From an uncultured Patescibacteria group bacterium (lineage in GTDB: Bacteria; Patescibacteriota; Minisyncoccia; Phycocordibacterales; UBA12088), in assembly GCA_947259245.1 (NCBI GenBank), contig CAMYLP010000003.1:27118-91117 (forward strand): a stretch of DNA of 64,000 bases. Reading direction: 5' to 3'. Of the stretch, positions 1 to 64,000 are shown piece after piece (within the stretch, counting starts at the first letter, position 1; the number at the start of each line of letters is the position of its first letter). Made by a program: the position numbers and the translations under genes. The notes beneath the pieces were generated by a model, which was not told the origin of the DNA, ran no database searches, and was given only the letters and a program-made list of their open reading frames with translations.

Positions 1-77
1 CGTATGCGCTCTGGGCTTGCAAGACGTATTGACACTGCGTCGAATTCATCTGCGTTTTTGAATGTTCCTACTTTCAT
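1..77 (-). CDS. rpoC: DNA-directed RNA polymerase beta' subunit, 5' end (runs off window)
   Basis: Reverse strand from ATG at 75-77 translates MKVGTFKNADEFDAVSIRLASPERIR, the conserved RpoC N-terminus; 19 nt downstream of rpoB stop. Confidence 0.8.
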   Translation of the reverse strand, partial: MKVGTFKNADEFDAVSIRLASPERI

Positions 78-96
78 GTTTGTATCGCAAAGCGCA

Positions 97-3000
97 TTAG
101 TTTGTAACGTCCGCGTCAGTCTTTTCAAGTCGCACATCAAGAGCGAGAGCACGGAGATGATGAATAAGGACGTTAAACGCGGCAGGCGTGTTCGTCTGTG
201 TTATGTGTCCATCTCGTACGATCGCGTCGAAGGCAGCTGAGCGTCCCTGAATGTCATCAGATTTGACCGTTAGCATCTCACGAAGCGTATATGCGCTTCC
301 ATAGCCCAAGAGTGCCCAGACTTCCATTTCCCCAAATCGTTGACCACCGTTCTGCGCCTTACCGCCGAGCGGCTGTTGTGTAATGAGTGAATATGGTCCT
401 ATGGAACGCATATGGATCTTGTCTTCCACCATATGATGCAGCTTCATAATATACATGTAGCCGATCGCTACCTTCTGGTCGAAGTGCTCACCGGTTCTCC
501 CATCACGAAGTGCGACTTTACCATCTTCAGGATAGCCGGCTTCGACAAGTTCACGCTTGATCTCTTCTTCCGTTGCCCCAGCAAACGGAGGCGTGATGGC
601 CTGATAGTTCAGTGTGTGAGCAGCAAGTCCGAGGTGCAGCTCCAAAATCTGTCCTAGGTTCATACGACTCGGTACGCCGAGAGGTGTCAGTATCACGTCG
701 ATTGGTGTTCCATCCTCTAGGTACGGCATGTCCTCTTCGGGAAGTATTCGGGAAATAACACCTTTGTTTCCGTGTCGTCCCGCCAACTTATCACCCACTG
801 CGACGTTTCGTACCTGTGCAACTGTCACCTGTACTTTCTTCAAAATACCTGATTCTAGATTGTCACCACTCTCTCTGGAAAACACCTTCACGCCAACGAT
901 GCGGCCCCGCTTACCTCCCTCCAAACGGAGAGACGTGTCCTTGACATCTTTGGCCTTCTCTCCAAATATCGAGCGCAGTAAACGTTCCTCGGGAGTCAGC
1001 TGACTTTCTCCCTTAGGCGTGACCTTACCGACAAGTATGTCTCCCGAGTGCACCTCAGCACCGATACGTACGACACCCTCCTCGTCCAAGTTTTTAAGCT
1101 TTGCTTCTCCAACATTTGGTATGTCGTGGGTTGTCACCTCGGATCCCAACTTCGTGTCACGTACGATACACTCGAAAACTTCCATATGTATTGAACTGAA
1201 CTTTGCATTTTTCACCAGACGCTCAGACAGTACGATGGCATCCTCGTAGTTAGCACCGCTCCACGGCATAAACGCCACAAGCACATTTTGTCCCAACGCC
1301 AACTGTCCATTTACTGTGGAACTTGTGTCCGCCAAAAGCTGACCCTTTTTTATCTTATCTCCCGCGTTGACCACGGGGCGCTGATGAAACGCAGACATGT
1401 CATTTGTTCTTGAAAAACTTATGAGTGGATACTCACGTGTCTTACCCTTGGCGTTCTTTATCACGATCTTGCTTGCATCACAGACTGTTACCGTACCCGC
1501 CTCGGCAGCTTGCACTAGCCGACCCGTGTCCTGTGCCGCTCTCGACTCAATGCCCGTGGCAACCAGCGGGACCTCAGGGACGAGGCACGGTGTTGCTTGT
1601 TTCTGCATGTTTGAACCCATGAGCGCACGGTTCGCGTCGTCGTTCTCCAAAAACGGGATCATGCTCGTGGCAATGGAAAACGGTTGTGTTGTTGCAACGT
1701 CCATGTACTCTACCTTCTCTCGCGGAACAAGTGTTGGCTCTCCACGATGCCTCACTTCTATCTGATCCTCAACAATAACACCCTTATCGTTGATCACGGT
1801 GGCTGCGTGCGCAACAAACGCTCCTTCCTCTTGAAGGGCGTTCAAATAGATAAGTTCGTCCGTAAGCTTACCTTTCACAACCTTCACGTACGGGGTCTGT
1901 ATGAAGCCAAACTTATCGATGATACTAAAGTTGGCAAGGTGAAGTATGAGACCAATATTTGGTCCTTCCGGTGTGTGTATTGGGCATACTCGCCCATAGT
2001 GACTTGGGTGCACATCACGCACTTCAAATCCTGCCCGCTCACGCGTAAGGCCCCCTGGTCCCAGTGCGGAGAGTGTTCGCAAGTGCTCAAGCTCCGTCAA
2101 CATGTTCTGTTGTTGCATGAACTGCGACAGCTGGTTTGTGGTAAAGAACTCTTTTATTGCTGCTTGTAGCGGACGTGGATTTATTATCGTAACAGGGCTT
2201 GATGTCTCCGGTTCAATAGTAGACATTCTATCCTGTATGTTTCTTTTCATACGGCTCACACCGACACGTATCTTTTGCTGCATCATCTCACCCACGAATC
2301 GTACACGTCGGAATCCAAGGTGGTCTATATCGTCGGCTACAGCCTCCGGATCATGATTTAGTTCAATAATGTGCGTGACTATGGTTACAAGGTCGTCAAG
2401 ACTGACGGTGCGTCGATTGAGCTCCGTAGGTGTCTTTGCCTTTTCAAAACGCTGGTTAAAACGGTGACGTCCTACCTCAGAAAGATCGTATCGTTCCTCG
2501 GAGAGAACCGACTCGACGAACTCACGCGCAGCATCTGTTGTTGCAATATCACCGTCTCGCATGCGACGGTACATCTCGATGATGGCGTCGTTTGTTGACT
2601 TCGCCGGGTCCTTTTCCAACGTTGTTTGTATCCACTCCTTGCCGTGGGGTACGCGCGAGAACAAGTCCAACATGTCTTTGTCGAAACGTGCACCTAGAAT
2701 ACGCAAGAATGAGGTGACGGGTATTTTTCGTTTTCTGTCGATACGGACGTAAATAGCCCCGTCAGCCTCAGATTCGATCTCAATCCACACTCCACGACCG
2801 GGTATTATTTTAGCGCCAAAGTATGTATTGCCCTTAATGATCTGGCTAGTGAAGAAGACACCAGAGCTTCGTGCCAGTTGCGGAACTACAACACGCTCAA
2901 CACCGTTGATGATGAATGTGCCGTGGTCTGTCATCATGGGGAAATCCGCCAGAAACATTTCTTGCCGGTTCTCGGTACCCAATGTCTTGTTCTTTAAGTT

Positions 3001-3279
3001 GACTATGCACTTCAGTGGGGCCTCGTATGTACGCATGTTCTGTTTCGCGTAGTACTCGTCATACTGAGGTTCACCAAGATCGTAGCTCACAAGGTGTAAG
3101 TCGAACTTTTTTTCGCCGTAGTCACGTATCGGCGAAAATTCCTTAAACACTTCACTGATTCCTTTCTCAACCAGCCACGTAAAACTGTTAAGTTGTGGCT
3201 CTACGAGGTTCGGTAGTTCAGCGTGTGCTTCACGGTATCTAGAGAATGTTTTCTGCGCGCTCTGAGACTTTGTGGACAT
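97..3279 (-). CDS. rpoB: DNA-directed RNA polymerase beta subunit (1060 aa, short form)
   Basis: 1060-aa ORF with RpoB hallmarks (GKLTPKGE.., NMQRQAVPL-like, C-terminal GEMEVWAL); directly followed by rpoC. Confidence 0.95.
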   Translation of the reverse strand: MSTKSQSAQKTFSRYREAHAELPNLVEPQLNSFTWLVEKGISEVFKEFSPIRDYGEKKFDLHLVSYDLGEPQYDEYYAKQNMRTYEAPLKCIVNLKNKTLGTENRQEMFLADFPMMTDHGTFIINGVERVVVPQLARSSGVFFTSQIIKGNTYFGAKIIPGRGVWIEIESEADGAIYVRIDRKRKIPVTSFLRILGARFDKDMLDLFSRVPHGKEWIQTTLEKDPAKSTNDAIIEMYRRMRDGDIATTDAAREFVESVLSEERYDLSEVGRHRFNQRFEKAKTPTELNRRTVSLDDLVTIVTHIIELNHDPEAVADDIDHLGFRRVRFVGEMMQQKIRVGVSRMKRNIQDRMSTIEPETSSPVTIINPRPLQAAIKEFFTTNQLSQFMQQQNMLTELEHLRTLSALGPGGLTRERAGFEVRDVHPSHYGRVCPIHTPEGPNIGLILHLANFSIIDKFGFIQTPYVKVVKGKLTDELIYLNALQEEGAFVAHAATVINDKGVIVEDQIEVRHRGEPTLVPREKVEYMDVATTQPFSIATSMIPFLENDDANRALMGSNMQKQATPCLVPEVPLVATGIESRAAQDTGRLVQAAEAGTVTVCDASKIVIKNAKGKTREYPLISFSRTNDMSAFHQRPVVNAGDKIKKGQLLADTSSTVNGQLALGQNVLVAFMPWSGANYEDAIVLSERLVKNAKFSSIHMEVFECIVRDTKLGSEVTTHDIPNVGEAKLKNLDEEGVVRIGAEVHSGDILVGKVTPKGESQLTPEERLLRSIFGEKAKDVKDTSLRLEGGKRGRIVGVKVFSRESGDNLESGILKKVQVTVAQVRNVAVGDKLAGRHGNKGVISRILPEEDMPYLEDGTPIDVILTPLGVPSRMNLGQILELHLGLAAHTLNYQAITPPFAGATEEEIKRELVEAGYPEDGKVALRDGRTGEHFDQKVAIGYMYIMKLHHMVEDKIHMRSIGPYSLITQQPLGGKAQNGGQRFGEMEVWALLGYGSAYTLREMLTVKSDDIQGRSAAFDAIVRDGHITQTNTPAAFNVLIHHLRALALDVRLEKTDADVTN

Positions 3280-3484
3280 AGCAACGGTAGTTTACTTCAC
3301 GAATAAAACCGGTCCGCACGAAATAGATTATGAAAAAATGTTCGCACACATCAAAATCCCTCAGCAGAGGGACAAAGGTAGCCGCGCTACGCTATGTGCG
3401 TTTCCGTACAGACCATTATAATGTAACGTATTTAATAGAGAGTGCGCAGCATCCGAAACTCAATCACTCAGAAACGTTAGCGGT

Positions 3485-3512
3485 AGTATAGTCAAGAATG
3501 GGTATTTGTCAA
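3485..3512 (-). promoter_or_regulatory. candidate sigma70 promoter for rpoB-rpoC (TTGACA-16-TATACT on minus strand)
   Basis: rc of tgtcaa(3507-3512) and agtata(3485-3490) with 16-nt spacer, ~200 nt upstream of rpoB start. Confidence 0.35.
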
Positions 3513-3568
3513 CCGTGGTCAAGAGGCGTTATCCACATTTTTGTAAATCTTGCTGGTGTATCGGGTTG

Positions 3569-4246
3569 TTACGTTCTTCCCTTTCGCCACTCTTCAATAT
3601 CTTTATGGTTTCCTGACAGGAGCACCTCTGGTACTTTGTAACGTTTTCCCTTCCATGTTAGCACTTCAGGCCGCGTGTACACCTCCGACGCAGCGATGCG
3701 ACGTTCCTCGATAGACTCGTCATCACCCAGGACGCCTGGCAACCTTCGTGTGATAGCGTCGAGCATGACCATGGCTGGTAATTCACCACCGGTGAGAGTA
3801 TAGGGGCCTATGGTCACAGCCTCTGCACGCAGTATCTTCTTCACGCGCGCGTCCACCCCTTCGTAGCGACCACAGATGAGGATGACGTGCTTTAGTCTCG
3901 TTGCAAGTTTTTCTGCATACACAGTATCAAACTGCTTACCACCCGGCTCAAAAAAAATGATTTTCACCTTTCGACGATTCTTCCTCCCAAGCGCTTTTGT
4001 CACCGCCTTCAACACACTCTCAGCTTCAAGGACCATGCCGGGGCCACCACCGTATGGCCGTCTGTCAACACGGGACCACTTGTCCTTGGTGAAGTCGCGT
4101 GGATTATAAAAGCTGACACGTATCGTCTTGCTCTCGATTGCACGCTTCACTATTGACTCGTTGATGTATGACTCGAACGCCTTTGGAAACAAGGTAATGA
4201 TGTGGAAATGCATAGCGGTACTATACCCCACTTCGCATAAAAACAA
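3569..4246 (-). CDS. trmD: tRNA (guanine37-N1)-methyltransferase
   Basis: MHFHIITLFP.. SPOUT/TrmD signature, size ~215 aa; likely true start at internal Met (4213). Confidence 0.85.
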   Translation of the reverse strand: MFLCEVGYSTAMHFHIITLFPKAFESYINESIVKRAIESKTIRVSFYNPRDFTKDKWSRVDRRPYGGGPGMVLEAESVLKAVTKALGRKNRRKVKIIFFEPGGKQFDTVYAEKLATRLKHVILICGRYEGVDARVKKILRAEAVTIGPYTLTGGELPAMVMLDAITRRLPGVLGDDESIEERRIAASEVYTRPEVLTWKGKRYKVPEVLLSGNHKDIEEWRKGRT

Positions 4247-4286
4247 ACACCTGCGGTCAGGTGTTTGTTTCTTATTGTGTATGTGT

Positions 4287-4685
4287 TTAGAGCTTCAGGT
4301 CTGCCATCGCCTCATCGAGACTCTTTGCCGCATCTGTTTCTGGTGCCGCATCAGCTGCTGGAGCATCATCAGCTGCAGGAGCGTCGTCGGCTGCCGCTGT
4401 TGCAGGTGCACCGCCCTCCTTGCTGCGCAGACCACCTTCTGGTTCATTGATCTTTAAGTTCACACGTGCATTGTTTTTCATCCCAACAACACGGAGAAGC
4501 GTCCGGATGGCCTTTGCGGTGTTGCCACTGCGACCAATTATTTTTCCCATGTCTTCTGCGTGGATGTCGAGTGTAAGTAGTACTCCCATCTCATCTACAG
4601 TTCGGTCCACCTTTACTGCTTCTGGGTGGTCTACCAATCCCTTTACGACAAACTCGAGGAATGCCTGATCATCTTCTTGCTGCAT
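4287..4685 (-). CDS. KH-domain RNA-binding protein (YlqC/UPF0109-like) with Ala/Asp/Pro-rich C-terminal tail
   Basis: GKIIGRSGNTAKAIRTLL KH motif; conserved position between rpsP and trmD. Confidence 0.75.
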   Translation of the reverse strand: MQQEDDQAFLEFVVKGLVDHPEAVKVDRTVDEMGVLLTLDIHAEDMGKIIGRSGNTAKAIRTLLRVVGMKNNARVNLKINEPEGGLRSKEGGAPATAAADDAPAADDAPAADAAPETDAAKSLDEAMADLKL

Positions 4686-4781
4686 AGTAGTTTTTTACTG
4701 AGTTCTTCTAAAGCTGTCTTACGACCTGATAACGTACACAATTGTACCTTGCATACATGGGAGAGCAAGTCTGAAGTGTGC

Positions 4782-5201
4782 TTACGCGGCCACTTCCTCT
4801 TTCTTCCCCTCTTCTTTCGGCTCTTCAGCCTCCTTCTCTACTACCTCTTTTTGTGCTTCTTTGTCACCTTCTTTTGATGGTTCATCGGACGCCTCTTCGG
4901 CGACTTCCTCCTCAGCTTCCTTTTGGATAGGATTCTTCTTTGGGAGGACGTTCTTCTTGTCTCCTTTGATGACCTTGTGCGTGACAAGCAGGTTGTGTAG
5001 CGTGTCACTTACCTGCGCACCGTTCGAGATCCACTTTTTCACACTTTCTTCATTCACACTGAAAGCGTCAGTGTGCGGGTTATAGTTACCGATTACCTCA
5101 AGGTAGTTGCCACTCTGTGGTCCACGCGTGTGTTCCGTAACAACAACTCGGAATTCGGCGTGATTACGGCGCCCGACACGTTGTAGTCTGATGATTAACA
5201 T
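4782..5201 (-). CDS. rpsP: 30S ribosomal protein S16 with lysine/glutamate-rich C-terminal extension
   Basis: MLIIRLQRVGRRNHAEFRVVV.. S16 N-terminus; start trimmed to ATG at 5199-5201. Confidence 0.85.
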   Translation of the reverse strand: MLIIRLQRVGRRNHAEFRVVVTEHTRGPQSGNYLEVIGNYNPHTDAFSVNEESVKKWISNGAQVSDTLHNLLVTHKVIKGDKKNVLPKKNPIQKEAEEEVAEEASDEPSKEGDKEAQKEVVEKEAEEPKEEGKKEEVAA

Positions 5202-5252
5202 AGTGGCAGATACAGTACCAGATGAAATAGGGCTGGTCAACCTATGACGTGT

Positions 5253-5963
5253 TCATGCATTCCATCCTTTGGTCTCTAGTGCACATTGTGCGGCAGACTG
5301 CTCCGCCTCCTGTTTACTTCTTCCCGCGCCCTCAGCAACAAGTTCTTCATCAAGATACGCTCCAACGACGAATCGTTTATCGTGGTCAGGTCCATCTTCT
5401 GCAATGATGGCATATCGGGGCGTGATGGAGACATGTTCCTGCGCCTCTTCTTGGAAACGACTCTTACTATCTTGCCACAAGCGTTGTCTAACAACCTCGT
5501 CGACAAGAGGAAATATGTTTACCGCTATAAAACGCTGAGCATCATCATAGCCCATTCCGAGATATATCGCACCGATAACAGCCTCGAATGTGTTTGCGAG
5601 GATGTACTGTCGAGCACGACCCGTGTCTCGAGATTCTCCTCGGCTTAAGAGCAGAAGATCGTTCATGTCAAGTTTTGACGCTGCATCACTTATTGTGTTT
5701 GTGTTTACAAGAGCTGCTCTGTAGGAAGTTAACTCACCCTCAGTGCTGTCTGGATACTTGTCGTACAGAAATCTTGTGACGGCTAATTCCAATACCGCGT
5801 CACCTAAAAACTCCAGCCGCTCGTTATGCTCGATTGGATCGCCACGATGCTCATTGACGTAACTCCTGTGTGTAAACGCTGTACGGAGTAGTGACAGGTC
5901 CATGGTCGCGACCTCAAGTTTTTGTGCAAACTGTTGTAAGTGCTTTGTGTAGTCTTCATTCAT
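5253..5963 (-). CDS. rnc: ribonuclease III
   Basis: ERLEFLGDAVLELAVT RNase III signature plus C-terminal dsRBD (KQEAEQSAAQ). Confidence 0.9.
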   Translation of the reverse strand: MNEDYTKHLQQFAQKLEVATMDLSLLRTAFTHRSYVNEHRGDPIEHNERLEFLGDAVLELAVTRFLYDKYPDSTEGELTSYRAALVNTNTISDAASKLDMNDLLLLSRGESRDTGRARQYILANTFEAVIGAIYLGMGYDDAQRFIAVNIFPLVDEVVRQRLWQDSKSRFQEEAQEHVSITPRYAIIAEDGPDHDKRFVVGAYLDEELVAEGAGRSKQEAEQSAAQCALETKGWNA

Positions 5964-6021
5964 GTTTCTTGTAGAGCGTGTTGATACACGCTCGACGCAG
6001 TGCAGTCATGAGAGCTGACTG

Positions 6022-6957
6022 CTACTTTTTTTTGGCGTCCTGTGGGTTTAACAGTATGTTAATTGCCTTGGTAATGATGGTCAGAATGTCGTGGTAGAAG
6101 TTCAGCTCAAGTATGTCGGCAAGCTTGAACCAACGAGCGTCGTCCAATCCTCCCTTTTCTTCTAACACAATATCAGCAAAAGGCGCTTCGAGAAGAAAGT
6201 ACGTGACATGTTTGCGTATCTTACCCTTCTCAGGGTTGCTAGCCACATACTCATTCTCACCAAGTTTTTCTCTGAGGTCCGCATCAAGGCCAAGTTCTTG
6301 CTTTATCTCACGTATCGTACCTTGTTCTTCGGTTTCAGCGTCTTCTATTCCACCCTTGGGCAGTGTCCAGTGACCAAAGACATCGTGTACAAGTGCTACA
6401 TATACGTCATCATCATGCCGTGCGTACACGACAGCCCCACCCTTGCGCTCGACGGGCATTTGGTCATATGGTACCAGCGGATGTTTCTTTCTTTCCTTGC
6501 GCTTGCTCGTCTCATCCTTACCTGGTTCACCAAGCTCTTTATATACGGATCCAAGTACGCCGTTGATGAATCTCCCAGAGGATTCACCCCCGAAGTTCTT
6601 ACCAAGTTCTATTGCCTCATTAATTGCCACTTTGGCAGGAACCTCACTACGATCAGCAAAAAGAAGTTCAAATAAGCCGATACGCAGTATGTTGCGATCC
6701 ACCCGTGAAATTTTATCTAGCGGCCATTCCGGAGCAGCCTTAGTTATGACCGCGTCCAGATCATTTTGCTTTTGGAGTATACCATCCAACAATGCCGTCA
6801 TAAACGGCTTATCTTGACTGTCGGGAGCAAACTCTCCAATATTTCTTTCAAGTATGTTGTTCGTGGCCGGGGTATTGTCGGAATTATCTTCGAGGTTCAT
6901 GTCCCACTCGAAGAGTGTCTGCAGTACAATAGACCGAGATAGGTGCCTGTTTGACAT
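6022..6957 (-). CDS. nusB: NusB antitermination factor fused to C-terminal NUDIX hydrolase domain
   Basis: N-terminal ~150 aa NusB-like (ISRVDRNILRIGLFELLF, AINEAIELGK); C-terminal ~155 aa with Nudix box GGIEDAETEEQGTIREIKQELGL. Confidence 0.75.
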   Translation of the reverse strand: MSNRHLSRSIVLQTLFEWDMNLEDNSDNTPATNNILERNIGEFAPDSQDKPFMTALLDGILQKQNDLDAVITKAAPEWPLDKISRVDRNILRIGLFELLFADRSEVPAKVAINEAIELGKNFGGESSGRFINGVLGSVYKELGEPGKDETSKRKERKKHPLVPYDQMPVERKGGAVVYARHDDDVYVALVHDVFGHWTLPKGGIEDAETEEQGTIREIKQELGLDADLREKLGENEYVASNPEKGKIRKHVTYFLLEAPFADIVLEEKGGLDDARWFKLADILELNFYHDILTIITKAINILLNPQDAKKK

Positions 6958-7030
6958 TGTGCTAGAAAGTGCTGGTCGAGGCGCTTCGAAGTCCCATTAG
7001 TACACACGTTCCACCGGGGCTTCAAAAAGC

Positions 7031-7285
7031 CTACTTCTTTTCTGAGGCCTTTTTCTGACTCTTTTCCGTGGCCTCCGTCTTATTCGCGGACTTTTTTGGT
7101 GTCCCGGCAGGGGTGTTTTCACCCATTGCTATGATCTGCTTTCCGCGATACATACCGGTAGCGGGGTCCATAAAATGCCTACGGCGCGAACCGCTAGGCG
7201 TTTTCACAAGACGCGGCGTACCTGCGCGATGATGCGCGCGACGGCTTGCTGTCTTGCTATGGGTTAGCTTCATCCGTACCGACAT
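7031..7285 (-). CDS. rpmF: 50S ribosomal protein L32 with Lys-rich C-terminal tail
   Basis: MSVRMKLTHSKTASRRAHHRAGTP..YRGKQII resembles L32; start trimmed to internal Met. Confidence 0.6.
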   Translation of the reverse strand: MSVRMKLTHSKTASRRAHHRAGTPRLVKTPSGSRRRHFMDPATGMYRGKQIIAMGENTPAGTPKKSANKTEATEKSQKKASEKK

Positions 7286-7375
7286 TGCAGCAACTATACC
7301 CAGAAATGGGAGAAATGCAAGCATTCTTGTCCACTTGTACAGCCTCTGCGCCCCATAAACGAGCTTGTGGGCTCG

Positions 7376-7963
7376 TTACGTACTCCTGACCGCTTTACAG
7401 TAGGTGTGGCGGTGTACGGGCGTTAATCCGTGTCTCTGTATGGCTCGACGATGTATTTCCGTACCATAACCTTTGTGGGTATGGAATTTGTATTCTGGGT
7501 ACCTCGGGTGTTGTTTTCCCATGTACCTATCGCGCGTGACCTTGGCCGCTATAGAAGCTGCACCGATGAGTGGCTCAAGTGCATCACCTCGTATGATAGT
7601 ATCTTGGCTCTTATATTTTTTGGGAGCATAGAGAGCACCATCGAGCAAAATGTGTGTTTCGTCAGGATGTAAGGCCAGCTTGCTAAGACACCGTGACAAA
7701 GCGGTGCGGATTGCCCATTGTATTCCCTTTCGGTCGATCAGTGGTGCCCCCACCATGGAAACCGTAAACCATAGATCTGTGGCCGACATAAGTGCATCAT
7801 ATAATTCTGACCTTTTGTTTTCTGTTACTGACTTGGAGTCACACATCTGCGGCAGTACGTCTGGGACATGACTGGTGTCAATACAAACAGCCCCTACAGC
7901 CACAGGACCTGCGAGAGGTCCCCGCCCAGCTTCATCTATACCCACCAGATAGCGCGCTTTCAT
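7376..7963 (-). CDS. rnhB: ribonuclease HII
   Basis: MKARYLVGIDEAGRGPLAGPVAVGAV RNase HII N-terminal signature. Confidence 0.9.
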   Translation of the reverse strand: MKARYLVGIDEAGRGPLAGPVAVGAVCIDTSHVPDVLPQMCDSKSVTENKRSELYDALMSATDLWFTVSMVGAPLIDRKGIQWAIRTALSRCLSKLALHPDETHILLDGALYAPKKYKSQDTIIRGDALEPLIGAASIAAKVTRDRYMGKQHPRYPEYKFHTHKGYGTEIHRRAIQRHGLTPVHRHTYCKAVRST

Positions 7964-7981
7964 CTACCCATTGTAACAAAA

Positions 7982-7990
7982 TGATATACT
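7982..7990 (+). promoter_or_regulatory. candidate extended -10 (TGaTATACT) 6 nt upstream of dnaE ATG; leaderless transcript possible
   Basis: TG at 7982-83, TATACT 7985-7990, ATG 7997; only 33 nt separates divergent rnhB and dnaE. Confidence 0.25.
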
Positions 7991-7996
7991 TCTCCC

Positions 7997-10900
7997 ATGT
8001 CGACATTTACGCATCTCCACACACACTCGCACTACTCCCTCTTAGGAGCAGTTCCGAAGATACCGCCGCTCGTTGCACGCGCTAAGGAGTATGGATTCAC
8101 ATCACTGGCTCTTACGGACAATGGAGCTCTGTACGGTGCAGTTGAGTTCTATAAAGCATGTCGGAAGGAAAATATTAAGCCGATCATCGGTGTCGATGCC
8201 TACCTTGCGCCGAGAAGCCGAATCGACATGGAACGAGGCATTGACGATAAGCGAACGCGTCTTGTACTACTTGCTGAGAACAACACCGGTTACGTAAACC
8301 TCATACGACTGGTCACAGCATCGTACATGGAGGGATTCTTTGACAAGCCACGCATGGATCGCGAAGTACTTGAGAAGTGGCACGAGGGCGTCATTGCGAT
8401 ACTACCGTCATTCTCGGGAGAGCATATATCCGCCCTCCGTGGATCTGACATGGCAAAAGCGGTTGCCATTGTACGTTGGTATCAGGACACCTTCGGAAAA
8501 GACAATGTGTTCCTGGAACTCTCCCATCACTCTGAGATAGAGGGTCATGAGTATCTCCAGGAACAAATACAGCAGCTGTCGAGCGAGTCAGGCTCTGAAC
8601 TTGTTGCAGCGCACAACACGTACTACTTACATCCTGAGGACAGACTTGCACGCGAAACGATGCTAAAGATCAGCACCACCGGCTCACTAGAGGGAGAGGA
8701 TTATTATGAAGATGAGGACTTGTCATTTATCACTCCTGAGACTGCTGAAAAACTCTTTGCGAATGAGCCGGAAGCGCTTCGAAACACAGCGGCACTGGCT
8801 GAACGATGCAACGTACAGATAGAATTGGGCCACTGGTACTTCCCCGACTTCAAAATAGAATCAGGCCGTACGGCCGATGAAGAACTTCAGCACCTTGCAC
8901 AACGGGGTCTTGCGTGGAGGGGTATGGCGTATGAAGGAACAGTAAAGAAACGTTTGGATTACGAGTTGGACATCATTAGGTCCAAGGGTTACGCAGGATA
9001 CTTTCTTGCAGTGGGTGATCTACTGCGGGAAGCGCGAGAGAGAGGCATTCTGACGACAATACGTGGTTCTGTTGCAGGTTCTCTTACAACATACGTACTT
9101 GGCATAACGAACGTTGACCCGTTAAAGTTGAACCTGCCGTTCGAACGTTTCTTAAATCCACATCGTCCCTCTGCGCCTGATATTGATATGGACTATGCAG
9201 ATAACAGGCGAGACGAAATGATCGAGTATGCAAAGGATAAGTATGGTCATGACAATGTTGCTCAGATCGGAACGTTTGGCACGATGATGGCACGAGCGGT
9301 GGTACGGGACGTAGCACGAGCACTTGGCTACGCGTATGGTGTGGGCGACAAGATAGCAAAAGTAATACCGTTTGGGTCGCAAGGTTTTCCAATGACCATC
9401 GACCACGCTCTTGAAAGTGAAAAAGAGTTTGCTGCCCTCTACAAGAAGGACAAGGACGTACAGCGCATCATTGACCTTGCGAAGAAGATAGAAGGATGTG
9501 CCCGGCACGTAGGCGTGCACGCGGCTGGCGTCGTAATAGCCCCAAGTCCGCTGGACAACTATGTTCCCGTACAGCCAGACCCAAAAGGTGGCGGTAAACT
9601 GATTACACAGTACGACATGCATAGCGTAGGTGAAGATGGTGTTGGACTTCTCAAATTTGACTTTCTTGGCATTAAAAACCTTTCGATACTAGCTGACGCA
9701 ATCGAGCGTGTGAAGGACCGACATGGTGTCGAGGTAGATATTGAGAACATACCACTCGATGATGCACGGACGTATGACATGCTCGCACAGGGTGAGACGG
9801 GAGGCGTATTCCAGTTGAACGGAGCTGCAATGACACGGTATTTGAAGGAGCTCAGACCAACAAGGATCGAGGACATAAACGCCATGATCGCACTCTACCG
9901 GCCGGGTCCAATGAAAAACATTCCCGAATACATTGCACGTAAACAGGGTCGAAAGCCAGTTCGCTATTTCCATCCGCGGGTCGCCAGCTTTCTCGAGCCC
10001 TCGTACGGTATTCTTGTATATCAAGATGACCTTCTCTTTACTGCGCTAGAACTCGCTGGCTACAACTGGGAAACAGTAGACAAGTTTCGTAAGGCAGTTG
10101 GAAAAAAGATTCCAGCTGAAATGGCGAAACAGCATGTTAAGTTTGTTGAAGGTTGTATGGAGCACAGTGACATGTCAAGGCGTGATGCGGAGGGTGTCTG
10201 GGAGTTGTTTGAGCCGTTTCAGGGGTACGGTTTCAACAAGGCGCATGCGGCTAGTTACGGTAAGGTCGCGTACCAAACTGCGTACATGAAGGCGAACTAT
10301 CCTGTGGAGTATATGGCCGCAATACTTACGGCTGACTCTGGCGATATCGATAAGGTAGCGGAGGCAGTTGTGGAGTGCGAGCGGATGAATATTCGGGTGC
10401 TGAAACCAGATGTCAACCAGAGTTTTGATACATTTACGTGCGTGCAAAAGGACGGGAAGGATGCTATACGATTTGGACTCAGCTCGATCAAGAACTTTGG
10501 TGAAGGTATTGCGCATACGATCATACAGGAGCGTGAACAACACGGACCGTACAACACCATCGATGACCTTCTCATGCGTATTCAAAGCAGGAACCTGAAT
10601 AAAAAATCCCTGGAGTCTCTAATCAAGTGTGGTGCATTGGATTCCTTTAAAGTAAAGCGCGGTAGGTTGCTGAAATACATTGACGAGTTGTTGGCCTTCA
10701 ACAAAGAACAGCATCAGGAAGTGGCACAGGCATCGCTCTTCACCGGCGATGTAGGGGGCAACGTTCTATCAATACCCGAAGCACCGGAAGCGTCACTTCA
10801 GGACATGCTTTCTTGGGAGAAGGAGTTGCTCGGTCTATACGTGTCCGGACATCCTCTCGATGTACACAGGGATCGCCTTGAACGCCTTGGACAAACAATA

Positions 10901-11170
10901 CGTGGAGTTAAGAGCACGCCCAGTGGTGTTGAACAAGTGGTCGCCGGCATCCTGAGTGAGGTAAAACCCTTCACTACGAAAAAGGGTGATAAAATGGCAT
11001 TTCTGAAACTCTCAGATTACGATGACACGTTGGAAGCCGTTGCGTTCCCACGAACGTACACACAGTACCGTGACTTTCTAAAGAAGGACGGATGTGTCGC
11101 GTTCAGCGGTCGTGTTTCCGAGCGCAACGGTGAAACAAATTTTGTTGTAGAGAAAGTAAGGGCGCTGTAA
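7997..11170 (+). CDS. dnaE: DNA polymerase III alpha subunit (1057 aa)
   Basis: PHP domain N-terminus (HLHTHSHYSLLGAV), polymerase core (GVHAAGVVIAP, FDFLGIKNLS), OB fold C-terminus. Confidence 0.95.
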   Translation: MSTFTHLHTHSHYSLLGAVPKIPPLVARAKEYGFTSLALTDNGALYGAVEFYKACRKENIKPIIGVDAYLAPRSRIDMERGIDDKRTRLVLLAENNTGYVNLIRLVTASYMEGFFDKPRMDREVLEKWHEGVIAILPSFSGEHISALRGSDMAKAVAIVRWYQDTFGKDNVFLELSHHSEIEGHEYLQEQIQQLSSESGSELVAAHNTYYLHPEDRLARETMLKISTTGSLEGEDYYEDEDLSFITPETAEKLFANEPEALRNTAALAERCNVQIELGHWYFPDFKIESGRTADEELQHLAQRGLAWRGMAYEGTVKKRLDYELDIIRSKGYAGYFLAVGDLLREARERGILTTIRGSVAGSLTTYVLGITNVDPLKLNLPFERFLNPHRPSAPDIDMDYADNRRDEMIEYAKDKYGHDNVAQIGTFGTMMARAVVRDVARALGYAYGVGDKIAKVIPFGSQGFPMTIDHALESEKEFAALYKKDKDVQRIIDLAKKIEGCARHVGVHAAGVVIAPSPLDNYVPVQPDPKGGGKLITQYDMHSVGEDGVGLLKFDFLGIKNLSILADAIERVKDRHGVEVDIENIPLDDARTYDMLAQGETGGVFQLNGAAMTRYLKELRPTRIEDINAMIALYRPGPMKNIPEYIARKQGRKPVRYFHPRVASFLEPSYGILVYQDDLLFTALELAGYNWETVDKFRKAVGKKIPAEMAKQHVKFVEGCMEHSDMSRRDAEGVWELFEPFQGYGFNKAHAASYGKVAYQTAYMKANYPVEYMAAILTADSGDIDKVAEAVVECERMNIRVLKPDVNQSFDTFTCVQKDGKDAIRFGLSSIKNFGEGIAHTIIQEREQHGPYNTIDDLLMRIQSRNLNKKSLESLIKCGALDSFKVKRGRLLKYIDELLAFNKEQHQEVAQASLFTGDVGGNVLSIPEAPEASLQDMLSWEKELLGLYVSGHPLDVHRDRLERLGQTIRGVKSTPSGVEQVVAGILSEVKPFTTKKGDKMAFLKLSDYDDTLEAVAFPRTYTQYRDFLKKDGCVAFSGRVSERNGETNFVVEKVRAL

Positions 11171-11178
11171 ACCAACAC

Positions 11179-11775
11179 CTACTGAACGGTGATCAGTTTC
11201 TCACCGTACCCGTACTCGGGGTACTCGAGTACAAAGCGGTAGGTTCCTGGACGCAATGAATAGTTGGACTGGAGATGTTCTATCTCGAACATGCGGGTTG
11301 CGCCGGCTGCAAGTGTGTACTGCACACGCTCATCTGTTTGGCAGCGTTGTTCATCGGCACTACTGTAAACAAGAGCACTGTCAGCCGCATAGATACGATA
11401 AATGATCTGGCACCGCCGTTTTGCCTCCATCATCATGGTCGTATTTGTCTCATTCGTTACCAAAAGCAGGAGACCTTTAATGTCCTCTGATGGAGCGTAT
11501 GTCAGGTCTGCGTACTCAATGAGCTGTGAAACTTTTACGCGCACATTGTTTCCTGATGTTTTCTTCGCCTCTTCAATGCGCTCTATTGCACCTGTTAACT
11601 CGCGAGCACGCTCAACCGCGTACTCTGGTACAATTCCGCGTTCGATCAGAAGATCCACAAAACCCGAAACAGTACTGGAAGAGTGTGTTGTGGAGGATTG
11701 AGCAGCCCATGCCACCGTACAACCCGAAACGAACACAAGCGCTCCAACAAGTAAGTATAGTTTTCTCATACTCAT
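11179..11775 (-). CDS. hypothetical lipoprotein
   Basis: Signal peptide with lipobox-like LVFVSGC; no recognisable domain. Confidence 0.5.
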   Translation of the reverse strand: MSMRKLYLLVGALVFVSGCTVAWAAQSSTTHSSSTVSGFVDLLIERGIVPEYAVERARELTGAIERIEEAKKTSGNNVRVKVSQLIEYADLTYAPSEDIKGLLLLVTNETNTTMMMEAKRRCQIIYRIYAADSALVYSSADEQRCQTDERVQYTLAAGATRMFEIEHLQSNYSLRPGTYRFVLEYPEYGYGEKLITVQ

Positions 11776-11873
11776 ATACTGTACTCTACGAGCAATTAGC
11801 ACAAGTATTGCACGATCTATGTTTATGGGTGTATAGTAGCGCGGGATGTCAACAGCTCATAAAGGAGGGGACC

Positions 11874-12263
11874 ATGCGTCTGAACTGGAGTTCACGACGA
11901 GTGCTCACAGCGTACCTAACGTTGTTTGATGTAACCATCGATCCGATGAAAGATTTCTATTCCGCGATTACTATGCTCATAGAGACGTATCCGGATGAGA
12001 AGCCGCACATCGATGTATTGCTCGAACTACTCATATGCGAAGACGAAAATTGCGAGGGGTGCATAAGTACCCGACGCAGTAGGTTACGTGAAATTACGCC
12101 GGTGCAAATGTTTTTAGCGGGTGCGTGCGAACGTCGCTACAGACATAGGGGTGGCAGCTCGGAGAAGTTGTACGTACAAGAGTGCCTAGAAAAAATTTAC
12201 CGTGTTTTCGATTCCATGGACGAGTTTGATGACACTGATCACGTGGTCTGTAATGACACCTGA
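11874..12263 (+). CDS. hypothetical small Cys-rich protein (~129 aa)
   Basis: ATG 11874 preceded by AAAGGAGGGG SD (11861-11870); CEDENCEGC cluster; upstream part of the 245-aa ORF is antisense to the lipoprotein gene and rejected. Confidence 0.45.
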   Translation: MRLNWSSRRVLTAYLTLFDVTIDPMKDFYSAITMLIETYPDEKPHIDVLLELLICEDENCEGCISTRRSRLREITPVQMFLAGACERRYRHRGGSSEKLYVQECLEKIYRVFDSMDEFDDTDHVVCNDT

Positions 12264-12272
12264 CCATGTTCC

Positions 12273-14123
12273 ATGTCTGACCGCACCTGCACGTGCGGTC
12301 AGTTTACTTTACATATGTCTAAATACGACCTACTATGTGTGTTTGTAGATACACAGCAGTACATGGAGCACGGACAGCTTGAAAAAATACGACACACACT
12401 AGCGCACCTCTTGGCTGCCGCAGTACTTGAACTCTACCCACATGCAAAGTGTGCGATCGGGCCTGCAATCGATGATGGCTTCTACTATGACTTTGACTTT
12501 TCGGGAGGGAGTAATCCGGGCGAACAGGACCTTGTACAAATTGAGCAAAAGATGCGCGAATTGCTTAAGAAGTGGGATGCCATTGTCGGTGAGAGTATTA
12601 GTAAGGAGACGGCACACGATGCGTTTAAGAATAATCCTTACAAGAATGAGCTCATAGATGACATCGTTGCACGTAATGAGGAGCTCACGCTGTACCACTC
12701 GATCGCCGGAGATAAACAAGTTTTCACAGACCTCTGCAGAGGCGGTCACTGTGAACATCCGAACAAAGATGTTGTAGCGGGTGCGTTCAAGCTTGACCGT
12801 ATTGCGGGTGCATACTGGCGTGGCAGCGAGAAAAACGAAATGTTAACTCGTATCTACGGCCTTGCATTTCCAGATAAGGAAACGTTGGATGCGTACATAC
12901 ATGCGCGAGAGGAGGCACGCAAACGGGACCACAAGAAGCTTGGACGAGAGCTTGACCTATTCTATATTGACGAGGACGTTGGAAAAGGTCTTCCTATGTG
13001 GACACCCAAGGGTACGCAAGTTAAGTTCGCTCTTGAAGAGTTCACGCGAGAGCTAGAACGGTCGTACGGGTATGAGCACGTGTGCACTCCCTACCTTGCC
13101 TCAAAGAAGCTGTACGAGATGTCAGGACACCTAGACCACTACAGCGATACAATGTATGCACCGATCGCGATGGACGATGACGTCATGTACCTGAGACCCA
13201 TGGCTTGTCCGCACCACATCAAACTCCTTCAGCGCAAACCCATCAGCTACCGCGAGCTTCCCATTCGTTACGCAGAAATTGCTGACTATAATCGGTACGA
13301 GAAATCAGGCGAGCTTATGGGTATGATACGAGTCCGGAAGTTTCAGCTTACTGATGCCCACGTCTTTGTGTCACCCGAGGGTTTGAAGGAAGAGTTCATA
13401 CACGTCTGTCAAATGATACAGGAGGGTATGAACGGACTTGGTATTAACGATATTGTTACATACCGCTTTTCCAAGCGTGATCCGCACAATACTGAAAAAT
13501 ACTATCCGGACGATGCACTCTGGACACGTGCCGAGGGTGTCATGAAGGAGGCATTGGACGAGCTTGGGCTCAGCTATGTTGAGGTAGAGGATGAGGCCGC
13601 CTTTTACGGTCCAAAGCTTGATGTACAGGCGAGGAACGTAAATGGTAAGGAGGACACGCTTTTCACTGCACAAATGGACTTTCTCTTACCAGAGAAGTTT
13701 GGTTTAGAGTACGTTGCTGAAGATGGCACGAAACAACGTCCAGTCATGATACATCGGTCTGCTATTGGTTCACTTGAACGTACGTTTGCCTTTCTCATTG
13801 AACATTATGCCGGCGCATTTCCTTTTTGGCTTGCACCTGTTCAGGTACGGGTCTTACCCGTTGGTGAGGCGCACAGTGAGTATGCAAGAGGAGTACACGA
13901 TGCGCTCCGCAAGTCGGGCATTCGTTCAGAACTTGATGAGTCCGCTGAATCACTTGGAAAGCGCATACGCTCGTGCAAAGTCGAGAAGCTGCCGTACTTC
14001 ATCGTTCTAGGCGACAAGGAGGTGGAAGCGAAGCAGGTGACCCTTGAAGGCAAGACAAAGGAGGTACATACGCTCGACTCACTTGTGTCGCTGCTAACTA
14101 TCAAAAAAAACACACGGACGTGA
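12273..14123 (+). CDS. thrS: threonyl-tRNA synthetase (TGS N1 region short/absent; N2 editing, catalytic and anticodon domains present)
   Basis: RHTLAHLLAAAV (editing HxxxH), DLCRGGHCEH, class II motifs (RDHKKLGREL, FQLTDAHVF), alternative starts at 12315/12363. Confidence 0.9.
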   Translation: MSDRTCTCGQFTLHMSKYDLLCVFVDTQQYMEHGQLEKIRHTLAHLLAAAVLELYPHAKCAIGPAIDDGFYYDFDFSGGSNPGEQDLVQIEQKMRELLKKWDAIVGESISKETAHDAFKNNPYKNELIDDIVARNEELTLYHSIAGDKQVFTDLCRGGHCEHPNKDVVAGAFKLDRIAGAYWRGSEKNEMLTRIYGLAFPDKETLDAYIHAREEARKRDHKKLGRELDLFYIDEDVGKGLPMWTPKGTQVKFALEEFTRELERSYGYEHVCTPYLASKKLYEMSGHLDHYSDTMYAPIAMDDDVMYLRPMACPHHIKLLQRKPISYRELPIRYAEIADYNRYEKSGELMGMIRVRKFQLTDAHVFVSPEGLKEEFIHVCQMIQEGMNGLGINDIVTYRFSKRDPHNTEKYYPDDALWTRAEGVMKEALDELGLSYVEVEDEAAFYGPKLDVQARNVNGKEDTLFTAQMDFLLPEKFGLEYVAEDGTKQRPVMIHRSAIGSLERTFAFLIEHYAGAFPFWLAPVQVRVLPVGEAHSEYARGVHDALRKSGIRSELDESAESLGKRIRSCKVEKLPYFIVLGDKEVEAKQVTLEGKTKEVHTLDSLVSLLTIKKNTRT

Positions 14124-14138
14124 GCCCGTGTGTTTTTC
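14103..14138. terminator. bidirectional rho-independent terminator between convergent thrS and 610-aa gene
   Basis: A8-CACACGG-acgtgagc-CCGTGTG-T5 hairpin at 14103-14137. Confidence 0.6.
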
Positions 14139-14148
14139 TGACGCGACG

Positions 14149-15981
14149 TTACTTGATACCCTGGAAAAGTTCGAATACTTTTGCGAGTGCTACTTTCGTG
14201 CCAATTCGAGCATTTGAATAGCTGTAGTCAACACATTCAACCAGAGTGCCGAGTACTTTTTCAAAGTCTGCAGCGCTCCAGGACGCGGTCAACTGTGCGA
14301 GTTGTGCATCTGGCTTGCGGTTGCCCTCAAGTCGATGCTTGTACACTTCGTCTAGGTCGCGAATAACACGGCCGATAAAATCTGCACTGTCTATTCCCTT
14401 TGTACCAAGCGTACGCAATAGTTCAAAGGCCTTTTGCTGTTGCTTTTCTACCAAGTACCCCACAAAGAGTGGTATGACTCGCATGTCATTGTCAGGTGCT
14501 GCCTCTACATTGTCAGTAACGGGTGAACCAGCATTTTGTGTTGCTTGTGCACGTTCCACGCGTTGGTGCGGTACATGTGCTCTTGGTGCTGACTGTGTCG
14601 GTACTGATCGTTGCGGCGCTGTAGCTCGAGACGTAACGGCAGGTGTTGTCGTGTCCACGGTCACATCTTGACCGCTTTGCGATGCTGAGCTCATGAGCTT
14701 TTGGCATCGTTCCTTCGACAGTAGAATCCACCCGTCTTCTCTTGGGTACATGGCTTTTGCCTGCCCGAATAGTCCATCAAGCACCTCCGTGCTGTGTTCG
14801 TTATCTTTGTTCACGAGTTCAGCTATCATACGGCCTGCTTCAGGTGACAACAGAATGTTGTCACGATGTGCGCGATCCTCGATCTGTGTGTACGAGTCAC
14901 CACCGTGCATATTGCTCATGCTAACGGGTGACGGAACAGCCGTGAGTTGGGACCGTTCGGTCGTGTGTGTATCCAAGAGTGTATGTACTGCTGCGTGCGA
15001 GTACGGACTCTTTTTTTCAGTGAGGTCGGCACGATACGTTTGAAAACGTTCAAGTGGTCGTACTACGGTTAGGGCGTATGCGATCAAGGCACTCAGTAGC
15101 AGAACTCCCATCCAGAATACAGCAGTCATTATTGGCCCTGCCTCAAAGCCAGTGTATGGTACCTGATCAAGTGTGATGAAGCTACCTGCACGTGTTACTG
15201 TGCTGTTAAGAAGAATGTTCGGCTCAGGCTCCTCCTCATCGTCGTCATTCACCACGGTACCACCACCACCATTGTCATCTTCATCGTCATCACCATTGCA
15301 GTTTATACAGCTTCCGCCACCGCCACCTCCGCCGCCACCTCCGCCGCCTGTGCTGATGGAAACTGAAGCACTACAGCTTGTGCTATCGCCATCGTCATTT
15401 GAGAATGAAGCTGTGTACGTGATATTTTCGCTTATCGTCACAATCTCACTTCCACTCGTCGCAACTGGTCCAAATCCCGGATCAAGTGTTCCAGTACTAG
15501 CATTATCACTAGACCATGTAATGGTCACCATGTCGCCACTGTTCACTGTAGATGCGCTTACGCTAATGTCACATGATAACTGGTCAACCGGTGGCTCAGT
15601 TTCCTTAGTCAATGCGACACAGACCGGCTGAACGCTGTTTGCAGAACTGAGGTCCGGGTAAGCTGCGTGATCTGCACGTACAGCATCAGCATCACTTGTA
15701 AGGACAAATGCGCTTTCAAGTGTTTCGTTGATCTGAGAAGAAACGACGTTGTCTTCAAGATCAGTTGTCGCTGCTGTGGCACCAAGCGTGGTGTCACCAG
15801 AAAGGAATGTCACGAACCAACTTTCATTTGGTTGTGAGTGGTCGACACGCGTTTCGTAGCCATCCCATGAAGCTGATTCCACAGTGTAGGTTCCAGCAGG
15901 AAGAGGTGCGCTGTACACATCACTCTGCGCATCGTCGAGAGCCCCATTGCTCATCAAGCGCTCGTGGTCACCAAAGTACAC
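14149..15981 (-). CDS. hypothetical membrane protein: ~315-aa ectodomain, poly-Gly/acidic linker, sorting-signal-like VPYTG + TM + R, ~330-aa cytoplasmic domain
   Basis: GTG start in ORF track; no own signal peptide; single TM IMTAVFWMGVLLLSALIAYALTVV; last gene of the sortase operon. Confidence 0.55.
   Translation of the reverse strand: MYFGDHERLMSNGALDDAQSDVYSAPLPAGTYTVESASWDGYETRVDHSQPNESWFVTFLSGDTTLGATAATTDLEDNVVSSQINETLESAFVLTSDADAVRADHAAYPDLSSANSVQPVCVALTKETEPPVDQLSCDISVSASTVNSGDMVTITWSSDNASTGTLDPGFGPVATSGSEIVTISENITYTASFSNDDGDSTSCSASVSISTGGGGGGGGGGGGSCINCNGDDDEDDNGGGGTVVNDDDEEEPEPNILLNSTVTRAGSFITLDQVPYTGFEAGPIMTAVFWMGVLLLSALIAYALTVVRPLERFQTYRADLTEKKSPYSHAAVHTLLDTHTTERSQLTAVPSPVSMSNMHGGDSYTQIEDRAHRDNILLSPEAGRMIAELVNKDNEHSTEVLDGLFGQAKAMYPREDGWILLSKERCQKLMSSASQSGQDVTVDTTTPAVTSRATAPQRSVPTQSAPRAHVPHQRVERAQATQNAGSPVTDNVEAAPDNDMRVIPLFVGYLVEKQQQKAFELLRTLGTKGIDSADFIGRVIRDLDEVYKHRLEGNRKPDAQLAQLTASWSAADFEKVLGTLVECVDYSYSNARIGTKVALAKVFELFQGIK
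15314..15350. repeat. GGN/GCC codon repeat encoding 12-Gly tract
   Basis: tccgccaccgccacctccgccgccacctccgccgcc on + strand (poly-Gly on minus). Confidence 0.8.
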
Positions 15982-15997
15982 GACCTCGGTGTTTGCG

Positions 15998-16657
15998 TCA
16001 GGAGTGAACGGACATACAGGACCTTCCGGTTCGGTCTGACACGCACGTACGCTCTACAGTAGTGGAACATTGCCCTCCTTTACCTGAAACACTGGAAAGC
16101 TGTTTGTTGAATTCTACTGTCTCAACATCACTCCACGATTCTTCGACTTTACCACTGGATGTACCATCACAGAAATATGCAGTGTAGTGTGATAGCGCAG
16201 GAGGACCAGCCCATGTGAAGCTTGTCTCATGTATCGATAGGTCTACAGACTCACATGTATTGGTCGGTGCTGTGGCTGGCTCTACATGTACGGCACATGA
16301 CATTGTATCGTCAGTGTAGTCAACGTGTGTGTGCGCTACGAATGTCGTCGGCTCGTGAATGACTGTTTGTACCGAACCTGTACGACCAAATACCTGTCCT
16401 TCCAGCTGTTCTATGGTGAGTGAATCAGTATCTGCTGCAGCGTTCCATGACAGAGTTACGATAGTGCCTTCTGCGGAGTATTCAGTCACCGCCTCAATAG
16501 TACATTCCCATGCCAATGCTGACTCCGTCGCAAAACGTACAGGTGCCGCCTCAAGCATGAATAGTGCCATGATGACGAATGCACTCAGCACACCGCTTTT
16601 CAATAGCGTAGTTGCATGTGATCGTGCGATTTTTGTAATATGTGTAATGGTGTTCAT
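15998..16657 (-). CDS. hypothetical secreted protein (signal peptide, Cys-containing beta-rich domain)
   Basis: N-terminal signal/TM LLKSGVLSAFVIMALFMLEAAPV; 3' end overlaps the next ORF by 59 nt in another frame. Confidence 0.5.
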   Translation of the reverse strand: MNTITHITKIARSHATTLLKSGVLSAFVIMALFMLEAAPVRFATESALAWECTIEAVTEYSAEGTIVTLSWNAAADTDSLTIEQLEGQVFGRTGSVQTVIHEPTTFVAHTHVDYTDDTMSCAVHVEPATAPTNTCESVDLSIHETSFTWAGPPALSHYTAYFCDGTSSGKVEESWSDVETVEFNKQLSSVSGKGGQCSTTVERTCVSDRTGRSCMSVHS

Positions 16658-16690
16658 ACCGTTGTATGAGTTTCTAATAAGGGCATCGTA

Positions 16691-17359
16691 CTACTGTACG
16701 TACTGCTTTTTGTCTGTTAATGATGCGGTGACTACCCACCGCTCCTGCTTGGCGCCAAACGTGTTGCACGTGGCCAAAGTCAGTGTGGGCGTATCCGCCT
16801 CGAAGTAAATAACTGCGTCATCCGCATTAGCTAGGTATACATCGCGGACTGTGTATTCATACGTGTGCGTATCAGAGTACACAGTGACAACGTCACCATC
16901 ATGCAGTTCTCCCAACTCATTGAACGCTTTGTACGCTTCATTTCGAACCACTGGCAAGTAGCTGCTATGTCCAAAAATGAGCATGTTCGCGCTCTCACCG
17001 GCTAGGCCGGAACCAGGGTACAGCACGGCTCCAGACAATAATGCGCGATCGAGCACCTCTACATCTGTGCTCGTGGGTGACAAAACTGTGGTGTCCACGT
17101 CGATGTCATCGATAACAATGCGTACAGGTGTCGTCAACTCGTACGGCACGTCTACTGCTTCCGTTGTGTTGCCAGAAGCAGGTGTTGCGTACAGTACATC
17201 TGTTGATGTGCTGGTTGACTCGTTGGTCACGGGGACTGGAACGAAATCGATAAGTATTAGCAAGAACGTAAGCACTGCAAATACACCAAACGTTTGCAGT
17301 ACGACGTGCGCACTGTTCGATAGCGTATCTCCTATGCTCCTGTTCTCCTTGTTACTCAT
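16691..17359 (-). CDS. sortase family transpeptidase
   Basis: N-terminal TM, LIFGHSS (His) and TLATCNTFG (TLxTC catalytic Cys) motifs. Confidence 0.85.
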   Translation of the reverse strand: MSNKENRSIGDTLSNSAHVVLQTFGVFAVLTFLLILIDFVPVPVTNESTSTSTDVLYATPASGNTTEAVDVPYELTTPVRIVIDDIDVDTTVLSPTSTDVEVLDRALLSGAVLYPGSGLAGESANMLIFGHSSYLPVVRNEAYKAFNELGELHDGDVVTVYSDTHTYEYTVRDVYLANADDAVIYFEADTPTLTLATCNTFGAKQERWVVTASLTDKKQYVQ

Positions 17360-17421
17360 ATGTTGTTCGTGTGCCGATGGACACACAAGAGCATATAACT
17401 AAATATATTATAGCAGCTATA

Positions 17422-18198
17422 TTATATGCTGTCAATGGTTGCTCCGCGTCCTTCTATAATGAGCGAGGCAAACGCGCGTGCAACTTGTCCGAAGGAGACA
17501 GTGTCAGTGTCGTCTTTCTCTTCATAGTGCACCGTAATAGACTTGGTAGCACAAGTAGGACTTTGTACAGTGATGTGCTGTTTACGTTGAAGTCGCACCA
17601 CCACTACACCCTCAGTTCCCTCCTCATGAATACGAATAGCTCGACGTGCTTTCTTGGCGTTACTCAGACCACTGTCGTTTCCGTGTGTCACAGCCACCGG
17701 AGCAAGACGTAGCGCATACATTGGTGCCCGAACAGCTAAACTGTTACGGTCGTACGAATTTTGTAAGTACGACGTGATGTTTGTACATACAGAACCCAAA
17801 CGTACAAGAATATTTTCGCTTACGCTATCGAGTATGACAAACATTTTCATACTTACTTCGAAAGTTCGTGTGGCTATACTATGTAGTCTCGCGACAATGC
17901 CTGAAAGCCACGTTTGAATGTCTTCGCTAGTTACTGTCGGCACCAAGTGCTTGTTAGGATGCGTGGGGAATATCCTCGCAGCCACAATGTCAGCATCATG
18001 TGTTTTGTACGTATCATGATCCAGATTCAATATTGAGTGTATCTCCGTATGTACGGGCGGTTCGTCCGCATAACATGTTGGCGATGATGCGCGCCGAACA
18101 TCCTCACTCTCAGTAAGGATATCAATAAGAAATTGTGTTTCGTCGAGACACAGCGTATGTGGCACGATCGAGTCTAGTTCTACAGTATTGTATTCCAT
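17422..18198 (-). CDS. hypothetical cytoplasmic protein (258 aa), first gene of sortase operon
   Basis: No TM or signal peptide, no recognised motif; preceded by consensus promoter. Confidence 0.45.
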   Translation of the reverse strand: MEYNTVELDSIVPHTLCLDETQFLIDILTESEDVRRASSPTCYADEPPVHTEIHSILNLDHDTYKTHDADIVAARIFPTHPNKHLVPTVTSEDIQTWLSGIVARLHSIATRTFEVSMKMFVILDSVSENILVRLGSVCTNITSYLQNSYDRNSLAVRAPMYALRLAPVAVTHGNDSGLSNAKKARRAIRIHEEGTEGVVVVRLQRKQHITVQSPTCATKSITVHYEEKDDTDTVSFGQVARAFASLIIEGRGATIDSI

Positions 18199-18220
18199 GC
18201 AACGTAATTTGTGTGTCTTT

Positions 18221-18274
18221 GTATACCAGCTTTATCTAGCTCTGTCAAGTTTTTCTATACAATAAAACTTGACA
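18221..18274. promoter_or_regulatory. divergent promoters sharing a 32-bp perfect palindrome (TGTCAAGTTTT-N10-AAAACTTGACA) whose arms carry both -35 hexamers
   Basis: Minus: TTGACA(rc 18243-48)-17-TATACA(rc 18221-26); plus: TTGACA(18269-74)-17-TATAGA(18292-97). Confidence 0.5.
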
Positions 18275-18347
18275 CTACACTAGCTATATGATATAGATAT
18301 CGCATACTCATTATTATCACAGGCATCACACGCCTGTCGGACAAAGT

Positions 18348-19418
18348 ATGAATGATAAGCAAAAAAAACGAAGTGAGAGCATAGCTGCAGGCGTCATGCG
18401 TGTTTTCGCTGTTATTGGACTTATTTCAATATTGGCACTAGCCGCGTGGATCGTTGTACAAGGTGCACGCTTCGCTCCAGAGGTTGGTGAGAAGCTGGGA
18501 GCTGCAGTTACCACAGTCACGTCTGTATTCAGCCGCACGCCAGGTGCCTCACTTACCTTCGACGTAGCACAACGCACTGTTAGTTCTGGTGACGTTGTAA
18601 CAGTCGGATACGAGTATCGTGGTGACGTCATACCATTGTCGTACGATTTTTCTTATGCGTGCGATACATCAGTCATACTCAGTATGAAGTCCGGAGACGA
18701 GTGGTCTTCCCTGCCCTGTGCTACAGGTGTTGCGGTTAGTGGGGATCAAGTACAGTTTATTCCGGTTAGCGACGACAAACGTCTTACGAGTCTGGCCATC
18801 ACGATCTCGGGTGGTGACATCACCGACACGACGATACTGACCGTAGTCAATACAAATGTTGCCAGTACCACGGAAGACGGTGACATCGTCCTGGATGAGA
18901 CCGCTCTGGATGATGCGTCTGCGCAGGACTCAGGCTCACCAGACAATGTAGACAACGATATGGTCTCGTCTGACATTGCGTCCACTGAATCTACTGCTAC
19001 CCGACAGTCGACGTACGTCGTGTCAACACCTGTGGATCGCACACCCGCAGACCTCATGGTGACAATCAAACAAACAGGAGTTCTGGTACCAGTTGCAGGT
19101 GATAACACGTTCTTCGAACTTTCACCTATACCATCTGACAGAACCGCCGCTGTCCGCTTTACGGTGACCAATGAAGGCGGTCAACACTCGGGTGCATGGG
19201 CCTTTGTTGCCAACCTGCCCGTACGTGGTGACGAGGAGTATCGGTATGTTTCTCCTGCACAGGCATCTCTCGCACCGAACATGGAGGTTGAATTTACACT
19301 GGGATTTGACGAAGTGTTAGACGCTTCGGTGGGTACGGTTCGCATCGAAATATTTCCGACAAACACAGTGGATCCGGTCGGTAATAACCTAGACATGGTC
19401 AACATCACTATTGACTAA
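18348..19418 (+). CDS. hypothetical membrane-anchored extracellular protein (356 aa)
   Basis: N-terminal TM VFAVIGLISILALAAWIVV; Thr/Ser/Asp/Val-rich beta-rich ectodomain. Confidence 0.5.
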   Translation: MNDKQKKRSESIAAGVMRVFAVIGLISILALAAWIVVQGARFAPEVGEKLGAAVTTVTSVFSRTPGASLTFDVAQRTVSSGDVVTVGYEYRGDVIPLSYDFSYACDTSVILSMKSGDEWSSLPCATGVAVSGDQVQFIPVSDDKRLTSLAITISGGDITDTTILTVVNTNVASTTEDGDIVLDETALDDASAQDSGSPDNVDNDMVSSDIASTESTATRQSTYVVSTPVDRTPADLMVTIKQTGVLVPVAGDNTFFELSPIPSDRTAAVRFTVTNEGGQHSGAWAFVANLPVRGDEEYRYVSPAQASLAPNMEVEFTLGFDEVLDASVGTVRIEIFPTNTVDPVGNNLDMVNITID

Positions 19419-19433
19419 GCAAACCACATGCAT

Positions 19434-19459
19434 AAACGCCCCTCCAAGGGGGCGTTTTG
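19434..19459. terminator. bidirectional terminator between 18348-19418 gene and gyrB
   Basis: AAACGCCCC-tccaa-GGGGGCGTTTT hairpin. Confidence 0.6.
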
Positions 19460-21550
<2,091 letters not shown>

Positions 21551-21564
21551 CTAGACGTAGCCGT

Positions 21565-21573
21565 ATTATACCA
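21565..21573 (-). promoter_or_regulatory. candidate extended -10 (TGgTATAAT) for gyrB
   Basis: rc of ccatattat region 21565-21573, ~32 nt upstream of gyrB ATG. Confidence 0.35.
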
Positions 21574-21606
21574 TATATGGACCATATATACAGGTGCTAT
21601 AAAACG

Positions 21607-21635
21607 TTGACATGCATGTCTGTATGTTGTATAAA
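21607..21635 (+). promoter_or_regulatory. candidate sigma70 promoter TTGACA-17-TATAAA for NUDIX gene
   Basis: TTGACA 21607-12, TATAAA 21630-35; AGGAG SD 9 nt before ATG 21665. Confidence 0.4.
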
Positions 21636-21664
21636 CAGTATAGTTAGTACACAGGAGCAACGGT

Positions 21665-22132
21665 ATGAACGAGAACGGTCTCGTGTTGTGCATTACTCTT
21701 ATTGGTGACATCAATAAACCAGATCAATGTCACGTGGTATTTGTACGTGACCATGGAAAACAAGATCCTATATGGTATAAGTTTCCGGGAGGGCAGACAG
21801 AGGGTTTGTCGAAAGAGTACGCTGTGCGCCATGAGCTAGCAGACGAAACTGGCCTGCAGTACGACTGTGGCTCGTTCCGACATGGCATTATCGGTGAAAC
21901 AGTTGCAGATGATGGGTACGTGGTTACTTTTTACGCCGTAGTGTTCACAAATGAATACGCCCACCACAATCTTGAAGCATGGGGCGACGAGCCGGAGCTT
22001 CAAGTGATTAGGGTTCCCCTCAGTCAGTTGAAGGAGGTGGGTGCGATGTTACTTCCACAGCATAAAAAATGGCTTGGGCAGGCAAATCGGGCCTGGCTTG
22101 GAAAAATACTGCAGTGGTACAACAACAACTAA
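21665..22132 (+). CDS. NUDIX-family hydrolase (degenerate Nudix box)
   Basis: PGGQTEGLSKEYAVRHELADETGL Nudix-like box; 155 aa. Confidence 0.6.
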   Translation: MNENGLVLCITLIGDINKPDQCHVVFVRDHGKQDPIWYKFPGGQTEGLSKEYAVRHELADETGLQYDCGSFRHGIIGETVADDGYVVTFYAVVFTNEYAHHNLEAWGDEPELQVIRVPLSQLKEVGAMLLPQHKKWLGQANRAWLGKILQWYNNN

Positions 22133-22156
22133 CGGCGCCTAAGGGCGCCGTTTTTC
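22132..22156. terminator. bidirectional terminator (ACGGCGCC-taa-GGGCGCCGT + T5)
   Basis: Perfect 9-bp stem between convergent NUDIX and pheT. Confidence 0.6.
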
Positions 22157-24123
22157 TATCGTACCTCCCATTCTTTTTTTGTATTGAGCGTCGATGTAAG
22201 TTTTTCCATGACTACGTTTACTTCTTCATCGGTAAGTGTGTGGTCCATCGACTGAAACACCAGATGCCATGCGTAGCTTGTGCGTTTATCATTTTGGAAT
22301 GTGTCAAAGAGTTTGTGTTGTACCAACAAACCATCACCCTGTTCGAGTACAATCTTCAGCACCTCCTCCAATGGAACATTGTCCGGCACCCATACGGCGA
22401 TGTCACGGAGAACATAAGGGTACGCGGACCAGGAACGAAAACGTGTTTTTGTGTTCCACGGTAACGCATCTCGATATGCTTTTGGTCGTGCTACTGTCGC
22501 GAGTGCTGTGTCGAGGGCAGTTTCTGCTATTCCGTCGACGACGTTGAGGTTCAGTTTCACTCCCAGTTCTGCTTCGATTACCGCGATGTCCTTCTGGAGT
22601 GCTGCGAGCAGTTTCGACACCTTTGTGTTCACTGACTGCACGCCTATCGCAAATGCGAGTTCTTCTCCCTCACGTGTAAAGCGCGTACCGATCTCAAACA
22701 CCTTGATGTCGTCAAGACCGAGTAGGGGTGCGTGTGGCACGTTGTCGATGAGCGCTTTCGCCACACCATCGCGCAGGTTCATGCGAAGGAATGCCTTGTC
22801 GCTCGCGAGCGGATTGGCAAGCTCCACCTCACCGCGTTCGTGCAACGTATACGTGAGTACCTCAGTGTACCCGAGGGATGTACAAACCGCGCGTAGAAGA
22901 TCGGTATAGTATTGGGACTTCGTTACTGTTGGTGGTGATGATGGTACGTTGGGAAGTGTTGCCCGCAGCTCGCGTAATCCGTACACGCGACCAATCTCTT
23001 CAATAATGTCTTCGCGAATGGCAAGATCGCTCCGCTCCCATGGCGGTGTTATGGCAAACTCCTCTCTATCTCGAGAGAACTCCCACTCGAACCGTACGAG
23101 AATTCGCTCGACCTCGTCTATTGTTAACGAAGTTCCTAGAAGGCGGTTTATGTCATGTAGTGTCACGTCCACGGGCGTTCGTTCACCCTTGGGACTATAC
23201 GCATCATACACTTCAATGGGAGTACCTCCGGCAACTTCGGTAATGAGGTTGAGTACATCCCGCATAGCGAACGCGGGCAGCTCCGGTGCAGGATCGTTCT
23301 GAAAGCGTAGCGATGCATCCGTAGCAAGCTTCAACCGCCGTGAGGATGTTCGCACCTGTGCAAAGTTAAAGTGTGCTGCCTCCAAAACGATGTCAACAGT
23401 GTCAGCGGAGATCTCAGCTCTTGAACCACCTTTGATTCCGGCGATAGCAAGTGGTTTGTTAGCGACGGCGTCTGTTATCAGCAGGTCGTCCTCGGTGACT
23501 TCGTACGTCTCGCCCGTGAGTACCGTAATCTCCTCACCCTTCCGGGCGCTGCGTACGCCGATGGTCATCGTACCGTCGTTGTCCTGGTGTAGCTTAGCTC
23601 GATCAAATACGTGTAGGGGTTGGCCAATATCAAACATGACGTAGTTGGTCGCATCTACAATGTTATTTATAGGGCGCTGTCCTATCCGTTCCAGAGCATC
23701 TTTGAGCCACGTAGGTGAGTCCTGTACTGTGACGCCGCGTACCAATGCTCCCATATAGCGTCTGCACTGCCTATGATCATCTATGACTACCTTGAGGTGC
23801 TTTGCTTCTGGGAAATTTGGTACGCTGTCTCGCAGTGGCTCACGCTTCATGGGATGCTGGAGCAAGGTCGCCAGCTCTCGTGCCACACCGCGGTGTGACA
23901 GGCAGTCGCTGGACCTGTTTGGAAGAATATCGAGGTCGATGACCCAGTCGTCACCAACCCGTTCAACTCCTTCAACCTCAAAACTGTGAAAGGTGAACAC
24001 ATCCGACAATTGCTCTGCGTCAGGCAGTTCGTCGTCAAAGTATGTTTGTAGCCACGCACGTGAGACTTTCATATCAAAATTGGTGTATAAAACGAAGATC
24101 GCCTGTGTGGAAATGTCGGACAT
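22156..24123 (-). CDS. pheT: phenylalanyl-tRNA synthetase beta subunit (655 aa, short form)
   Basis: B3/B4 and B5 domains, C-terminal FDTFQNDKRTSYAWHLVFQS anticodon-binding end; overlaps pheS by 50 nt. Confidence 0.9.
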   Translation of the reverse strand: MSDISTQAIFVLYTNFDMKVSRAWLQTYFDDELPDAEQLSDVFTFHSFEVEGVERVGDDWVIDLDILPNRSSDCLSHRGVARELATLLQHPMKREPLRDSVPNFPEAKHLKVVIDDHRQCRRYMGALVRGVTVQDSPTWLKDALERIGQRPINNIVDATNYVMFDIGQPLHVFDRAKLHQDNDGTMTIGVRSARKGEEITVLTGETYEVTEDDLLITDAVANKPLAIAGIKGGSRAEISADTVDIVLEAAHFNFAQVRTSSRRLKLATDASLRFQNDPAPELPAFAMRDVLNLITEVAGGTPIEVYDAYSPKGERTPVDVTLHDINRLLGTSLTIDEVERILVRFEWEFSRDREEFAITPPWERSDLAIREDIIEEIGRVYGLRELRATLPNVPSSPPTVTKSQYYTDLLRAVCTSLGYTEVLTYTLHERGEVELANPLASDKAFLRMNLRDGVAKALIDNVPHAPLLGLDDIKVFEIGTRFTREGEELAFAIGVQSVNTKVSKLLAALQKDIAVIEAELGVKLNLNVVDGIAETALDTALATVARPKAYRDALPWNTKTRFRSWSAYPYVLRDIAVWVPDNVPLEEVLKIVLEQGDGLLVQHKLFDTFQNDKRTSYAWHLVFQSMDHTLTDEEVNVVMEKLTSTLNTKKEWEVR

Positions 24124-24808
24124 CGGGTACCTCGGCTGCGATCATTACAAGTCTTTCGAGACCGACGCCGAACGCAAATCCTGAGTATTCATCTGGATCA
24201 ATACCCCCAGCCTTGAGTACATTAGGGTGCACCATACCTGCCCCCATGATTTCCACCCATGTTTCGGTGCCATCACGTCGCTTGAACAACATGTCTACCT
24301 CAACACCTGGCTCAACAAAGGGAAAGTACCCCGGACGAAAACGTACGGTAATATCTTTTTCATAGAACTCCGTAAACAGGTATTCGAGAGTACCTTTTAA
24401 GTCTGCAAGTGATATCTGTTTGTCGATATGTAAACCTTCAAACTGAAAGAACTGAGCCTCATGCGTTGCATCAGTGGCCTCGTTGCGAAATACTCTTCCC
24501 GGAACGATGATGCGTATCGGAGGCGCGTGCTTTTCCATGTATCTAACCTGAACAGGGCTAGTGTGCGTTCGAAGGACTGCCTCACGTATCCCCTTGACCC
24601 AAAACGTGTCCTGCATGTCACGTGCAGGATGGTTGCGAGGCACATTAAGTGCATCAAAATTATAATACTCGCTCTCAATCAGCGGTCCTTCGGCAAACTC
24701 GTATCCAAGTTTCGTAAATATGGCATTTACGCGTGATATTGCTGAAGAAAGTGGGTGTACGTGACCATCCATATTTGGCAAGTATACGACACATACGCTG
24801 TTGTTCAA
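24074..24808 (-). CDS. pheS: phenylalanyl-tRNA synthetase alpha subunit, minimal 244 aa (no N-terminal coiled-coil arm)
   Basis: Class II motifs (FRNEATDATHEAQFFQFEG, GAGMVHPNVL, FAFGVGLERL); in-frame stop bounds N-terminus. Confidence 0.9.
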   Translation of the reverse strand: MNNSVCVVYLPNMDGHVHPLSSAISRVNAIFTKLGYEFAEGPLIESEYYNFDALNVPRNHPARDMQDTFWVKGIREAVLRTHTSPVQVRYMEKHAPPIRIIVPGRVFRNEATDATHEAQFFQFEGLHIDKQISLADLKGTLEYLFTEFYEKDITVRFRPGYFPFVEPGVEVDMLFKRRDGTETWVEIMGAGMVHPNVLKAGGIDPDEYSGFAFGVGLERLVMIAAEVPDVRHFHTGDLRFIHQF

Positions 24809-24834
24809 AGAACAGTATACGTACTCCGAGAATG

Positions 24835-25827
24835 TTACCAGGTGGTTCTCTCAAACATGTCCTCCCTCAAGGTTACGAGGGTGTCATCACCAAGGATGCG
24901 GAAGTCGACAACCGGATAGTTTGTAATGGGCTGAATGTTACGTTGACTTCTATCATCGAGTTCAACTGCAAACACGCCTCGAGAAGTCTGAATGATGACG
25001 ATATCACTACGTGCGGGATAAAATTCATACCGTTCTATTGGTTCCTCCCAGTCAATGACGAACTGTCTTGTACAGGTGGCCGAACAAAAATAGTATGGCA
25101 ACGGATCGTCTGCTCGCGCCCACAATGCATGTACATTACCGTCCTCATTCCATGCTACTACGCCGTCGCGCTCGCGTACCATGTCCTTGTCCTGAAGTTG
25201 TGATGAACTAGCAACATCCTGTAACCATTCAGGGAAAACAATGAGCGTAACGGTTGTTGATGTCGCAGTACGAACGCCGCGTACATATTCGTACGTCGTT
25301 GTTGCCGTCTCTATCGCAAACTGCTCCTTGTCTGCAGAAAAGTACTCGTCCATGAGTGCATACTCCGGGTTCGCAACCATTGTACTCGTGCTTGTGGTAG
25401 CTGAGGATGTTGCCATATCTCCGACGAGTAACGTCGTACTTGCGGTTATTTGCTCCCATGCAAAGGTGGCTGGCAACATTAGTATGCGCGCTTCAGTCAC
25501 GAGGTTCGGTCGCACGTATAGTGTTTTAATCCAACTCTGATACCCGTCTTTCTCGACCCACACTTCGTAGTTCCTGTTTGGTTTAAGGTCTTGTATGAGG
25601 GTATTTCTCAGAATAGCGCCGTTCTCCTCCACAAACACTCCGTCGAGGAACACTGACGTGTTGCTCATGTCAGAATGTACGAAAATACCACCGGTCTGCA
25701 CGAGCGACAAGGCATCATCGAGTCTATATCCAACGCTGTACCCGATAAGAACAGGTGCGCTGAGAACAAACAGCGCGAAAAGCATCCAGAATACCGTGCG
25801 TCTGAAGTTGCGCGAAAGCGGTCTCAT
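24835..25827 (-). CDS. hypothetical N-terminally anchored membrane protein with PEGA-like extracytoplasmic domain, co-translated with GT2
   Basis: TM FWMLFALFVLSAPVLIGY; start ATG overlaps GT2 stop (25824-25827). Confidence 0.5.
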   Translation of the reverse strand: MRPLSRNFRRTVFWMLFALFVLSAPVLIGYSVGYRLDDALSLVQTGGIFVHSDMSNTSVFLDGVFVEENGAILRNTLIQDLKPNRNYEVWVEKDGYQSWIKTLYVRPNLVTEARILMLPATFAWEQITASTTLLVGDMATSSATTSTSTMVANPEYALMDEYFSADKEQFAIETATTTYEYVRGVRTATSTTVTLIVFPEWLQDVASSSQLQDKDMVRERDGVVAWNEDGNVHALWARADDPLPYYFCSATCTRQFVIDWEEPIERYEFYPARSDIVIIQTSRGVFAVELDDRSQRNIQPITNYPVVDFRILGDDTLVTLREDMFERTTW

Positions 25828-27407
25828 ACGGCGTGCGCATCAGCTGCCCGATGCTTTGGTGTGACCCAGAACTCACCCATGTACCAACCAAAAAGTGAGC
25901 GGGTTTGCGCATGTAGTCCCGGCAGCGCGCCAAAGACCACAATTGTGAATGGTACAAGGAGCCACTGCAGCACTGCCCCAACATATCGTTTCTTTTTGTG
26001 TCGTACCTGTTCAGGCAGTCTTGGCATCAGCGAGAACGCGATGTACGCACTGAGAATCAAACCCAACATTGCCACAATCATCAAATTGCGTGTAACGTAT
26101 GGCAGATTGTAAGAAAGTACTGTATCTCTGAACGCATCACCACCAAGTAGTAGTGGTAGCCAGCCGAGAAGCAGTATGATGAGCGGTGCTGTGGCGAGCG
26201 ACCAGAAACCTTCTATCTGTACGAAAGTATGAAATATCTTTTGTTTGAGCGGAATATACTTGTTCTTGATGAATCCAAACATCATGTACGGTATATTCTC
26301 CTGACCCCACATCCAGCGTAAGTGCTGACGATAGATGTTCTTCATGGTACCAAAGAAACTGGTGGACAAATTCGCGTCCATGGACACCGGGTAACTTATC
26401 GGAACCACGCGGTAGTCTCCGTCATGCGCGAAATACAGATTCCAAAAGATGCGTGAGTCGTCGCTGATCATATTCTTTTGCCAGAAACCCACATCGTCAA
26501 GTGCTTTAAATGAGATTGCGTGACTGGAAAACGTCGTCAATTTCTCAGCGCGCTCTTGCTGTATCATTTGCCAAAATGTAGAACTAAATGCTGCCACCCT
26601 CGAGATAGCCGGTGCATCCCAGATGTTGTTATTGTACAGTGGAACCGGCTGAAATGAGGCTTTGTGCGGTTCCTCAGTAGTAAGAAAATGCCATGTGAGA
26701 CATGAAAAATATTGCGGTTCAACTACTGTATCAATGTCAAAGGCAGATACGATGATGTCTTCATACGGAATCGCCTCAACGTCGACAATTCTGCGTTTGG
26801 CCTCCTCTGCCGCATAGGTAATATTTGGACCCTTCCCCCGTATCTCGCCTGGCTGTCCTTCAGGGTGCACCGTGAGTATGATGTGCTCAACACTGTGTTT
26901 GTAGCGCTGTACCATCTTTTCGCCAATATCTAGCGCTTCCTGCCCCGCCCTTTCCTCTGCTGCAAGGACGACAATAACTCGTTGCATGTCGTACTGCGAT
27001 CCAACTACTGACTCTATCGCCTGCTTCACAATGGCCTCACTCTCCTGGTAGTAGGGCAAAATGACCATGTGCCTCAGGTTTTCAAACTTAAGCTGTTGCA
27101 ACATTTCAGCCCAATCGAGCTGCATGTTATGACGCAGACGGCGAAAGTTGTGACGCTGGTGCATGCTGAAGTAAATGGTCTTTAAGAGCCAGTAGAGATC
27201 GAATGCTATGATGAAGTACGCTGCTACGACCGGCTTGTATATCGAAAGAACCACAACGGTGACAATCGTGCCCCACGACACAAGGCCGGGCACCATTTCA
27301 AGCAAACGATACAGTACCCTGTCGCGCCCTGTAAGATCGCGTGCATTTGCAACATGAAAGTATGGTGATTGCGCGTAGGTAGCTGCTGCTGCGTTTGTGG
27401 TGGCCAT
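25824..27407 (-). CDS. family-2 glycosyltransferase, processive-type (DxD, QxxRW-like QHLRW), N- and C-terminal TM bundles
   Basis: VLAAEERAGQE.., FDIDTV, RQHLRWMWG; 527 aa with >=6 TM. Confidence 0.75.
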   Translation of the reverse strand: MATTNAAAATYAQSPYFHVANARDLTGRDRVLYRLLEMVPGLVSWGTIVTVVVLSIYKPVVAAYFIIAFDLYWLLKTIYFSMHQRHNFRRLRHNMQLDWAEMLQQLKFENLRHMVILPYYQESEAIVKQAIESVVGSQYDMQRVIVVLAAEERAGQEALDIGEKMVQRYKHSVEHIILTVHPEGQPGEIRGKGPNITYAAEEAKRRIVDVEAIPYEDIIVSAFDIDTVVEPQYFSCLTWHFLTTEEPHKASFQPVPLYNNNIWDAPAISRVAAFSSTFWQMIQQERAEKLTTFSSHAISFKALDDVGFWQKNMISDDSRIFWNLYFAHDGDYRVVPISYPVSMDANLSTSFFGTMKNIYRQHLRWMWGQENIPYMMFGFIKNKYIPLKQKIFHTFVQIEGFWSLATAPLIILLLGWLPLLLGGDAFRDTVLSYNLPYVTRNLMIVAMLGLILSAYIAFSLMPRLPEQVRHKKKRYVGAVLQWLLVPFTIVVFGALPGLHAQTRSLFGWYMGEFWVTPKHRAADAHAV

Positions 27408-27423
27408 AAATGATACTGTAGTG

Positions 27424-27496
27424 AGCCGAAGGGGAGATTCGAACTCCCGACCTACCGCTTACAAGGCGGTTGCTCTACCAACTGAGCTACTTCGGC
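27424..27496 (-). tRNA. tRNA-Thr (anticodon UGU)
   Basis: rc gives GCCGAAG-TA-GCTC..GAGC-A-ACCGC-CTTGTAA-GCGGT-AGGTC-GGGAG-TTCGAAT-CTCCC-CTTCGGC-T cloverleaf; CCA not encoded. Confidence 0.85.
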
Positions 27497-27509
27497 AACT
27501 ATAACGTGC

Positions 27510-27893
27510 TTATGCAGTATCCACGGCAGAAACACGTTCTTGCCGCCCCGAACCGCGGACGGCTGCAAGTTTGTGCGATGGCTCTTTGACCTCCTGCGCT
27601 CGTCTGAAGCGACGTAATACATAGACAAGCTGCAACAACCGTCGTTCAATCCAGCGGATGCTGATCAACGTCCCATATGATACCACGCCCAGTATCCTTA
27701 CCAAGACACCACCGTGTGCTGCCCGATATAGCTTGCGCATGGCGTATTGAGCTATCCCCAGTACATACCCAGCATATCGATCTAACGTTGCGCGCACCCT
27801 ACGAGCGTAACGTTGGTTTGTGTGGGTTTCGTATGTACGCAACAGGAACAACCCTACTAGAACAGAAAGCGAAGTGAGAAAAAGCGGCAGCAT
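27510..27893 (-). CDS. hypothetical small membrane protein (127 aa, Arg-rich)
   Basis: N-terminal TM LFLTSLSVLVGLFLL; no known domain. Confidence 0.35.
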   Translation of the reverse strand: MLPLFLTSLSVLVGLFLLRTYETHTNQRYARRVRATLDRYAGYVLGIAQYAMRKLYRAAHGGVLVRILGVVSYGTLISIRWIERRLLQLVYVLRRFRRAQEVKEPSHKLAAVRGSGRQERVSAVDTA

Positions 27894-27897
27894 ACGT

Positions 27898-28485
27898 CTA
27901 GTCGCGGACAGAAACGCGTGTGCACTCTGACACTTCTATGCGCTCCCCGAACTTTTGGACGGCCTGTTCTACAAGATCTTGTATTGTGAGTTCCGGATTC
28001 CGTACGAATGGTTGTTCGAGTAAGACGCGTTCCTTTACGTAGCTGTTTAGCTTACCCTCAACAATGGCGTCGCGTTTGTCTGCCGGCTTATCTTTGGACT
28101 CTTCTTCAAACAGTTGTTTTGCTTTCGAAACATCTTCATCCTTCACCTCATCACGTGAAATGAAGTCCGGGTTCGTTGCCGTCGCATGCATGGCAATATC
28201 ATGTGCCAGTGTCTTAAATTCTTCGTTGCGTGCAACAAAGTCGGTCTCGCACGAAAGTAAAATGATCGTACCGACATCTTCAGAAGCGTGTATGTATGAC
28301 TGTACGATACCGGCACCTAGTGTGCGGTCTGATTTCTTTGCTGCTGCTGCACTCGACTTCTTTCTGAGTGCTATCAGGGCCTTGTCCATGTCGCCATCTG
28401 TGGATTCGAGTGCGTTTTTGCAATCCATGACTGAAAGACCGGTGCGCTCACGCAGAGCTTTTACATCATCTGTGGTTACGGGCAT
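27898..28485 (-). CDS. tsf: elongation factor Ts
   Basis: MPVTTDDVKALRERTGLSVMDCKNAL UBA-like N-terminus; downstream of rpsB. Confidence 0.9.
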   Translation of the reverse strand: MPVTTDDVKALRERTGLSVMDCKNALESTDGDMDKALIALRKKSSAAAAKKSDRTLGAGIVQSYIHASEDVGTIILLSCETDFVARNEEFKTLAHDIAMHATATNPDFISRDEVKDEDVSKAKQLFEEESKDKPADKRDAIVEGKLNSYVKERVLLEQPFVRNPELTIQDLVEQAVQKFGERIEVSECTRVSVRD

Positions 28486-28556
28486 GGTGTGTGTTTCACT
28501 TAAAATAATAGAGCACAGAACATACTACCATAGCATGGTGCAAGAAGGGTAATGCT

Positions 28557-29294
28557 CTATGTGCGTGGAGGCGTTTCCGTCTTCTGGCTCTTTGCTTCCG
28601 CCAATCCCTCTTCGTATGCAGCGGCGATCTCCTCGACGAAGAATGCTATGGATTTTGCAGCGGCGTCATTTGCAGGAATTGCATACTGTATTTTTGTGAG
28701 GTCGCAATCTGTGCTCGCAAGAGCGACCACTGGTATGTTTTTTGTCCTCGCCTCCTCGACGGCAATCGCTTCATGACGCGGGTCTATTACGAACAGCGCA
28801 TGTGGCAATTTTTCCTGTAACGGTAAGAGACCTGCGTACATGCCGTGTAACTTTTCAATCTCACGATCGATCTGCAGGCGTTCGAACTTTGTATACTTTG
28901 AGAGAGCGCCTGATTCTTTGTCCGACATAAGCTTTTGGAGCCGAGCGACTCTCTTTTTAATTTCGTCAAAGTTGGTGACTGTACCACCTATCCATCTGCC
29001 AACACAGTATGGTGCTTCAAGATTTGTGGCAGTCGTCTCAATTATTCTATGACTTTCTGGCTTGCCACCAACAAACATCAGTACTTTACGCTCACGTCCA
29101 AGATCACGCACATACTGTTTTGCACGTTCCAGAAGCTGTTCGGTTTGCTCAAGGTCTATAATGTCGTTCTTGTGTTTCGTCCCAAATATGTGCTTCTGCG
29201 TACTAGGATGACGCCGTGCTTTAGGGAGTCCGTAGTGCGCGCCAGCATCGAACATGCCATCAATTTTCTTTTTCTCTGTTGCGGTTGCGGTCAT
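28557..29294 (-). CDS. rpsB: 30S ribosomal protein S2
   Basis: AGAHYGLPKARRHPSTQKHIFGTKH.., FVGGKPESHRII; rpsB-tsf arrangement. Confidence 0.9.
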   Translation of the reverse strand: MTATATEKKKIDGMFDAGAHYGLPKARRHPSTQKHIFGTKHKNDIIDLEQTEQLLERAKQYVRDLGRERKVLMFVGGKPESHRIIETTATNLEAPYCVGRWIGGTVTNFDEIKKRVARLQKLMSDKESGALSKYTKFERLQIDREIEKLHGMYAGLLPLQEKLPHALFVIDPRHEAIAVEEARTKNIPVVALASTDCDLTKIQYAIPANDAAAKSIAFFVEEIAAAYEEGLAEAKSQKTETPPRT

Positions 29295-29343
29295 AAGTAA
29301 TAGTTCAAGAGTGTACCAGATATTTATGACATGTCAAAATAGT

Positions 29344-30306
29344 TTACCTGCTGCCTTCCTCAGATGCTGCGTCAGTGACCGCCGTTAACATCGGCTCAAT
29401 GTTGCCGGAAAATATGCTTTCAATGTTGTGCCAGTTTTGTTTTATACGGTGGTCCGTGACGCGATCTTGTGGGATATTGTACGTGCGTATTTTTTCACTT
29501 CTATCACCTGTTCCTATCTGATCTCTCCGTTCAGTAGCGTACTTTTTCGACTCCTCCTCCTCTTTTAACTCAAGTAGTTTCGCCTTGAGCATTTGCATCG
29601 CCTTCTCACGATTACTCTCTTGCCGACGTTCGCTCGTACAACGTACATCTATGCCTGTTGGCTTGTGTATCAACCGAACAGCCGTTTCTACCTTGTTTAC
29701 GTTCTGGCCTCCCGCGCCGCCTGAACGAGAAAACTCCATCTCTATGTCAGCGGGGTTGATGTCAAACTGCACCTGTTTCCGTATTGGCAGAATCGCAACA
29801 GATGCGGTAGACGTATGAATTCTTCCCTGCTTTTCGGTTTCCGGTATACGCTGCACACGATGTACTCCGGTCTCAAATCGTAGTGCCCTATAGACGTCCT
29901 TTCCACGTATCTCAAATGATGCTTCTTTATATCCCCCAAGTGCGCTCACTGACTCCGATAGTGCACGCACACTCCACCCCTGACGCTCTGCATACGCACT
30001 GTACATATGTGCAAGATCAGCTGCGAATAGTGCTGCCTCGTCACCTCCCGCTCCTGCTCTCACTTCGAGTATTATCTCATTGGGGAAGCGTTCGGCTTCC
30101 TTCTGCTCTGCAAACACAGCATCCATTTGCTCGCGTACCCGCTGTTGCTGCTCCTGTAGTGTGGCAAGATCAGACTCGCCCAGCTTGCGCATCTCCTCGT
30201 CCGTTGCCATCAGTTCCTCCACTTCATCCCGTTGCGCCTGAAGTCGCTCGTACTCTGCTGCGAGGTACGCTGTTTTTTGATTGTCCTTGTAGGGAGTCAG
30301 ATCCAT
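29344..30306 (-). CDS. prfA: peptide chain release factor 1 (short N-terminal domain; PET in place of canonical PAT/PVT tripeptide)
   Basis: GGQ motif [35 protein letters not shown]; start trimmed to MDLTPYK to avoid overlap with rpmE. Confidence 0.85.
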
Positions 30307-30358
30307 GATATATGCATAAGACCGCCCACTACGGACGGTCAGAAGATAGTGGTTGGAG

Positions 30359-30616
30359 TTAACCCTTTTTTGCAGCAGCAGCTCGCCGCTTGAATTTTTC
30401 GACACGCCCTGCGGTGTCAACAACTGTCTCCTTACCCGTATAGAAGGGGTGTGACGCACTTGATATCTCAACCTTTACCATGGGGTACTCCTTCTTGTCT
30501 GCCCACACAGCAACCTCGTCCGACTGTATAGTAGAACCTATAAGAAAGCGCTCACCACTGGTTGCGTCCTCAAAAATGACCTTTCGGTAGTTGTCCGGAT
30601 GTATGTCTGACTTCAT
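30359..30616 (-). CDS. rpmE: 50S ribosomal protein L31
   Basis: [24 protein letters not shown].. L31 signature; ORF trimmed to internal Met. Confidence 0.85.
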
Positions 30617-30669
30617 ATGTTGCATGAGAATAACAGAGAGTTTGCCTTTGCGCAAGGGTACGTGCACTG

Positions 30670-32112
30670 CTACTGACTGAGTTCTTTCAACGTATCGATT
30701 TGTTGTTGGTAGTATGCTGCATGCTCCATAACGCCGTCTCCATAGAAAGCGTAGGCGGGATTCGAGGCGTTGACCCATCCCGCGAAATACCTCAGCGCTG
30801 CCAATCGCTCTGCGTACAGCGTACCTCCATCGGCACCATTATCCTTCATCAGTGTCGCGGCCCCGATGAAAGCATCTTGATTGTCCCACGGGTTGCTCGG
30901 GCTTTGCTTTCCACGTACGATACGTAACCTGTCCTTATCAGCCCGATATTCCCACGGCCCCGCCCAATATGTGTCCCAATCATAGGTACGCGCTGCGTTA
31001 TTGCAGTCATTTGTCCGTGTGTTTATGTACCCTCCGTAACATGCCCACGTGGAAGGTATGAACTGTGCTGGTCCCATTGCACCACCCCACCCGTACCCCG
31101 GTTTTGCTGACACCGGCATGCTGGCCGGGTCAAGCCCCAACGTGTCTGTGATCACCTTATATAGTGGGCGATCGCGTGTCGGATGCATATCTTGTGTCCA
31201 AACGCCATTTCCTAGGAACTCACCAAGTCTTGTCTCCTGCTTCAGCACTCCCAATATCAGAGCTGGACGCACACCGGTCTTACTGCTTGCAAAGTTGGCA
31301 AACTCGATAGCATCGCCTAGATTAATTGCTGCTGAGCCCTGAAGTTCGAACAACTCTGAACGTATTTGTGCTGCACTGCGCTCGTTTGCAGCTATCATTT
31401 GTTGGTATCTGGCTTCCTCCCCCTTCGTGACGGTGAGAATTCGAACCTTTTGATCTTCTTGTTGTTCCAGTTTGTCCTGCTGGAGCTCCTGCAGTAGTTT
31501 CAACTCTTCTTCTTCAGCCTGCCGTTCTTCAAGTACGTTCTTTGCATCGGCATTCAGTCTTCGAAGCTGCTCTAACTCTTGAAAACTTGTATTTAAAGCT
31601 ATCTTTATCACCCTAAAATCATCGTACTCGGCAAACACTTCAGCAAGACTCTGTTCAGAAAAAAGTATTTCGACAAGCGACGTTTCGTCTAACTCGGCTG
31701 TTCTTTGGATGAGGCTCGCCAGTGATTCACGTTCCCTGTCAATTTTATCCGTAAGCTCCAGTATATTCACCTCCTTTTCCCAGATGTCGTTCTCCAGATC
31801 CACAATTGCAATCTCTTGAGCCCGGATGGCAATGCGCGCCTTTTCTATTTCCGCATCAAGTATGGCGACGTCCCGCTCGAGGGTAACCCGTTCGCCACGC
31901 TTGCTGTCCAGCAAAACCTGCTGCTGTTTGATTAGCTGCTCTAGATTTGCAAGATCCTTCTCTAGCTGTGCTCTTCGTTGCGCAATTGCCTCTTCCGTGG
32001 CTGATTGCTCCGCACCTTCAACTGTGTGTATGTATGACAAGAGCGGTACCATGACGAGCACGGATATGACTACAACAAGTACCTGAACTGCGACCATGCG
32101 TGTCGTTACCAT
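30670..32112 (-). CDS. membrane-anchored coiled-coil protein with C-terminal MltB/Slt35-like lytic murein transglycosylase domain
   Basis: N-terminal TM, ~250-aa coiled coil, then [20 protein letters not shown] (MltB-type catalytic Glu motif). Confidence 0.6.
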
Positions 32113-32154
32113 ACACGACAGTATACCGTGAATGCTTAGATGTTGTCATTGACT

Positions 32155-32176
32155 AAAAAACCGCCCGAAGGCGGCG
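32155..32176 (-). terminator. rho-independent terminator downstream of rplY
   Basis: rc: GCCGCC-ttcg-GGCGG + T6. Confidence 0.55.
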
Positions 32177-32200
32177 TCCAGTCCAACGTACGATCGTAAC

Positions 32201-32845
32201 CTACTCCGTGTCCTGCTCCTCTTCCTTTCCCTTTTTCTCCACTTCAATATCTGCCACATCTTGTTCCTCGACGACCGGTTCTTCCTCTTCCTCTTTCGCC
32301 GGTTGTACGAGCGCCACGACATCTTCATCAGGGATTCGGGATGTCACTCCTTTTGGAATCGAAAGGTCAGACACGTGGATGATGTCATCAAATGTCGCAA
32401 GCGATGATATGTCGACAGTAATGCTACCGGGCAAATTTTGCGGCAACGCCTCTATCTCCAGTTCATGCATTACCTTGAGCAGGGTGCCTCCTAGTTCTTT
32501 CTCTGCGGGTGCCACACCTTCAAATGTAAGTGGCACAGCAACCTCAACGCTCTCATCCGCCTTAACTGCATAAAGATCAACGTGCATCGGAGTACCGTAC
32601 AGTGGATCAACCGATACTTCTTGCACAAGCACTGATTTGTCCTTTCCAGCTCCGGTAAGTGTAATGACCGTATTTTCGCCAGCCTGTTTCCAGATCTTGT
32701 CAAATTCTTTCGTGGAGAGCACTATGTGTGTGGTGTTCTCACCACCACCGTAGACAATAGCAGGTATGCTGCCCTGAGAACGTGTGCGCTTAGATTCCTT
32801 ACTGCCGGTCGTAGTGCGTAGTTCGGCTTGTAGCTTCATTTCCAT
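32201..32845 (-). CDS. rplY: 50S ribosomal protein L25 / general stress protein Ctc form with acidic C-terminal tail
   Basis: SIPAIVYGGGENTTHI..HVDLYAV L25/Ctc core; Glu-rich tail. Confidence 0.8.
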   Translation of the reverse strand: MEMKLQAELRTTTGSKESKRTRSQGSIPAIVYGGGENTTHIVLSTKEFDKIWKQAGENTVITLTGAGKDKSVLVQEVSVDPLYGTPMHVDLYAVKADESVEVAVPLTFEGVAPAEKELGGTLLKVMHELEIEALPQNLPGSITVDISSLATFDDIIHVSDLSIPKGVTSRIPDEDVVALVQPAKEEEEEPVVEEQDVADIEVEKKGKEEEQDTE

Positions 32846-32928
32846 ATGTGCATGCGAGTATACCTGATTTTCTGTCACAGGCAATACTTGTTACAATACT
32901 CGTACTTGCAAGCATAATACATGACCCC

Positions 32929-33924
32929 ATGAGCGAACTAGATTTTGTATCCATAGGTGACATTACAACAGATGAATTTATTCAGTTGCGTGAGGATCGT
33001 GCCGTAGTGAATCGGGCACTGTCTGGACGCGATGTCCTCTCCATGTACTTTGGCGATAAGCTGGAGTACGACAACGCAATCAATGTGCCTGCGGTAGGCA
33101 ATAGCCCAAATGCTGCAGTGTCTGCGAAGCGCCTTGGTTTGAACACTGCCCTTGTGACGGACATCGGTAATGATGAAGGTGGCGAGGAGATTCGTGTATG
33201 GCTTGAGAATGAGGGCATCGATACCCGTTTTGTTGACGTACATGAGGGTAAGGAGACAAATCATCACTACGTACTACGGTACGGTCCAGAGCGCACCATT
33301 CTCATTAAACATGAGACGTACGACTACGTTGTGCCTGATATGGGTTCTCCCAAGTGGGTCTACTTCAGTAGCGTTGGTGAACACGGCATTGAGTACCATC
33401 ACCAGATAGCGGCATACGTGAGGGAACATGAAGGCACGAAGCTGTCATTTCAGCCCGGCTCGTTCCAGATCCAGCTTGGTCATGATGCTCTCAAGGACGT
33501 GTATGCAGCAAGTGAGTTATTCTTCTGTAACAAAGAGGAAGCGCAGCAGATAGTAGAAAGTCAGGAAGAGGATATTAGTAAGCTGCTTGAAATGTTGAAG
33601 GCGCTTGGACCAACGATACCGGTCATCACAGATGGACCATCTGGTGCTTTTGCGCTTGCTGAAGATGGTGTTTGGCACATGCCAATGTATCCGGACCCAG
33701 CACCACCCGTTGATCGTACCGGAGCAGGTGACGCGTTCAGCTCAACCTTCACGGCTGCGCTCGCCCTTGGAAACGATGTACCAACAGCACTTCGCTGGGG
33801 TCCCATAAACTCCATGTCTGTCGTTCAGCATGTTGGTGCACAGAAGGGACTTCTCTCACGCTCTCAGCTTGAGGAGCATTTGGCGAGTGCTCCGGAAGAT
33901 TACGTCGCCACCAAACTGTCATAA
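32929..33924 (+). CDS. PfkB-family carbohydrate kinase (ribokinase-like)
   Basis: N-terminal GDxxxD-like FVSIGDITTD and C-terminal TGAGDAFSSTF PfkB signature. Confidence 0.8.
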   Translation: MSELDFVSIGDITTDEFIQLREDRAVVNRALSGRDVLSMYFGDKLEYDNAINVPAVGNSPNAAVSAKRLGLNTALVTDIGNDEGGEEIRVWLENEGIDTRFVDVHEGKETNHHYVLRYGPERTILIKHETYDYVVPDMGSPKWVYFSSVGEHGIEYHHQIAAYVREHEGTKLSFQPGSFQIQLGHDALKDVYAASELFFCNKEEAQQIVESQEEDISKLLEMLKALGPTIPVITDGPSGAFALAEDGVWHMPMYPDPAPPVDRTGAGDAFSSTFTAALALGNDVPTALRWGPINSMSVVQHVGAQKGLLSRSQLEEHLASAPEDYVATKLS

Positions 33925-33970
33925 AAGGGACAAACCTGTGCAAATTCAGAATATCCTTGTCGTACTTGGG

Positions 33971-34044
33971 TGCACCCTGCAGGATTCGAACCTGCGACCT
34001 CACCGATGTGAACGGTGCGCTCTAACCGACTGAGCTAAGGGTGC
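33971..34044 (-). tRNA. tRNA-Val (anticodon CAC)
   Basis: rc: GCACCCT-TA-GCTC-AGTCGGTTA-GAGC-G-CACCG-TTCACAT-CGGTG-AGGTC-GCAGG-TTCGAAT-CCTGC-AGGGTGC-A. Confidence 0.85.
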
Positions 34045-34063
34045 AATTACACGTGCTACTCAG

Positions 34064-34438
34064 CTACGCAAGTAGAGATTTTATCTTTTCTGTAAGTTTA
34101 TCCAGAGTCCAGTCTGTCTTGAGCAGACACTCCGTGTGGGCGCTACTTTCGACGATTTCGTTCTCAAGCTCAGGTTGCGTCATGTTTGTCAAAAGAATAA
34201 TGGGGACAGTGGCACCCCATGAGTCGGCACGAAGTTTCTGTACTAACTGGACACCCGTCATTCCAGGCATCATCACATCACACATAACAAGGTCTGGCTG
34301 TAAGGTTATGGCCGTCTGGAGTCCTTGGACGCCATCATGCGTCACGGTGACCTCGAACTCTTCATCCCGCAGTATTTCAGACAACATCTCAGAGAACGCT
34401 AAATCGTCGTCGATTATAAGTATTTTTTTTGCTTCCAT
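34064..34438 (-). CDS. single-domain response regulator (CheY-like receiver)
   Basis: ILIIDDD.., D at LVMCDVMMPGMTG, conserved T/K positions; 124 aa, no output domain. Confidence 0.85.
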   Translation of the reverse strand: MEAKKILIIDDDLAFSEMLSEILRDEEFEVTVTHDGVQGLQTAITLQPDLVMCDVMMPGMTGVQLVQKLRADSWGATVPIILLTNMTQPELENEIVESSAHTECLLKTDWTLDKLTEKIKSLLA

Positions 34439-34477
34439 AATGATGTAATGAATATCAATGATTATTGACCAAATGAC

Positions 34478-35776
34478 CTACGCGGGCAAGTCGACGGTAA
34501 ATGTCGTCCCTTCACCCAGTTGACTGCTAAACGTAATACCGCCCCCCATGGCTTCCGCGAGGGCTTTACACATGTAGAGCCCGATTCCGTTGCCATTCAC
34601 CTCCATACCCTTGGCGTTTGATGCTCGATACAATTTTTGGAATATGCGACCCTGCTCCTCCGGCGGGATTCCTACGCCGTTGTCCTGTACCTCAAGCACA
34701 ATGCCGTGTGACGTTTGCTGAGACCGTAAGAGCACGGTACCGCCGTTCTCAGTATAACGTAGAGCGTTGGACAGTAGGTTTTGCAGTATGATGCGCACCA
34801 GTCGTCCATCCGTATTAAAGTGAAACCCTTCGTTAACCTCCGTACGCAATGTAATGTCCTTATCATGTGCATTTGGCTCCAGCTCCTCTACCACACTAAA
34901 CGTAAGGTTCGTGATATCTGTGTCTTCCTTCTGCACCTGGACACGTCCCATCTCTATCCGGGACAGGTTAAGCAGTGTATTGACAAGATCTATCATGTCT
35001 TCATTTCTGTGGTACATCTTCAGTAAATAGCCCTGCACTTCCTCGGTCAACTGATTTACACGACGTGTCAGTAGAAAGTCTATGTACCACTTCAGATTTG
35101 CTAGCGGGGCCCGTAGCTGATGGCTCGCCAGTGAAAGAAACTCGGTCTTGATACGCTCCAGTTCTTTTTGCTCATGTATGTCGACGAGTGTGACAAGCCC
35201 CTGTCGCCCTTTGTCCTTCTCAAGTAGATTTTCTATGGAGAGCAGCGCCCATCGTAGTGTGCCATTATTTTGTATGATCTGGACTTCCTGTTGCTCAAGC
35301 GCCACCCCACGTGCGACTCGTTCTCTAAACAGCATGAGCTTGTTTTCCTCTTCTGTATTTGTAAAGAGGTCAAAGATATTTTTTTGCATGAGTTCTTCAC
35401 CCGTTAGTCCAAACATTCGAACCGACGCCTTATTAGGTCTGGTGATGCGACCCTGCGGCGTGATCAACAGGTATGGTACCGGCGATAGTTCATAAAACCT
35501 TCTAAATTGGTCCTTTGTAAACGACAGGTCCTTCGTAATCGTGTATGCCATGCGTCTAGCGAGCGAACGTGTGCTCAATGATACAAAGATAACTACTGTC
35601 AGAAGAAATGCTGCTACCGTCGCAACTATGAGAACATAGCGCAGTAGTTCAAGTGCTATGGGAAGTGCTTGTTCAGGTGATTGAAGTACTGCAAGCTGCG
35701 TCGTGTAGTACGTGTATACAAAAAACAGACCGCCGGCGAAAATAACTACGCTCACTATACTTACAATGTACTTCAT
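34478..35776 (-). CDS. sensor histidine kinase (2 TM, PAS, HisKA, HATPase_c)
   Basis: H-box LSLASHQLRAPL, N/G boxes (NGNGIGLYMCKALAEAMGG); start trimmed to MKYIVSIV ATG 35776. Confidence 0.85.
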   Translation of the reverse strand: MKYIVSIVSVVIFAGGLFFVYTYYTTQLAVLQSPEQALPIALELLRYVLIVATVAAFLLTVVIFVSLSTRSLARRMAYTITKDLSFTKDQFRRFYELSPVPYLLITPQGRITRPNKASVRMFGLTGEELMQKNIFDLFTNTEEENKLMLFRERVARGVALEQQEVQIIQNNGTLRWALLSIENLLEKDKGRQGLVTLVDIHEQKELERIKTEFLSLASHQLRAPLANLKWYIDFLLTRRVNQLTEEVQGYLLKMYHRNEDMIDLVNTLLNLSRIEMGRVQVQKEDTDITNLTFSVVEELEPNAHDKDITLRTEVNEGFHFNTDGRLVRIILQNLLSNALRYTENGGTVLLRSQQTSHGIVLEVQDNGVGIPPEEQGRIFQKLYRASNAKGMEVNGNGIGLYMCKALAEAMGGGITFSSQLGEGTTFTVDLPA

Positions 35777-35925
35777 AAACGGGCACGTCTCGTACGTTGT
35801 ATTAGTATACCACCCGAAAGATGTATAGATTATCAGTTGTATACACATCTATCGTACGTGCTGCCCCCTTGCGCTCTGCGCACGGGATAGTGTAGTATTC
35901 GTACTCACGGATAACGACTGCAGAC

Positions 35926-35999
35926 GGGCCCGTAGCTCAGTTGGCTAGAGCGCCTCATTTGCACTGAGGAGGTCGGGGGTTCGATTCCTCTCGGGTCCA
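35926..35999 (+). tRNA. tRNA-Ala (anticodon UGC)
   Basis: GGGCCCG-TA-GCTC-AGTTGGCTA-GAGC-G-CCTCA-TTTGCAC-TGAGG-AGGTC-GGGGG-TTCGATT-CCTCT-CGGGTCC-A; G3:U70 Ala identity pair present. Confidence 0.85.
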
Positions 36000-36312
36000 C
36001 AAAGCGACAAGCCTAAAGCGACAGCTTTGGGCTTGTTGCGTACTTGTGGTCACAGGAAGTCGCTACCCTACTATTGCCGAAGCGCACTTAGTATTTAAGG
36101 AGCTTGCGACGCAAATGCTTAGTGATGCATCGTCGATTCCCCGCACAACGCGCAGTTCGGCTTAGTGACGCGTGACAACAAGCACCGCCGTATATGGTTT
36201 TGCGTTTGTAGAACCGAAGCGAGGTGTCTGTGTATAGTCCACGCGGACCCTGTACAACTACCCTCTTTTGTTCTACTGTGCTGCTAGATTCATTAAATGC
36301 GGAGGGAACGTG

Positions 36313-36591
36313 ATGGACAAGCATTCTGTACCCCGAATCGCATTCGAGTACCTTTTGGTACTACTCACAGGATTTAAGGAGTGGGTGGCAGCTTTTGTAC
36401 TCATTGTGATCGTTCTGTGCGTGTATGCTTTCGAGAGTGGCAAGTGGCTCTATGTTGTAGGCGTAATGGCCGGCGTAGCTGTTCTGGTGATTCTCTATGC
36501 CTTAGTTGTCGTATACGCAAACAAGTACACCACTTCCAGTGGTTGCAAGGGCCACCCTATTGAAGGTAAACCCCCAAAGGACAATGAGTGA
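36313..36591 (+). CDS. hypothetical small 2-TM membrane protein
   Basis: GGAGGGA SD 6 nt upstream of ATG 36313; two hydrophobic helices. Confidence 0.4.
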   Translation: MDKHSVPRIAFEYLLVLLTGFKEWVAAFVLIVIVLCVYAFESGKWLYVVGVMAGVAVLVILYALVVVYANKYTTSSGCKGHPIEGKPPKDNE

Positions 36592-36620
36592 AAAAAGTCG
36601 CCAGCACTACTGGCGACTTT

Positions 36621-37742
36621 CTACGACTGGACGAAAGGTGTGGTACCTGCCATGTCATGCTCATACCAACCGCTTGAAATGTAGGTGTTTGTAGCATCAG
36701 CCAGTGCACTTACATCTGTAAATCTACCGTCAACACTTGAACCGAGAACCACGACGACTATTGGATGATCCATGCCTGCATCGTATATGATCGCCAAATT
36801 GCCACCAGCTTCGTCAGTGTAGCCGGTTTTGCTTCCAAGCATCCCGGGGCGATCAAGTACGTATTCGTTTGTGTTGACTGCTTCATGGATAAATCCTGTC
36901 GTCGACTCGAACGACCTACTGTAGTAGGCGGTGTCGCGGAAGACTTCAGGCTGTTCGTTCCATACATGGGCAACGAGTCGAGCTACGTCCTCGGCAGTAC
37001 CCGTACCTCCGTACCCGTACTGCTCCGAATCAAGTCCGGACGGGTTTCGATATGTGGTGTTCATGAGTCCAAGCGTCGATGCGCGTCTGTTCATACGCTC
37101 CACAAACTTGTCAACATGGGCATATTCTGCTGACGTGTTAGCTGTCGTGCCGTCTACCGAGCCGACTGCCATCGCTACCGCGTTAGCACCATCATTACTG
37201 CTCGTCATCATCAAAAACGACACAAGGTCACTCAGTCGCCATGTTTCCTGTGCTAGCAGGCCTGAATCACCCTCGGCCTGTATGGCTGAGGGGCTTATCG
37301 TTACATCAGCATCAGGATTGCCCTCCTCGTACGCCAAAAGACCGGTCATCATTTTTGTCAACGATGCGAGCGGGCGAACCTCCGCTTCGTTTCGGGCGTA
37401 CAGCACTTTGCCGGTACGCACATCGTAGACAACCGCGGCACGGGCCTCAATATCGACAGATAAGAGAGGGTTCTCTGTGTTGGGCGTAACGACCGTGCGT
37501 AGATCTGTGACGGGTCCTGCGAGGGGCAGATGTTCAGCACTGAACCACGAGACGGTCGACGCCACCAGCACTGCACCGGTGATAATGACAGCCGCTGCAA
37601 ATGCACGCGTCTGTTCTTGCGTAGAATCGAGTACCGAGTCTACCATGACCTCGCCGCTACGCGACTGCAGCACAAGTGTGTGGTCCTCAAGTACTGTCTC
37701 GCGTGGCATAGTTTCGTGTTGTGTGTTCTCTGCATCTGACAT
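36621..37742 (-). CDS. D-alanyl-D-alanine carboxypeptidase (S11, low-MW PBP)
   Basis: SxxK (ASLTKMMT), SxN (SSND), KTG (SKTGYT) motifs; N-terminal TM. Confidence 0.85.
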   Translation of the reverse strand: MSDAENTQHETMPRETVLEDHTLVLQSRSGEVMVDSVLDSTQEQTRAFAAAVIITGAVLVASTVSWFSAEHLPLAGPVTDLRTVVTPNTENPLLSVDIEARAAVVYDVRTGKVLYARNEAEVRPLASLTKMMTGLLAYEEGNPDADVTISPSAIQAEGDSGLLAQETWRLSDLVSFLMMTSSNDGANAVAMAVGSVDGTTANTSAEYAHVDKFVERMNRRASTLGLMNTTYRNPSGLDSEQYGYGGTGTAEDVARLVAHVWNEQPEVFRDTAYYSRSFESTTGFIHEAVNTNEYVLDRPGMLGSKTGYTDEAGGNLAIIYDAGMDHPIVVVVLGSSVDGRFTDVSALADATNTYISSGWYEHDMAGTTPFVQS

Positions 37743-37743
37743 A

Positions 37744-38340
37744 CTATATTTGCTTCACTGATGAGACACCATGTTCCGTCGTCTCAGGTGAGGTCGTCTC
37801 ACTTTCCCCGCGGGCTTCCTCCTCAAAACTACGTAGTTTTTGCCTCGTTTCCTCGTATGCCGGTAACTCCTTCACGTTCATCACACCCAAGTGCTTTAGC
37901 AGCTCAACCGTGGGCTGATATACATAGGAGCGAGCGTTCTTTGGATTTCGCACTCGTTCTATCAGACCGCGAATTAATAGGTTGCGCACGACGAACGAAC
38001 TGTTAACGCCTCGCACGAAATCAATTTCAGCACGCGTGGCCGGTCCACGATACAGTACGATCGAGAGTGTTTCTGATCCAGCTTTTCCAAGGTCCCGCAC
38101 TATTTCAGCTTTTCTCATCGCTGTCACTACATCACTCGCTTCAGGGGCTGTGACAAGCTCAAGTTTATCTTCCAATATCAGAAGGCGTATTCCTCGATGA
38201 GCCAACGAGGCAGATAGGTGCTGGGCAGCTCCTTCAAGCTCCTCTGGTGACACATTCAGTATCTTGCATAGGTGCTTTTTACTCTCTGGTTCTCCTTTGA
38301 AGAATAGTACGGCTTCTAGTTTGTTCTCAATACCTGTCAT
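37744..38340 (-). CDS. scpB: segregation and condensation protein B
   Basis: KLEAVLFFKGEP.., tandem winged helix; immediately after scpA. Confidence 0.85.
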   Translation of the reverse strand: MTGIENKLEAVLFFKGEPESKKHLCKILNVSPEELEGAAQHLSASLAHRGIRLLILEDKLELVTAPEASDVVTAMRKAEIVRDLGKAGSETLSIVLYRGPATRAEIDFVRGVNSSFVVRNLLIRGLIERVRNPKNARSYVYQPTVELLKHLGVMNVKELPAYEETRQKLRSFEEEARGESETTSPETTEHGVSSVKQI

Positions 38341-38360
38341 GTTACCTCTACGAAATATGA

Positions 38361-39095
38361 TTATGAACTATAGTGCGGAACACCCACTGTATCACAGTGC
38401 ATATGTATATCACCACACCTACTTTCCTGCTCGACGCGTATGATACCTTGATGCACAAGCTCAAGCATGGCAAGAAATGACACTATCATATTTACCTTAC
38501 CCTCTGGAGCGTTGGTTGCAAATTGGCGGAATGATATGCGCATACCCTCATTTACGCGCCGGGTTAGCCGGTCAATCATTTCTTCCAATGAAACAACCCT
38601 TTGCACTGTCTGCTCGGTAAGTGCTTGCTTTTGCTCTGGCAAATTGTTCAAGACACTTTCAATAGAACGTAGCATGTTGTCTTGTGTTGTATCCTTGAGT
38701 GGAGAGAATACGTTTAGGGTTCGGTGTACACGTCTCCCACTGAAGAGCGGCGTGTGTCCAAAGCTGTTCGCAATGTCGCGGCCCCGTGTCTTGAACACAT
38801 CCAGTGCCTTAAGCCGCATTTCTAGGTCTGCGATAGAATCCTGCTCGTCAGTGGTGAGTGAAAGTACCGGCAGCAACGATTTTGACTTTATCAGTAAGAG
38901 TGTTGACCCTGTGAGAATAAACTGTGCTGTCTCCGCCATTGGGAATTCAGGGTGCTGTTCAATGTACTTCAAGTAATCCTCGCTGACCGTGGCGAGTGAT
39001 ATATCATTTATCAGGAGTTTTCGCTTCTCAATGAGAGAAAGGAGCAACTCCAGGGGGCCTTCGAAGACCTCGGTACTTATTTTGTACGAGTCCAC
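38361..39095 (-). CDS. scpA: segregation and condensation protein A (kleisin)
   Basis: FEGPLELLLSLIEKRKLLINDISLATV ScpA N-terminus. Confidence 0.85.
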   Translation of the reverse strand: MDSYKISTEVFEGPLELLLSLIEKRKLLINDISLATVSEDYLKYIEQHPEFPMAETAQFILTGSTLLLIKSKSLLPVLSLTTDEQDSIADLEMRLKALDVFKTRGRDIANSFGHTPLFSGRRVHRTLNVFSPLKDTTQDNMLRSIESVLNNLPEQKQALTEQTVQRVVSLEEMIDRLTRRVNEGMRISFRQFATNAPEGKVNMIVSFLAMLELVHQGIIRVEQESRCGDIHMHCDTVGVPHYSS

Positions 39096-39132
39096 ACCGA
39101 TATTGTACCACCAATACTGTTATCCCTGCAGA

Positions 39133-40470
39133 CTAGTTGTTCAGTTTCGTGTCGATACGGTTTATCTCGCGCGGGAAGAGTGTTGCCTCCTTGACGTTGT
39201 CAAGGTCAAGCATCTTTTCGGTAAGACGTTCAAGTCCCATACCCCATCCACCGTGGGGCGGCATGCCGTACTTGAAGGCCATTAGGTAAAAGGTAAAGTT
39301 GTCCGGATCCAATCCCCGCTCCTCCAGTCGCTTCAGAAGCATATCGTGATCGTGGATACGTTGACCTCCTGTGGTTATTTCAACACCTCGAAACAACAGA
39401 TCGTAACTCTTTGTGTACCCTTTATCACCTTCGTCCTCGTACGTGTAGAACGGACGTTTCGCCACGGGATAGTGCGTGATGAAGATAAAATCTGACGCGT
39501 ACTTTTTGTTCGCGTATTCACATAGCCAGCGCTCGTGTTCCGGGGCGAGGTCCGGTTCGTTGACACAGTCTTCTCCGGTTTCGTCCGCGATGAGCTGTAG
39601 TGCCTCACGTAACTTCATGTGTGGGAATTCATCAACTGGCACCAATGGTAGTGACGCATTGAGCGTTGCAAACTCAGTACTACATGTTTCTTTGAGATGC
39701 GACACCATATTCCGCATAAGCTCCACCTGGACTTCCATGACATCCGTATGGTCTTCAATGAATCCGAACTCAGCATCGAGACTTGTGTACTCATTTAAGT
39801 GTCTGCTCGTGCTGTGCAACTCAGCACGGAACACATTACCGATACTGAACACACGTTCGTAGACACCCACCATGATCTGCTTGTAGAGCTGCGGGCTCGT
39901 CGCGAGGTATGCCCACTTGTCCTTCAAGTATTCAAGACGGAATATGTTGCCACCGCCTTCAGCGTCGCCACCCACGATCTTGGGCGCCTCAAACTCAACA
40001 AATCCATTGGAGATAAGGAATGTCCGGTATGCCTGCAGTATCTCATGTTGCACTTTAAAAATGGCACGCATGCGTTCGCTGCGCAGTGTGAAGGGCCGGT
40101 TGTCGAGAAGTGTATCGAGGTTTACTTCGGCATCCTTCTCAAAGGGCAGTTCTTCTGCCCTTGCCAGTACCTGTAGCTCGAGCAGTTCGAGCTCTATATC
40201 GCCATTGGGTTGGTCTTTGTTTACCATTTTCTCCGGTCGTACGTTCACCTTCGCCTTTGCCCGTATGGCAAACTCTGAACGTACCTCACCGGCGATAGCC
40301 ACCGCCTCTTCATGGTTCGGAAGTGCAACACCCTGCACAATACCGGTGCGATCACGGATATCTAGGAAAATGAGTTTACCGTGATCACGACGCACGTCTA
40401 CGTACCCTGCAACAGTGACCTCAGTGTCTATATGGTCGTGTAGATCTCCAATGTTTGTTCTGTCTTGCAT
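39133..40470 (-). CDS. aspS: aspartyl-tRNA synthetase, short archaeal/type-2-like (possibly non-discriminating; AsnRS not excluded)
   Basis: OB anticodon-binding N-terminus, class II motifs FRAEL, GGQRIH, GMGLERL; 445 aa. Confidence 0.8.
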   Translation of the reverse strand: MQDRTNIGDLHDHIDTEVTVAGYVDVRRDHGKLIFLDIRDRTGIVQGVALPNHEEAVAIAGEVRSEFAIRAKAKVNVRPEKMVNKDQPNGDIELELLELQVLARAEELPFEKDAEVNLDTLLDNRPFTLRSERMRAIFKVQHEILQAYRTFLISNGFVEFEAPKIVGGDAEGGGNIFRLEYLKDKWAYLATSPQLYKQIMVGVYERVFSIGNVFRAELHSTSRHLNEYTSLDAEFGFIEDHTDVMEVQVELMRNMVSHLKETCSTEFATLNASLPLVPVDEFPHMKLREALQLIADETGEDCVNEPDLAPEHERWLCEYANKKYASDFIFITHYPVAKRPFYTYEDEGDKGYTKSYDLLFRGVEITTGGQRIHDHDMLLKRLEERGLDPDNFTFYLMAFKYGMPPHGGWGMGLERLTEKMLDLDNVKEATLFPREINRIDTKLNN

Positions 40471-40485
40471 GGTTCTTTCCCAATG

Positions 40486-41457
40486 TTAAATAGTTACACC
40501 CACTACACGCCGCACCTCTTCCATCTTCTTTAGTGCGACCATGCGCGCTTTCTCCGCGCCCTCAGCAAGTACTTCCTCCACTAATCCTTGCTTCCCCTGC
40601 AGCTCTGTGCGTTTTTCTCGAAGCGGGGTTACCAACGCTATGAGACGTTCCGCAAGTACCTCCTTACTTTCTTTGTACCCTATACCTCCTTCACGGTATC
40701 GCTTCTCTATATCATCCAGCGCCTCTGTTCCAACAAGCTTGTGTAGGGCAAACACATTACAGGTTTCGGGATCCTTTGGCTCGTCTACGCCCTTGCTGTC
40801 GGTAACTACACTCATCGCAGACTTACGAAGCTCGTCATTTGAAGCAAAGAGTGGGATGGTGTTGTTGTAGCTCTTGCTCATCTTCTGTCCGTCCACACCA
40901 GGCACGACGGCAACATTCTTTGGTGTGTAGGTATTTGGCAGTTTGAAGGTATCTCCGTACATCCGGTTAAATTTTTCAGCTGTGTCGCGAGCGTATTCTA
41001 CATGCTGCTTCTGGTCAGCGCCTACCGGCACGACATCCGGCTCATAGAGTAGTATGTCTGCAGCCATAAGCATGGGGTAGTCAAAGGTGCCTACATTTAT
41101 TTCCTTACCCCTAGCTACTGCATCCTTGTATGCGTGAGCGCGTTGCAGATACGGCATTGTAGTGATGGTATTGAAAATCCAACAGAGCTCTGTATGTTCC
41201 GGAAGATCCGACTGCTTAAACAGTACGACAGACTTTGGATCAAGACCGACTGCAAGATAGTCGAGTACTACATCAATGATGTTCTGGCGAAGTTTTTCAG
41301 CATCGTGAACAGTGTTCATGGCGTGATAGTCTGCAACAAACACGAACGCGTCATGCGTCTCCGCGAGCGCGACGAACTGACGCATGGCACCAAAGTAGTT
41401 GCCGATATGCGATCGTCCTGACGGCTTTACTCCTGACAGTAGGCGTTTTTTCGACAT
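40486..41457 (-). CDS. trpS: tryptophanyl-tRNA synthetase
   Basis: LSGVKPSGRSHIGNYFGA (HIGH-like), KMSKSYNN. Confidence 0.9.
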   Translation of the reverse strand: MSKKRLLSGVKPSGRSHIGNYFGAMRQFVALAETHDAFVFVADYHAMNTVHDAEKLRQNIIDVVLDYLAVGLDPKSVVLFKQSDLPEHTELCWIFNTITTMPYLQRAHAYKDAVARGKEINVGTFDYPMLMAADILLYEPDVVPVGADQKQHVEYARDTAEKFNRMYGDTFKLPNTYTPKNVAVVPGVDGQKMSKSYNNTIPLFASNDELRKSAMSVVTDSKGVDEPKDPETCNVFALHKLVGTEALDDIEKRYREGGIGYKESKEVLAERLIALVTPLREKRTELQGKQGLVEEVLAEGAEKARMVALKKMEEVRRVVGVTI

Positions 41458-41490
41458 GTAGGTGAATATAGCAGATACCGCCGTATCGTG

Positions 41491-43158
41491 CTACTTTTCC
41501 AACTTCGTATTATCCTCATCATACAGCGGCAACTCGACCGTAAACGTCGTTCCCTGACCCACACCTGGGCTGGTAATGTGTATCCAACCATCGTGTGCCT
41601 TTACTATTTCACGAGCAATGTAGAGACCGAGACCTGCGCCGTACACGGACACCGTATTTGCGTTCGACGCGCGGTTAAATTTCTGGAACAGATTTTGGAG
41701 CTCATCTGCGGCGATGCCGATACCGGTATCAGACACCGTTATCAAGACTCTGTTACTTGCCATGGAAAGTTTGAGATGCACCTTGATGGAACCCTCAATA
41801 GTGTACTTGATAGCGTTGTCGATGAGGTTTTGAAATACCTGACTGAGCTTGCTTTCGTCCGCAGCAACATACACCGGCTCGTCGACATCTGAAGTGAGAG
41901 CGATTTCAAGCCCCTTTTGTTCGCCAATAACGGAGAGCTCTTCCACCTCTTTGCGAACCATGTCCTGAATATCACTCTTGCGTAGGTTGTAGCTCATGCG
42001 ACCCTGCTCGATACGCGTCACATTCAGGAAGTCGTCCACCATAATACTGATGCGCTTGCCTGACTCAAAGATGCGCGAGAGTGGCTCTGAGAGGCCCTTG
42101 GGTACCTTTCCGTAGCTCCCATCACGTGTAAGTGATGCGTAACCCACGATGGCGGCTATGGGCCCGCGTAGCTGATGGCTAGCAATGGAGACGAACTCGG
42201 TTTTCTGTTTGTCGAGCGTGCGTAAGCGAGCATTCGCGTTCGCGAGATAGCGCGCGAGACGTTCTCCTTTTTCACGGTACTCTATCTCTTGCGATATTTG
42301 GTGCAGTAACAACGAACTTAGGATCGTTAATACGACGAGCACGATCAACATGAACATGAGCTCGAAGATAGATCGCACGAAGAACAATGCCAGGAGTGCA
42401 ATGATGGGTATCAGGTACGCGTATGCCTGTGCAACGGTCGAGCGAAAATCAAGAATGTCATACTTAAACATTCCGTATACAATGACGAATACCATTAAAA
42501 GCGAGATGGTGGGACCGATCCAAAAAAATTGAAATATGTTGAACTGAGGTAAAACAAGGTTTGTGAGTACACCAATAGGACCGGCTGAAGCTGTACCTGC
42601 CAGTACATACTTTGACTGCATACGTTTCACGCTTGAAGTATGCACGTGGTGCAAGACCATGTGATAAAAGGCTACAGCGAATAGTCCAAATATGTAGAAG
42701 ATATAAACGTTGTGCCATGGGCCAAAGCGCACCTTACGTAAGCCATCGTCAATATATGACTCGCCCACAAGCAACGTTGAAAATAGCAAGAGAGCACTAA
42801 TGACAATAAATGAGATAATGTATGGCGCGTTTCGTGTCACTATTGTCAGATACGACACGTCATTGCTTACCCGCTGAGATACTGCAAACAGCACAAAACT
42901 GAGTGGAATAGAAGCTGCGGTTACGTACAACATTTTTGTAACGAAGTCCAGGTACACATTGCCAAGCGGAAGAATGTCAAAAAACGAGTGGGCAATAGCC
43001 CAAGACGCAACACCAATTGTGAGGAGAAAGAATGAGAAACCAGTCTTTTTATTCCGTAACGTCCCAAGCAGGTACGAAAGACCAAGAAGCAAGGTCAGTA
43101 CCGATGCTATTATGAGCAGCCCCGACCGTACGGTGATTATTGAATGTACTGCGTCCAT
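41491..43158 (-). CDS. sensor histidine kinase with N-terminal ~7-TM sensing domain
   Basis: Multi-TM N-terminus, H-box FVSIASHQLRGPIAAI, HATPase N/G boxes; no cognate regulator adjacent. Confidence 0.85.
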   Translation of the reverse strand: MDAVHSIITVRSGLLIIASVLTLLLGLSYLLGTLRNKKTGFSFFLLTIGVASWAIAHSFFDILPLGNVYLDFVTKMLYVTAASIPLSFVLFAVSQRVSNDVSYLTIVTRNAPYIISFIVISALLLFSTLLVGESYIDDGLRKVRFGPWHNVYIFYIFGLFAVAFYHMVLHHVHTSSVKRMQSKYVLAGTASAGPIGVLTNLVLPQFNIFQFFWIGPTISLLMVFVIVYGMFKYDILDFRSTVAQAYAYLIPIIALLALFFVRSIFELMFMLIVLVVLTILSSLLLHQISQEIEYREKGERLARYLANANARLRTLDKQKTEFVSIASHQLRGPIAAIVGYASLTRDGSYGKVPKGLSEPLSRIFESGKRISIMVDDFLNVTRIEQGRMSYNLRKSDIQDMVRKEVEELSVIGEQKGLEIALTSDVDEPVYVAADESKLSQVFQNLIDNAIKYTIEGSIKVHLKLSMASNRVLITVSDTGIGIAADELQNLFQKFNRASNANTVSVYGAGLGLYIAREIVKAHDGWIHITSPGVGQGTTFTVELPLYDEDNTKLEK

Positions 43159-43160
43159 GT

Positions 43161-44354
43161 TTACTCAAACCTCATTTCAATAACTTTTGCTGTTTTAGAT
43201 AACTCATTCTTTTGTTGTTCAAAACTTCTGATGTATGCCTCTTTATCTATGTAGTTATAAAAAATGTTTTGATCGAACTCATATGTTGTTGTCATGTAAA
43301 ACCCGTAGTAATGTAATTTTTTTGAAACATCGCGAAGGGAGGGGACAATGTAGCTAAGCAGGAAAATGATCTTGTATAAGAACGTCACAACGCTACGTGG
43401 CATAGTAACAACGTGCATCCGTAGACCTATCTCCTTTAAAGTTACCTTTGAAATTTGATGCATGGTAAGTGGAGTGGGATTCACAAGGTGCAATATTGTG
43501 CCGTTTGGTAACTTCTCACGTAGGGACACTAACCGTGCAACATTCTCACATACTATTGACAGTGGAATCAGATTCATTGTAGTGGGTGTAACCATGAACG
43601 GGAGATAGTTTAAACAAACATCTTTGTCTTTCATATGTATACCAACAGACGCTGAAATGTAGGGATGGTCAATGCAAAATTTTACAAGGAGCTGTTTCAA
43701 CCCTAGCATAGCACGCACCAGTGCATAGTAGCCAAACAAAGTTGTAGGTTCGCCCTTACTATCCATCGTACCAAACACTACACTTGGTCTGATTACGACG
43801 TATTTTAATCCCATTTCCTTCAGCGCAAGTAATGCAAGTTCTGCCTCATACTTACTTTGCTCATATGAGTTATTAAATTTCTCCTGGTTAGGAGTTTGCT
43901 CGTAATGCACGCCCTGAGATTTTCCATGAACGTAGGCAGTGCTAATGAAATAGAGAGTAGTATTCAACTCCTTCGCAAGGCCTGCAATGTTACGTGTTCC
44001 ATTAACATTTGTCTTAATAACCTCGCTGCCATCTTTGCTCCTGAAGCTCAAGTTTGCTGCTAGGTGCACTATTGCATCTACACGACCTACACCACCTAAA
44101 ATTGTTTCAATCTGTTCGCTTATCGAATCATGTACCAAATCACATATGTTCGCCTGTATCACATGTACCCGTTTCCAAGCCTCCGGTGTGAAATCATACT
44201 CGGATTGTACCCTTTCTTTTACATCTTCATTCTGTGTTGGACGAACGATCAGAATTACCGTGTCACCGCGTTGCACAAAAAGTTTGGTCAGTTCGTGTCC
44301 AATGTATCCTGTCGCACCTGTTATGACGTACACCTGTGAGGAAGTATTGCCCAT
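43161..44354 (-). CDS. NAD(P)-binding extended SDR, thioester/fatty-acyl reductase-like (NAD_binding_4-like)
   Basis: ITGATGYIGHEL Rossmann motif, YEQSK catalytic YxxxK; 397 aa. Confidence 0.65.
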   Translation of the reverse strand: MGNTSSQVYVITGATGYIGHELTKLFVQRGDTVILIVRPTQNEDVKERVQSEYDFTPEAWKRVHVIQANICDLVHDSISEQIETILGGVGRVDAIVHLAANLSFRSKDGSEVIKTNVNGTRNIAGLAKELNTTLYFISTAYVHGKSQGVHYEQTPNQEKFNNSYEQSKYEAELALLALKEMGLKYVVIRPSVVFGTMDSKGEPTTLFGYYALVRAMLGLKQLLVKFCIDHPYISASVGIHMKDKDVCLNYLPFMVTPTTMNLIPLSIVCENVARLVSLREKLPNGTILHLVNPTPLTMHQISKVTLKEIGLRMHVVTMPRSVVTFLYKIIFLLSYIVPSLRDVSKKLHYYGFYMTTTYEFDQNIFYNYIDKEAYIRSFEQQKNELSKTAKVIEMRFE

Positions 44355-44451
44355 TGTGACATTATACGAGGCGATGCACTTACAACAAAACCACCCACAA
44401 GCATTGTTGCTGGCATTTCATGCGCTATGCATTGTTTTTTGAAAAGAGTGT

Positions 44452-45177
44452 TTATTGTAGTCGCCCAATGTTTTCCATTACTGACTGTGCTTTCTGGCGA
44501 TATTGTGGGGTGCCAGGTTGTTCTGTACCATCGAAAATATCCTCCGGATAAATGGGTTTGCCAATCACGATTTTAATATGATGTTGTCGCGCAATAAATT
44601 TTTTGAGTGTAATATTGAACGTCCCCTGCATGTTTATAGGAATAATGGGTGACTTGGTACGTTCAGAAAGATAGATAAAGCCTGGTTTTGCATTACCGAC
44701 ATCGCCCGTTTGTGTCTTTTTCCCTTCTGGAAAAATACAAACAGATCGTCCCATATTCAATATTCTAATATGGTGCCCTAGCGCAAGCTCATAGTTACGT
44801 ATCCCTCTGTATACTGGATAAGCACCCATAAGTCTAAAGAGGATGCCACCATAACAAAGTGAACGTACGCCGTACTTTTTAAATGGGTAGTCCTTTTTCG
44901 TGAGTGAAACAAAGTACAGGGGTACCTGTTTACACAACAGTGGTAGTGCATATTGTACCATTACAGGATCCACCTCGCTCGAATGATTTACCGCCAAAAT
45001 CGTACCTTTACCATGTACGAGACGAAGGTTCTCTGTCCCAGTAACCGTGAACTTTGCGAATGTCAAAAGTAAGATACGTGCGAACGGCCACAACAAAATA
45101 TGGAACAGTGTTGTCGGCAACCAAAATATATGAGCGTCACTCTTTAGAGCTTCACTTCTTGGATCAGGGGTGTTCAT
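44452..45177 (-). CDS. 1-acyl-sn-glycerol-3-phosphate acyltransferase family (PlsC-like)
   Basis: HxxxxD (NHSSEVD) and FPEGKKT acyltransferase motifs; N-terminal TM. Confidence 0.75.
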   Translation of the reverse strand: MNTPDPRSEALKSDAHIFWLPTTLFHILLWPFARILLLTFAKFTVTGTENLRLVHGKGTILAVNHSSEVDPVMVQYALPLLCKQVPLYFVSLTKKDYPFKKYGVRSLCYGGILFRLMGAYPVYRGIRNYELALGHHIRILNMGRSVCIFPEGKKTQTGDVGNAKPGFIYLSERTKSPIIPINMQGTFNITLKKFIARQHHIKIVIGKPIYPEDIFDGTEQPGTPQYRQKAQSVMENIGRLQ

Positions 45178-45317
45178 GGCTGTCTCTCAGTATCATTCGT
45201 GCTGCACGTACTATCTCGTACACTTTATGTGCTGCAAGTCTCCAATTTACTTTTGCTAATACACGTTACAGAGGTATTGTAGCATCTTTACAAGTAGATG
45301 TAAAGTGTGTCATAATA

Positions 45318-45833
45318 TCAAGGACGCACAAAAAGTGGGATACTCACAATAGGCACAAGGAGCCAGCCGAACAAGGCAACCGGTGTCGCAAAAAGAGCGT
45401 AAAAGACGACGCTGAAGCTATAAAGTGTCGCGATGTTGACCACGTTGAACAGAACAGCCAAAAAGAGTCCTGTTATTGAGACAGCGAGCACAAGCGCCTC
45501 AACGAAGCGCCATACCACTCGGAGTTGAAAAGTGCTCTTTAGGTACTTGCGCATGACCGTAAAGATGATGATGCTTGATATGAGAAGGACGATGAGCCTT
45601 TCGTAGGTGTCTGAGTTTGCAAGTTCTAGCGACACCCTGCCGTAGTAAGGAAACGTCTGCGTGATGAGCGCCGCTGGATAGAGCGCAACCAGGATAGTGA
45701 GAAGTACATCCTTTCCGCGTGTAAGCGCTGCTGCTGTAGCTAGTGCGAGAAGACTGAGTACGCCAAAAATATCCACGCCAACACTCGTGAGTGATGTACG
45801 GATTGAACTCTCGAACTCTGTTGGATCGAACAT
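45318..45833 (-). CDS. hypothetical polytopic membrane protein (171 aa)
   Basis: 5-6 hydrophobic helices, no known motif. Confidence 0.4.
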   Translation of the reverse strand: MFDPTEFESSIRTSLTSVGVDIFGVLSLLALATAAALTRGKDVLLTILVALYPAALITQTFPYYGRVSLELANSDTYERLIVLLISSIIIFTVMRKYLKSTFQLRVVWRFVEALVLAVSITGLFLAVLFNVVNIATLYSFSVVFYALFATPVALFGWLLVPIVSIPLFVRP

Positions 45834-45837
45834 GCGC

Positions 45838-46908
45838 TTACACGCCCTCGTCTCGTAGTGCTTCCGCAGCCTTCTTTGCCTTTCGCGAAAGCTTCCCGGG
45901 GACCTGTATGTCTATTGTAATATAAAGATCGCCTCGTGTACCATAGCGCTGTGGAACACCTTTCCCCTTCACTCGCAAACGTTCACCGTGGGTGACACCT
46001 TGAGGAATCTTCACGTTGATTTCACCGTCGAGCGTCTCCACCTTATATGAGCTTCCAAGGAGTGCGTCTGTCACCTTAACTGACAGTGGCATAACAATAT
46101 TGTTACCCTCCTTCCTGAAACGCTGGTCTGATTTGACGTGTACCTTCACGTACAGGTCTCCGGCCGCACCGCCCGGCACTGCCTCACCGTGACCTTGCAT
46201 GCGTATCATTTCACCATTCTCGATGCCAGCCGGCACCGCTATAGCTACCTCTTCCTCCTGACGTGCGACACCATGTCCGTGACATGTTGTGCACTTCTCC
46301 TTAGGGACCTTGCCAGTGCCATTGCACTCACTACACGCGCGGGTTGTTGCAAATGTGCCGAGCACTGTCTGTCGCGATTCGTGCACTTTTCCTGCACCAT
46401 TGCATGTCGAACAGGTGGTAAGCTCGGTACCACGCTTGGCACCAGAGCCATCGCAGCTCTCACAAGAACTTGTTTTTGTCAGGAGTACCTTTCGCTTAAC
46501 CCCAAAAATAGACTCTTTAAAAGTAAGTTCGATGTCTATCGAGATATCACGACCACGTCGCATGCGTTGACCTCCGCCAAAGAAATCTGAAAAGATGTCA
46601 CCAAGGTCGAACTCTACACCACCATGAGTCCCGCCGAAGCCCTGAGCGAAGTTCGAAAAGTCAAAACCACCTGCAGGACCGCCCGCACCACCACCTTGGA
46701 ACGTGCGGCCGTATGTATCGTACTCAGCTCTCCGCTTTTCATCTGAGAGTACGGCGTACGCCTCACCGATCTCTTTGAACCGCTGCTCGTCACCTCCCTG
46801 CTTGTCAGGATGGTATCTATGGGCCAGCTTTCGAAAGGCCTTCTTTATTTCGTCCTTGGAGGCACCTTTTTCGACACCAAGGACGGTGTAGTAGTCTTTA
46901 TTGCTCAT
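45838..46908 (-). CDS. dnaJ: chaperone DnaJ
   Basis: J domain with HPD (AHRYHPDKQ), G/F region, four CxxCxGxG zinc repeats. Confidence 0.95.
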
Positions 46909-46952
46909 AACGCGTGTTGTGCGTCTTACCAGTAACGGTACGTTTCAGAAGA

Positions 46953-48851
46953 CTAGCTTGTCTCAGCATCACGTACCTTTGGTTCGTCGTCGTCGTTTTT
47001 CTCGTCTTTCTTGTTGTCCTTCTTTTCATCATCTGACGAGGCTGTTTCGTCTTGCTTGCTCATCGCCTCACCTATCTTGCTCATTGCTTTGCTGAGTGCT
47101 TCGGTGGCGCCCTTTATGGCTGATGTGTCTGAACCATCCTTTACCTTTTTGAGTGCGTCAATGTTCTCCTGCACCTCCTTTTTTACCTCGTCACTCACCT
47201 TGTCACCGTAGTCTGACAGTGACTTTTCAGCCGTATAGACTATCTGCTCGGCAACATTCCTCACCTCTACTGTTTCGCGCTTTTCTGCGTCCTCTTTCTC
47301 GTGGTCCTTTGCCTCATTTTGCATTTTCTCGATCTCGCTTTCCGAAAGACCTGAGCTTGCTTCGATACGAATGCTCTGCTCCTTTCCCGTAGCTTTGTCC
47401 TTAGCAGTAACGTTCAAAATGCCGTTTGCATCCACGTCAAAGATCACCTCAACTTGTGGCATGCCGCGTGGGGCTGGAGGAATGCCGTCAAGTATGAAGC
47501 GTCCGAGAGACTTGTTGTCACCGGCCATGGCACGCTCACCTTGCGTGATATGGATCTCTACCTGCGTTTGGTTGTCTGCTGCGGTCGAAAACGTCTGGCT
47601 GCGCTGTGTAGGGATGGTAGTGTTCTTCTCGATGAGCTTCGTCGCTACGCCGCCCATGGTCTCGATACCGAGAGAGAGCGGAATGACATCGAGCAAGAGA
47701 ACGTCTTTCACGTCGCCCTGCAAAATACCGGCTTGGATTGCGGCGCCGAGAGCCACAACCTCGTCCGGGTTGATGGTCTTATTGGGTTCCCTGTTGAAGA
47801 GTGTCTTTACTGCGTCCACGATTGCCGGCATACGCGTCTGTCCTCCCACAAGTATCACCTCGTCGATGTCCTCTATTTTGAACGGGGAGGCCTCCACTGC
47901 ACGCTTCACGATCTCCATGGAGCGGTCCACGTACTCTGAGGCAAGCTCCTCGAGCTTTGCGCGTGAGAGGTGGAGCAAGAGGTGCTTCGGACCTGACTCG
48001 TCGGACGTGACAAATGGTATGTTTATCTCTGCCTCAGGTACGGTCGAAAGCTCGATCTTTGCCTTTTCCGCTGCTTCATCCAGACGTTGAAGTGCGAGGG
48101 GGTCTTTCGTAATGTCGATACCTGCATCCTTCTTAAACTCGTCGGCTATCCATCGCACGATCTTTTGGTCAATGTCCCGTCCTCCCATGTGGCTGTCGCC
48201 ATCGGTACTCTTCACCTCTATCACATCGTCACCCACTTCCAACACAGATATATCAAAGGTACCACCACCGAAGTCATAGACGACTATCTGTTCATCCTTC
48301 TTTTTGTTGAAACCATATGCAAGCGCCGCAGCAGTAGGCTCATTGATGATACGTTTTACATCGAGTCCTGCTATTTTACCCGCGTCCTTTGTTGCCTTCC
48401 GCTGAGCATCGTTGAAATATGCGGGCACCGTAATCACAGCTTCTGTGATCTTCTCGCCAAGTTTGCGCTCCGCATCATTCTTCAGCTTTTGAATGATCAT
48501 GGCGCTTATCTCCTCAGGTCGCTGGTCTTTTCCTCCAAGAGATATGAGCACGCCGCCATCGTTTCCCTTTTTGACCTCGTAAGGCACAATTTTCTTGTCC
48601 TTCTGCACGGCGTCATCCGTGTAGCTATGGCCAATGAACCGCTTAATACCGTATATAGTATTCTCCGGGTTTGTAACGGCCTGACGCTTTGCAATCACAC
48701 CAACAGCCCGTTCCTTGTTCCTTGCGATGGCAACAACGGAAGGGGTCGTACGATTGCCCTCTTCATTTTCCACTATCTGCGGCTCACCTGCTTCTATGAC
48801 AGCCATTGCTGAGTTGGTGGTACCGAGATCTATTCCGAGTATTTTAGACAT
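46953..48851 (-). CDS. dnaK: chaperone DnaK (Hsp70)
   Basis: [19 protein letters not shown]-terminal Asp/Lys-rich tail. Confidence 0.95.
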
Positions 48852-48880
48852 GTTTCGTGTTGCTTATGCTAGTAATGAGA

Positions 48881-49474
48881 CTATTCATCATCCTTTTTAG
48901 CTACTACCACTTTCGCTGGACGTACGACTTCACCATCTATCCGATATCCTCGTAGGAGTACCGTAGCGACAGAGTGGTCCTTCGATTCATCGCTGGCATG
49001 TACAATGCTCATGCATTCGTGAACTTTCGGGTCAAAGGCATCTCCAACCTCGCCAAAAGACGTGAGTCCTGCTGTAGCAAGACCTTGTACGAGCTGGTCA
49101 TGAATTTTCTCGACACCGTTACGCCACTCTTTGTCGACAGCCCCCCACGTTTCAGTGGAGCGCGCTTGGTCAAAGCTGTCCAGGGCCGGTATTATTCCGC
49201 GAGCTAACCGCCCTTGTGCACGTGCGTCATCCCGCGCCCGATCATTGTCCACAGTGCGCCTAAAGTTTACGAGGTCGGCCTTGCTGCGCTGCCATCCTGC
49301 CAAGTTCTCATCGCGTTCCTTTTGCACCTCTCTGAGTTCACGGCGTAGTGTCTTCAGTTTCTGTTTGAGAGCTGATGCCGCGAGTTCTGTCTCCTCTGCA
49401 ACAACCTCATCTCCGGAGTCGGCGTCAATGACGATGTCGTTTGCATCGTTCTTTTTTTGGGGGCGCTTTGACAT
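48881..49474 (-). CDS. grpE: nucleotide exchange factor GrpE
   Basis: Coiled-coil N-terminus plus GrpE C-terminal beta domain; grpE-dnaK-dnaJ order. Confidence 0.85.
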   Translation of the reverse strand: MSKRPQKKNDANDIVIDADSGDEVVAEETELAASALKQKLKTLRRELREVQKERDENLAGWQRSKADLVNFRRTVDNDRARDDARAQGRLARGIIPALDSFDQARSTETWGAVDKEWRNGVEKIHDQLVQGLATAGLTSFGEVGDAFDPKVHECMSIVHASDESKDHSVATVLLRGYRIDGEVVRPAKVVVAKKDDE

Positions 49475-49480
49475 GGCAAT

Positions 49481-49508
49481 ATTATAGAGAGGAACACAAG
49501 GGTGTCAA
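49481..49508 (-). promoter_or_regulatory. perfect-consensus sigma70 promoter TTGACA-16-TATAAT ending 6 nt before grpE ATG (leaderless transcript predicted); no CIRCE
   Basis: rc of tgtcaa 49503-08 and attata 49481-86; ATG at 49472-74. Confidence 0.5.
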
Positions 49509-49540
49509 ATTTTAATGCTTACAATGACTTATCCTATAAT

Positions 49541-49575
49541 CAAAAAAGACCCACGCCGTAGCGTGGGAGTTTATC
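49541..49575 (-). terminator. rho-independent terminator after S1 protease gene
   Basis: rc: CCCACGC-tacg-GCGTGGG + TCTTTTTTG. Confidence 0.6.
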
Positions 49576-49578
49576 GTT

Positions 49579-50388
49579 CTACTTCCTGCTCGTAAGTGTG
49601 TTACGCAGAAATGCATGTACATGGATGTTATCAATTATGTAGCTGTTGTGAGGCACACTAGCCATGTGTGATTCAACAAAGCCGTATACTTCGTAACGAT
49701 CATGGGAGGTATTGTAACGAAACACCGGACCACCACTCATACCCTTATCGATGGTCTGATTGACACTGAAGTACAAAGTGTCATTCATCACGACCATATT
49801 TGTAACGGTGGCTGGATACAATCCCAATGAGTGCCATCGTCCACCAGGGGCTGCGGCAATAATGACGTCGTCCATGATATGTAAGCGGTCAGACGATGTG
49901 CTGACCGGCGCAACGGGTATATCATCGCAGCTATCGCTGACAATCTGTACCAGTGCAAGATCCGTAGCGGTTGACGTTGCGACCACGTGTCCCAACCCGC
50001 TAATTTGCAGGTCGACCACCTGACGCTCGTCGCGTTTGTACCAGATCGCCTCAACAACATCTCTCGACGCAATCGTGTCATCAATGGTAGCGCTACTCGA
50101 TGAAGCTGTTGACGTTGTCTCCGTAGCGTTCTCATCATCGTGTGTGACAACGTGAGCTACGGTAAGCACATCAAGAAAGCATGTACTGCCAAGCTGTTGA
50201 CTTGCAATGATGACGCCACACCCCGTCTTTCTCGTTTGCTGACCGTCTTGTACGTACGTGTATACTATCGTAACAGTGGGATCTAGCAGCTCCCGCACGA
50301 GGGCGTCGCTTTCACGCTTCCCATCATGAGCTACGCTTGTCCATGTGGACGAGTATAGCAAGAGGACAAGCAGTGCACGAAACTTCAT
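49579..50388 (-). CDS. secreted trypsin-like (S1) serine protease
   Basis: Signal peptide; His (TVAHVV), Asp (DLALV), Ser (GMSGGPV) catalytic-triad contexts. Confidence 0.7.
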   Translation of the reverse strand: MKFRALLVLLLYSSTWTSVAHDGKRESDALVRELLDPTVTIVYTYVQDGQQTRKTGCGVIIASQQLGSTCFLDVLTVAHVVTHDDENATETTSTASSSSATIDDTIASRDVVEAIWYKRDERQVVDLQISGLGHVVATSTATDLALVQIVSDSCDDIPVAPVSTSSDRLHIMDDVIIAAAPGGRWHSLGLYPATVTNMVVMNDTLYFSVNQTIDKGMSGGPVFRYNTSHDRYEVYGFVESHMASVPHNSYIIDNIHVHAFLRNTLTSRK

Positions 50389-50456
50389 ATCGCACCTCCA
50401 TATATGTGGGTCTTACTCTAACGTGTCGTAAATGACTAACCATGTCAAGTTGTATC

Positions 50457-51125
50457 CTACCAGGTTACAGGATCTATACCGTTCTGTTTCATGTACTCAT
50501 TCGCCTTGCTGAAATGTCTGCAGCCAAAGAAGCCAGCCCTTGCGCTGTACGGCGAAGGGTGTGCTGCCTCCAACACGAGGTGTTTTCTACGGTCAATGTG
50601 TTCGCCCTTTGCCTTAGCGTAGTTCCCCCAGAGCATGAAAACGAGGTGCTCTCGCTCATGGTTAAGCAGCCGCACAACAGCGTCAGTAAAGGTCTCCCAG
50701 CCCTTACCCTGATGACTTCCGGGCTGGCCCGCGCGCACCGTAAGTGTGGCATTGAGGAGCAAAACGCCCTCATGTGCCCAGTGATCGAGATTGCCGCTCT
50801 GCGGCTGTTCTATACCAAGGTCGTCGTGAAGCTCCTTGTAAATGTTTTGAAGAGAAGGCGGTATGGAGACGCCCTCAGGTACGGAGAAACACAGGCCATG
50901 TGCTTGTCCTCTCCCATGGTATGGGTCTTGTCCGAGTATCACCACCTTTACCTTGTCGAAAGGACATGCGTCAAATGCGTGAAACACATCCTTCGGTGCA
51001 GGATATATCGGTCCTGTCGTGTACTCTTCCCGAACAAACGTGGTGAGGTCACGCCAGTACTCCTTTTCAAACTCGTCTGCAAGTGCGGCTTTCCACGCTG
51101 GTGCCATGCGTACGTCAGTTGCCAT
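50457..51125 (-). CDS. ung: uracil-DNA glycosylase (family 1)
   Basis: GQDPYHGRGQAHGLCFSV motif; start trimmed to MATDV. Confidence 0.9.
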   Translation of the reverse strand: MATDVRMAPAWKAALADEFEKEYWRDLTTFVREEYTTGPIYPAPKDVFHAFDACPFDKVKVVILGQDPYHGRGQAHGLCFSVPEGVSIPPSLQNIYKELHDDLGIEQPQSGNLDHWAHEGVLLLNATLTVRAGQPGSHQGKGWETFTDAVVRLLNHEREHLVFMLWGNYAKAKGEHIDRRKHLVLEAAHPSPYSARAGFFGCRHFSKANEYMKQNGIDPVTW

Positions 51126-51146
51126 ATCAACGTATCGTACCATACA

Positions 51147-51177
51147 CAAAAACCACCAATGGGTGGTTTTTATTTTT
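51147..51177. terminator. bidirectional terminator (AAAAACCACC-aatg-GGTGGTTTTT)
   Basis: 10-bp stem flanked by A/T runs, after HhH gene. Confidence 0.55.
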
Positions 51178-51190
51178 TATGAAGCCCTCC

Positions 51191-51598
51191 TTAGTGTGAC
51201 ACTGCGGGCTTCAGAGTCTTTGCCTCCTTGACCCACTTTTCAACCACGGCTGCACTCGGAGTACGGTCAACGAGCTTTCGTGCTGCATTCTTCTCCTCCA
51301 TCGCTGCTGCAAGGTTTTCTGCATTGCGCGTAGCGAGTTCCTTCACTGTGTCAACTCCGGCCTGCTCGAGAAGGTCAGCGTACTCTTCACCAACACCATT
51401 TATACGCATAAGATCTGCGCGGTTCACCCACTCAAGGAGTCGCTTCTCGGATACTCCCGCTTCAGTGGCAACCCCTTCACGTCCTTTTTTGTCACCACAG
51501 CGACGAAGCAAGTCCTCGGTTGTCTGGATATCCGCGCTACGCAGCTTATCTGCGTACTCTTTACCAATACCCTCTATCTCTTCAATTTTGTACGACAT
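51191..51598 (-). CDS. hypothetical tandem helix-hairpin-helix protein (DUF4332-like)
   Basis: Two IEGIGKEYADKL / INGVGEEYADLL HhH repeats. Confidence 0.5.
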   Translation of the reverse strand: MSYKIEEIEGIGKEYADKLRSADIQTTEDLLRRCGDKKGREGVATEAGVSEKRLLEWVNRADLMRINGVGEEYADLLEQAGVDTVKELATRNAENLAAAMEEKNAARKLVDRTPSAAVVEKWVKEAKTLKPAVSH

Positions 51599-51642
51599 AG
51601 TTGTTGTTGTTTATGTACTAATAGTTAAGAAATAAGTATGGT

Positions 51643-52065
51643 CTACTGTACTGTTTTTGGCAGACCTTCACAAGCCACACCGTCCTTGTCCCGGTCGAGC
51701 CCGTGTACGTCGTTCTCTTCGAAGCCGCAAGTCTCGAAGGTTTTCTGCGCCTCCTCCTGCGTTGCGAAGTCGTCACAATTGTAGCTTGCCCTGTCACACA
51801 TAGCGCCAATAATGAGGTTACCCTCCTCGGTGCGTTCGATTTTGCTTTCCTCTAGCGAGCCGGTTTCAATGACCTTGCCGAGGTCATAGTCCGTATTAGC
51901 CATCTCAAGGCCAAGTGCCGCGAGCAAAACAACAGCTATGCCGATCATCCAGAGTCGTGTCTTCTCAAAGAAGAACGCAATGACAGCCACAACAATAAGG
52001 AGAATGATAATGATAGTGAGGCGACTTTTTTTGCTGCGCCGCCACTTCGCTATTTCTTTTTCCAT
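51643..52065 (-). CDS. membrane-anchored Excalibur (extracellular Ca-binding) domain protein
   Basis: N-terminal TM; C-terminal [13 protein letters not shown] Excalibur motif. Confidence 0.65.
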
Positions 52066-52110
52066 AGGATTTTAGTATACAGACACTGTACCAACTTGGC
52101 GAGTCGCATT

Positions 52111-53394
52111 TCACGCAACATGTGGTGATACTGTTGGGATATCAGCCCAACTACTAGTGTAGCGAGGCGAAAGTGTATTGCTTTTTGGATGCCAGCTTTT
52201 CTCTGTAGTACATCGCAACTCCTCGGCACCAAGCTGTACGGCCCGGTCACCAAAGCGATGTCGTAATGCGTCAAGCGCATGCATAAGTGGCTTCCTCGCC
52301 CCACTCTCCTCGCCAAAGATCGTCCGCGGCATGACGCTCTCCTCTGGAACAATATCCTTCACCATCACACCGGCTTTAGCGTACGGAAAACCTTTTCTAT
52401 ACATGCGCTCGAGTACGCTGAGTGCCGTCTGCACGATGGTGATCGTGTCGTTCGTGTGATGAGTGAGCGTGTCACCATCGTAGGCACTGTAGCGATGTGT
52501 GGTGTGACGAGAGGTACGAATCGTCACATACACCTCGCGTGCCGCGGCACCCTCAACGCGGAGCACCTCCGCCGCCTTGCGCGCGTGGTGTGCTATCGCC
52601 TGCTTGAGACCTGACAGATCGTAAACGGGTCTTCCGAAGGACTGTGAATGAAGGAGTGACTTTCTAAGTGTCGTATCCTCTCCAACAGTAAAACAAGGCG
52701 TACCTCGGAGCTCATAGACGGTGCGCAAACCCCGTACGCTCAGTCGCTTGCGTAGCCACGTATCATCCATGCGGATAAGCTTTCCGGCCGTTGTAACACC
52801 AAGGTCCTTCAACACGGGTCCCAGACGAAATCCAATACCCCACACCTCATCGACCGGGAGCTCCTCAAGTGCAACATTGCGCACGTAGGGCTCAAGAAGA
52901 AGGTTGACCCCACGCCCGCCGTACTTTGGCTTGGCGAAGTGCGTCGCTACTTTTGCAAGGGTCTTTGTATGTGCTACACCCACTGAGACCGGTATGCCGG
53001 TCTCACGTATGACGGCCGTGTGCAGCGCGTGCGCTTGTTGTGCAATATCTCCATCGCGTCCGTCGAGAGCCACAAACGCCTCATCAACCGAGTATGCTTC
53101 TACCGTATCTGCATACCGGCGAAGTACCGACATGATGCGGCGGGACATGTCCCGGTACAGCGCAAAATTGCTAGAGAAAATACTCACGCCGTGCTGATCG
53201 CAACGCTCACGTACTTTAAAGTATGGTTCACCCATAGTGAGTCCAAGTGCCTTCGCCTCTTCAGAACGTGAAATAACACACCCGTCATTGCTCGAAAGCA
53301 CAATGACCGGTTTGTTTCTGAGCTCAGGGCGAAATAACCGCTCGCACGAGACAAAAAAATTATTTGCATCTATCAACACCGTGTATATTGACAT
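52111..53394 (-). CDS. Y-family translesion DNA polymerase (UmuC/DinB-like)
   Basis: IDANNFFVSCERL (Y-family DxD-equivalent start), SRSEEAKALG, little-finger region; 427 aa. Confidence 0.85.
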   Translation of the reverse strand: MSIYTVLIDANNFFVSCERLFRPELRNKPVIVLSSNDGCVISRSEEAKALGLTMGEPYFKVRERCDQHGVSIFSSNFALYRDMSRRIMSVLRRYADTVEAYSVDEAFVALDGRDGDIAQQAHALHTAVIRETGIPVSVGVAHTKTLAKVATHFAKPKYGGRGVNLLLEPYVRNVALEELPVDEVWGIGFRLGPVLKDLGVTTAGKLIRMDDTWLRKRLSVRGLRTVYELRGTPCFTVGEDTTLRKSLLHSQSFGRPVYDLSGLKQAIAHHARKAAEVLRVEGAAAREVYVTIRTSRHTTHRYSAYDGDTLTHHTNDTITIVQTALSVLERMYRKGFPYAKAGVMVKDIVPEESVMPRTIFGEESGARKPLMHALDALRHRFGDRAVQLGAEELRCTTEKSWHPKSNTLSPRYTSSWADIPTVSPHVA

Positions 53395-53440
53395 ATAAGT
53401 ATTAAATGGTATCGTTAAGATCGGAATAAGGAGGTGCGCT

Positions 53441-53626
53441 ATGAGTATTGCAGACTTATTACACCGGAAAGACAGTCAGCATGAAGCCGAGGAAGACATG
53501 CTCGGCGTCGAAGCAAGCGTGGAGATTAAAAACCTGCCGCAAGAGGAGCACCATACCAACGACAGCGACAGTGCGGGGCTGGACGTAGTCGAACATTACA
53601 GGACGGCAGTACAGCCGATCGAATAA
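53441..53626 (+). CDS. hypothetical small acidic protein (61 aa) with perfect Shine-Dalgarno
   Basis: TAAGGAGGT at 53427-53435, 5-nt spacer to ATG; lies between umuD'-like and polY genes on the opposite strand. Confidence 0.4.
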   Translation: MSIADLLHRKDSQHEAEEDMLGVEASVEIKNLPQEEHHTNDSDSAGLDVVEHYRTAVQPIE

Positions 53627-53680
53627 AAAGAACATTATGAGAAGAGAGACCCCAAGCACGCTACTTGGGGTCTTTTGTAC

Positions 53681-54010
53681 TTACATCCTCCGTGCAAGTG
53701 CAATGACCGAACCCCAGTACTCTGCGGCCTCCCCGTCTACCAAGCGTGCCACTACTAACTCCCCTTCCTGCACGAACACCGAAAGCGTGCCCGTGCAAGG
53801 AGGAACAGCCCTGTCCACCACCAAAACATCATCCCTTCGTATGTCGAGCTTGCCACAGACGTGGAGGTCTCCACCCACGCGTACGAAGAAAGTTGAGGTC
53901 GGATGCGCCACAAAGTGCGCGTCAAGTGAGAGAGGGTTCTTGTACTCGTGTTCGTCACCCTCCTCTCCGAGTTCACGTGGTGATGTTCGTATAAAGGAAA
54001 CTGGCTTCAT
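53681..54010 (-). CDS. UmuD'-like S24-fold protein lacking the catalytic Ser/Lys dyad and the N-terminal cleavage arm
   Basis: Aligns to LexA C-domain in same window: VKGESM -> VGGDLH (Ser->Leu), TVKYL -> VVARL (Lys->Ala); 9 nt after preceding gene. Confidence 0.6.
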   Translation of the reverse strand: MKPVSFIRTSPRELGEEGDEHEYKNPLSLDAHFVAHPTSTFFVRVGGDLHVCGKLDIRRDDVLVVDRAVPPCTGTLSVFVQEGELVVARLVDGEAAEYWGSVIALARRM

Positions 54011-54019
54011 AACACAAGC

Positions 54020-55480
54020 TTACTGAGGCATTGAAATGTGAGCGCTCTGCAGAAGTGCCTCGTCTCTGCTGGTCAGTTCGCGTACCGTTACCTTTGGACG
54101 GCGTTTGCCCAGCTCTCGCGTAAGTATCTTGTATGCGTCGTAATCAAAACGAAACTGTGCCGGAATGAATTCCTCCCACTCGGTACCATTGAAATGAAGT
54201 GCGGCGAGCAGTCGCCACTGGTCGACAATGAAGAGCTCTCCCGTACCATCCACACGCCGCTCGTCGATACCCACAGGCCCTGTGTATGGCCACACGTGCA
54301 TACGGTGCGCCTCGAACGCCTCGCGAAAACGTCTGTTGTAATGGCGGTGCTTCTCCTTTCCTATGCACGCACCCCGACACTGCTCTAATTGTTGTGCAAA
54401 ACACGGCGCCTTTGGAGATGATGCTTTTTCTATACCAAGGAGCTGTGGGCAAAGCTCGTACTCCTTTGCAAGCTGACCGAGTACATCACGTGCCTGCTTT
54501 TTTGTTTTGAAGATGGCAGCAATGTTCTTTTCCTCCCCCAACTCTATGGTATCCGCGTGTGAGAGCTCCGTTACATGATACCCTGCGTCGTTTATATCTT
54601 CGCGTACCAGACAGAGTGCGTGCCGCTCACGCGCCCGTACGTTGTAGACAGGCCCTCGGTCCTTGATCAGGTGCGACTCGAGGAGAAGTGCGCCGACCTC
54701 ACCTGCTGTCTCCCTATACTCAATACGCCGTATCTCGGAGAGCATGTCTTTTCCGCGTCCCGAGAGCCCGTCTTTTGCAAAATGTGAGCGGACCCTCGTG
54801 CGTATTTTGCGACTCTTTCCAATATAAAGAAGTTCGTCATCCTTGCCGTGGAAAAAGTAGACACCTGCACCTTCCGGTAGACTCTGCACCATCTCCTCTT
54901 TTACATGCATCGGTAGCCGTCGCACACGTACCTGTTCCTGCATGACCTCGTGCACATGCTCTATACTTAGTTCTTTGTAGGCAACTTGTAAGAACTGCCA
55001 AAGCACCTTTGCGTCATCAAGTGCTCGGTGCCGGTCACCGGGATCGAGGTCATACCGTTTGATGATGCTGTCGAGATTGTGCCGACGCAACTTCGGGTAG
55101 AGCGCCCTAGAGAGTTTTGCGGTGCAGAGGTACGGGTATGAAAAGGTGATGCCAAGGCGTCGGAACTCCTCAGAGAGGAAGCCGTAGTCAAAAGGAGCAT
55201 TGTGTGCAACGAAGAGCGCTCCCTCAAGAAACTCTGCAACCTCAAGCGCCACCTCGTCGAAGGTGGGCGCGCGTACAAGCATCGAGCTGGCAATACCCGT
55301 AAGTGATGTAATAAATGCCGGTACCGGCATGCCGGGGTCAACGAACGTACGGTACTCCCGTACGATCTCACCCCGCTCCACACGCACAAGACCTACTTCC
55401 ATCACCCGATGATGTCGGGGGCTCGTACCCGTCGTCTCAAGGTCTATAAACACCAGTGGTGTTTTATCGTCTACTTGCAT
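54020..55480 (-). CDS. DnaQ-type 3'-5' exonuclease fused to GIY-YIG / UvrC N-terminal-like (Cho-like) nuclease
   Basis: Exo I FIDLETTG, Exo II FVAHNAPFDYGFL, Exo III HRALDDAKV; GVYFFHG..LLYIGKS GIY-YIG; UvrC-like CFAQQLEQCRGAC. Confidence 0.8.
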   Translation of the reverse strand: MQVDDKTPLVFIDLETTGTSPRHHRVMEVGLVRVERGEIVREYRTFVDPGMPVPAFITSLTGIASSMLVRAPTFDEVALEVAEFLEGALFVAHNAPFDYGFLSEEFRRLGITFSYPYLCTAKLSRALYPKLRRHNLDSIIKRYDLDPGDRHRALDDAKVLWQFLQVAYKELSIEHVHEVMQEQVRVRRLPMHVKEEMVQSLPEGAGVYFFHGKDDELLYIGKSRKIRTRVRSHFAKDGLSGRGKDMLSEIRRIEYRETAGEVGALLLESHLIKDRGPVYNVRARERHALCLVREDINDAGYHVTELSHADTIELGEEKNIAAIFKTKKQARDVLGQLAKEYELCPQLLGIEKASSPKAPCFAQQLEQCRGACIGKEKHRHYNRRFREAFEAHRMHVWPYTGPVGIDERRVDGTGELFIVDQWRLLAALHFNGTEWEEFIPAQFRFDYDAYKILTRELGKRRPKVTVRELTSRDEALLQSAHISMPQ

Positions 55481-55495
55481 ACAGGCTCAAAGACA

Positions 55496-55580
55496 TAAAA
55501 ACACACGTGTCTGTGTGAGAGACTAAGACTTGGGCAAACGCCCCGGAGTGGTCTCTCATGCAGACATGTGTGTTTTTGAA
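55496..55580. repeat. 17-bp inverted repeat (AAAAACACACGTGTCTG / CAGACATGTGTGTTTTT) with nested GAGAGAC/GTCTCTC repeat; terminator/attenuator-like, between lexA and exonuclease gene
   Basis: On the minus-strand RNA forms a long stem followed by U5 only ~17 nt before the exonuclease ATG. Confidence 0.6.
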
Positions 55581-55588
55581 ATCTACAT

Positions 55589-56155
55589 TTATGCATATGT
55601 TCTGATAACGCTCCGCACAACACCGCCAACCTCAAGTGACTGCTCGGGATGTAGGTCCGGGTACTCTTCGTTTGCCGCTTCAAGGTACTTACGCCCGCGT
55701 TTCTCACGCAGGTACTTAACCGTCCATTCACCATCAATGCTTGCAACCACGATGTCATTCAATCGTGCGGTCTCTGTGCGCTCTACCAAAAGAAGATCCC
55801 CCTCATAAATACCCGCGTCTATCATAGACTCTCCCTTCACGCGCAATAAATAGAGTTTATCCCGACTCCCTAAGAGGAGCTCGTCCATGGTGACGTGGTC
55901 AAGAGCTATTTCCTCTGCGGGTGTTGGGAACCCCGCTTCGATGTAACCCACCAGTGGCACCTCGTCGCCTAGAGCAAGCGGCACAAGCTTGCCGCGTCCA
56001 TCCTTACGGACAACGCCTGCGTCTATCAGTTTTTCAACCACCTTTGCAACGGCGTTCTTTGAGGCAAAGCCGAAAAGAGCACACATCTCGCTGTAGCCCG
56101 GCATTCGTTTGTGCTTTCGATAAAAAGTCTGCAGCTGTTTCTTATACTGTTCCAT
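55589..56155 (-). CDS. lexA: LexA repressor
   Basis: N-terminal wHTH; VKGESM catalytic Ser and TVKYL Lys; AG cleavage-site context. Confidence 0.9.
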   Translation of the reverse strand: MEQYKKQLQTFYRKHKRMPGYSEMCALFGFASKNAVAKVVEKLIDAGVVRKDGRGKLVPLALGDEVPLVGYIEAGFPTPAEEIALDHVTMDELLLGSRDKLYLLRVKGESMIDAGIYEGDLLLVERTETARLNDIVVASIDGEWTVKYLREKRGRKYLEAANEEYPDLHPEQSLEVGGVVRSVIRTYA

Positions 56156-56181
56156 ATATCTACTATACCGAGGTTGCTGTG

Positions 56182-56448
56182 CTACGCCACACCAAAGCCG
56201 AGTACACGGCTCATCACGCCGCGACTGAGACTGCGGTGCACGGGACTCTTCACGCGCCGCAGGGTCTTGGCGCGCTTAGGGACCAGTATTGTATCTTCCT
56301 CGTTCATACTTCGGAGTGTCGCGAGAAGCTCTTTATGGTGGCGAGCTTCCTTCTGGAAGGACTGTCCCCTGATGATCTTGCGGTCAATGCGGTCGTTTAT
56401 CTTTTCGAGTTCCTTGTGGATCTCTTTAGAAAGTGTGCTTTTGCTCAT
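56182..56448 (-). CDS. hypothetical basic 88-aa protein, first gene of the LexA-box-controlled transcript
   Basis: ATG 38 nt downstream of LexA box/promoter; no TM; helical, K/R-rich. Confidence 0.45.
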   Translation of the reverse strand: MSKSTLSKEIHKELEKINDRIDRKIIRGQSFQKEARHHKELLATLRSMNEEDTILVPKRAKTLRRVKSPVHRSLSRGVMSRVLGFGVA

Positions 56449-56477
56449 ATGCCTGTGCGTTACCCTTGTATGCTTTC

Positions 56478-56506
56478 ATTGTAGGTGAACGTTCGTTCAC
56501 CGTCAA
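56478..56506 (-). promoter_or_regulatory. LexA-repressed promoter: TTGACG-17-TACAAT with Cheo-type LexA box GTGAAC-gaac-GTTCAC filling the spacer
   Basis: rc of cgtcaa 56501-06 (-35), attgta 56478-83 (-10); GAAC-N4-GTTC palindrome 56485-56500. Confidence 0.6.
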
Positions 56507-56607
56507 GCACAGGTGTCTGTATATGATGTTTATACGTACGTTACTGTAATTCTGTCAAACTTCCCGCCCCGGGTTCGTTCGCTCGATACATCATCGTTTG
56601 TGTTACT

Positions 56608-57195
56608 ATGTGTGACATGAAAAAGTCAACGCTGACAACGGCACTTATCCTATCACTGACGCTCAACGTGCTGTTGTATCATCAGCTTTCACAGAAGGAC
56701 TCGCCTATCAACGACCCCGGCTCGAATGCACCGACGAAGGTAATAACGGAGGTAGAACCACCTACCCTTCCACGGTCAGGAAGCTATCCTTTCATTCGGG
56801 TAGTAGACGGGGATACCATAACTGTTGGTATCGAAGGTCGCACGGAGTTTGTTCGTCTTATCGGCATCGACTCTCCCGAGCCGAATGACCCGGGTGGTGC
56901 CGAATGTTATGCGAATGAGGCAACGAACCACATGCGCGAGCTTACCCGTACCGGCACTGTTGCACTCTACTTCGATGAATCACAAGGTACCCGTGATACA
57001 TATGGACGACTGCTCGCGTACGTTGAACTGCCTGATGGTACTGATATTGGCGCGGCAATGGTGCGGGATGGATATGCACGAGAGTACACGTACGATGAGC
57101 GATACGAGCGCGCAAACGTCTACCGTGCTGCAGAGTTGGAAGCGATCGAGGCAGAACGTGGACTGTGGGCGCCATCTGCGTGCAACACAAACTAG
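56608..57195 (+). CDS. membrane-anchored staphylococcal-nuclease-like (thermonuclease) protein
   Basis: N-terminal TM; VVDGDTITV..RLIGIDSPE..YGRLLAYV SNase motifs. Confidence 0.8.
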   Translation: MCDMKKSTLTTALILSLTLNVLLYHQLSQKDSPINDPGSNAPTKVITEVEPPTLPRSGSYPFIRVVDGDTITVGIEGRTEFVRLIGIDSPEPNDPGGAECYANEATNHMRELTRTGTVALYFDESQGTRDTYGRLLAYVELPDGTDIGAAMVRDGYAREYTYDERYERANVYRAAELEAIEAERGLWAPSACNTN

Positions 57196-57244
57196 ACATT
57201 AATAAAACCGACCCAGTATAAACTGGGCCGGGTTGTTGGATTGC

Positions 57245-57478
57245 TTAGCTGCCTGCGTGGCACCGCTCTTCGAGAGCGGGGAGTGTCGTCAGCAGTGCGA
57301 ATCCTACCAAAGCACTGAGACCGATGTGAACACCCCACTTTGCAGTGCTTAGCAAGCCGGGGTTTGCAGTTGCAGCGAGCGTTACCGCAAGTGCGACAAG
57401 CATCGCGACAACTACGACAGCAATGACCATCCTGTACACGCAACATGCACGTACCGGACACTTTGCTGGACTAGCCAT
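57245..57478 (-). CDS. hypothetical small membrane protein (77 aa)
   Basis: Two hydrophobic helices, Cys-rich N-terminus; low information. Confidence 0.3.
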   Translation of the reverse strand: MASPAKCPVRACCVYRMVIAVVVVAMLVALAVTLAATANPGLLSTAKWGVHIGLSALVGFALLTTLPALEERCHAGS

Positions 57479-57731
57479 GATACACCTCCGATTAAAAATG
57501 AAAGAAAAGGTCAGAAACTGACCTCATACTATCGCAGATGCGCAAAGGGTCAATACATTCAACCTGCACAACATGCTACCCCCTCTCCTCGATATGTGAC
57601 GATGTGGCGGCAATTATGCCGCTCAGTAACTGCCAATATCATACCACTTATAAACTATATGTCAAGCTTATCCGGTACAGCGCAAGAGACATCGTTCGAC
57701 ATTTTCATCCCTGAGTGAAACCGGTCGAATC

Positions 57732-58262
57732 TTACGCATGCTTCCTGAGTGCAGCAACCATGCTTTCGACATAGTGTATCGTTTTCTCTTCCAAGAAGTT
57801 GCCCTGCTCTGTGACCGCCTCTGCTGCATGTGATATATGAACCGCGTCACGTATGGGTACCATCTTCAGTTCAATGAGCACCGGCTTGATGTGGTCGACA
57901 ACTCGTGCACCTCCAAGGCTGCCGGACGACACACCAACAAGACCAACAGGCTTGTTGGTGTAGTCATCCCACAGCGAATCAAGTAGGAGCTTCAGCTCCC
58001 CCGGGTAACCGTGATTGTACTCGGGCACAACTAACATGAAGGCATGAGCTTTCTCTGCAATTGCTTTCCAAGCGGTCGGCGTTGTGTCAGCGCCGCCATC
58101 ACCCCACGGCGGTATGGTTGCCGCTTGGTGTACGTGGTCTCGTACATCAACCAGCTCTGTGGTCACATCTCTTTGCTGTGAGACAACATCATGCACTGCA
58201 CGAGCTATCATCTCTGATGAGCGATTGATGCGAGCGGTGCCGAGTACTACTGGTATGTGCAT
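57732..58262 (-). CDS. NADPH-dependent FMN reductase family flavoprotein
   Basis: MHIPVVLGTARINRSS.., PEYNHGYPGELK motif. Confidence 0.75.
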   Translation of the reverse strand: MHIPVVLGTARINRSSEMIARAVHDVVSQQRDVTTELVDVRDHVHQAATIPPWGDGGADTTPTAWKAIAEKAHAFMLVVPEYNHGYPGELKLLLDSLWDDYTNKPVGLVGVSSGSLGGARVVDHIKPVLIELKMVPIRDAVHISHAAEAVTEQGNFLEEKTIHYVESMVAALRKHA

Positions 58263-58277
58263 ATAAGAATATGTGTG

Positions 58278-58751
58278 CTATGTACCTTGTAGCTCATCTA
58301 TTGCTTTCAGCACTTCCTCTGCGTGCCCCACGGGCTTCACTTTCTCCCATACGTGCACAATAGTTCCCTTCGGGTCAAGGAGAAAGGTTGAGCGCGAAGT
58401 GCCCATGTACTCACGTCCCATGAACTTCTTTTCTCCCCACGTACCAAACGCCTCCATCAGCGCATGTGTTTCGTCCGACACAAGGGTGAAGTTGAGCTCC
58501 TTCTTCTCAACGAACTTCTGGTGCGATGCGCACGTGTCTTTACTGACACCAAGTATCACCGCGCCTTTCTTCTTGAATACGTCCTGCTTGTCACGAAATC
58601 CCTCAGCTTCCACCGTGCAACCGGGGGTATTATCGCGTGGGTAAAAGTAAACTACCACCCATGAGCCTGCGTGGTCTTGTAGCGTAAATGTCTCACCCTG
58701 TTCGTCCGTTAGCAGTAGCGAAAGCGGTGCTTTGTCTCCTTTGTGTAACAT
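58278..58751 (-). CDS. bcp: thiol peroxidase Bcp (peroxiredoxin, AhpC/TSA family)
   Basis: PRDNTPGCTVEAEGF (PxxxTxxC peroxidatic Cys); start trimmed to MLHKGDKAP. Confidence 0.8.
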   Translation of the reverse strand: MLHKGDKAPLSLLLTDEQGETFTLQDHAGSWVVVYFYPRDNTPGCTVEAEGFRDKQDVFKKKGAVILGVSKDTCASHQKFVEKKELNFTLVSDETHALMEAFGTWGEKKFMGREYMGTSRSTFLLDPKGTIVHVWEKVKPVGHAEEVLKAIDELQGT

Positions 58752-58776
58752 ATGTATATCTCTTGTGAACTGATAA

Positions 58777-59619
58777 TTACTGTTCACCGTGTATGACACC
58801 GAGTCGATCATCTTCTATCTCTATGTACCCCGCCGCGCTGCTCTCAACACACAAGCGCACCAAGTATTGTGTGTTTGAGAGTGCATCCGTCGTTAGTCGG
58901 TAATACTCACGTGGAAGTCGGGCAATAGCCAGCGCAACCGTCTCTGTCTCATATCGGGTCGTCGGCAGCTCAGGAAGTTGTTCGACGGGATTTGTGGTGA
59001 ACGTTGTGCTCTCCAGACTGTACGCAACACCGTACTCGGTCTGCACTCCGTACGATACCACGAGACCTGTTTCCACATCTATCACTGCATGGTCCTGACA
59101 GCCGGTACCGCACTCCCACTCTGCTACGGCAAACTTCCCCGCGAACGTCGGGCCAGCGCGGAGCGCATTACGTAATACTGAGTGCTGCGTGGCTGCTTCC
59201 GGAAAAATTGAAAAGTCGGGCTCTGCTGCCGGCCCACCCTCATAGTACACAAGCTCTGCATCTGTTGATGTTGCGCGTCGACTTTCTTGCCTCTCGAGCA
59301 CCTCATTACAGGTAAGTGGTCGACCCTGCACAGCTCGTATCTCCTCCGCTCGTTTATACACACCACCCACTTCACGCACGGCACCCCACATCCAGACCAC
59401 ATAGTCGCCGGCACAGGTATGCACAAGGCGTCCCATCGGATACCAACGCACAGAGAGCCCCTCTTGCAGAAGTTCATCGTCACTGTCATAGCAAGCACTC
59501 GGAAATGGACCGAATGCCTCAAAGACGGATGCAGCGAGTGCTCCCGATCCGTCGTTGTCCATCCATGGCGCCCAAACAAGAACTGACAGCAGGATTACTA
59601 GTATCAGGGTGCGTATCAT
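58777..59619 (-). CDS. hypothetical secreted protein (280 aa, Cys-containing)
   Basis: Signal peptide MIRTLILVILLSVLVWAPW; no known motif. Confidence 0.45.
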   Translation of the reverse strand: MIRTLILVILLSVLVWAPWMDNDGSGALAASVFEAFGPFPSACYDSDDELLQEGLSVRWYPMGRLVHTCAGDYVVWMWGAVREVGGVYKRAEEIRAVQGRPLTCNEVLERQESRRATSTDAELVYYEGGPAAEPDFSIFPEAATQHSVLRNALRAGPTFAGKFAVAEWECGTGCQDHAVIDVETGLVVSYGVQTEYGVAYSLESTTFTTNPVEQLPELPTTRYETETVALAIARLPREYYRLTTDALSNTQYLVRLCVESSAAGYIEIEDDRLGVIHGEQ

Positions 59620-59668
59620 ATCGACAGTATATCAAAGACAAGTGTCGTGGGGTTTAGACACCTCCGTG

Positions 59669-60574
59669 CTATTCAAAAAGTGCCTCGATGCCGCTTGATG
59701 GAACATCACACAGCACGACCTCATTAATCGGCATGTTGAGCTGCTCTGCCAAGTAGGTTCGTACTTCGAGTTCACCTCCAACCGTATCAACGAGTCCGAT
59801 TTCGCTACCCTGCTCGCCAAGAAACATGCGGCCGTCCGAGATGTCCGCATGCTCCTCAACAGACAGGAGCGGACGCATGTTTGTGATGCGCTTCAGCATG
59901 TAGTCATGGACTGCGTCGACCTGTACCTGTAGGTACTCATGTTCATCTTCGGCGAGCGTGCGGTCGGGGTTACCCGCATCTTTGAACGACCCGCTTGAGA
60001 GGTCGATCCACCGGGAACCCTCTTCCTCATTCGCACCCGCAAGCTCTACATAACTCATGGTGACACCAATGGAACCGACCGCACTTATGGGACTTGCGAC
60101 TATGTGGTCCGTTCCTGCCGCCACCCAGTATGCTGCACTAGCGCCAAGGTCTCGTATCAACGCAACTGTCGGCTTGCTTGTATTTTGCAGTGCACGCGCC
60201 ACGTCATCGGCAGCCACAGGCGTTCCTCCCGGTGAGTCGATGTCGATGACCATCGCGTGCACGGTACTATTCTGCTCTGCGGTTTCTATGGACTTTATGA
60301 GAGAACGCGCTCCGGTCAGCGCTCCGAAGCCAAGTAGTTGTGCAAAACCGTCATCGTTGCTGGTGATGACGCCGTATACCGGAATTGTGGCGATGTTGCA
60401 TGACCTATCTCCCTCACCGTCGAGCATGCTCAGTATGCTCAATAGGACAACGACAAACACCAACCAAAATACTGCTGCGGGGAGCCCTACAAATAGAGCA
60501 AAGACCGCAGTCCCCTTGCGCGACCAAATGCCAGGTTCCATGTGCTGTGTGTGAGATTCTGGTGCAGCTTCCAT
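59669..60574 (-). CDS. sppA: signal peptide peptidase SppA (S49, 36K type)
   Basis: N-terminal TM; ClpP/crotonase-like DSPGGT catalytic Ser context; catalytic Lys region present. Confidence 0.8.
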   Translation of the reverse strand: MEAAPESHTQHMEPGIWSRKGTAVFALFVGLPAAVFWLVFVVVLLSILSMLDGEGDRSCNIATIPVYGVITSNDDGFAQLLGFGALTGARSLIKSIETAEQNSTVHAMVIDIDSPGGTPVAADDVARALQNTSKPTVALIRDLGASAAYWVAAGTDHIVASPISAVGSIGVTMSYVELAGANEEEGSRWIDLSSGSFKDAGNPDRTLAEDEHEYLQVQVDAVHDYMLKRITNMRPLLSVEEHADISDGRMFLGEQGSEIGLVDTVGGELEVRTYLAEQLNMPINEVVLCDVPSSGIEALFE

Positions 60575-60656
60575 GTCATGCTACTATACCATCTATCCGC
60601 TGTTATACAGCGCTCGCGCTCTGACAGTACCATAAGAACCTAACAACACCGTCATC

Positions 60657-62108
60657 ATGCCCACATCATCAAAGAAGAAGCGACTGTTCAGTTGTGTATC
60701 TAAGACCAAGGTCGTTGCAACACTGGGTCCGAGCAGTAACAGCGAAGCGACAATTGAAAAAATGCTACGGGCCGGCATGACCGTCGCCCGCTTCAATATG
60801 AGCCACGGTGATCACGCTACGCACGCTCGAACGATCAGGGCAGCACGTGCGGCATCAAAGCGCGCGGGTATTCCACTCGCTATATTGCAGGACCTTGCGG
60901 GACCAAAAATACGTATCGGTGACCTGTACAAGGAGGAGATCATTCTACGTGATGGAACACGATTTACGTTGACCACAAAGAGGTGCATAGGGACTGAAAC
61001 ACGTGTGCATGTGAGTTATAAGAGGTTACCGAATGAGGTTCGACGTGGAACGTATATATTCGTAAACGACGGTAAGATACAATTGCGCGTGGTCAGAACA
61101 AGTGAGACCGAGGTACATACCGTGGTCGTCAACGGCGGAAGCATACGCGGTAGACGCGGTGTCAACGTTCCTAACTCACACCTATCGGTCCCCGCTCTTA
61201 CCTCGAAAGACAAAAAGGACGTTTTGTTTGGCATAGAACAGGGTGTGGATATTGTCACTCTTTCGTTCGTGCGAACAGCTAGAGATGTCGCACGATTGCG
61301 AGCGATGCTCAAGGACTACCCACACGTAATGGTGGCTGCAAAGATAGAAACGAAGGCCGCGGTTGACAACATAGACGACATAATCGACGCAGCGGACGCG
61401 GTCATGGTGGCACGTGGCGACCTTGCCATAGAGGTTCCCCCAGAGAAGGTACCACTAGTGCAAAAGAGTATAATACGGGCGGCAAACCGAGCGGGTAAAC
61501 CAGTAATAACAGCGACGCAGATGTTGGATAGTATGCGGGTTTCGACTGTACCGACACGGGCGGAGGTAAATGATATCGCAAATGCAATACTTGACGGTAC
61601 AGACGCTGTCATGCTTTCGGATGAGACAGCGGTGGGAGCTCACCCGGCACGGGCAGTCTCTGTTATGGCGCGAGTAGCGCAGGAGATGGAGTCGAGTGAG
61701 CACTTCCGTGAGTTACAGCCGCTGTGGGACTTTAAACCACGCACGCGTTGCGACGCAGTCAGCAGGAGTATCTCGAAAACAGCGTTGGCGTCCGGTGCGC
61801 GAGCAATCGTCGCGTTTTCTGAAAGCGGATATACAGGACGTATGGTCGCGCGGTATAGGCCGCTCGTTCCAATTCTAGTGCTCACGCCGAATAGAGAAAC
61901 CTTCAACAAAAGTCTCCTCACCTATGGGTGTATACCTGTGCTCGTGCGTAGAGTGAAACACCTCACCGACGCACGAAAATGCGCGCATGCGGTGCTGCAC
62001 GACCTCAAGTTGTGTAAAGCGGACGATATCTTTGTCCTTGGTGCCGGCATTCCGTTCGGAGAGCCGGGCAGTACAAACATGATGCTGGTGGAACGACAGA
62101 GGCATTAA
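60657..62108 (+). CDS. pyk: pyruvate kinase
   Basis: KTKVVATLGPSS.., FNMSHGDH, MVARGDLAIE signatures; 483 aa. Confidence 0.95.
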   Translation: MPTSSKKKRLFSCVSKTKVVATLGPSSNSEATIEKMLRAGMTVARFNMSHGDHATHARTIRAARAASKRAGIPLAILQDLAGPKIRIGDLYKEEIILRDGTRFTLTTKRCIGTETRVHVSYKRLPNEVRRGTYIFVNDGKIQLRVVRTSETEVHTVVVNGGSIRGRRGVNVPNSHLSVPALTSKDKKDVLFGIEQGVDIVTLSFVRTARDVARLRAMLKDYPHVMVAAKIETKAAVDNIDDIIDAADAVMVARGDLAIEVPPEKVPLVQKSIIRAANRAGKPVITATQMLDSMRVSTVPTRAEVNDIANAILDGTDAVMLSDETAVGAHPARAVSVMARVAQEMESSEHFRELQPLWDFKPRTRCDAVSRSISKTALASGARAIVAFSESGYTGRMVARYRPLVPILVLTPNRETFNKSLLTYGCIPVLVRRVKHLTDARKCAHAVLHDLKLCKADDIFVLGAGIPFGEPGSTNMMLVERQRH

Positions 62109-62198
62109 TATTACACGACAAATCCTGCGGTGCGTACACCGAACGTGCGCAGTATACTTTTAACAGACGATACTGTCTGAAACAAGTGAGGTGTCATC

Positions 62199-62570
62199 AT
62201 GTACAGCAAGATTCTTGATACACTTTTTCCGTACGGCGCTCCGAGTTTCATCGACGAAACAGATTGGAACATCATGCACACCACCGCAGACCTTATGGGT
62301 GGTAGTCTGAGATTGACAGGCGAATCTCGCAAGATAATCTTGAGTACGTTCGATGTATCTTCCGACCGTGCTTGGTACTGTGAGCAAACTGTGCGTCTCT
62401 TCTTTTCGCTGCTGCAGGAACGTGAACGAGCGTGTCGACAGGTAGAGCAGTTCAAGGATGAGGAAGGTAGCCCCGCACGGACGGCACATACCCTCTTTTG
62501 TTTGACCAGGTCTCAGACCACAGGAGTTCCACCATCATGGCATACGGTGACAATAGGCATATATCACTGA
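62199..62570 (+). CDS. hypothetical protein (123 aa)
   Basis: GAGGTG SD-like 7 nt upstream; no motif recognised. Confidence 0.35.
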   Translation: MYSKILDTLFPYGAPSFIDETDWNIMHTTADLMGGSLRLTGESRKIILSTFDVSSDRAWYCEQTVRLFFSLLQERERACRQVEQFKDEEGSPARTAHTLFCLTRSQTTGVPPSWHTVTIGIYH

Positions 62571-62615
62571 TAGTACCCGCACCACTCCAATAAGACGGCG
62601 CCCACTCGGCGCCGT

Positions 62616-63647
62616 CTATTCTATATACCCACCCGATGTATGCTCCTCTGCGTACAACAACCTCATACGCTCCCAATATTCGGGATGACCATGTACCACC
62701 TTCAACCAGTACCACCATTCTGCACCCCACAGGTATTGAGTCGGTAAGCGCGTCTCTCGTGCGTAGGTAAGAATCTCGTCAACTTGTTCGATACTCATGC
62801 GTGCTAGCTGAAGCTCTATCGGTGCGTCAGTTATTGACGTACTCATCCAGGGCTCAAGCGAGAGCTCGATGAGAAGTGCCTCCTTCTCGCTGAACAAGAG
62901 CTCCATGGCCTTTCGTTTGGCAACGTATACGTCAGGAGGTAGTACAGTTTTAAACGGTCCCGTCTGTTCATTGTAGAGGTAAACATACACGCTCGTGCCA
63001 AAGAGATCCCCACGACGGTATGCGCCGATCCACGTTCCCAGGTTTCCACTATCTGTCACGAGCACCTGACGTGCTGGGTCAAGTTCTTGCACGAGCGCTA
63101 TTTCCTCATCTAAAAACTTCTTGTCAAGATTTCCACAGTGCTCGTATGCAAAAACCGTTAGGAAGGGTTCATTCTCGACCTGCCAGTACACAAGCGTCTC
63201 GTGTTCCCTGTAACGTTCAACTACAACTTGTATGTACGTACGTACGTGTTCCTGCTGTTCCTCCAGGGGTAGGTTGCGCGCCCACTCGGGTACATGGCAT
63301 TCAGGCCATCGCGGTAGCCGCTTCCCAACCGCAAGAATGACATCAACGTCGTTTTCTTCAGCTAATTGCATCTGTCTATCAAGCTCTTCGAAGTTCCAGT
63401 CATTGTCATTCGGTTCCACCATAGGCCAGTGCGCTGCCAGTCGTATGCGCTGGACACCAAGGTCATCTATTATCGCCGTATATACTTCCTCCCAATCGAG
63501 TCCCAACTCCTCGGTATAGAGGGTGTTGAACGATACACCATACTCATAGTGATCAGGATACGGTGTCTGTTTCGCAAAGTACCACAGTATGCCCGCAACT
63601 ATGCAGAGACCAATCAGGATACGAAACACGATGCCAACTAGTTTCAT
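62616..63647 (-). CDS. membrane-anchored glycoside hydrolase, clan GH-A (GH5-like)
   Basis: N-terminal TM; WQVENEP (NEP acid/base motif), TIM-barrel-like length. Confidence 0.6.
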   Translation of the reverse strand: MKLVGIVFRILIGLCIVAGILWYFAKQTPYPDHYEYGVSFNTLYTEELGLDWEEVYTAIIDDLGVQRIRLAAHWPMVEPNDNDWNFEELDRQMQLAEENDVDVILAVGKRLPRWPECHVPEWARNLPLEEQQEHVRTYIQVVVERYREHETLVYWQVENEPFLTVFAYEHCGNLDKKFLDEEIALVQELDPARQVLVTDSGNLGTWIGAYRRGDLFGTSVYVYLYNEQTGPFKTVLPPDVYVAKRKAMELLFSEKEALLIELSLEPWMSTSITDAPIELQLARMSIEQVDEILTYARETRLPTQYLWGAEWWYWLKVVHGHPEYWERMRLLYAEEHTSGGYIE

Positions 63648-63970
63648 ACATCAATGAAGAGGAAGAAGAAGCCGAGGACGATGAGGGGTATCGCAATTCC
63701 TTTTTGCACAATGTCTCGGTACGACACGTTCTCACCCCAATCTTTTGCGATGTACCTGCCACAACATGCACTGAAACCGAGAAGAATCAGGTACTGCAAT
63801 CCACCAAGCGCATTTACCAATGAGACATCACCAAACTCTATCGCCTTCAACAGAAGGATGCTTGCCAACCCCCCGAGAAACTTGTTGCCGAGCAGGAACG
63901 CACCGTCACGTTTTTTAGCAGCGCGGGTGCGAACCATGACCTTTTCATAGTAGTACGGTATGAGCAGCAT
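63644..63970 (-). CDS. hypothetical membrane protein, 5' end may extend beyond the window
   Basis: Three hydrophobic helices; frame is open up to 64000 so the N-terminus may extend beyond the window. Confidence 0.35.
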   Translation of the reverse strand: MLLIPYYYEKVMVRTRAAKKRDGAFLLGNKFLGGLASILLLKAIEFGDVSLVNALGGLQYLILLGFSACCGRYIAKDWGENVSYRDIVQKGIAIPLIVLGFFFLFIDV

Positions 63971-64000
63971 CGAGAGTGCTATCGCGACAATGGCCGCGCG

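What the first reader, a model, noticed from the sequence alone, without database searches (positions are those of the whole stretch)
53681..54010. Pre-processed, catalytically dead UmuD'-like protein
The 109-aa protein aligns along its length with the C-terminal S24 domain of the LexA encoded 1.6 kb away. It has Leu at the catalytic Ser position (VKGESM -> VGGDLH) and Ala at the catalytic Lys (TVKYL -> VVARL). It starts where UmuD' begins, with no N-terminal arm or Ala-Gly/Cys-Gly cleavage site. It would therefore be a constitutively active UmuD' analogue that needs no RecA*-mediated self-cleavage. That would change how translesion synthesis is licensed.
Basis: partly seen in the sequence, partly recalled or inferred. 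Interest (0 to 1): 0.65.

Follow-up and report, generated by a model that had tools for sequence, protein, structure and literature searches.

The report
Non-cleavable UmuD-like partner of UmuC
This small gene encodes a relative of the mutagenesis protein UmuD that has lost the self-cutting machinery normally needed to switch on error-prone DNA copying, and it is conserved next to the polymerase gene in a group of tiny uncultured bacteria, so these bacteria must license that polymerase some other way.

Summary
The ORF at 53681-54010 (-) is real. It encodes a 109-aa UmuD-branch S24 domain. Leu49 sits at the catalytic Ser position and Ala88 at the catalytic Lys position. There is no Ala-Gly or Cys-Gly cleavage site.

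It is not an isolated decayed copy. About 55 sequence clusters form a family, and every member with a taxonomic label is from Patescibacteria (CPR). None has the catalytic Lys. All eight loci examined share the order 88-aa ORF, lexA, (exonuclease/Cho fusion), dead umuD, umuC, behind a promoter carrying a conserved LexA box.

The protein does not start where UmuD' begins. It has about 14 more N-terminal residues, colinear with short cleavable UmuDs. This tip (MKPVSFIRTSP) is the best-conserved segment of the family.

So this is a non-cleavable, arm-bearing UmuD homologue, not a pre-cut UmuD'. A genuinely pre-cut UmuD' already exists in phage P1 HumD.

The most likely role is a non-proteolytic accessory subunit of UmuC, licensed by LexA-controlled transcription and possibly RecA binding. 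A brake or RecA-decoy role is not excluded. I rate it a new variant of a known kind, of moderate interest.

The parts
53681..54010 (-). Gene for the 109-aa non-catalytic UmuD-like protein (short subtype of a Patescibacteria family).
   Evidence: ORF. Pfam S24. UmuD' is the best solved relative. Family described.
53978..54010 (-). Codons 1-11, MKPVSFIRTSP: the conserved N-terminal arm tip, the best-conserved segment of the family. It is predicted disordered in the monomer model.
   Evidence: Invariant M1 K2 V4 F6 R8 T9 P11 in A2. 53 of 55 family members have M-x(1-3)-[VIL]-x-F at the N-terminus. pLDDT is below 50 for residues 1-11. Translation.
53864..53866 (-). Leu49 codon, at the position of the catalytic Ser (E. 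coli UmuD Ser60).
   Evidence: Alignments. Residue numbering was checked against the translation.
53747..53749 (-). Ala88 codon, at the position of the catalytic Lys (E. coli UmuD Lys97).
   Evidence: At this position the family has Cys in 35, Arg in 6 and Ala in 3 members, then Gly, Met and Ser in 2 each; Lys is not among the residues listed.
52111..53394 (-). UmuC-type Y-family polymerase, 427 aa. It has the catalytic D9 and D103-E104, a DUF4113 (RecA-NT region) and a conserved C-terminal tail LSPRYTSSW.
   Evidence: Pfam IMS, IMS_C and DUF4113. NCBIfam UmuC 335 bits. Sequence and tail alignment.
54020..55480 (-). DEDD exonuclease fused to a Cho-like GIY-YIG nuclease, immediately upstream. 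Its stop codon lies 9 nt before the umuD-like ATG.
   Evidence: The same gene is in the same position in L001, L003, L087 and L089.
55589..56155 (-). Canonical LexA, with an intact GESM Ser, VKYL Lys and an AG site.
56182..56448 (-). Conserved 88-aa ORF that leads the operon. No family assignment.
   Evidence: 60-67% identity in L003 and L089. No significant Pfam hit.
56478..56506 (-). Sigma-70-type promoter TTGACG-17-TACAAT. The palindrome GTGAACGAACGTTCAC (56485-56500), a GAAC-N4-GTTC LexA box, lies in the spacer.
   Evidence: The same box at the same place in L001, L003, L085, L087 and L089.

Best explanation
The gene encodes a pseudo-protease of the UmuD family. It has the S24 beta-fold of UmuD but has lost the Ser-Lys dyad and the Ala/Cys-Gly cleavage site, so it can never be converted to a UmuD' form. 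It keeps a short N-terminal arm of about 28 residues before the globular domain. E. coli UmuD' has about 15 and full-length E. coli UmuD about 39. The tip of the arm, MKPVSFxRT, is under the strongest constraint in the protein.

It is the dedicated small subunit of the neighbouring UmuC in a LexA-repressed damage-response operon conserved across Patescibacteria.

Most likely mechanism (inferred, not shown):
- DNA damage leads to LexA cleavage and operon transcription.
- The protein binds UmuC without any proteolytic maturation. Its conserved genetic N-terminus plays the role that the post-cleavage N-terminus of UmuD' plays in Pol V.
- RecA still contacts UmuC through the RecA-NT (DUF4113) region.
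- Licensing of translesion synthesis is therefore transcriptional, possibly with RecA binding as well, but not proteolytic.
For: Shown by sequence:
- Loss of the dyad and of the cleavage site.
- UmuD-branch homology and fold.

Evidence that it is functional rather than decaying:
- About 55 clusters at 90% identity score 122-197 bits, above all but two of the double-domain UmuD-like proteins and above every single-domain canonical UmuD. They fall into three length subtypes, and all lack the dyad.
- dN to orthologues is 0.40-0.47 while dS is saturated.
- The ORF is intact in every locus.

Evidence for partnership with UmuC:
- The gene is next to a catalytically intact UmuC with DUF4113 in the window, L001, L003, L006, L085, L087, L089 and L091.
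- These UmuCs form their own group: 45-67% identity to each other against 37-42% to UmuCs paired with cleavable UmuDs.
- Their C-terminal tails run at least 3-5 residues past the conserved Val (much longer in L087). The three UmuCs paired with cleavable UmuDs run only 1-2 residues past it.
- In the published Pol V model the UmuC terminal carboxylate contacts UmuD' S36/T71/K73. Adding 24 gives S60/T95/K97, the lost catalytic site (PMC11791011; the numbering conversion is my inference).

Evidence for SOS control:
- A LexA box lies in the promoter spacer and is conserved in six loci.

Evidence for a role of the arm tip:
- It is the best-conserved segment. It is joined to the domain by a linker of variable length, which carries a CxxC insert in one subtype.
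- Published models place N-terminal arms of UmuD', YqjX and PPB2 into their polymerases.

The only other S24 ORF in the 64-kb window is LexA.
Against: - In E. coli, non-cleavable UmuD that keeps its arm (S60A; UmuD 8 S60A) greatly reduces UV mutagenesis (PMC3901139; PMC5342242). A UmuD with an arm is not obviously an activator.
- The arm tip resembles the PLF18 segment of UmuD, which holds the arm down on the globular domain.
- No interaction was tested. Only monomer models could be made, and the arm has pLDDT below 50.
- It is the fastest-evolving gene of the operon.
- In this window a 61-aa ORF on the opposite strand, with its own promoter-like and terminator-like sites, separates it from umuC by 286 bp. 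Co-transcription with umuC is therefore uncertain here.
- The short subtype found in the window lacks two beta-strands (about 20 residues) that other members have.
Confidence: 0.55

Rival explanations
1. Brake or decoy. The protein behaves like permanently uncleaved UmuD. It binds UmuC and/or the groove of the RecA filament and restrains translesion synthesis, recombination or LexA cleavage. This would be a checkpoint-like or negative-feedback role rather than activation of the polymerase.
For: - Full-length, non-cleavable E. coli UmuD prevents UmuC-dependent mutagenesis and acts in a damage checkpoint (PMC3901139; PMC5342242).
- Residues that form the pocket for RecA Phe203 in the RecA-UmuD cryo-EM structure (Y52, residue 54, F94 and, in trans, F18), and the acidic patch D91/E93 (PMC9926225), are retained. 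The window protein has F41, V43, L85, F6, E82 and E84. Across the family, position 52 is F/Y in 100%, position 94 is F/L/M in 100%, and the N-terminal Phe is present in 53 of 55.
- The protein is colinear with a full-length short UmuD.
Against: - The gene is maintained next to a catalytically intact UmuC across deeply diverged CPR lineages, and no cleavable UmuD is in the window or in any locus read. A polymerase paired only with a permanent inhibitor would be expected to decay.
- The retained pocket residues are also core or near-core positions of the fold, so their conservation is not specific evidence for RecA binding.
Confidence: 0.2
2. It is a genetically pre-truncated UmuD' that begins at the UmuD' N-terminus with no arm, like phage P1 HumD.
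For: - At 109 aa it is close in length to UmuD' (115 aa).
- There is no cleavage site.
- There is a weak NCBIfam HumD hit (32 bits).
Against: - The short length comes from an internal deletion of about 20 residues after the Lys position, not from N-terminal truncation.
- The N-terminus extends about 14 residues beyond the UmuD' start.
- The GFPSPA motif with which HumD starts (MGFPSPAADYVE) and which is conserved in UmuD' is absent.
- The HumD model score of 32.2 is far below its cut-off of 120.
Confidence: 0.07
3. A decaying pseudogene or mis-called ORF with no function, or the 3' end of the upstream exonuclease/Cho gene read through its stop codon.
For: - It is the fastest-evolving gene in the operon.
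- It is barely above the Pfam threshold.
- It is in the same frame as the upstream gene, 9 nt after that gene's TAA.
Against: - The ORF is intact and the N-terminus conserved in about 55 clusters.
- dN is far below the saturated dS.
- In L003 the two genes are in different frames and 1 nt apart, and other loci lack the exonuclease gene altogether. The shared frame in the window is therefore a coincidence.
Confidence: 0.03

Closest known systems
E. coli UmuD / UmuD' (Pol V accessory subunit, peptidase family S24)
   Same: - It is the best sequence relative among solved structures (E 1e-16).
- The gene lies beside a UmuC that has the RecA-NT/DUF4113 region and an LSPRYT tail.
- It is under LexA control.
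- It retains the hydrophobic and acidic residues that contact RecA in the cryo-EM complex.
   Different: - No Ser60, no Lys97 and no Cys/Ala-Gly site, so no UmuD-to-UmuD' conversion is possible.
- The arm is 10-11 residues shorter than in E. coli UmuD and has its own conserved tip, MKPVSFxRT.
- Asp is invariant at the Asn41 position. In E. coli, N41D makes UmuD monomeric (PMC5342242).
- The window's subtype lacks strands beta5-beta6.
Bacteriophage P1 HumD (genetically pre-truncated UmuD')
   Same: A UmuD-family protein that needs no RecA-mediated cleavage. [quoted passage not shown]
   Different: - A P1-type HumD (phage JL22) starts exactly at the UmuD' N-terminus (MGFPSPAADYVE) and keeps Ser and Lys at the dyad positions in my reading of its sequence.
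- In the phage JL22 record read here, the humD gene has no umuC beside it.
- The window protein has a different, longer N-terminus, no dyad, and a cognate umuC. It fails the HumD model cut-off (32 against 120 bits).
YolD/YqjX accessory proteins of Gram-positive PolY2/UvrX (Timinskas and Venclovas 2019, 2026)
   Same: Small, non-proteolytic partner of a UmuC-like polymerase. It has a beta-barrel core and a conserved N-terminal arm proposed to insert into the polymerase. It is predicted to act without cleavage, possibly as a monomer.
   Different: It belongs to a different family: there is no PF08863 hit, and sequence and fold are S24/UmuD. The window protein is a UmuD homologue that reached a similar solution by losing catalysis.
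Laboratory non-cleavable UmuD variants (S60A, K97A, UmuD 8 S60A, UmuD 18)
   Same: They lack cleavage but keep all or part of the arm. By colinear mapping (F6 to F18) the window protein corresponds roughly to a UmuD lacking its first 12 residues and also carrying S60L and K97A.
   Different: - These are engineered. S60A and UmuD 8 S60A are mutagenesis-deficient.
- UmuD 18 has free arms, is weakly mutable and confers UV resistance (PMC5342242).
- The natural family has been kept with UmuC over long evolutionary time.

Membership tests
Peptidase S24 / UmuD family (homology and fold) | S24 beta-fold and significant sequence similarity to UmuD. | tested here: met
   [not shown]
UmuD, autoproteolytic subunit of Pol V (functional family, NCBIfam PRK10276) | Ser-Lys catalytic dyad (Ser60/Lys97). 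| tested here: not met
   The window has Leu49 and Ala88. Lys is not among the residues listed at position 97 in 55 family members.
UmuD, autoproteolytic subunit of Pol V (functional family, NCBIfam PRK10276) | Cys-Gly or Ala-Gly cleavage site in the N-terminal arm. | tested here: not met
   The window has E13-L14-G15-E16 and no AG or CG dipeptide in residues 1-30. This site is variable across the family.
UmuD, autoproteolytic subunit of Pol V (functional family, NCBIfam PRK10276) | Score above the curated model cut-off. | tested here: not met
   43.7 bits against a cut-off of 110.
UmuD, autoproteolytic subunit of Pol V (functional family, NCBIfam PRK10276) | Encoded next to a umuC and under LexA control. 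| tested here: met
   UmuC with DUF4113 lies downstream in 8 loci. A LexA box in the operon promoter is conserved.
UmuD, autoproteolytic subunit of Pol V (functional family, NCBIfam PRK10276) | Binds UmuC and supports translesion synthesis; binds RecA filaments. | not testable with these tools
   Only single-chain structure prediction was available, and no biochemistry.
HumD family (pre-truncated UmuD', NCBIfam NF051876) | Protein begins at the UmuD' N-terminus with the GFPSPA motif, and scores above the model cut-off. | tested here: not met
   HumD of phage JL22 starts MGFPSPAADYVE. The window protein starts MKPVSFIRTSPRELGE, about 14 residues upstream of that position. It scores 32.2 bits against a cut-off of 120.
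YolD/YqjX family (PF08863) | Match to the YolD profile, and an SH3-only fold. | tested here: not met
   No PF08863 hit at E up to 1. The best structural matches are S24 domains.
LexA / phage CI-type repressors | N-terminal DNA-binding domain in front of the S24 domain. | tested here: not met
   The protein is 109 aa with only 28 residues before the S24 core and no helix-turn-helix. The LexA model scores 14 bits against a cut-off of 111.

The most novel reading that the evidence does not exclude
In Patescibacteria the irreversible proteolytic switch of Pol V (UmuD to UmuD') may have been replaced by a reversible conformational one. On this reading the non-cleavable UmuD still docks in the groove of the RecA filament, using the retained pocket residues F41, V43 and L85 plus the arm residue F6. 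Docking releases or repositions the conserved N-terminal tip, which then engages UmuC. Translesion synthesis would be licensed only while RecA filaments persist and would switch off without any need to degrade UmuD'. In the CxxC subtype, a four-Cys site that includes the former Lys97 position would tether the arm over the dead active site as part of this switch.
Probability: 0.15. Interest if true: 0.8.

Novelty: new variant of a known kind. Interest (0 to 1): 0.55.

Why it matters
RecA-stimulated cleavage of UmuD is the textbook second lock on SOS mutagenesis, and in E. coli uncleavable UmuD blocks it. Here a whole lineage has kept UmuC together with a UmuD that cannot be cleaved. Either Pol V-type polymerases can be licensed without proteolysis, by a UmuD homologue whose genetic N-terminus does the job of the processed one, or UmuD's checkpoint or decoy roles can be selected on their own.

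The family provides natural sequence variants for testing three things: what the UmuD arm and the former active-site cleft contribute to Pol V assembly, whether the dimer is needed, and how organisms with very small genomes control mutagenesis.

It also bears on annotation. These proteins are currently labelled 'hypothetical protein', 'DNA polymerase V' or 'LexA', and they should not be called autoproteolytic subunits.

Tried and rejected
- Read-through or fusion with the upstream exonuclease/Cho gene. In the window the two genes share a frame and are 9 nt apart. In L003 they are in different frames, and in L085 and L091 the exonuclease gene is absent. Rejected.
- A relocated Ser/Lys dyad. No Lys is conserved in the globular domain. 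Rejected.
- A YolD or SH3-only fold. There is no Pfam hit, and the structural matches are S24 domains. Rejected.
- Statistical support for homology between the arm tip and the PLF...AG segment of canonical UmuD. hhalign's local alignment stops at residue 19. The equivalence therefore rests only on colinearity and on shared F, P, A and G positions.
- A zinc site in the CxxC subtype. I modelled P0176. Only the co-occurrence of the four Cys (24 sequences) stands.
- Homology between the window's 61-aa opposite-strand ORF and the ORFs in the same position in L089 and L087. No BLASTP alignment was found.
The window's taxon is therefore inferred only from relatives: Saccharibacteria, Paceibacterota and Parcubacteria.
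- Literature. No held paper mentions UmuD together with Saccharibacteria. The four that mention UmuC with Patescibacteria were not seen to describe this protein: one was checked with a term search, the other three are unrelated by title. The one directly relevant paper, Sanchez-Osuna, Barbe and Erill 2017, Environ Microbiol 19:3465 (SOS network of Patescibacteria), is cited in PMC7739468 but is not held, so I could not check whether it already notes the missing dyad. McLenigan et al. 1999 on HumD (PMC94175) is also not held.
- Canonical cleavable umuDC pairs in CPR (Kaiserbacteria P0238, and P0018) sit in a different neighbourhood, CAP-domain gene then umuD then umuC, without lexA. The dead gene cannot simply be read as the same locus after loss of catalysis.

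Full report
**What is in the sequence**

The minus strand carries an ATG-initiated ORF at 53681..54010 encoding 109 aa. Upstream on the same strand lie three genes. The first is an 88-aa ORF (56182..56448). The second is a canonical LexA (55589..56155) with an intact AG site, GESM Ser and VKYL Lys. The third is a 486-aa fusion of a DEDD exonuclease to a Cho-like GIY-YIG nuclease (54020..55480). Downstream lies a 427-aa UmuC-type Y-family polymerase (52111..53394) with IMS, IMS_C and DUF4113 domains.

The pairwise alignment to the window's LexA is weak (21% identity, E 0.019).

The homology itself is solid:
- Pfam Peptidase_S24 scores just above its gathering threshold.
- A profile of the family hits E. 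coli UmuD/UmuD' chains at E about 1e-16, against 5e-4 for LexA.
- Profile-profile comparison with canonical UmuDs gives 99.9% probability, E 8e-37.
- There is no YolD hit and no SH3-only fold.

**The protein belongs to a family**

The first search found about 15 relatives. They share the N-terminus MK(P/S)VSF(I/V)RT(S/A)P and the motif PLSLD, and they lack the Ser and Lys.

An exhaustive profile search and a second word-indexed search widened this to about 55 clusters at 90% identity. They score 122-197 bits. Only two double-domain UmuD-like proteins score in or just below that range (133 and 114 bits), and single-domain canonical UmuDs reach 105 bits at most.

There are three subtypes:
- Short, 109-115 aa. 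This is the window's type. It has an internal deletion of about 20 residues that removes the two strands after the Lys position.
- Long, 129-131 aa.
- A 145-167-aa type with a CxxC insert in the arm linker.

At the Lys97 position the family has Cys in 35 members, Arg in 6, Ala in 3, and a few other residues. Lys is not among the residues listed there. The Ser60 loop is substituted or expanded.

Members that carry a taxonomic label are Candidatus Saccharibacteria, Paceibacterota and a Parcubacteria bacterium. Sources label them 'hypothetical protein', 'DNA polymerase V' or 'LexA'.

**It is under selection and tied to UmuC and LexA**

All eight loci read (the window, L001, L003, L006, L085, L087, L089, L091) have the order small ORF, lexA, dead umuD, umuC. 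Six of them, including the window and L006, carry the exonuclease/Cho gene between lexA and the dead umuD; L085 and L091 lack it. An SNase gene was called divergently upstream in most loci, and UDG, GrpE and DnaK were called downstream in some.

The promoter in the window is TTGACG-17-TACAAT at 56506..56478. Its spacer carries the palindrome GTGAACGAACGTTCAC, a GAAC-N4-GTTC LexA box. The same box sits at the same place in five other loci.

Against the two nearest orthologues, dN for the UmuD-like gene is 0.40-0.47 with saturated dS. It is the fastest-evolving gene of the operon (umuC 0.26-0.32, lexA about 0.10) but is clearly constrained.

The window contains no other S24 ORF besides LexA.

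The UmuC keeps its catalytic acidic residues, the DUF4113 region and the LSPRYT(S/T)xW tail.

The protein does not begin where UmuD' begins.
- The profile alignment to a cleavable 129-aa UmuD (P0018, site A14^G15) starts at window residue 19 opposite P0018 residue 20. The two proteins therefore have N-terminal overhangs of 18 and 19 residues.
- Against E. coli UmuD, window N25 pairs with Q36. This puts the UmuD' start (Gly25) at about window residue 14-15.
- The overhang is colinear with the canonical arm: VSF with PLF, TSP with S/RP, and A/E-L-G with A-A^G. Statistical support for that short stretch is lacking.
- The overhang is the most conserved part of the family. It is joined to the domain by a variable linker and is disordered in the monomer model.
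- The short length of 109 aa comes from the internal deletion, not from an N-terminal cut.

A truly pre-cut UmuD' is already known. A P1-type HumD (phage JL22) begins MGFPSPAADYVE, exactly at the UmuD' terminus, and keeps Ser and Lys at the dyad positions in my reading of its sequence (PMC7092418). The window protein lacks that motif and fails the HumD model (32 against 120 bits).

**Mechanism**

Shown: the protein cannot self-cleave.

Inferred: it is the small subunit of the adjacent UmuC, and licensing is transcriptional (LexA) rather than proteolytic.

Three observations bear on how it might engage UmuC.

1. [quoted passage not shown] A conserved genetic N-terminus on a variable linker fits that pattern.

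2. In the Pol V model the terminal carboxylate of UmuC contacts UmuD' S36, T71 and K73. By my conversion (+24) these are Ser60, Thr95 and Lys97.
   - The seven UmuCs paired with dead UmuDs extend at least 3-5 residues past the conserved Val of the tail; L087 extends much further.
   - Two CPR UmuCs paired with cleavable UmuDs, and E. coli UmuC, extend only 1-2 residues.
   - The sample is small. It is consistent with carboxylate docking in the cleft having been lost along with the dyad.

3. Asp is invariant at the position of E. coli Asn41, where N41D yields monomeric UmuD (PMC5342242). The oligomeric state may therefore differ.

**Why a rival remains**

In E. coli, uncleavable UmuD that keeps its arm suppresses mutagenesis. 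Only the variant whose arm is freed (UmuD 18) partly mimics UmuD'.

The family also retains the residues that form the pocket for RecA Phe203 and the acidic patch seen in the RecA-UmuD cryo-EM structure. In the window protein these are F41, V43, L85, F6, E82 and E84 (PMC9926225). These residues are also structural, so their conservation is not specific.

A brake or RecA-decoy role is therefore possible. I rank it lower because an intact UmuC has been kept beside this protein across deeply diverged CPR lineages, with no cleavable UmuD in any locus read.

A reversible, RecA-binding-dependent release of the arm is the most novel reading still open.

**Comparison and verdict**

By fold and descent this is a UmuD homologue. 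By function it fails the defining features of the autoproteolytic UmuD family: dyad, cleavage site and model cut-off. It is not a HumD, a YolD or a LexA.

It works most like a non-proteolytic accessory subunit of the YolD/YqjX kind, reached from a UmuD ancestor.

I could not find it described in the papers I could search. The one paper on the Patescibacteria SOS network is not held.

I rate it a new variant of a known kind, with interest about 0.55.

Noticed in passing
window 53441-53626 (+), with 53388-53415 and 53647-53673: A 61-aa acidic ORF on the opposite strand sits between the UmuD-like gene and umuC. It has a strong AAGGAGGTG ribosome-binding site, a TTGACA-16-TATCGT promoter-like site, and a perfect 10-bp hairpin followed by TTTTGT. 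It has no Pfam hit. L089 and L087 also carry small opposite-strand ORFs at this position, but they are not detectably homologous.
   Followed up: partly
window 56182-56448 (-); L001 2590-2865, L003 3680-3946, L085 4670-4939, L087 3677-3943, L089 3668-3931: A conserved 87-91-aa ORF (MSK.TL..EI.KEL..LND.IDRKIIKG...EAR.H.ELLATL...KSPV) is the first gene of the LexA-box-controlled operon in six loci. It matches no family and has no known function. It may be an SOS effector specific to this lineage.
   Followed up: partly
proteins P0025-P0031 and P0174-P0205 (relatives; e.g. L085 6001-6471, L087 6001-6471): The 145-167-aa subtype has a CxxC in the arm linker, a Cys exactly at the Lys97 position (motif LCR) and a Cys in LVCG. 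All four Cys co-occur in 24 sequences. This suggests a metal or disulfide site that ties the arm to the dead active site. The AF2 model of P0176 was not confident in the arm, and distances could not be measured.
   Followed up: partly
proteins P0029, P0032, P0033, P0036: These are 250-285-aa proteins made of two tandem UmuD-like S24 domains. In some of them (P0032, P0033, P0036) the first domain has lost the Ser/Lys while the second keeps GDSM and K. They look like covalent UmuD pseudo-dimers.
   Followed up: no
proteins P0039, P0047: This is another group of about 130-aa UmuD-like proteins with a different N-terminus (MPFNPID...). They have Ala or Gly at the Ser position and Arg at the Lys position. 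The dyad may therefore have been lost more than once.
   Followed up: no
window 52111-52150 (UmuC C-terminus); L001, L003, L085, L087, L089, L091 versus L093, L095: UmuCs paired with dead UmuDs extend at least 3-5 residues beyond the conserved Val of the LSPRYT..W....V tail; the L087 tail is much longer. UmuCs paired with cleavable UmuDs end 1-2 residues after it. The sample is small (7 against 3).
   Followed up: partly
L006 8509-9483 and 9484-9888: In the Paceibacterota locus the umuC reading frame is split into two adjacent ORFs of 324 and 134 aa. This is either a frameshift (pseudogene) or an assembly error.
   Followed up: no
L001 7195-8721: The Saccharibacteria UmuC is 508 aa because of two low-complexity Ser/Pro/Cys-rich inserts in the N-terminal catalytic region. 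In the same locus a 155-aa PF27709 gene lies between the UmuD-like gene and umuC, and a 123-aa 23S_rRNA_IVP gene lies between lexA and the exonuclease gene.
   Followed up: no
window 54011-54022: The TAA stop of the exonuclease/Cho gene lies 9 nt upstream of, and in frame with, the UmuD-like ATG. No Shine-Dalgarno sequence lies between them, which suggests translational coupling. The shared frame is not conserved in L003.
   Followed up: yes

What the first reader, a model, noticed from the sequence alone, without database searches (positions are those of the whole stretch)
54020..55480. DnaQ 3'-5' exonuclease fused to a Cho-like GIY-YIG nuclease, under the lexA terminator
The three Exo motifs of epsilon-type proofreading exonucleases are followed by a GIY-YIG catalytic core. 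After that comes the UvrC-type Cys motif (CxxxxxxxCxxxC). This matches the rare DnaQ-Cho fusion type seen in actinobacterial SOS regulons. Here it is the first gene after lexA and sits 9 nt upstream of the UmuD'-like gene. Translational coupling to the mutagenesis proteins suggests a lesion-processing role rather than canonical nucleotide excision repair.
Basis: partly seen in the sequence, partly recalled or inferred. Interest (0 to 1): 0.5.

Follow-up and report, generated by a model that had tools for sequence, protein, structure and literature searches.

The report
SOS-operon exonuclease–Cho repair nuclease fusion
The gene encodes a DNA-repair nuclease (Cho) joined to a proofreading-type exonuclease, a domain combination already described, sitting in the damage-response (lexA) operon of an uncultured Parcubacteria-type bacterium; it is a well-supported but fairly ordinary find.

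Summary
Window 54020-55480 (-) is an intact 486-aa ORF. It has a DEDDh exonuclease domain (RNase_T, E 1.4e-36), a GIY-YIG nuclease domain, a four-cysteine UvrC-type motif, and the C-terminal domain specific to Cho. It is 36% identical to E. coli Cho over Cho residues 13-276 of 295. All catalytic residues and all four cysteines are invariant or nearly so in 64 homologues.

The interpretation needs two corrections. First, this is the 'Cho+Exo' subtype, not the actinobacterial Rv2191 type, which carries a UvrB-binding domain instead. Second, it is not rare: 110 of the 150 closest Cho-family cluster representatives carry the N-terminal extension.

The stable genomic partner is lexA, not umuDC. A promoter with an embedded palindrome, TTGACG-G-GTGAAC-N4-GTTCAC-C-TACAAT, precedes the 88aa-lexA-exoCho operon in the window and in eight related contigs, including Kaiserbacteria and Adlerbacteria. 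lexA is adjacent in 9 of 12 contexts and umuC in 5.

The 'lexA terminator' is a window-specific 81-nt hairpin ending 16 nt before the start codon.

Most likely function (inferred, not shown): a LexA-controlled 3' incision next to a lesion, followed by 3'-5' resection through it. New member of a known kind; modest interest.

The parts
56478..56506 (-). Promoter with embedded LexA-type operator: -35 TTGACG, then G, then GTGAAC-GAAC-GTTCAC (56485-56500), then C, then -10 TACAAT. It lies upstream of the 88-aa ORF that opens the operon.
   Evidence: Best promoter match in the region, 10 of 12. It is the only perfect GTGAAC-N4-GTTCAC in 64 kb. The same arrangement sits at the same place in L003, L005, L007, L008, L010 and L019, and with one mismatch in L001/L009. 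The arms are constant and the N4 spacer varies. It is the only site in each locus.
56182..56448 (-). 88-aa ORF of unknown function, the first gene of the operon.
   Evidence: Conserved at 51-67% identity directly upstream of lexA in L001, L003, L005, L007, L008, L009 and L010. No Pfam family above cut-off. Only 9 database homologues.
55589..56155 (-). LexA-like repressor, 188 aa: an N-terminal winged-helix region plus an S24 self-cleaving domain.
   Evidence: Peptidase_S24, E 4.3e-26. TIGR00498 lexA scores 108.8 bits, just under the 110.95 cut-off, covering residues 13-187. An Ala-Gly site (EAG|FPTPA), a Ser in GESM and a Lys in TVKYL align with the UmuD cleavage site and catalytic dyad.
55497..55577 (.). 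81-nt palindromic hairpin between lexA and the fusion gene: 27-nt arms, 27-nt loop, A5 before and T5 after.
   Evidence: Strongest inverted repeat in the window. RNA fold -50 kcal/mol, z -5.9. Absent from relatives, whose lexA-cho gaps are 3-58 nt. Only a sub-threshold, spurious Rfam hit.
54020..55480 (-). The finding: the Exo-Cho fusion gene, 486 aa.
54932..55480 (-). DEDDh (epsilon/PolC-type) 3'-5' exonuclease domain, residues 1-183.
54626..54901 (-). GIY-YIG nuclease domain, residues 194-285.
54365..54451 (-). Four-cysteine UvrC/Cho motif, C344...C372, a probable Fe-S cluster site.
   Evidence: All four Cys are invariant in 64 homologues. They align with the four Cys of E. coli Cho. Motif consensus and cluster chemistry are from PMC10085695.
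54038..54349 (-). Cho-specific C-terminal domain, residues ~378-481.
   Evidence: Aligned with E. coli Cho to residue 276 of 295. PRK10545 is covered to position 283 of 289. PF27115 Cho_C is precomputed on the 77%-identical orthologue P0001.
53681..54010 (-). UmuD'-like protein, 109 aa, 9 nt downstream. It has no cleavable N-terminal arm and no Ser/Lys dyad.
   Evidence: Peptidase_S24, 24.7 bits against a 23.3 cut-off. PRK10276, E 2.3e-11, below cut-off. Alignment with E. coli UmuD shows S60 replaced by Leu and K97 by Ala, with the dyad also lost in four relatives.
53647..53673 (-). GC-rich hairpin (AGACCCCAAG-7nt-CTTGGGGTCT) just after the UmuD'-like stop codon; the probable end of the transcription unit.
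   Evidence: Read from the sequence. Similar hairpins follow the cho stop in L009 and L010.
52111..53394 (-). UmuC-type Y-family polymerase, 427 aa. It is separated from the UmuD'-like gene by 286 nt.
   Evidence: IMS, IMS_C and DUF4113. PRK03609 UmuC, E 4.7e-100, below cut-off. No second LexA box lies upstream of it.

Best explanation
The gene encodes a 'Cho+Exo' nuclease. This is an orthologue of the alternative nucleotide-excision-repair endonuclease Cho, with an epsilon/PolC-type 3'-5' exonuclease fused to its N terminus. It belongs to a Parcubacteria (Kaiserbacteria-like) genome.

It is transcribed as part of the autoregulated lexA operon: 88-aa ORF, lexA, exo-cho, UmuD'-like. The promoter's spacer is a GTGAAC-N4-GTTCAC LexA-type operator, so the protein would be made when DNA damage triggers LexA self-cleavage. 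The hairpin between lexA and exo-cho probably lowers read-through rather than defining a separate unit.

Proposed mechanism, by homology:
1. The Cho moiety is recruited to a lesion-bound UvrB complex.
2. Its GIY-YIG site nicks the damaged strand some nucleotides 3' of the lesion.
3. The tethered exonuclease digests that strand 3'-5' from the nick, back through the lesion.
4. This leaves a 3'-OH primer for gap filling without needing UvrC's 5' cut. In this sub-lineage the filling enzyme is possibly the UmuD'-like/UmuC polymerase encoded next door.

Shown here: the domain identities, intact active sites, operon position and the conserved operator.
Inferred: LexA control, dependence on UvrA and UvrB, the position of the cut, resection through the lesion, and which polymerase fills the gap.
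For: **Domain identity and intact catalytic residues**
- Profile hits and matches to solved structures.
- Invariant residues in 64 homologues.
- 36% identity to E. coli Cho, including its C-terminal domain, E 5e-50.
- A confident model whose two nuclease domains superpose on epsilon and on the UvrC N-terminal domain.

**Regulation**
- A unique perfect palindrome lies between the -35 and -10 hexamers.
- The same promoter-operator occurs in eight related contigs. Their fusion proteins are 43-77% identical to the window's. The arms are fixed and the spacer varies.
- LexA has a cleavage site and a catalytic dyad.
- lexA is adjacent to the fusion gene in 9 of 12 independent contexts. Eight are co-directional and one is divergent, with its own palindrome.
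- Only 16 nt separate the hairpin from the ATG, so transcription must come through the hairpin.

**Mechanism precedent**
- E. coli Cho makes only the 3' incision, at the ninth phosphodiester bond (PMC10085695; PMC1564403).
- Resection through the lesion by the fused exonuclease was proposed for such fusions (Van Houten et al. 2002, as cited in PMC1564403).
Against: - No uvrA, uvrB or uvrC lies in the 64-kb window. I could not examine the rest of the genome, so the UvrAB partnership is untested.
- No fusion of this kind has been characterised biochemically in any paper I could find.
- The hairpin with its T-run could terminate most transcripts.
- NCBIfam scores are below the equivalog cut-offs for Cho: 199 against 367 bits.
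- Three of the 12 contexts have no lexA nearby.
Confidence: 0.6

Rival explanations
1. Dedicated accessory of the neighbouring UmuD'-like/UmuC polymerase. The nuclease creates or trims the primer end for translesion synthesis, or the exonuclease domain proofreads for the Y-family polymerase in trans. In this reading the enzyme belongs to a mutagenesis module, not to excision repair. This is.
For: There is a 9-nt gap to the UmuD'-like gene. Tight cho-umuD' spacing of 1-15 nt occurs in L003, L007 and L008. umuC lies downstream in 5 of 12 contexts.
Against: - umuD'/umuC are missing next to the orthologue in L001/L009, L010, L013 and L019, although lexA linkage persists.
- In the window and L007, umuC is cut off from the unit by a hairpin and about 290 nt.
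Confidence: 0.15
2. A UvrAB-independent, structure-specific damage nuclease. It would process, for example, interstrand or DNA-protein cross-links, blocked 3' ends or stalled forks, using the nick-plus-resection combination on its own.
For: No uvr genes are seen in the window. E. coli Cho contributes to cross-link repair (PMC10085695). L012 has UvrD-like and PD-(D/E)XK (AddAB-like) genes downstream.
Against: A 64-kb window cannot show that uvrAB are absent. Every characterised Cho or UvrC GIY-YIG domain acts on UvrB-DNA complexes (established knowledge; PMC10085695).
Confidence: 0.15
3. A replicative proofreading subunit or PolC fragment, as database names suggest ('DNA polymerase III subunit epsilon', 'polC').
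For: Names given by sources. Strong similarity of the first 180 residues to the PolC and epsilon exonuclease domains.
Against: Some 300 further residues form a complete Cho. There is no polymerase domain. The gene sits in the lexA operon behind a LexA-type operator.
Confidence: 0.03
4. A selfish GIY-YIG homing endonuclease or part of a mobile element.
For: GIY-YIG domains are common in homing endonucleases (PMC1564403).
Against: Chromosomal synteny is stable across relatives from 47 to 77% identity: SNase, 88aa, lexA, cho, ung, grpE-dnaK-dnaJ. No flanking repeats or integrase were seen. The UvrC-type Cys motif and the Cho C-terminal domain are present.
Confidence: 0.02

Closest known systems
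E. coli excinuclease Cho (YdjQ, b1741)
   Same: GIY-YIG domain, four-Cys motif and Cho-specific C-terminal domain, at 36% identity over Cho residues 13-276. Both are associated with LexA control; this is known for E. coli cho from my own knowledge, and sequence-level evidence is given here.
   Different: E. coli Cho has no N-terminal exonuclease domain and is a solitary gene between nadE and ves. The window protein has 180 extra N-terminal residues and is encoded inside the lexA operon.
'Cho+Exo' subfamily of Dunin-Horkawicz et al. 2006 (ExoIII + GIY-YIG + C4 + Cho-CTD)
   Same: Identical domain order.
   Different: In 2006 the subfamily was known only from a few Betaproteobacteria (18 members). 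Here it is in Parcubacteria, where it is abundant, and linked to lexA.
Actinobacterial 'Cho-like+Exo' proteins (M. tuberculosis Rv2191; NCBIfam PRK07883 'DEDD exonuclease domain-containing protein')
   Same: N-terminal DEDDh exonuclease, GIY-YIG domain and Cys motif. This is the best NCBIfam hit, 9e-83 over residues 2-377.
   Different: The actinobacterial proteins are longer (563-642-residue models) and carry a UvrC-type UvrB-binding region after the Cys motif (PMC1564403; PMC11348249). The window protein has the Cho C-terminal domain instead, and scores far below the family cut-offs.
UvrC
   Same: The GIY-YIG domain and Cys-rich motif are homologous (TIGR00194, E 7.7e-26, residues 196-386; E. 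coli UvrC residues 11-179).
   Different: There is no UvrB-binding coiled coil, no RNase H/EndoV-like 5'-incision domain and no (HhH)2.
Epsilon / PolC / DinG N-terminal DEDDh exonucleases
   Same: The fold and all five catalytic residues.
   Different: Here the domain is fused to an endonuclease rather than to, or partnered with, a polymerase or helicase.

Membership tests
DEDDh 3'-5' exonucleases (Pfam RNase_T, DnaQ/epsilon-like) | Profile match above the curated cut-off | tested here: met
   127 bits against a cut-off of 24, residues 10-160. TIGR00573 dnaq scores 111.3 against 71.5.
DEDDh 3'-5' exonucleases (Pfam RNase_T, DnaQ/epsilon-like) | Exo I DxE, Exo II D and Exo III Hx4D catalytic residues | tested here: met
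   D13, E15, D98, H151 and D156 are invariant in 64 homologues and align with the PolC exonuclease motifs.
DEDDh 3'-5' exonucleases (Pfam RNase_T, DnaQ/epsilon-like) | RNase H-like exonuclease fold | tested here: met
DEDDh 3'-5' exonucleases (Pfam RNase_T, DnaQ/epsilon-like) | 3'-5' exonuclease activity on DNA | not testable with these tools
   Needs an enzyme assay.
Excinuclease Cho | GIY-YIG domain with the catalytic Tyr, Tyr, Arg, Glu and Asn | tested here: met
Excinuclease Cho | Four-Cys motif after the GIY-YIG domain | tested here: met
   C344, C360, C368 and C372 are invariant and align with the four Cys of E. coli Cho.
Excinuclease Cho | Cho-specific C-terminal domain in place of UvrC's UvrB-binding, EndoV-like and HhH modules | tested here: met
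   BLASTP alignment with E. coli Cho runs to Cho residue 276 of 295. PRK10545 is covered over positions 13-283 of 289. PF27115 Cho_C is recorded on close orthologues. No UVR, UvrC RNase H or HhH hits. My Pfam copy lacks PF27115, so the window protein was not scored against it directly.
Excinuclease Cho | NCBIfam equivalog score cut-off (NF007833) | tested here: not met
   199.3 bits against a cut-off of 367. The protein is a divergent, fused relative, not an equivalog by NCBI's threshold.
Excinuclease Cho | LexA (SOS) control | tested here: inconclusive
   A conserved LexA-type palindrome lies in the operon promoter. Neither binding nor induction was measured, and a hairpin lies between lexA and the gene.
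Excinuclease Cho | UvrA/UvrB-dependent 3' incision | not testable with these tools
   No uvrA or uvrB in the window.
'Cho+Exo' subfamily (PMC1564403) | N-terminal ExoIII domain, GIY-YIG, C4 and Cho-CTD, in that order | tested here: met
   against the definition quoted.
Actinobacterial 'Cho-like+Exo' (Rv2191 / PRK07883) | UvrC-type UvrB-binding domain after the Cys motif | tested here: not met
   No UVR-domain hit. The PRK07883 models align only to residue ~377-390, with scores of 144-278 bits against cut-offs of 454-1038.
UvrC | C-terminal RNase H/EndoV-like 5'-incision domain and (HhH)2 | tested here: not met
   TIGR00194 matches model positions 3-182 of 574 only, at 90.9 bits against 285. 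E. coli UvrC aligns over residues 11-179 only.

The most novel reading that the evidence does not exclude
In this Parcubacteria lineage the Exo-Cho fusion would be the core effector of a minimal SOS module (88-aa protein, LexA, Exo-Cho). It would perform a complete 'one-cut' excision repair that replaces UvrC. Where the catalytically dead, pre-truncated UmuD'-like protein and UmuC are attached, the resected gap would be filled by an error-prone polymerase. That would make it a hard-wired mutagenic excision-repair cassette in a reduced genome.
Probability: 0.15. Interest if true: 0.6.

Novelty: new member of a known kind. Interest (0 to 1): 0.3.

Why it matters
No Exo-Cho fusion has been characterised biochemically in any paper I could find. 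The idea that a tethered exonuclease can replace the 5' incision of excision repair dates from 2002 and, as far as I could find, remains untested.

The Parcubacteria proteins are compact (about 480 aa), abundant and confidently modelled. They sit in a very small, clearly delimited LexA operon. That makes them convenient material for testing the idea, and for describing what a minimal SOS response looks like in bacteria with reduced genomes.

As a genome annotation matter, the result corrects database names such as 'polC' and 'DNA polymerase III subunit epsilon' for this family.

Tried and rejected
The genome-contig scan gave only two loci. Synteny therefore rests on 12 contexts obtained through exact-protein look-ups. 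The window's own protein is not on record.
2. tblastn with E. coli UvrA, UvrB and UvrC found no uvr genes in the window. It hit only the fusion gene itself (UvrC N-terminus), and in the related loci also their ABC transporters (UvrA). This says little about the whole genome.
3. Literature:
   - The Patescibacteria SOS-regulon paper (Sanchez-Osuna et al. 2017, PMID 28618189) is not held. I could not check whether the lexA-exo-cho operon is already described there.
   - Moolenaar 2002 and Perera 2016 are not held.
   - One search was swamped by 'cholerae'.
   - A search for uvr genes in Parcubacteria gave nothing useful.
4. Rfam on the hairpin gave only a sub-threshold microRNA-precursor hit, which I take as spurious. 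No similar hairpin occurs elsewhere in the window.
5. The two small ORFs in the umuD'-umuC spacer (61 aa on the + strand, 66 aa on the - strand) have no tblastn match in relatives. I do not treat the - strand ORF as a gene.
6. The one-mismatch operator-like site at 11880-11895 lies inside a 245-aa ORF and is within chance expectation. Rejected.
Full report
**1. The observation**

The minus strand of 54020-55480 carries an intact 486-aa ORF with an ATG start.

Pfam gives RNase_T over residues 10-160 (E 1.4e-36) and GIY-YIG over residues 206-279 (E 7.8e-8). Both are above the curated cut-offs.

NCBIfam gives two informative partial matches:
- The actinobacterial 'DEDD exonuclease domain-containing protein' models (PRK07883) match only residues 2 to ~380.
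- Excinuclease Cho (PRK10545) matches residues 182-464, covering model positions 13-283 of 289.

Against solved structures, the first 165 residues align with PolC and epsilon exonuclease domains, with the DxE, HNAxFD and HRALDD motifs in register. Residues 194-285 align with UvrC N-terminal domains.

In an alignment of 64 homologues that are 40-76% identical to the window protein:
- The five DEDDh residues (D13, E15, D98, H151, D156) are invariant.
- The GIY-YIG residues (Y208, Y219, R229, E268, N280) are invariant or conserved in at least 90% of sequences.
- The four cysteines (C344, C360, C368, C372) are invariant.

The cysteine pattern is C-x15-C-x3-Q-x3-C-x3-C. It fits the published UvrC motif CX6-14CX3H/QX3CX3C, apart from a first spacer one residue longer. 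That motif binds an Fe-S cluster in UvrC (PMC10085695).

**2. Which kind of fusion it is**

A direct BLASTP against E. coli Cho, fetched from NC_000913.3, gives 36% identity over residues 182-457. This corresponds to Cho residues 13-276 of 295, with E 5e-50. [quoted passage not shown]

Close orthologues carry precomputed hits to two recent Pfam families, UvrC_M (PF27096) and Cho_C (PF27115).

There is no UVR (UvrB-binding), UvrC RNase H or HhH hit. E. coli UvrC aligns only over its residues 11-179.

Dunin-Horkawicz et al. 2006 distinguish two fusion types (PMC1564403):
- 'Cho+Exo' has the order ExoIII, GIY-YIG, C4, Cho-CTD. In 2006 it was known from 18 proteins in a few Betaproteobacteria.
- The actinobacterial 'Cho-like+Exo' has the order ExoIII, GIY-YIG, C4, UvrB-binding domain.

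It is also not rare. More than 1800 homologues scored E <= 1e-5 among the 8000 candidates examined. Most are about 480 aa. Where named, they come from Parcubacteria, Patescibacteria, Adlerbacteria or Bacteroidota, and are mislabelled 'polC' or 'DNA polymerase III subunit epsilon'.

Searching 1.84 billion cluster representatives with the Cho part alone gave 376 clusters at E <= 1e-30. Of the best 150, 110 are 444-524 aa with the match beginning around residue 180, which means they are fused (my count from the table).

**3. Genomic setting**

Gene order on the minus strand of the window:

| Feature | Coordinates |
|---|---|
| 88-aa ORF | 56182-56448 |
| LexA-like repressor | 55589-56155 |
| 108-nt gap | 55481-55588 |
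| Exo-Cho | 54020-55480 |
| 9-nt gap | 54011-54019 |
| UmuD'-like, 109 aa | 53681-54010 |
| Hairpin | 53647-53673 |
| 286-nt spacer | 53395-53680 |
| UmuC | 52111-53394 |
| Excalibur-domain protein | 51643-52065 |
| DUF4332 protein | 51191-51598 |
| Uracil-DNA glycosylase | 50457-51149 |

The nearest named relative is a Candidatus Kaiserbacteria MAG (L001). Its fusion protein is 47% identical and its LexA 76% identical to the window's. It belongs to the Parcubacteria group of the Patescibacteria.

Contexts of twelve non-redundant homologues were compared:
- **L003, L005, L007, L008** (63-77% identity): the full row 88aa-lexA-exo-cho-umuD'-like-umuC.
- **L001/L009 and L010** (47%): 88aa-lexA-exo-cho, followed directly by a terminator, ung and grpE-dnaK-dnaJ, with no umuDC.
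- **L019** (Adlerbacteria, 43%): lexA-exo-cho-SET.
- **L013** (44%): a 256-aa lexA transcribed divergently from exo-cho across 42 nt containing the palindrome TGTAC-GTA-GTACA.
- **L011, L012, L020**: no lexA nearby.

In total, lexA is adjacent in 9 of 12 contexts and umuC in 5 of 12. The conserved partner is lexA, and umuD'C is variable cargo.

**4. Regulation**

Upstream of the 88-aa ORF lies the best sigma-70-like promoter of the region, TTGACG-17-TACAAT. Its spacer is the palindrome GTGAAC-GAAC-GTTCAC (56485-56500).

This palindrome is of the Gram-positive LexA-box type, GAAC-N4-GTTC (my own knowledge). It is the only perfect copy in 64 kb.

The same promoter-operator sits at the same place in L003, L005, L007, L008, L010 and L019, and with one mismatch in L001/L009. 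The arms are fixed and the N4 differs (GAAC, ACTC, AATC, TTTG). It is the only such site in each 10-17-kb locus.

The LexA-like protein has an Ala-Gly site, a Ser and a Lys aligned with those of UmuD.

This is good sequence-level evidence for an autoregulated, damage-inducible operon. Neither binding nor induction has been shown.

**5. The 'lexA terminator'**

Between lexA and exo-cho lies an 81-nt hairpin (55497-55577). It has 27-nt arms that are 89% complementary, and it is flanked by A5 and T5. It is the strongest inverted repeat in the window. It folds at -50 kcal/mol with z = -5.9.

Relatives have only 3-58 nt at this position and no comparable structure. The hairpin is therefore a recent insertion in this genome.

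It ends 16 nt before the ATG. Any transcript of exo-cho must start upstream of it or within it. I read it as an attenuator or stabiliser within the operon, not as a boundary that isolates the gene. This was not tested.

**6. Most likely mechanism**

By homology with E. coli Cho, the GIY-YIG site would make only a 3' incision. In E. coli this cut is at the ninth phosphodiester bond from the lesion (PMC10085695; PMC1564403). That it acts on UvrB-lesion complexes is established knowledge.

The fused exonuclease would then degrade the nicked strand 3'-5' through the lesion and leave a primer for repair synthesis. This was proposed for such fusions by Van Houten et al. 2002, as cited in PMC1564403.

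I found no paper that characterises a fusion of this kind. A 2024 study of mycobacterial DnaQ mentions Rv2191 only as a hypothetical protein (PMC11348249).

I give about 0.6 to this explanation as a whole. The identity and operon membership are near certain. The UvrAB dependence and the resection step are inferred.

Rival explanations, scored in their own section:
- A dedicated partner of UmuD'C (0.15). It is weakened by the loss of umuDC in half of the lexA-linked contexts.
- A UvrAB-independent lesion or cross-link nuclease (0.15).
- A replicative proofreader (0.03).
- A mobile GIY-YIG element (0.02).

**7. Novelty and score**

The domain architecture has been published since 2002-2006 and now has dedicated Pfam families. 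LexA control of cho is known from E. coli (my own knowledge).

What may be new is the tight, conserved embedding of the Cho+Exo gene in the lexA operon of Parcubacteria. I could not read the one paper that may already describe it (Sanchez-Osuna et al. 2017).

I rate the finding as a new member of a known kind, with interest 0.3.

Noticed in passing
window 53681-54010 (-): The UmuD'-like protein lacks both residues of the self-cleavage dyad: UmuD S60 is replaced by Leu and K97 by Ala. It also starts roughly where processed UmuD' starts and has a shortened C-terminal half. Four relatives have lost the dyad too. It looks like a constitutively 'activated', non-cleavable UmuD', comparable in idea to phage P1 HumD, whose NCBIfam model it weakly matches.
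   Followed up: partly
window 56182-56448 (-): An 88-aa ORF is the first gene of the lexA operon. It is conserved (51-67% identity) directly upstream of lexA in seven related loci, but has no Pfam family above cut-off and only 9 database homologues. Its function is unknown. Small SOS-induced proteins encoded next to lexA in other bacteria are often cell-division inhibitors (my own knowledge, not tested).
   Followed up: partly
window 55497-55577: An 81-nt near-perfect palindrome rich in CACA/TGTG and ACGTGT has been inserted between lexA and exo-cho. It is unique in the window and absent from relatives. Its origin is unexplained; it could be a miniature mobile element or a newly formed terminator.
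   Followed up: partly
window 53441-53626 (+); L007 9845-10042 (-); L009 9493-9660 (-); L010 about 9456-9797 (-): A small acidic ORF (55-65 aa) with a strong GGAGG-type ribosome-binding site lies convergent to the end of the lexA-cho unit in several genomes. BLAST finds no similarity, but the C-termini share a pattern: EHYRTAVQP, ELYRSATDP, ERFRRTADDP, NRFRQVADE.
   Followed up: partly
window 56540-56558; same position in L003, L009, L010: A second conserved element, TTGAC(A/G)GAATTAC(A/T)GTA, lies about 40-55 nt upstream of the SOS promoter. It sits in the intergenic region shared with the divergent SNase gene. It has no conserved -10 partner, so it may be a binding site rather than a promoter.
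   Followed up: no
window 56608-57195 (+): A secreted staphylococcal-nuclease homologue (SNase, E 1.2e-19) is transcribed divergently from the lexA operon. It keeps this position in L003, L007, L008, L009 and L010.
   Followed up: no
window 52111-53394 (-) and spacer 53395-53680: umuC is separated from the UmuD'-like gene by a hairpin and 286 nt, with no LexA box of its own. In L003 the two genes are 16 nt apart. How umuC is transcribed in this genome is unclear.
   Followed up: partly
window 55589-56155 (-): The LexA-like protein is short (188 aa). It scores almost equally on the LexA model (108.8 bits, just under cut-off) and the UmuD model (104.1 bits), and its cleavage-site region EAGFPTPA resembles UmuD's QCGFPSPA.
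   Followed up: no
L013 7959-8000: In a more distant Patescibacteria genome, a 256-aa LexA and the Exo-Cho gene are divergent across only 42 nt containing the palindrome TGTAC-GTA-GTACA. This may be a different LexA box.
   Followed up: no
window 50457-51149 (-), 51191-51598 (-), 51643-52065 (-): A uracil-DNA glycosylase lies downstream. In relatives it follows umuC or cho directly (L003, L009, L010). In the window and L007 it is displaced by an Excalibur-domain membrane protein and a DUF4332/HhH protein.
   Followed up: no

Follow-up and report, generated by a model that had tools for sequence, protein, structure and literature searches.

The window analysed in our study, which is the whole stretch of DNA of 64,000 nucleotides, was found to contain a lexA locus on the minus strand. 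The predicted first cistron (56182..56448) encodes a conserved 88-aa protein, and lexA (55589..56155) encodes a 188-aa protein with a wHTH and an S24 autocleaving domain. Between lexA and the next gene, RNA folding and a terminator scan placed a long stem-loop with a trailing U-run (55497..55577, minus strand), a candidate terminator or attenuator. The next minus-strand gene (54020..55480) encodes a 486-aa fusion of a DnaQ-type 3'-5' exonuclease to a GIY-YIG/Cho-like nuclease (RNase_T, 1e-36; GIY-YIG, 8e-8; excinuclease Cho model, 7e-59), and this DnaQ/Cho-like fusion was syntenic downstream of lexA in four other loci (L081, L083, L085 and L087). It was followed on the minus strand by the genes for a UmuD'-like accessory subunit of 109 aa (53681..54010; S24, 2e-5) and a UmuC-type Y-family translesion polymerase of 427 aa (52111..53394; IMS, 3e-40; UmuC subfamily model, 5e-100). 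In the alignment of the UmuD'-like protein to E. coli UmuD, GDS (Ser60) was replaced by GDL and TVKKL (Lys97) by VVARL, and the subunit appears to be catalytically dead and devoid of the cleavable N-terminal arm. The minus-strand series continued with a UDG (51149-50457), with which an Excalibur-domain protein and an HhH/DUF4332 protein were listed; after the UDG, a peptidase and then grpE-dnaK-dnaJ were found on the same strand. A staphylococcal-nuclease homologue (56608-57195) was divergent to the small ORF and lexA. The chromosomal order of pyruvate kinase, staphylococcal nuclease, small ORF, lexA, repair genes, UDG and grpE-dnaK-dnaJ was kept across relatives, and the cargo downstream of lexA varied among them.

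Upstream of the small ORF, minus-strand nucleotides 56506-56478 were found to read TTGACG (56506-56501), GTGAACGAACGTTCACC (56500-56484) and TACAAT (56483-56478), letter for letter the layout described in the earlier note. TTGACG and TACAAT were recognised from the sequence and by a generic promoter scan as the -35 hexamer (56501..56506) and the -10 hexamer (56478..56483), respectively. In the scan of the surrounding 5.5 kb, TTGACG-17-TACAAT was the top promoter-like site, with 10/12 hexamer matches and a 17-nt spacer; near-consensus hexamers separated by 17±1 nt are of the sigma-70 type, and the earlier description of a near-consensus promoter was correct. A second promoter-like site was present upstream at 56558-56529, and could add LexA-independent read-in.

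The spacer contained the dyad GAAC-N4-GTTC (core, 56487-56498, minus strand). The earlier note had described a palindrome with 6-bp arms lying in the spacer; the dyad was present, but the arms were found to be 7 bp long (GGTGAAC/GTTCACC) around a 4-nt centre, and they reached into the -35 hexamer, whose last base is shared with the first G of the palindrome. The complete 18-bp palindrome GGTGAAC-GAAC-GTTCACC (56484..56501, minus strand) is the putative LexA operator, an assignment that draws on the sequence, the weight-matrix score, conservation in orthologous loci and co-variation of its flanks with helix 3 of LexA. A weight matrix derived from the orthologous sites gave 25.8 bits for the site at 56483-56502, as compared with 18.6 bits for the highest-scoring of 200 shuffles. 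The site was the only match above 11 bits within the 64 kb, with a runner-up of 10.5 bits, and no near match of the full 29-mer was found elsewhere. The bare core GAAC-N4-GTTC was not enriched: the window contained three matches where 1.1 were expected, and a count of three was reached in 13/100 shuffles. The two further bare-core matches (11882 and 39847) stayed under 9 bits with the family matrix and were not box-like.

Conservation of the module was examined in related lexA loci. In 44 Patescibacteria-type loci, gathered by LexA protein similarity alone (40-52% identity), 30 exact GAAC-N4-GTTC sites were found upstream of lexA. The weight matrix defined a box-bearing set of 39 loci, consisting of LexA-similarity loci, six close relatives and the window. 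In this set the core GAAC-N4-GTTC was invariant in 38/39 promoters, a -10 of the form TAnnnT began exactly 3 nt after the GTTC half-site in 35/39, and a -35 TTG was present at one of two adjacent registers in 38/39. The spacer, as measured by a crude hexamer picker, was 17 or 18 nt in 29/39 orthologous loci, and the -10 hexamers of these loci were mostly TATACT or TATAAT. The base adjoining GAAC was T in 29 of the 39 loci, A in nine (sister clades) and C in one. The site had been called a Gram-positive LexA box, and this description held for the core GAAC-N4-GTTC but not for the C/G flanks of CGAAC...GTTCG, in place of which TGAAC...GTTCA was found here; the T flank next to GAAC is a clade-specific variant of the quoted consensus.

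Each of the six close relatives (74-87% LexA identity) contained exactly one box per 12.5-kb locus. Their module was always TTGA-cGGTGAAC-N4-GTTCACCT-Annnat, and the sequence on either side was unalignable; the box and hexamers were kept while the flanks diverged, which gives a clean phylogenetic footprint. In six Peregrinibacteria-type loci missed by the matrix, the layout was unchanged, the core was degenerate (GTGnAC-N4-GTnCAC) and another box came shortly after the -10. The half-sites stayed invariant in some 40-110 independent loci, in which the 4-nt centre varied freely, and this pattern points to the site of a dimeric protein rather than to a structural hairpin. The element is real and strongly conserved.

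The transcription start could be predicted from the spacing between the -10 and the first codon. In the loci where lexA follows the promoter directly, its ATG began exactly 6 nt after the -10 in 19/26 and 7 nt after it in two more. In the loci of the small-ORF type, the same position was a purine in 42/44, followed by T in 36/44. These regularities suggest that in the direct-type lineages the lexA mRNA is leaderless and begins with the A of its ATG. They fix the assignment of the -10, and for the window the start is predicted at the A at 56471 (minus strand), the 7th nt after the -10, which would leave a 23-nt leader before the small-ORF ATG at 56448. The palindrome lies upstream of the predicted start and would thus not be part of the transcript.

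In the closest relative (L081, 87% LexA identity), the small ORF, lexA, cho-exo, umuD', umuC and UDG were spaced by only 3, 37, 1, 16 and 9 nt, gaps so short that they suggest one LexA-controlled operon with the whole mutagenesis/repair cassette. The stem-loop at 55497-55577 of the window (-45.7 kcal/mol, z = -6.0), which was unique in the window, was absent in this relative, where the gap between lexA and the next gene is 37 nt. In the window the series was thus broken by this stem-loop and also by the 286 nt between umuD' and umuC, in which a hairpin was found along with a 61-aa ORF that lies on the opposite strand and has a GGAGG ribosome-binding site. The weight matrix found no LexA box of its own before the cho-like gene or umuC in the window. 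From this arrangement it can safely be stated that the small ORF and lexA are the predicted targets of the operator. Control of the TLS genes by read-through was likely the ancestral state, and is uncertain in this genome.

The 188-aa protein matched Pfam S24 (PF00717) at 4.3e-26. The lexA equivalog model of NCBIfam (TIGR00498) covered residues 13-187 with 108.8 bits, 2 bits under its cutoff of 110.95, and the Pfam LexA DNA-binding model (PF01726) gave no match to the protein at E <= 0.01. With phmmer, residues 8/19-185 were aligned to the solved LexA structures 3k2z and 1jhh/3jso, helices 2-3 included. Since PF01726 had no match but the full-length alignment included the HTH, the N-terminal domain is divergent yet recognisable; the wHTH was of the LexA type by alignment and marginally so by curated score. 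Ser110 and Lys147 were invariant in 21 family members and aligned with GMSM and TVKRL of E. coli, respectively, and the cleavage site A74-G75 (VGYIEAGFP), also invariant in the family, aligned with VAAGEP of E. coli. The homologues of the protein were overwhelmingly from Patescibacteria (Paceibacterota, Parcubacteria, Zambryskibacteria, Nomurabacteria and Kaiserbacteria), and by these features it is a canonical LexA of a Paceibacteria-type CPR bacterium. The earlier note had claimed a small ORF and then lexA downstream of the promoter, and the 88-aa ORF was indeed followed by a genuine LexA on the evidence of its S24 domain, its invariant Ala-Gly, Ser and Lys residues and its full-length alignment.

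The flanks of the box were found to co-vary with helix 3 of the LexA encoded at the same locus. A GT-GAAC flank was paired with the helix-3 pattern S-K-N-A-x-x-K/R, the Asn being present in 27/27 loci, and a TA/CA-GAAC flank with S-K-[G/A/S]-x-x-x-[Y/F], where Asn was present in 0/9 and the aromatic residue in 9/9. The single GC-GAAC site (L022) was paired with a helix-3 Asp, and the single site with a changed core, GTGTAC-N4-GTACAC (L024), with a helix-3 Phe. The loci are phylogenetically related, and these counts are therefore not a formal statistic. The co-varying positions aligned with N41 and E45 of E. coli LexA, and we take Asn41 and Glu45 to be base-contacting residues in the LexA-operator structure 3JSO. 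Such co-variation would be expected with LexA as the reader of the box and would be hard to reconcile with another regulator.

A search that was blind to coding sequence was carried out with the pattern TTGAC-N1-2-GTGAAC-N4-GTTCAC-N-TA, which matched more than 120 metagenome contigs and gave zero matches in 2.9 million viral contigs. Among the matches listed were 80 loci, five of which ended too soon for classification, which left 75 informative contigs. In 71/75 of the informative contigs listed, lexA and/or its partner ORF came next: the small ORF and then lexA in 43, lexA directly in 24, and the small ORF followed by the contig end in four. The four exceptions were followed by a Y-family polymerase (L094), by N6-adenine methylases of restriction-modification type (L093 and L130) and by a weak DDE-transposase match (L143). 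L094 was rejected as a member of a CPR SOS regulon, the homologues of its polymerase being DNA polymerase IV of Nitrospirota, with two orthologous loci lacking the box. L094 shows only that in one Nitrospirota genome a TLS gene lies behind this module, and the LexA loci of that phylum (L022 and L024) also use GAAC-type boxes.

Further boxes were searched for in 467 kb and 527 kb of related loci, and none of 15 bits or more was found except one marginal match of 15.3 bits; within about 1 Mb of related DNA the box was thus present only at lexA promoters. The genes recA, uvrA and uvrB were absent from the 64-kb window, and no recA or uvr genes were found in the fetched CPR loci. A tblastn search with E. 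coli RecA gave recA in one gammaproteobacterial locus only. Since neither the window nor about 1 Mb of related DNA showed a second operator ahead of another repair gene, a regulon in the usual sense was not demonstrated.

The 88-aa protein belongs to a family of which 63 distinct sequences were recovered. Its N-terminal core contained the conserved E-[IL]-x-x-[IL]-N-x-x-I-D-x-K-I-x-x-G-x-x-[YF]-x-x-E-A-R-x-H-K-x-L-L residues, followed by a variable basic linker and a short aromatic/hydrophobic tail. The family ORF was always adjacent to lexA, usually before it, and after it in three loci. The AlphaFold model predicts a helical hairpin with antiparallel helices at 3-27 and 32-54 (pLDDT about 95 over residues 11-40) followed by a low-confidence basic/hydrophobic tail, and Foldseek with this model returned generic helical hairpins only, all with E > 1. 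No relatives of the protein were found at significant level in Pfam, NCBIfam or PDB, and assignments of the ORF as YnzC/DUF896-like or SpoIIID-like were rejected for want of a significant profile match in these three collections. The protein is very probably damage-inducible. It is conceivable, though doubtful, that the family represents previously undescribed, Paceibacteria-wide, LexA-controlled SOS effectors, perhaps a division inhibitor or a modulator of LexA/RecA. If true, the 88-aa protein would fill the role played by the unrelated YneA, SosA, DivS, ChiZ and SidA beside lexA in other phyla. This conserved and unannotated first cistron is the most novel part of the locus.

In our reading, to which we give a probability of about 0.88, the palindrome at 56484-56501 would be the operator of the LexA encoded 330 nt downstream, placed within the promoter of the small ORF-lexA core operon and serving SOS-type negative autoregulation. 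The 88-aa gene and lexA would be transcribed from the sigma-70-type promoter TTGACG/TACAAT, whose 17-nt spacer the operator would fill, and a LexA dimer seated on both GAAC half-sites would deny RNA polymerase the -35 and -10 on either side. After DNA damage, RecA would stimulate the self-cleavage of LexA at Ala74-Gly75 by Ser110/Lys147; cleavage would free the operator, and transcription could then start from about 56471. The whole loop would amount to negative autoregulation of the SOS type. Binding of LexA at the operator, occlusion of RNA polymerase and dependence on RecA are steps that we infer from the sequence and its comparisons. The autoregulation claimed in the earlier note agrees with the position of the operator in the lexA promoter, with a layout kept across dozens of Patescibacteria lexA loci, and with the presence of lexA or its partner next to the module in the 71 of 75 informative contigs listed.

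The palindrome could instead be the operator of another regulator, for example the 88-aa protein itself or some other repressor, with lexA as a mere passenger gene. The tight linkage of the small ORF to lexA would fit such an arrangement, as would a weak, sub-threshold match of the 88-aa family to the DNA-binding protein SpoIIID (E = 0.0024; 4/31 members). However, the module was equally conserved in at least 24 loci in which lexA comes directly next and the small ORF is missing, the box flanks co-vary with residues of LexA helix 3, and the predicted structure of the 88-aa protein is a plain helical hairpin devoid of an HTH. The core, moreover, matches a LexA motif that experiments have established in other phyla (PMC4951493). 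We consider control by another regulator quite improbable.

An origin of the S24 protein as a prophage or mobile-element repressor, in which case the palindrome would be a phage-type rather than a chromosomal SOS operator, was suggested by cluster members annotated 'Prophage repressor [Parcubacteria group bacterium]', by restriction-modification methylases downstream of the module in two contigs and by a transposase in one. This identity was rejected on the chromosomal synteny kept across the relatives and on the lack of any match to the module in the viral contigs; the full-length alignment of the protein with cellular LexA, which includes the three-helix wHTH, and the downstream cargo of TLS and repair genes also speak against it, and its probability is very small. 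It is scarcely credible that the palindrome arose by chance, or that it is a structural hairpin (for instance a terminator or RNA element) inside promoter-like sequence, and the conservation data effectively refute both. In favour of such a reading, the window shows no enrichment of the bare core, and as single-stranded DNA the 29-mer could fold into a small hairpin (-6.4 kcal/mol, z = -3.2). Against it, the matrix score lies far above the shuffle maximum, the half-sites are invariant around a free centre, and the site lies upstream of the predicted transcription start, outside the transcript.

The preferred reading, a LexA operator within the lexA promoter, can be compared with known systems. 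The Cheo box of B. subtilis is CGAACRNRYGTTYC, and the mycobacterial form is TCGAAC-N4-GTTCGA. The box of the window shares with the Firmicutes/Actinobacteria (DinR) box the core tetranucleotides, the inverted-repeat geometry and the 4-bp centre, as well as the position in the lexA promoter (autoregulation) and a repressor that is a wHTH plus S24 self-cleaving LexA. It differs in the T or A beside GAAC, where C was found just once among the 39 loci, and in the extended 7-bp arms GGTGAAC, which are clade-specific. In Gram-positives, a divergent small division-inhibitor gene (yneA, sosA, divS or chiZ) is present beside lexA, whereas the small gene found here is on the same strand as lexA and predicted to be co-transcribed with it. 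Helix 3 of the window LexA, SKNAVAKV, is near in pattern to SPNAAEEH of E. coli, and presumably less like helix 3 of Bacillus LexA.

The E. coli SOS box is CTGT-N8-ACAG, and two boxes are present at E. coli lexA. Here the half-site and the spacing are different, and the lexA promoter of the window contains one box instead of two; the homologous repressor (full-length alignment), the Ala-Gly/Ser/Lys chemistry and an operator overlapping the lexA promoter are the same. A comparative-genomics study of the Patescibacteria SOS network by Sanchez-Osuna, Barbe and Erill (Environ Microbiol, 2017) reportedly dealt with its LexA motif and regulon, and a later paper cites it among the cases of direct-repeat LexA motifs. 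In contrast to direct repeats, the loci analysed here were clearly palindromic. The site is a new instance of a well-known element, in a phylum whose SOS system has already been examined.

In Verrucomicrobia, the LexA motif is TGTTC-N4-GAACA, with helix-3 changes credited for the specificity, tandem sites are present in lexA promoters, and UDG and TLS genes are tied to SOS (PMC4951493). The 14-bp dyad, the 4-bp centre and the tetranucleotides of that motif are the same as here, whereas the half-sites have mirror-image orientation. Two adjacent boxes, comparable to the tandem sites, were also found in the Peregrinibacteria-type loci, whereas the window contains just one. In Firmicutes and Actinobacteria the established LexA motif is GAAC-N4-GTTC, variants of which are present in Cyanobacteria and Chloroflexi; this motif has for a long time been taken as ancestral (PMC4951493).

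The findings at the lexA operator do not overturn the current understanding of the SOS response. They give testable coordinates for the operator, the -35, the -10 and the transcription start, and the clade-specific GGTGAAC-N4-GTTCACC offers a query with which SOS genes can be sought in genomes of Paceibacteria. Helix-3 residues and box flanks form a natural specificity series, in which Asn is paired with T, Gly/Ala/Ser together with an aromatic residue is paired with A, Asp is paired with C, and Phe is paired with the changed core. It is this flank/helix series, the partner protein and the leaderless architecture that deserve further attention. For the organism, the locus would mean that an uncultured, reduced-genome CPR bacterium keeps the classical LexA autoregulatory switch on a GAAC-N4-GTTC dyad thought to be ancestral.

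The ATG of lexA was located exactly 6 nucleotides past the -10 hexamer in 19 of the 26 loci compared (L089, L092, L103, L116, and others), and the lexA mRNA appears to be leaderless in many lineages of the Patescibacteria (CPR), L005, L007, L016, L021, and others included. In the public database the LexA of the window is represented by an entry of 100% identity (P0001, NCBI), which is annotated with a length of 171 amino acids and a start at Met18. The 17 residues ahead of Met18 (56105-56155, minus strand) were found to contain the F11, Y12 and R17 residues conserved in the family; therefore, lexA probably starts in truth at the ATG of position 56155, which would make the P0001 annotation truncated at the N-terminus. 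The entries of several relatives, of 170-173 amino acids, were truncated in the same way.

The lexA promoters of the Peregrinibacteria/Peribacteria type (L032, L033, L035, L036, L037, L041, and L043) contained two adjacent LexA boxes, 100-40 nucleotides upstream of lexA, one inside the spacer between the -35 and -10 elements and the other directly after the -10 element. The third core position of these boxes was degenerate (GTGnAC-N4-GTnCAC), and helix 3, the recognition helix, of the corresponding LexA proteins was SKNAVAKVV, identical to that of the window LexA. LexA proteins of Nitrospirota (L022 and L024, from Nitrospirales MAGs) shared 47-48% identity with the CPR LexA, and their promoters were found to carry GAAC-type boxes in the spacers (GGCGAAC-N4-GTTCGC and GTGTAC-N4-GTACAC). 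One dinB gene of the Nitrospirota (L094) contained the exact CPR-type module of promoter and operator together with a leaderless start; two orthologues of this dinB (L208-L212) were devoid of the module.

The module was also present in two unrelated metagenome contigs, L093 (9717-9741) and L130 (220-244, reverse strand), where it was followed by genes for N6-adenine DNA methylases of the restriction-modification type; L130 contained an HsdS-like gene as well. The arrangement may reflect a restriction-modification system controlled by LexA, or an insertion that separated the promoter from lexA.

The first cistron of the lexA operon in the window (56182-56448, minus strand) encodes 88 amino acids and belongs to an unannotated conserved family of 63 distinct members, with relatives in L002-L019, L081-L087, and L090-L166. 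In its members, a helix-Gly-helix core is joined by a basic linker to a C-terminal tail of aromatic/hydrophobic character. The gene was mostly present 5' of lexA and was found 3' of it in L091, L112, and L128. Searches of Pfam, NCBIfam, the PDB, and a fold search returned zero matches to the family.

Between the stop codon of lexA and the start codon of the cho-like gene, the sequence (55497-55577, minus strand) forms a stem-loop of very high stability, at -45.7 kcal/mol (z = -6), preceded by an A-run and followed by a U-run. It was missing from the closest relative, L081, where the lexA-cho gap is 37 nucleotides. This candidate terminator or attenuator could uncouple lexA from the TLS genes in the window genome. 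Upstream of umuC, in a UmuD-like ORF of only 109 amino acids (53681-54010, minus strand), the catalytic Ser60 and the Lys97 of E. coli UmuD are replaced by Leu and Ala, respectively, and the cleavable N-terminal arm is missing. It follows that the product is a catalytically dead accessory subunit, close to UmuD' in length, for which RecA-mediated activation would be unnecessary. The umuD'-umuC gap was 286 nucleotides long in the window, whereas it was 16 nucleotides in L081. On the opposite strand, this gap contained an acidic ORF of 61 amino acids (53441-53626, plus strand) with a GGAGG ribosome-binding site and no match in Pfam. The cassettes of L083 and L084 likewise held small opposite-strand ORFs, of 80 and 70 amino acids, respectively.

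The secreted-nuclease (SNase) gene is divergent from lexA, an arrangement also kept in L083, L086, and L087. In the region 56601-56619 (plus strand), its extended -10-like element, TGtTACTAT, ends 7 nucleotides ahead of the second ATG (56617), from which the protein would begin MKKSTL... and resemble a signal peptide. Translation from a leaderless start at Met4 is suggested by this arrangement, and about 100 nucleotides separate it from the LexA box. About 50 nucleotides upstream of the LexA-controlled promoter, and on the same strand, a second promoter-like site of near-consensus sequence (TTGACA-18 nt-TATAAA; 56529-56558, minus strand) was found, which the promoter scan omitted because its final -10 base is A. 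If this site is active, its transcripts must cross the LexA operator.
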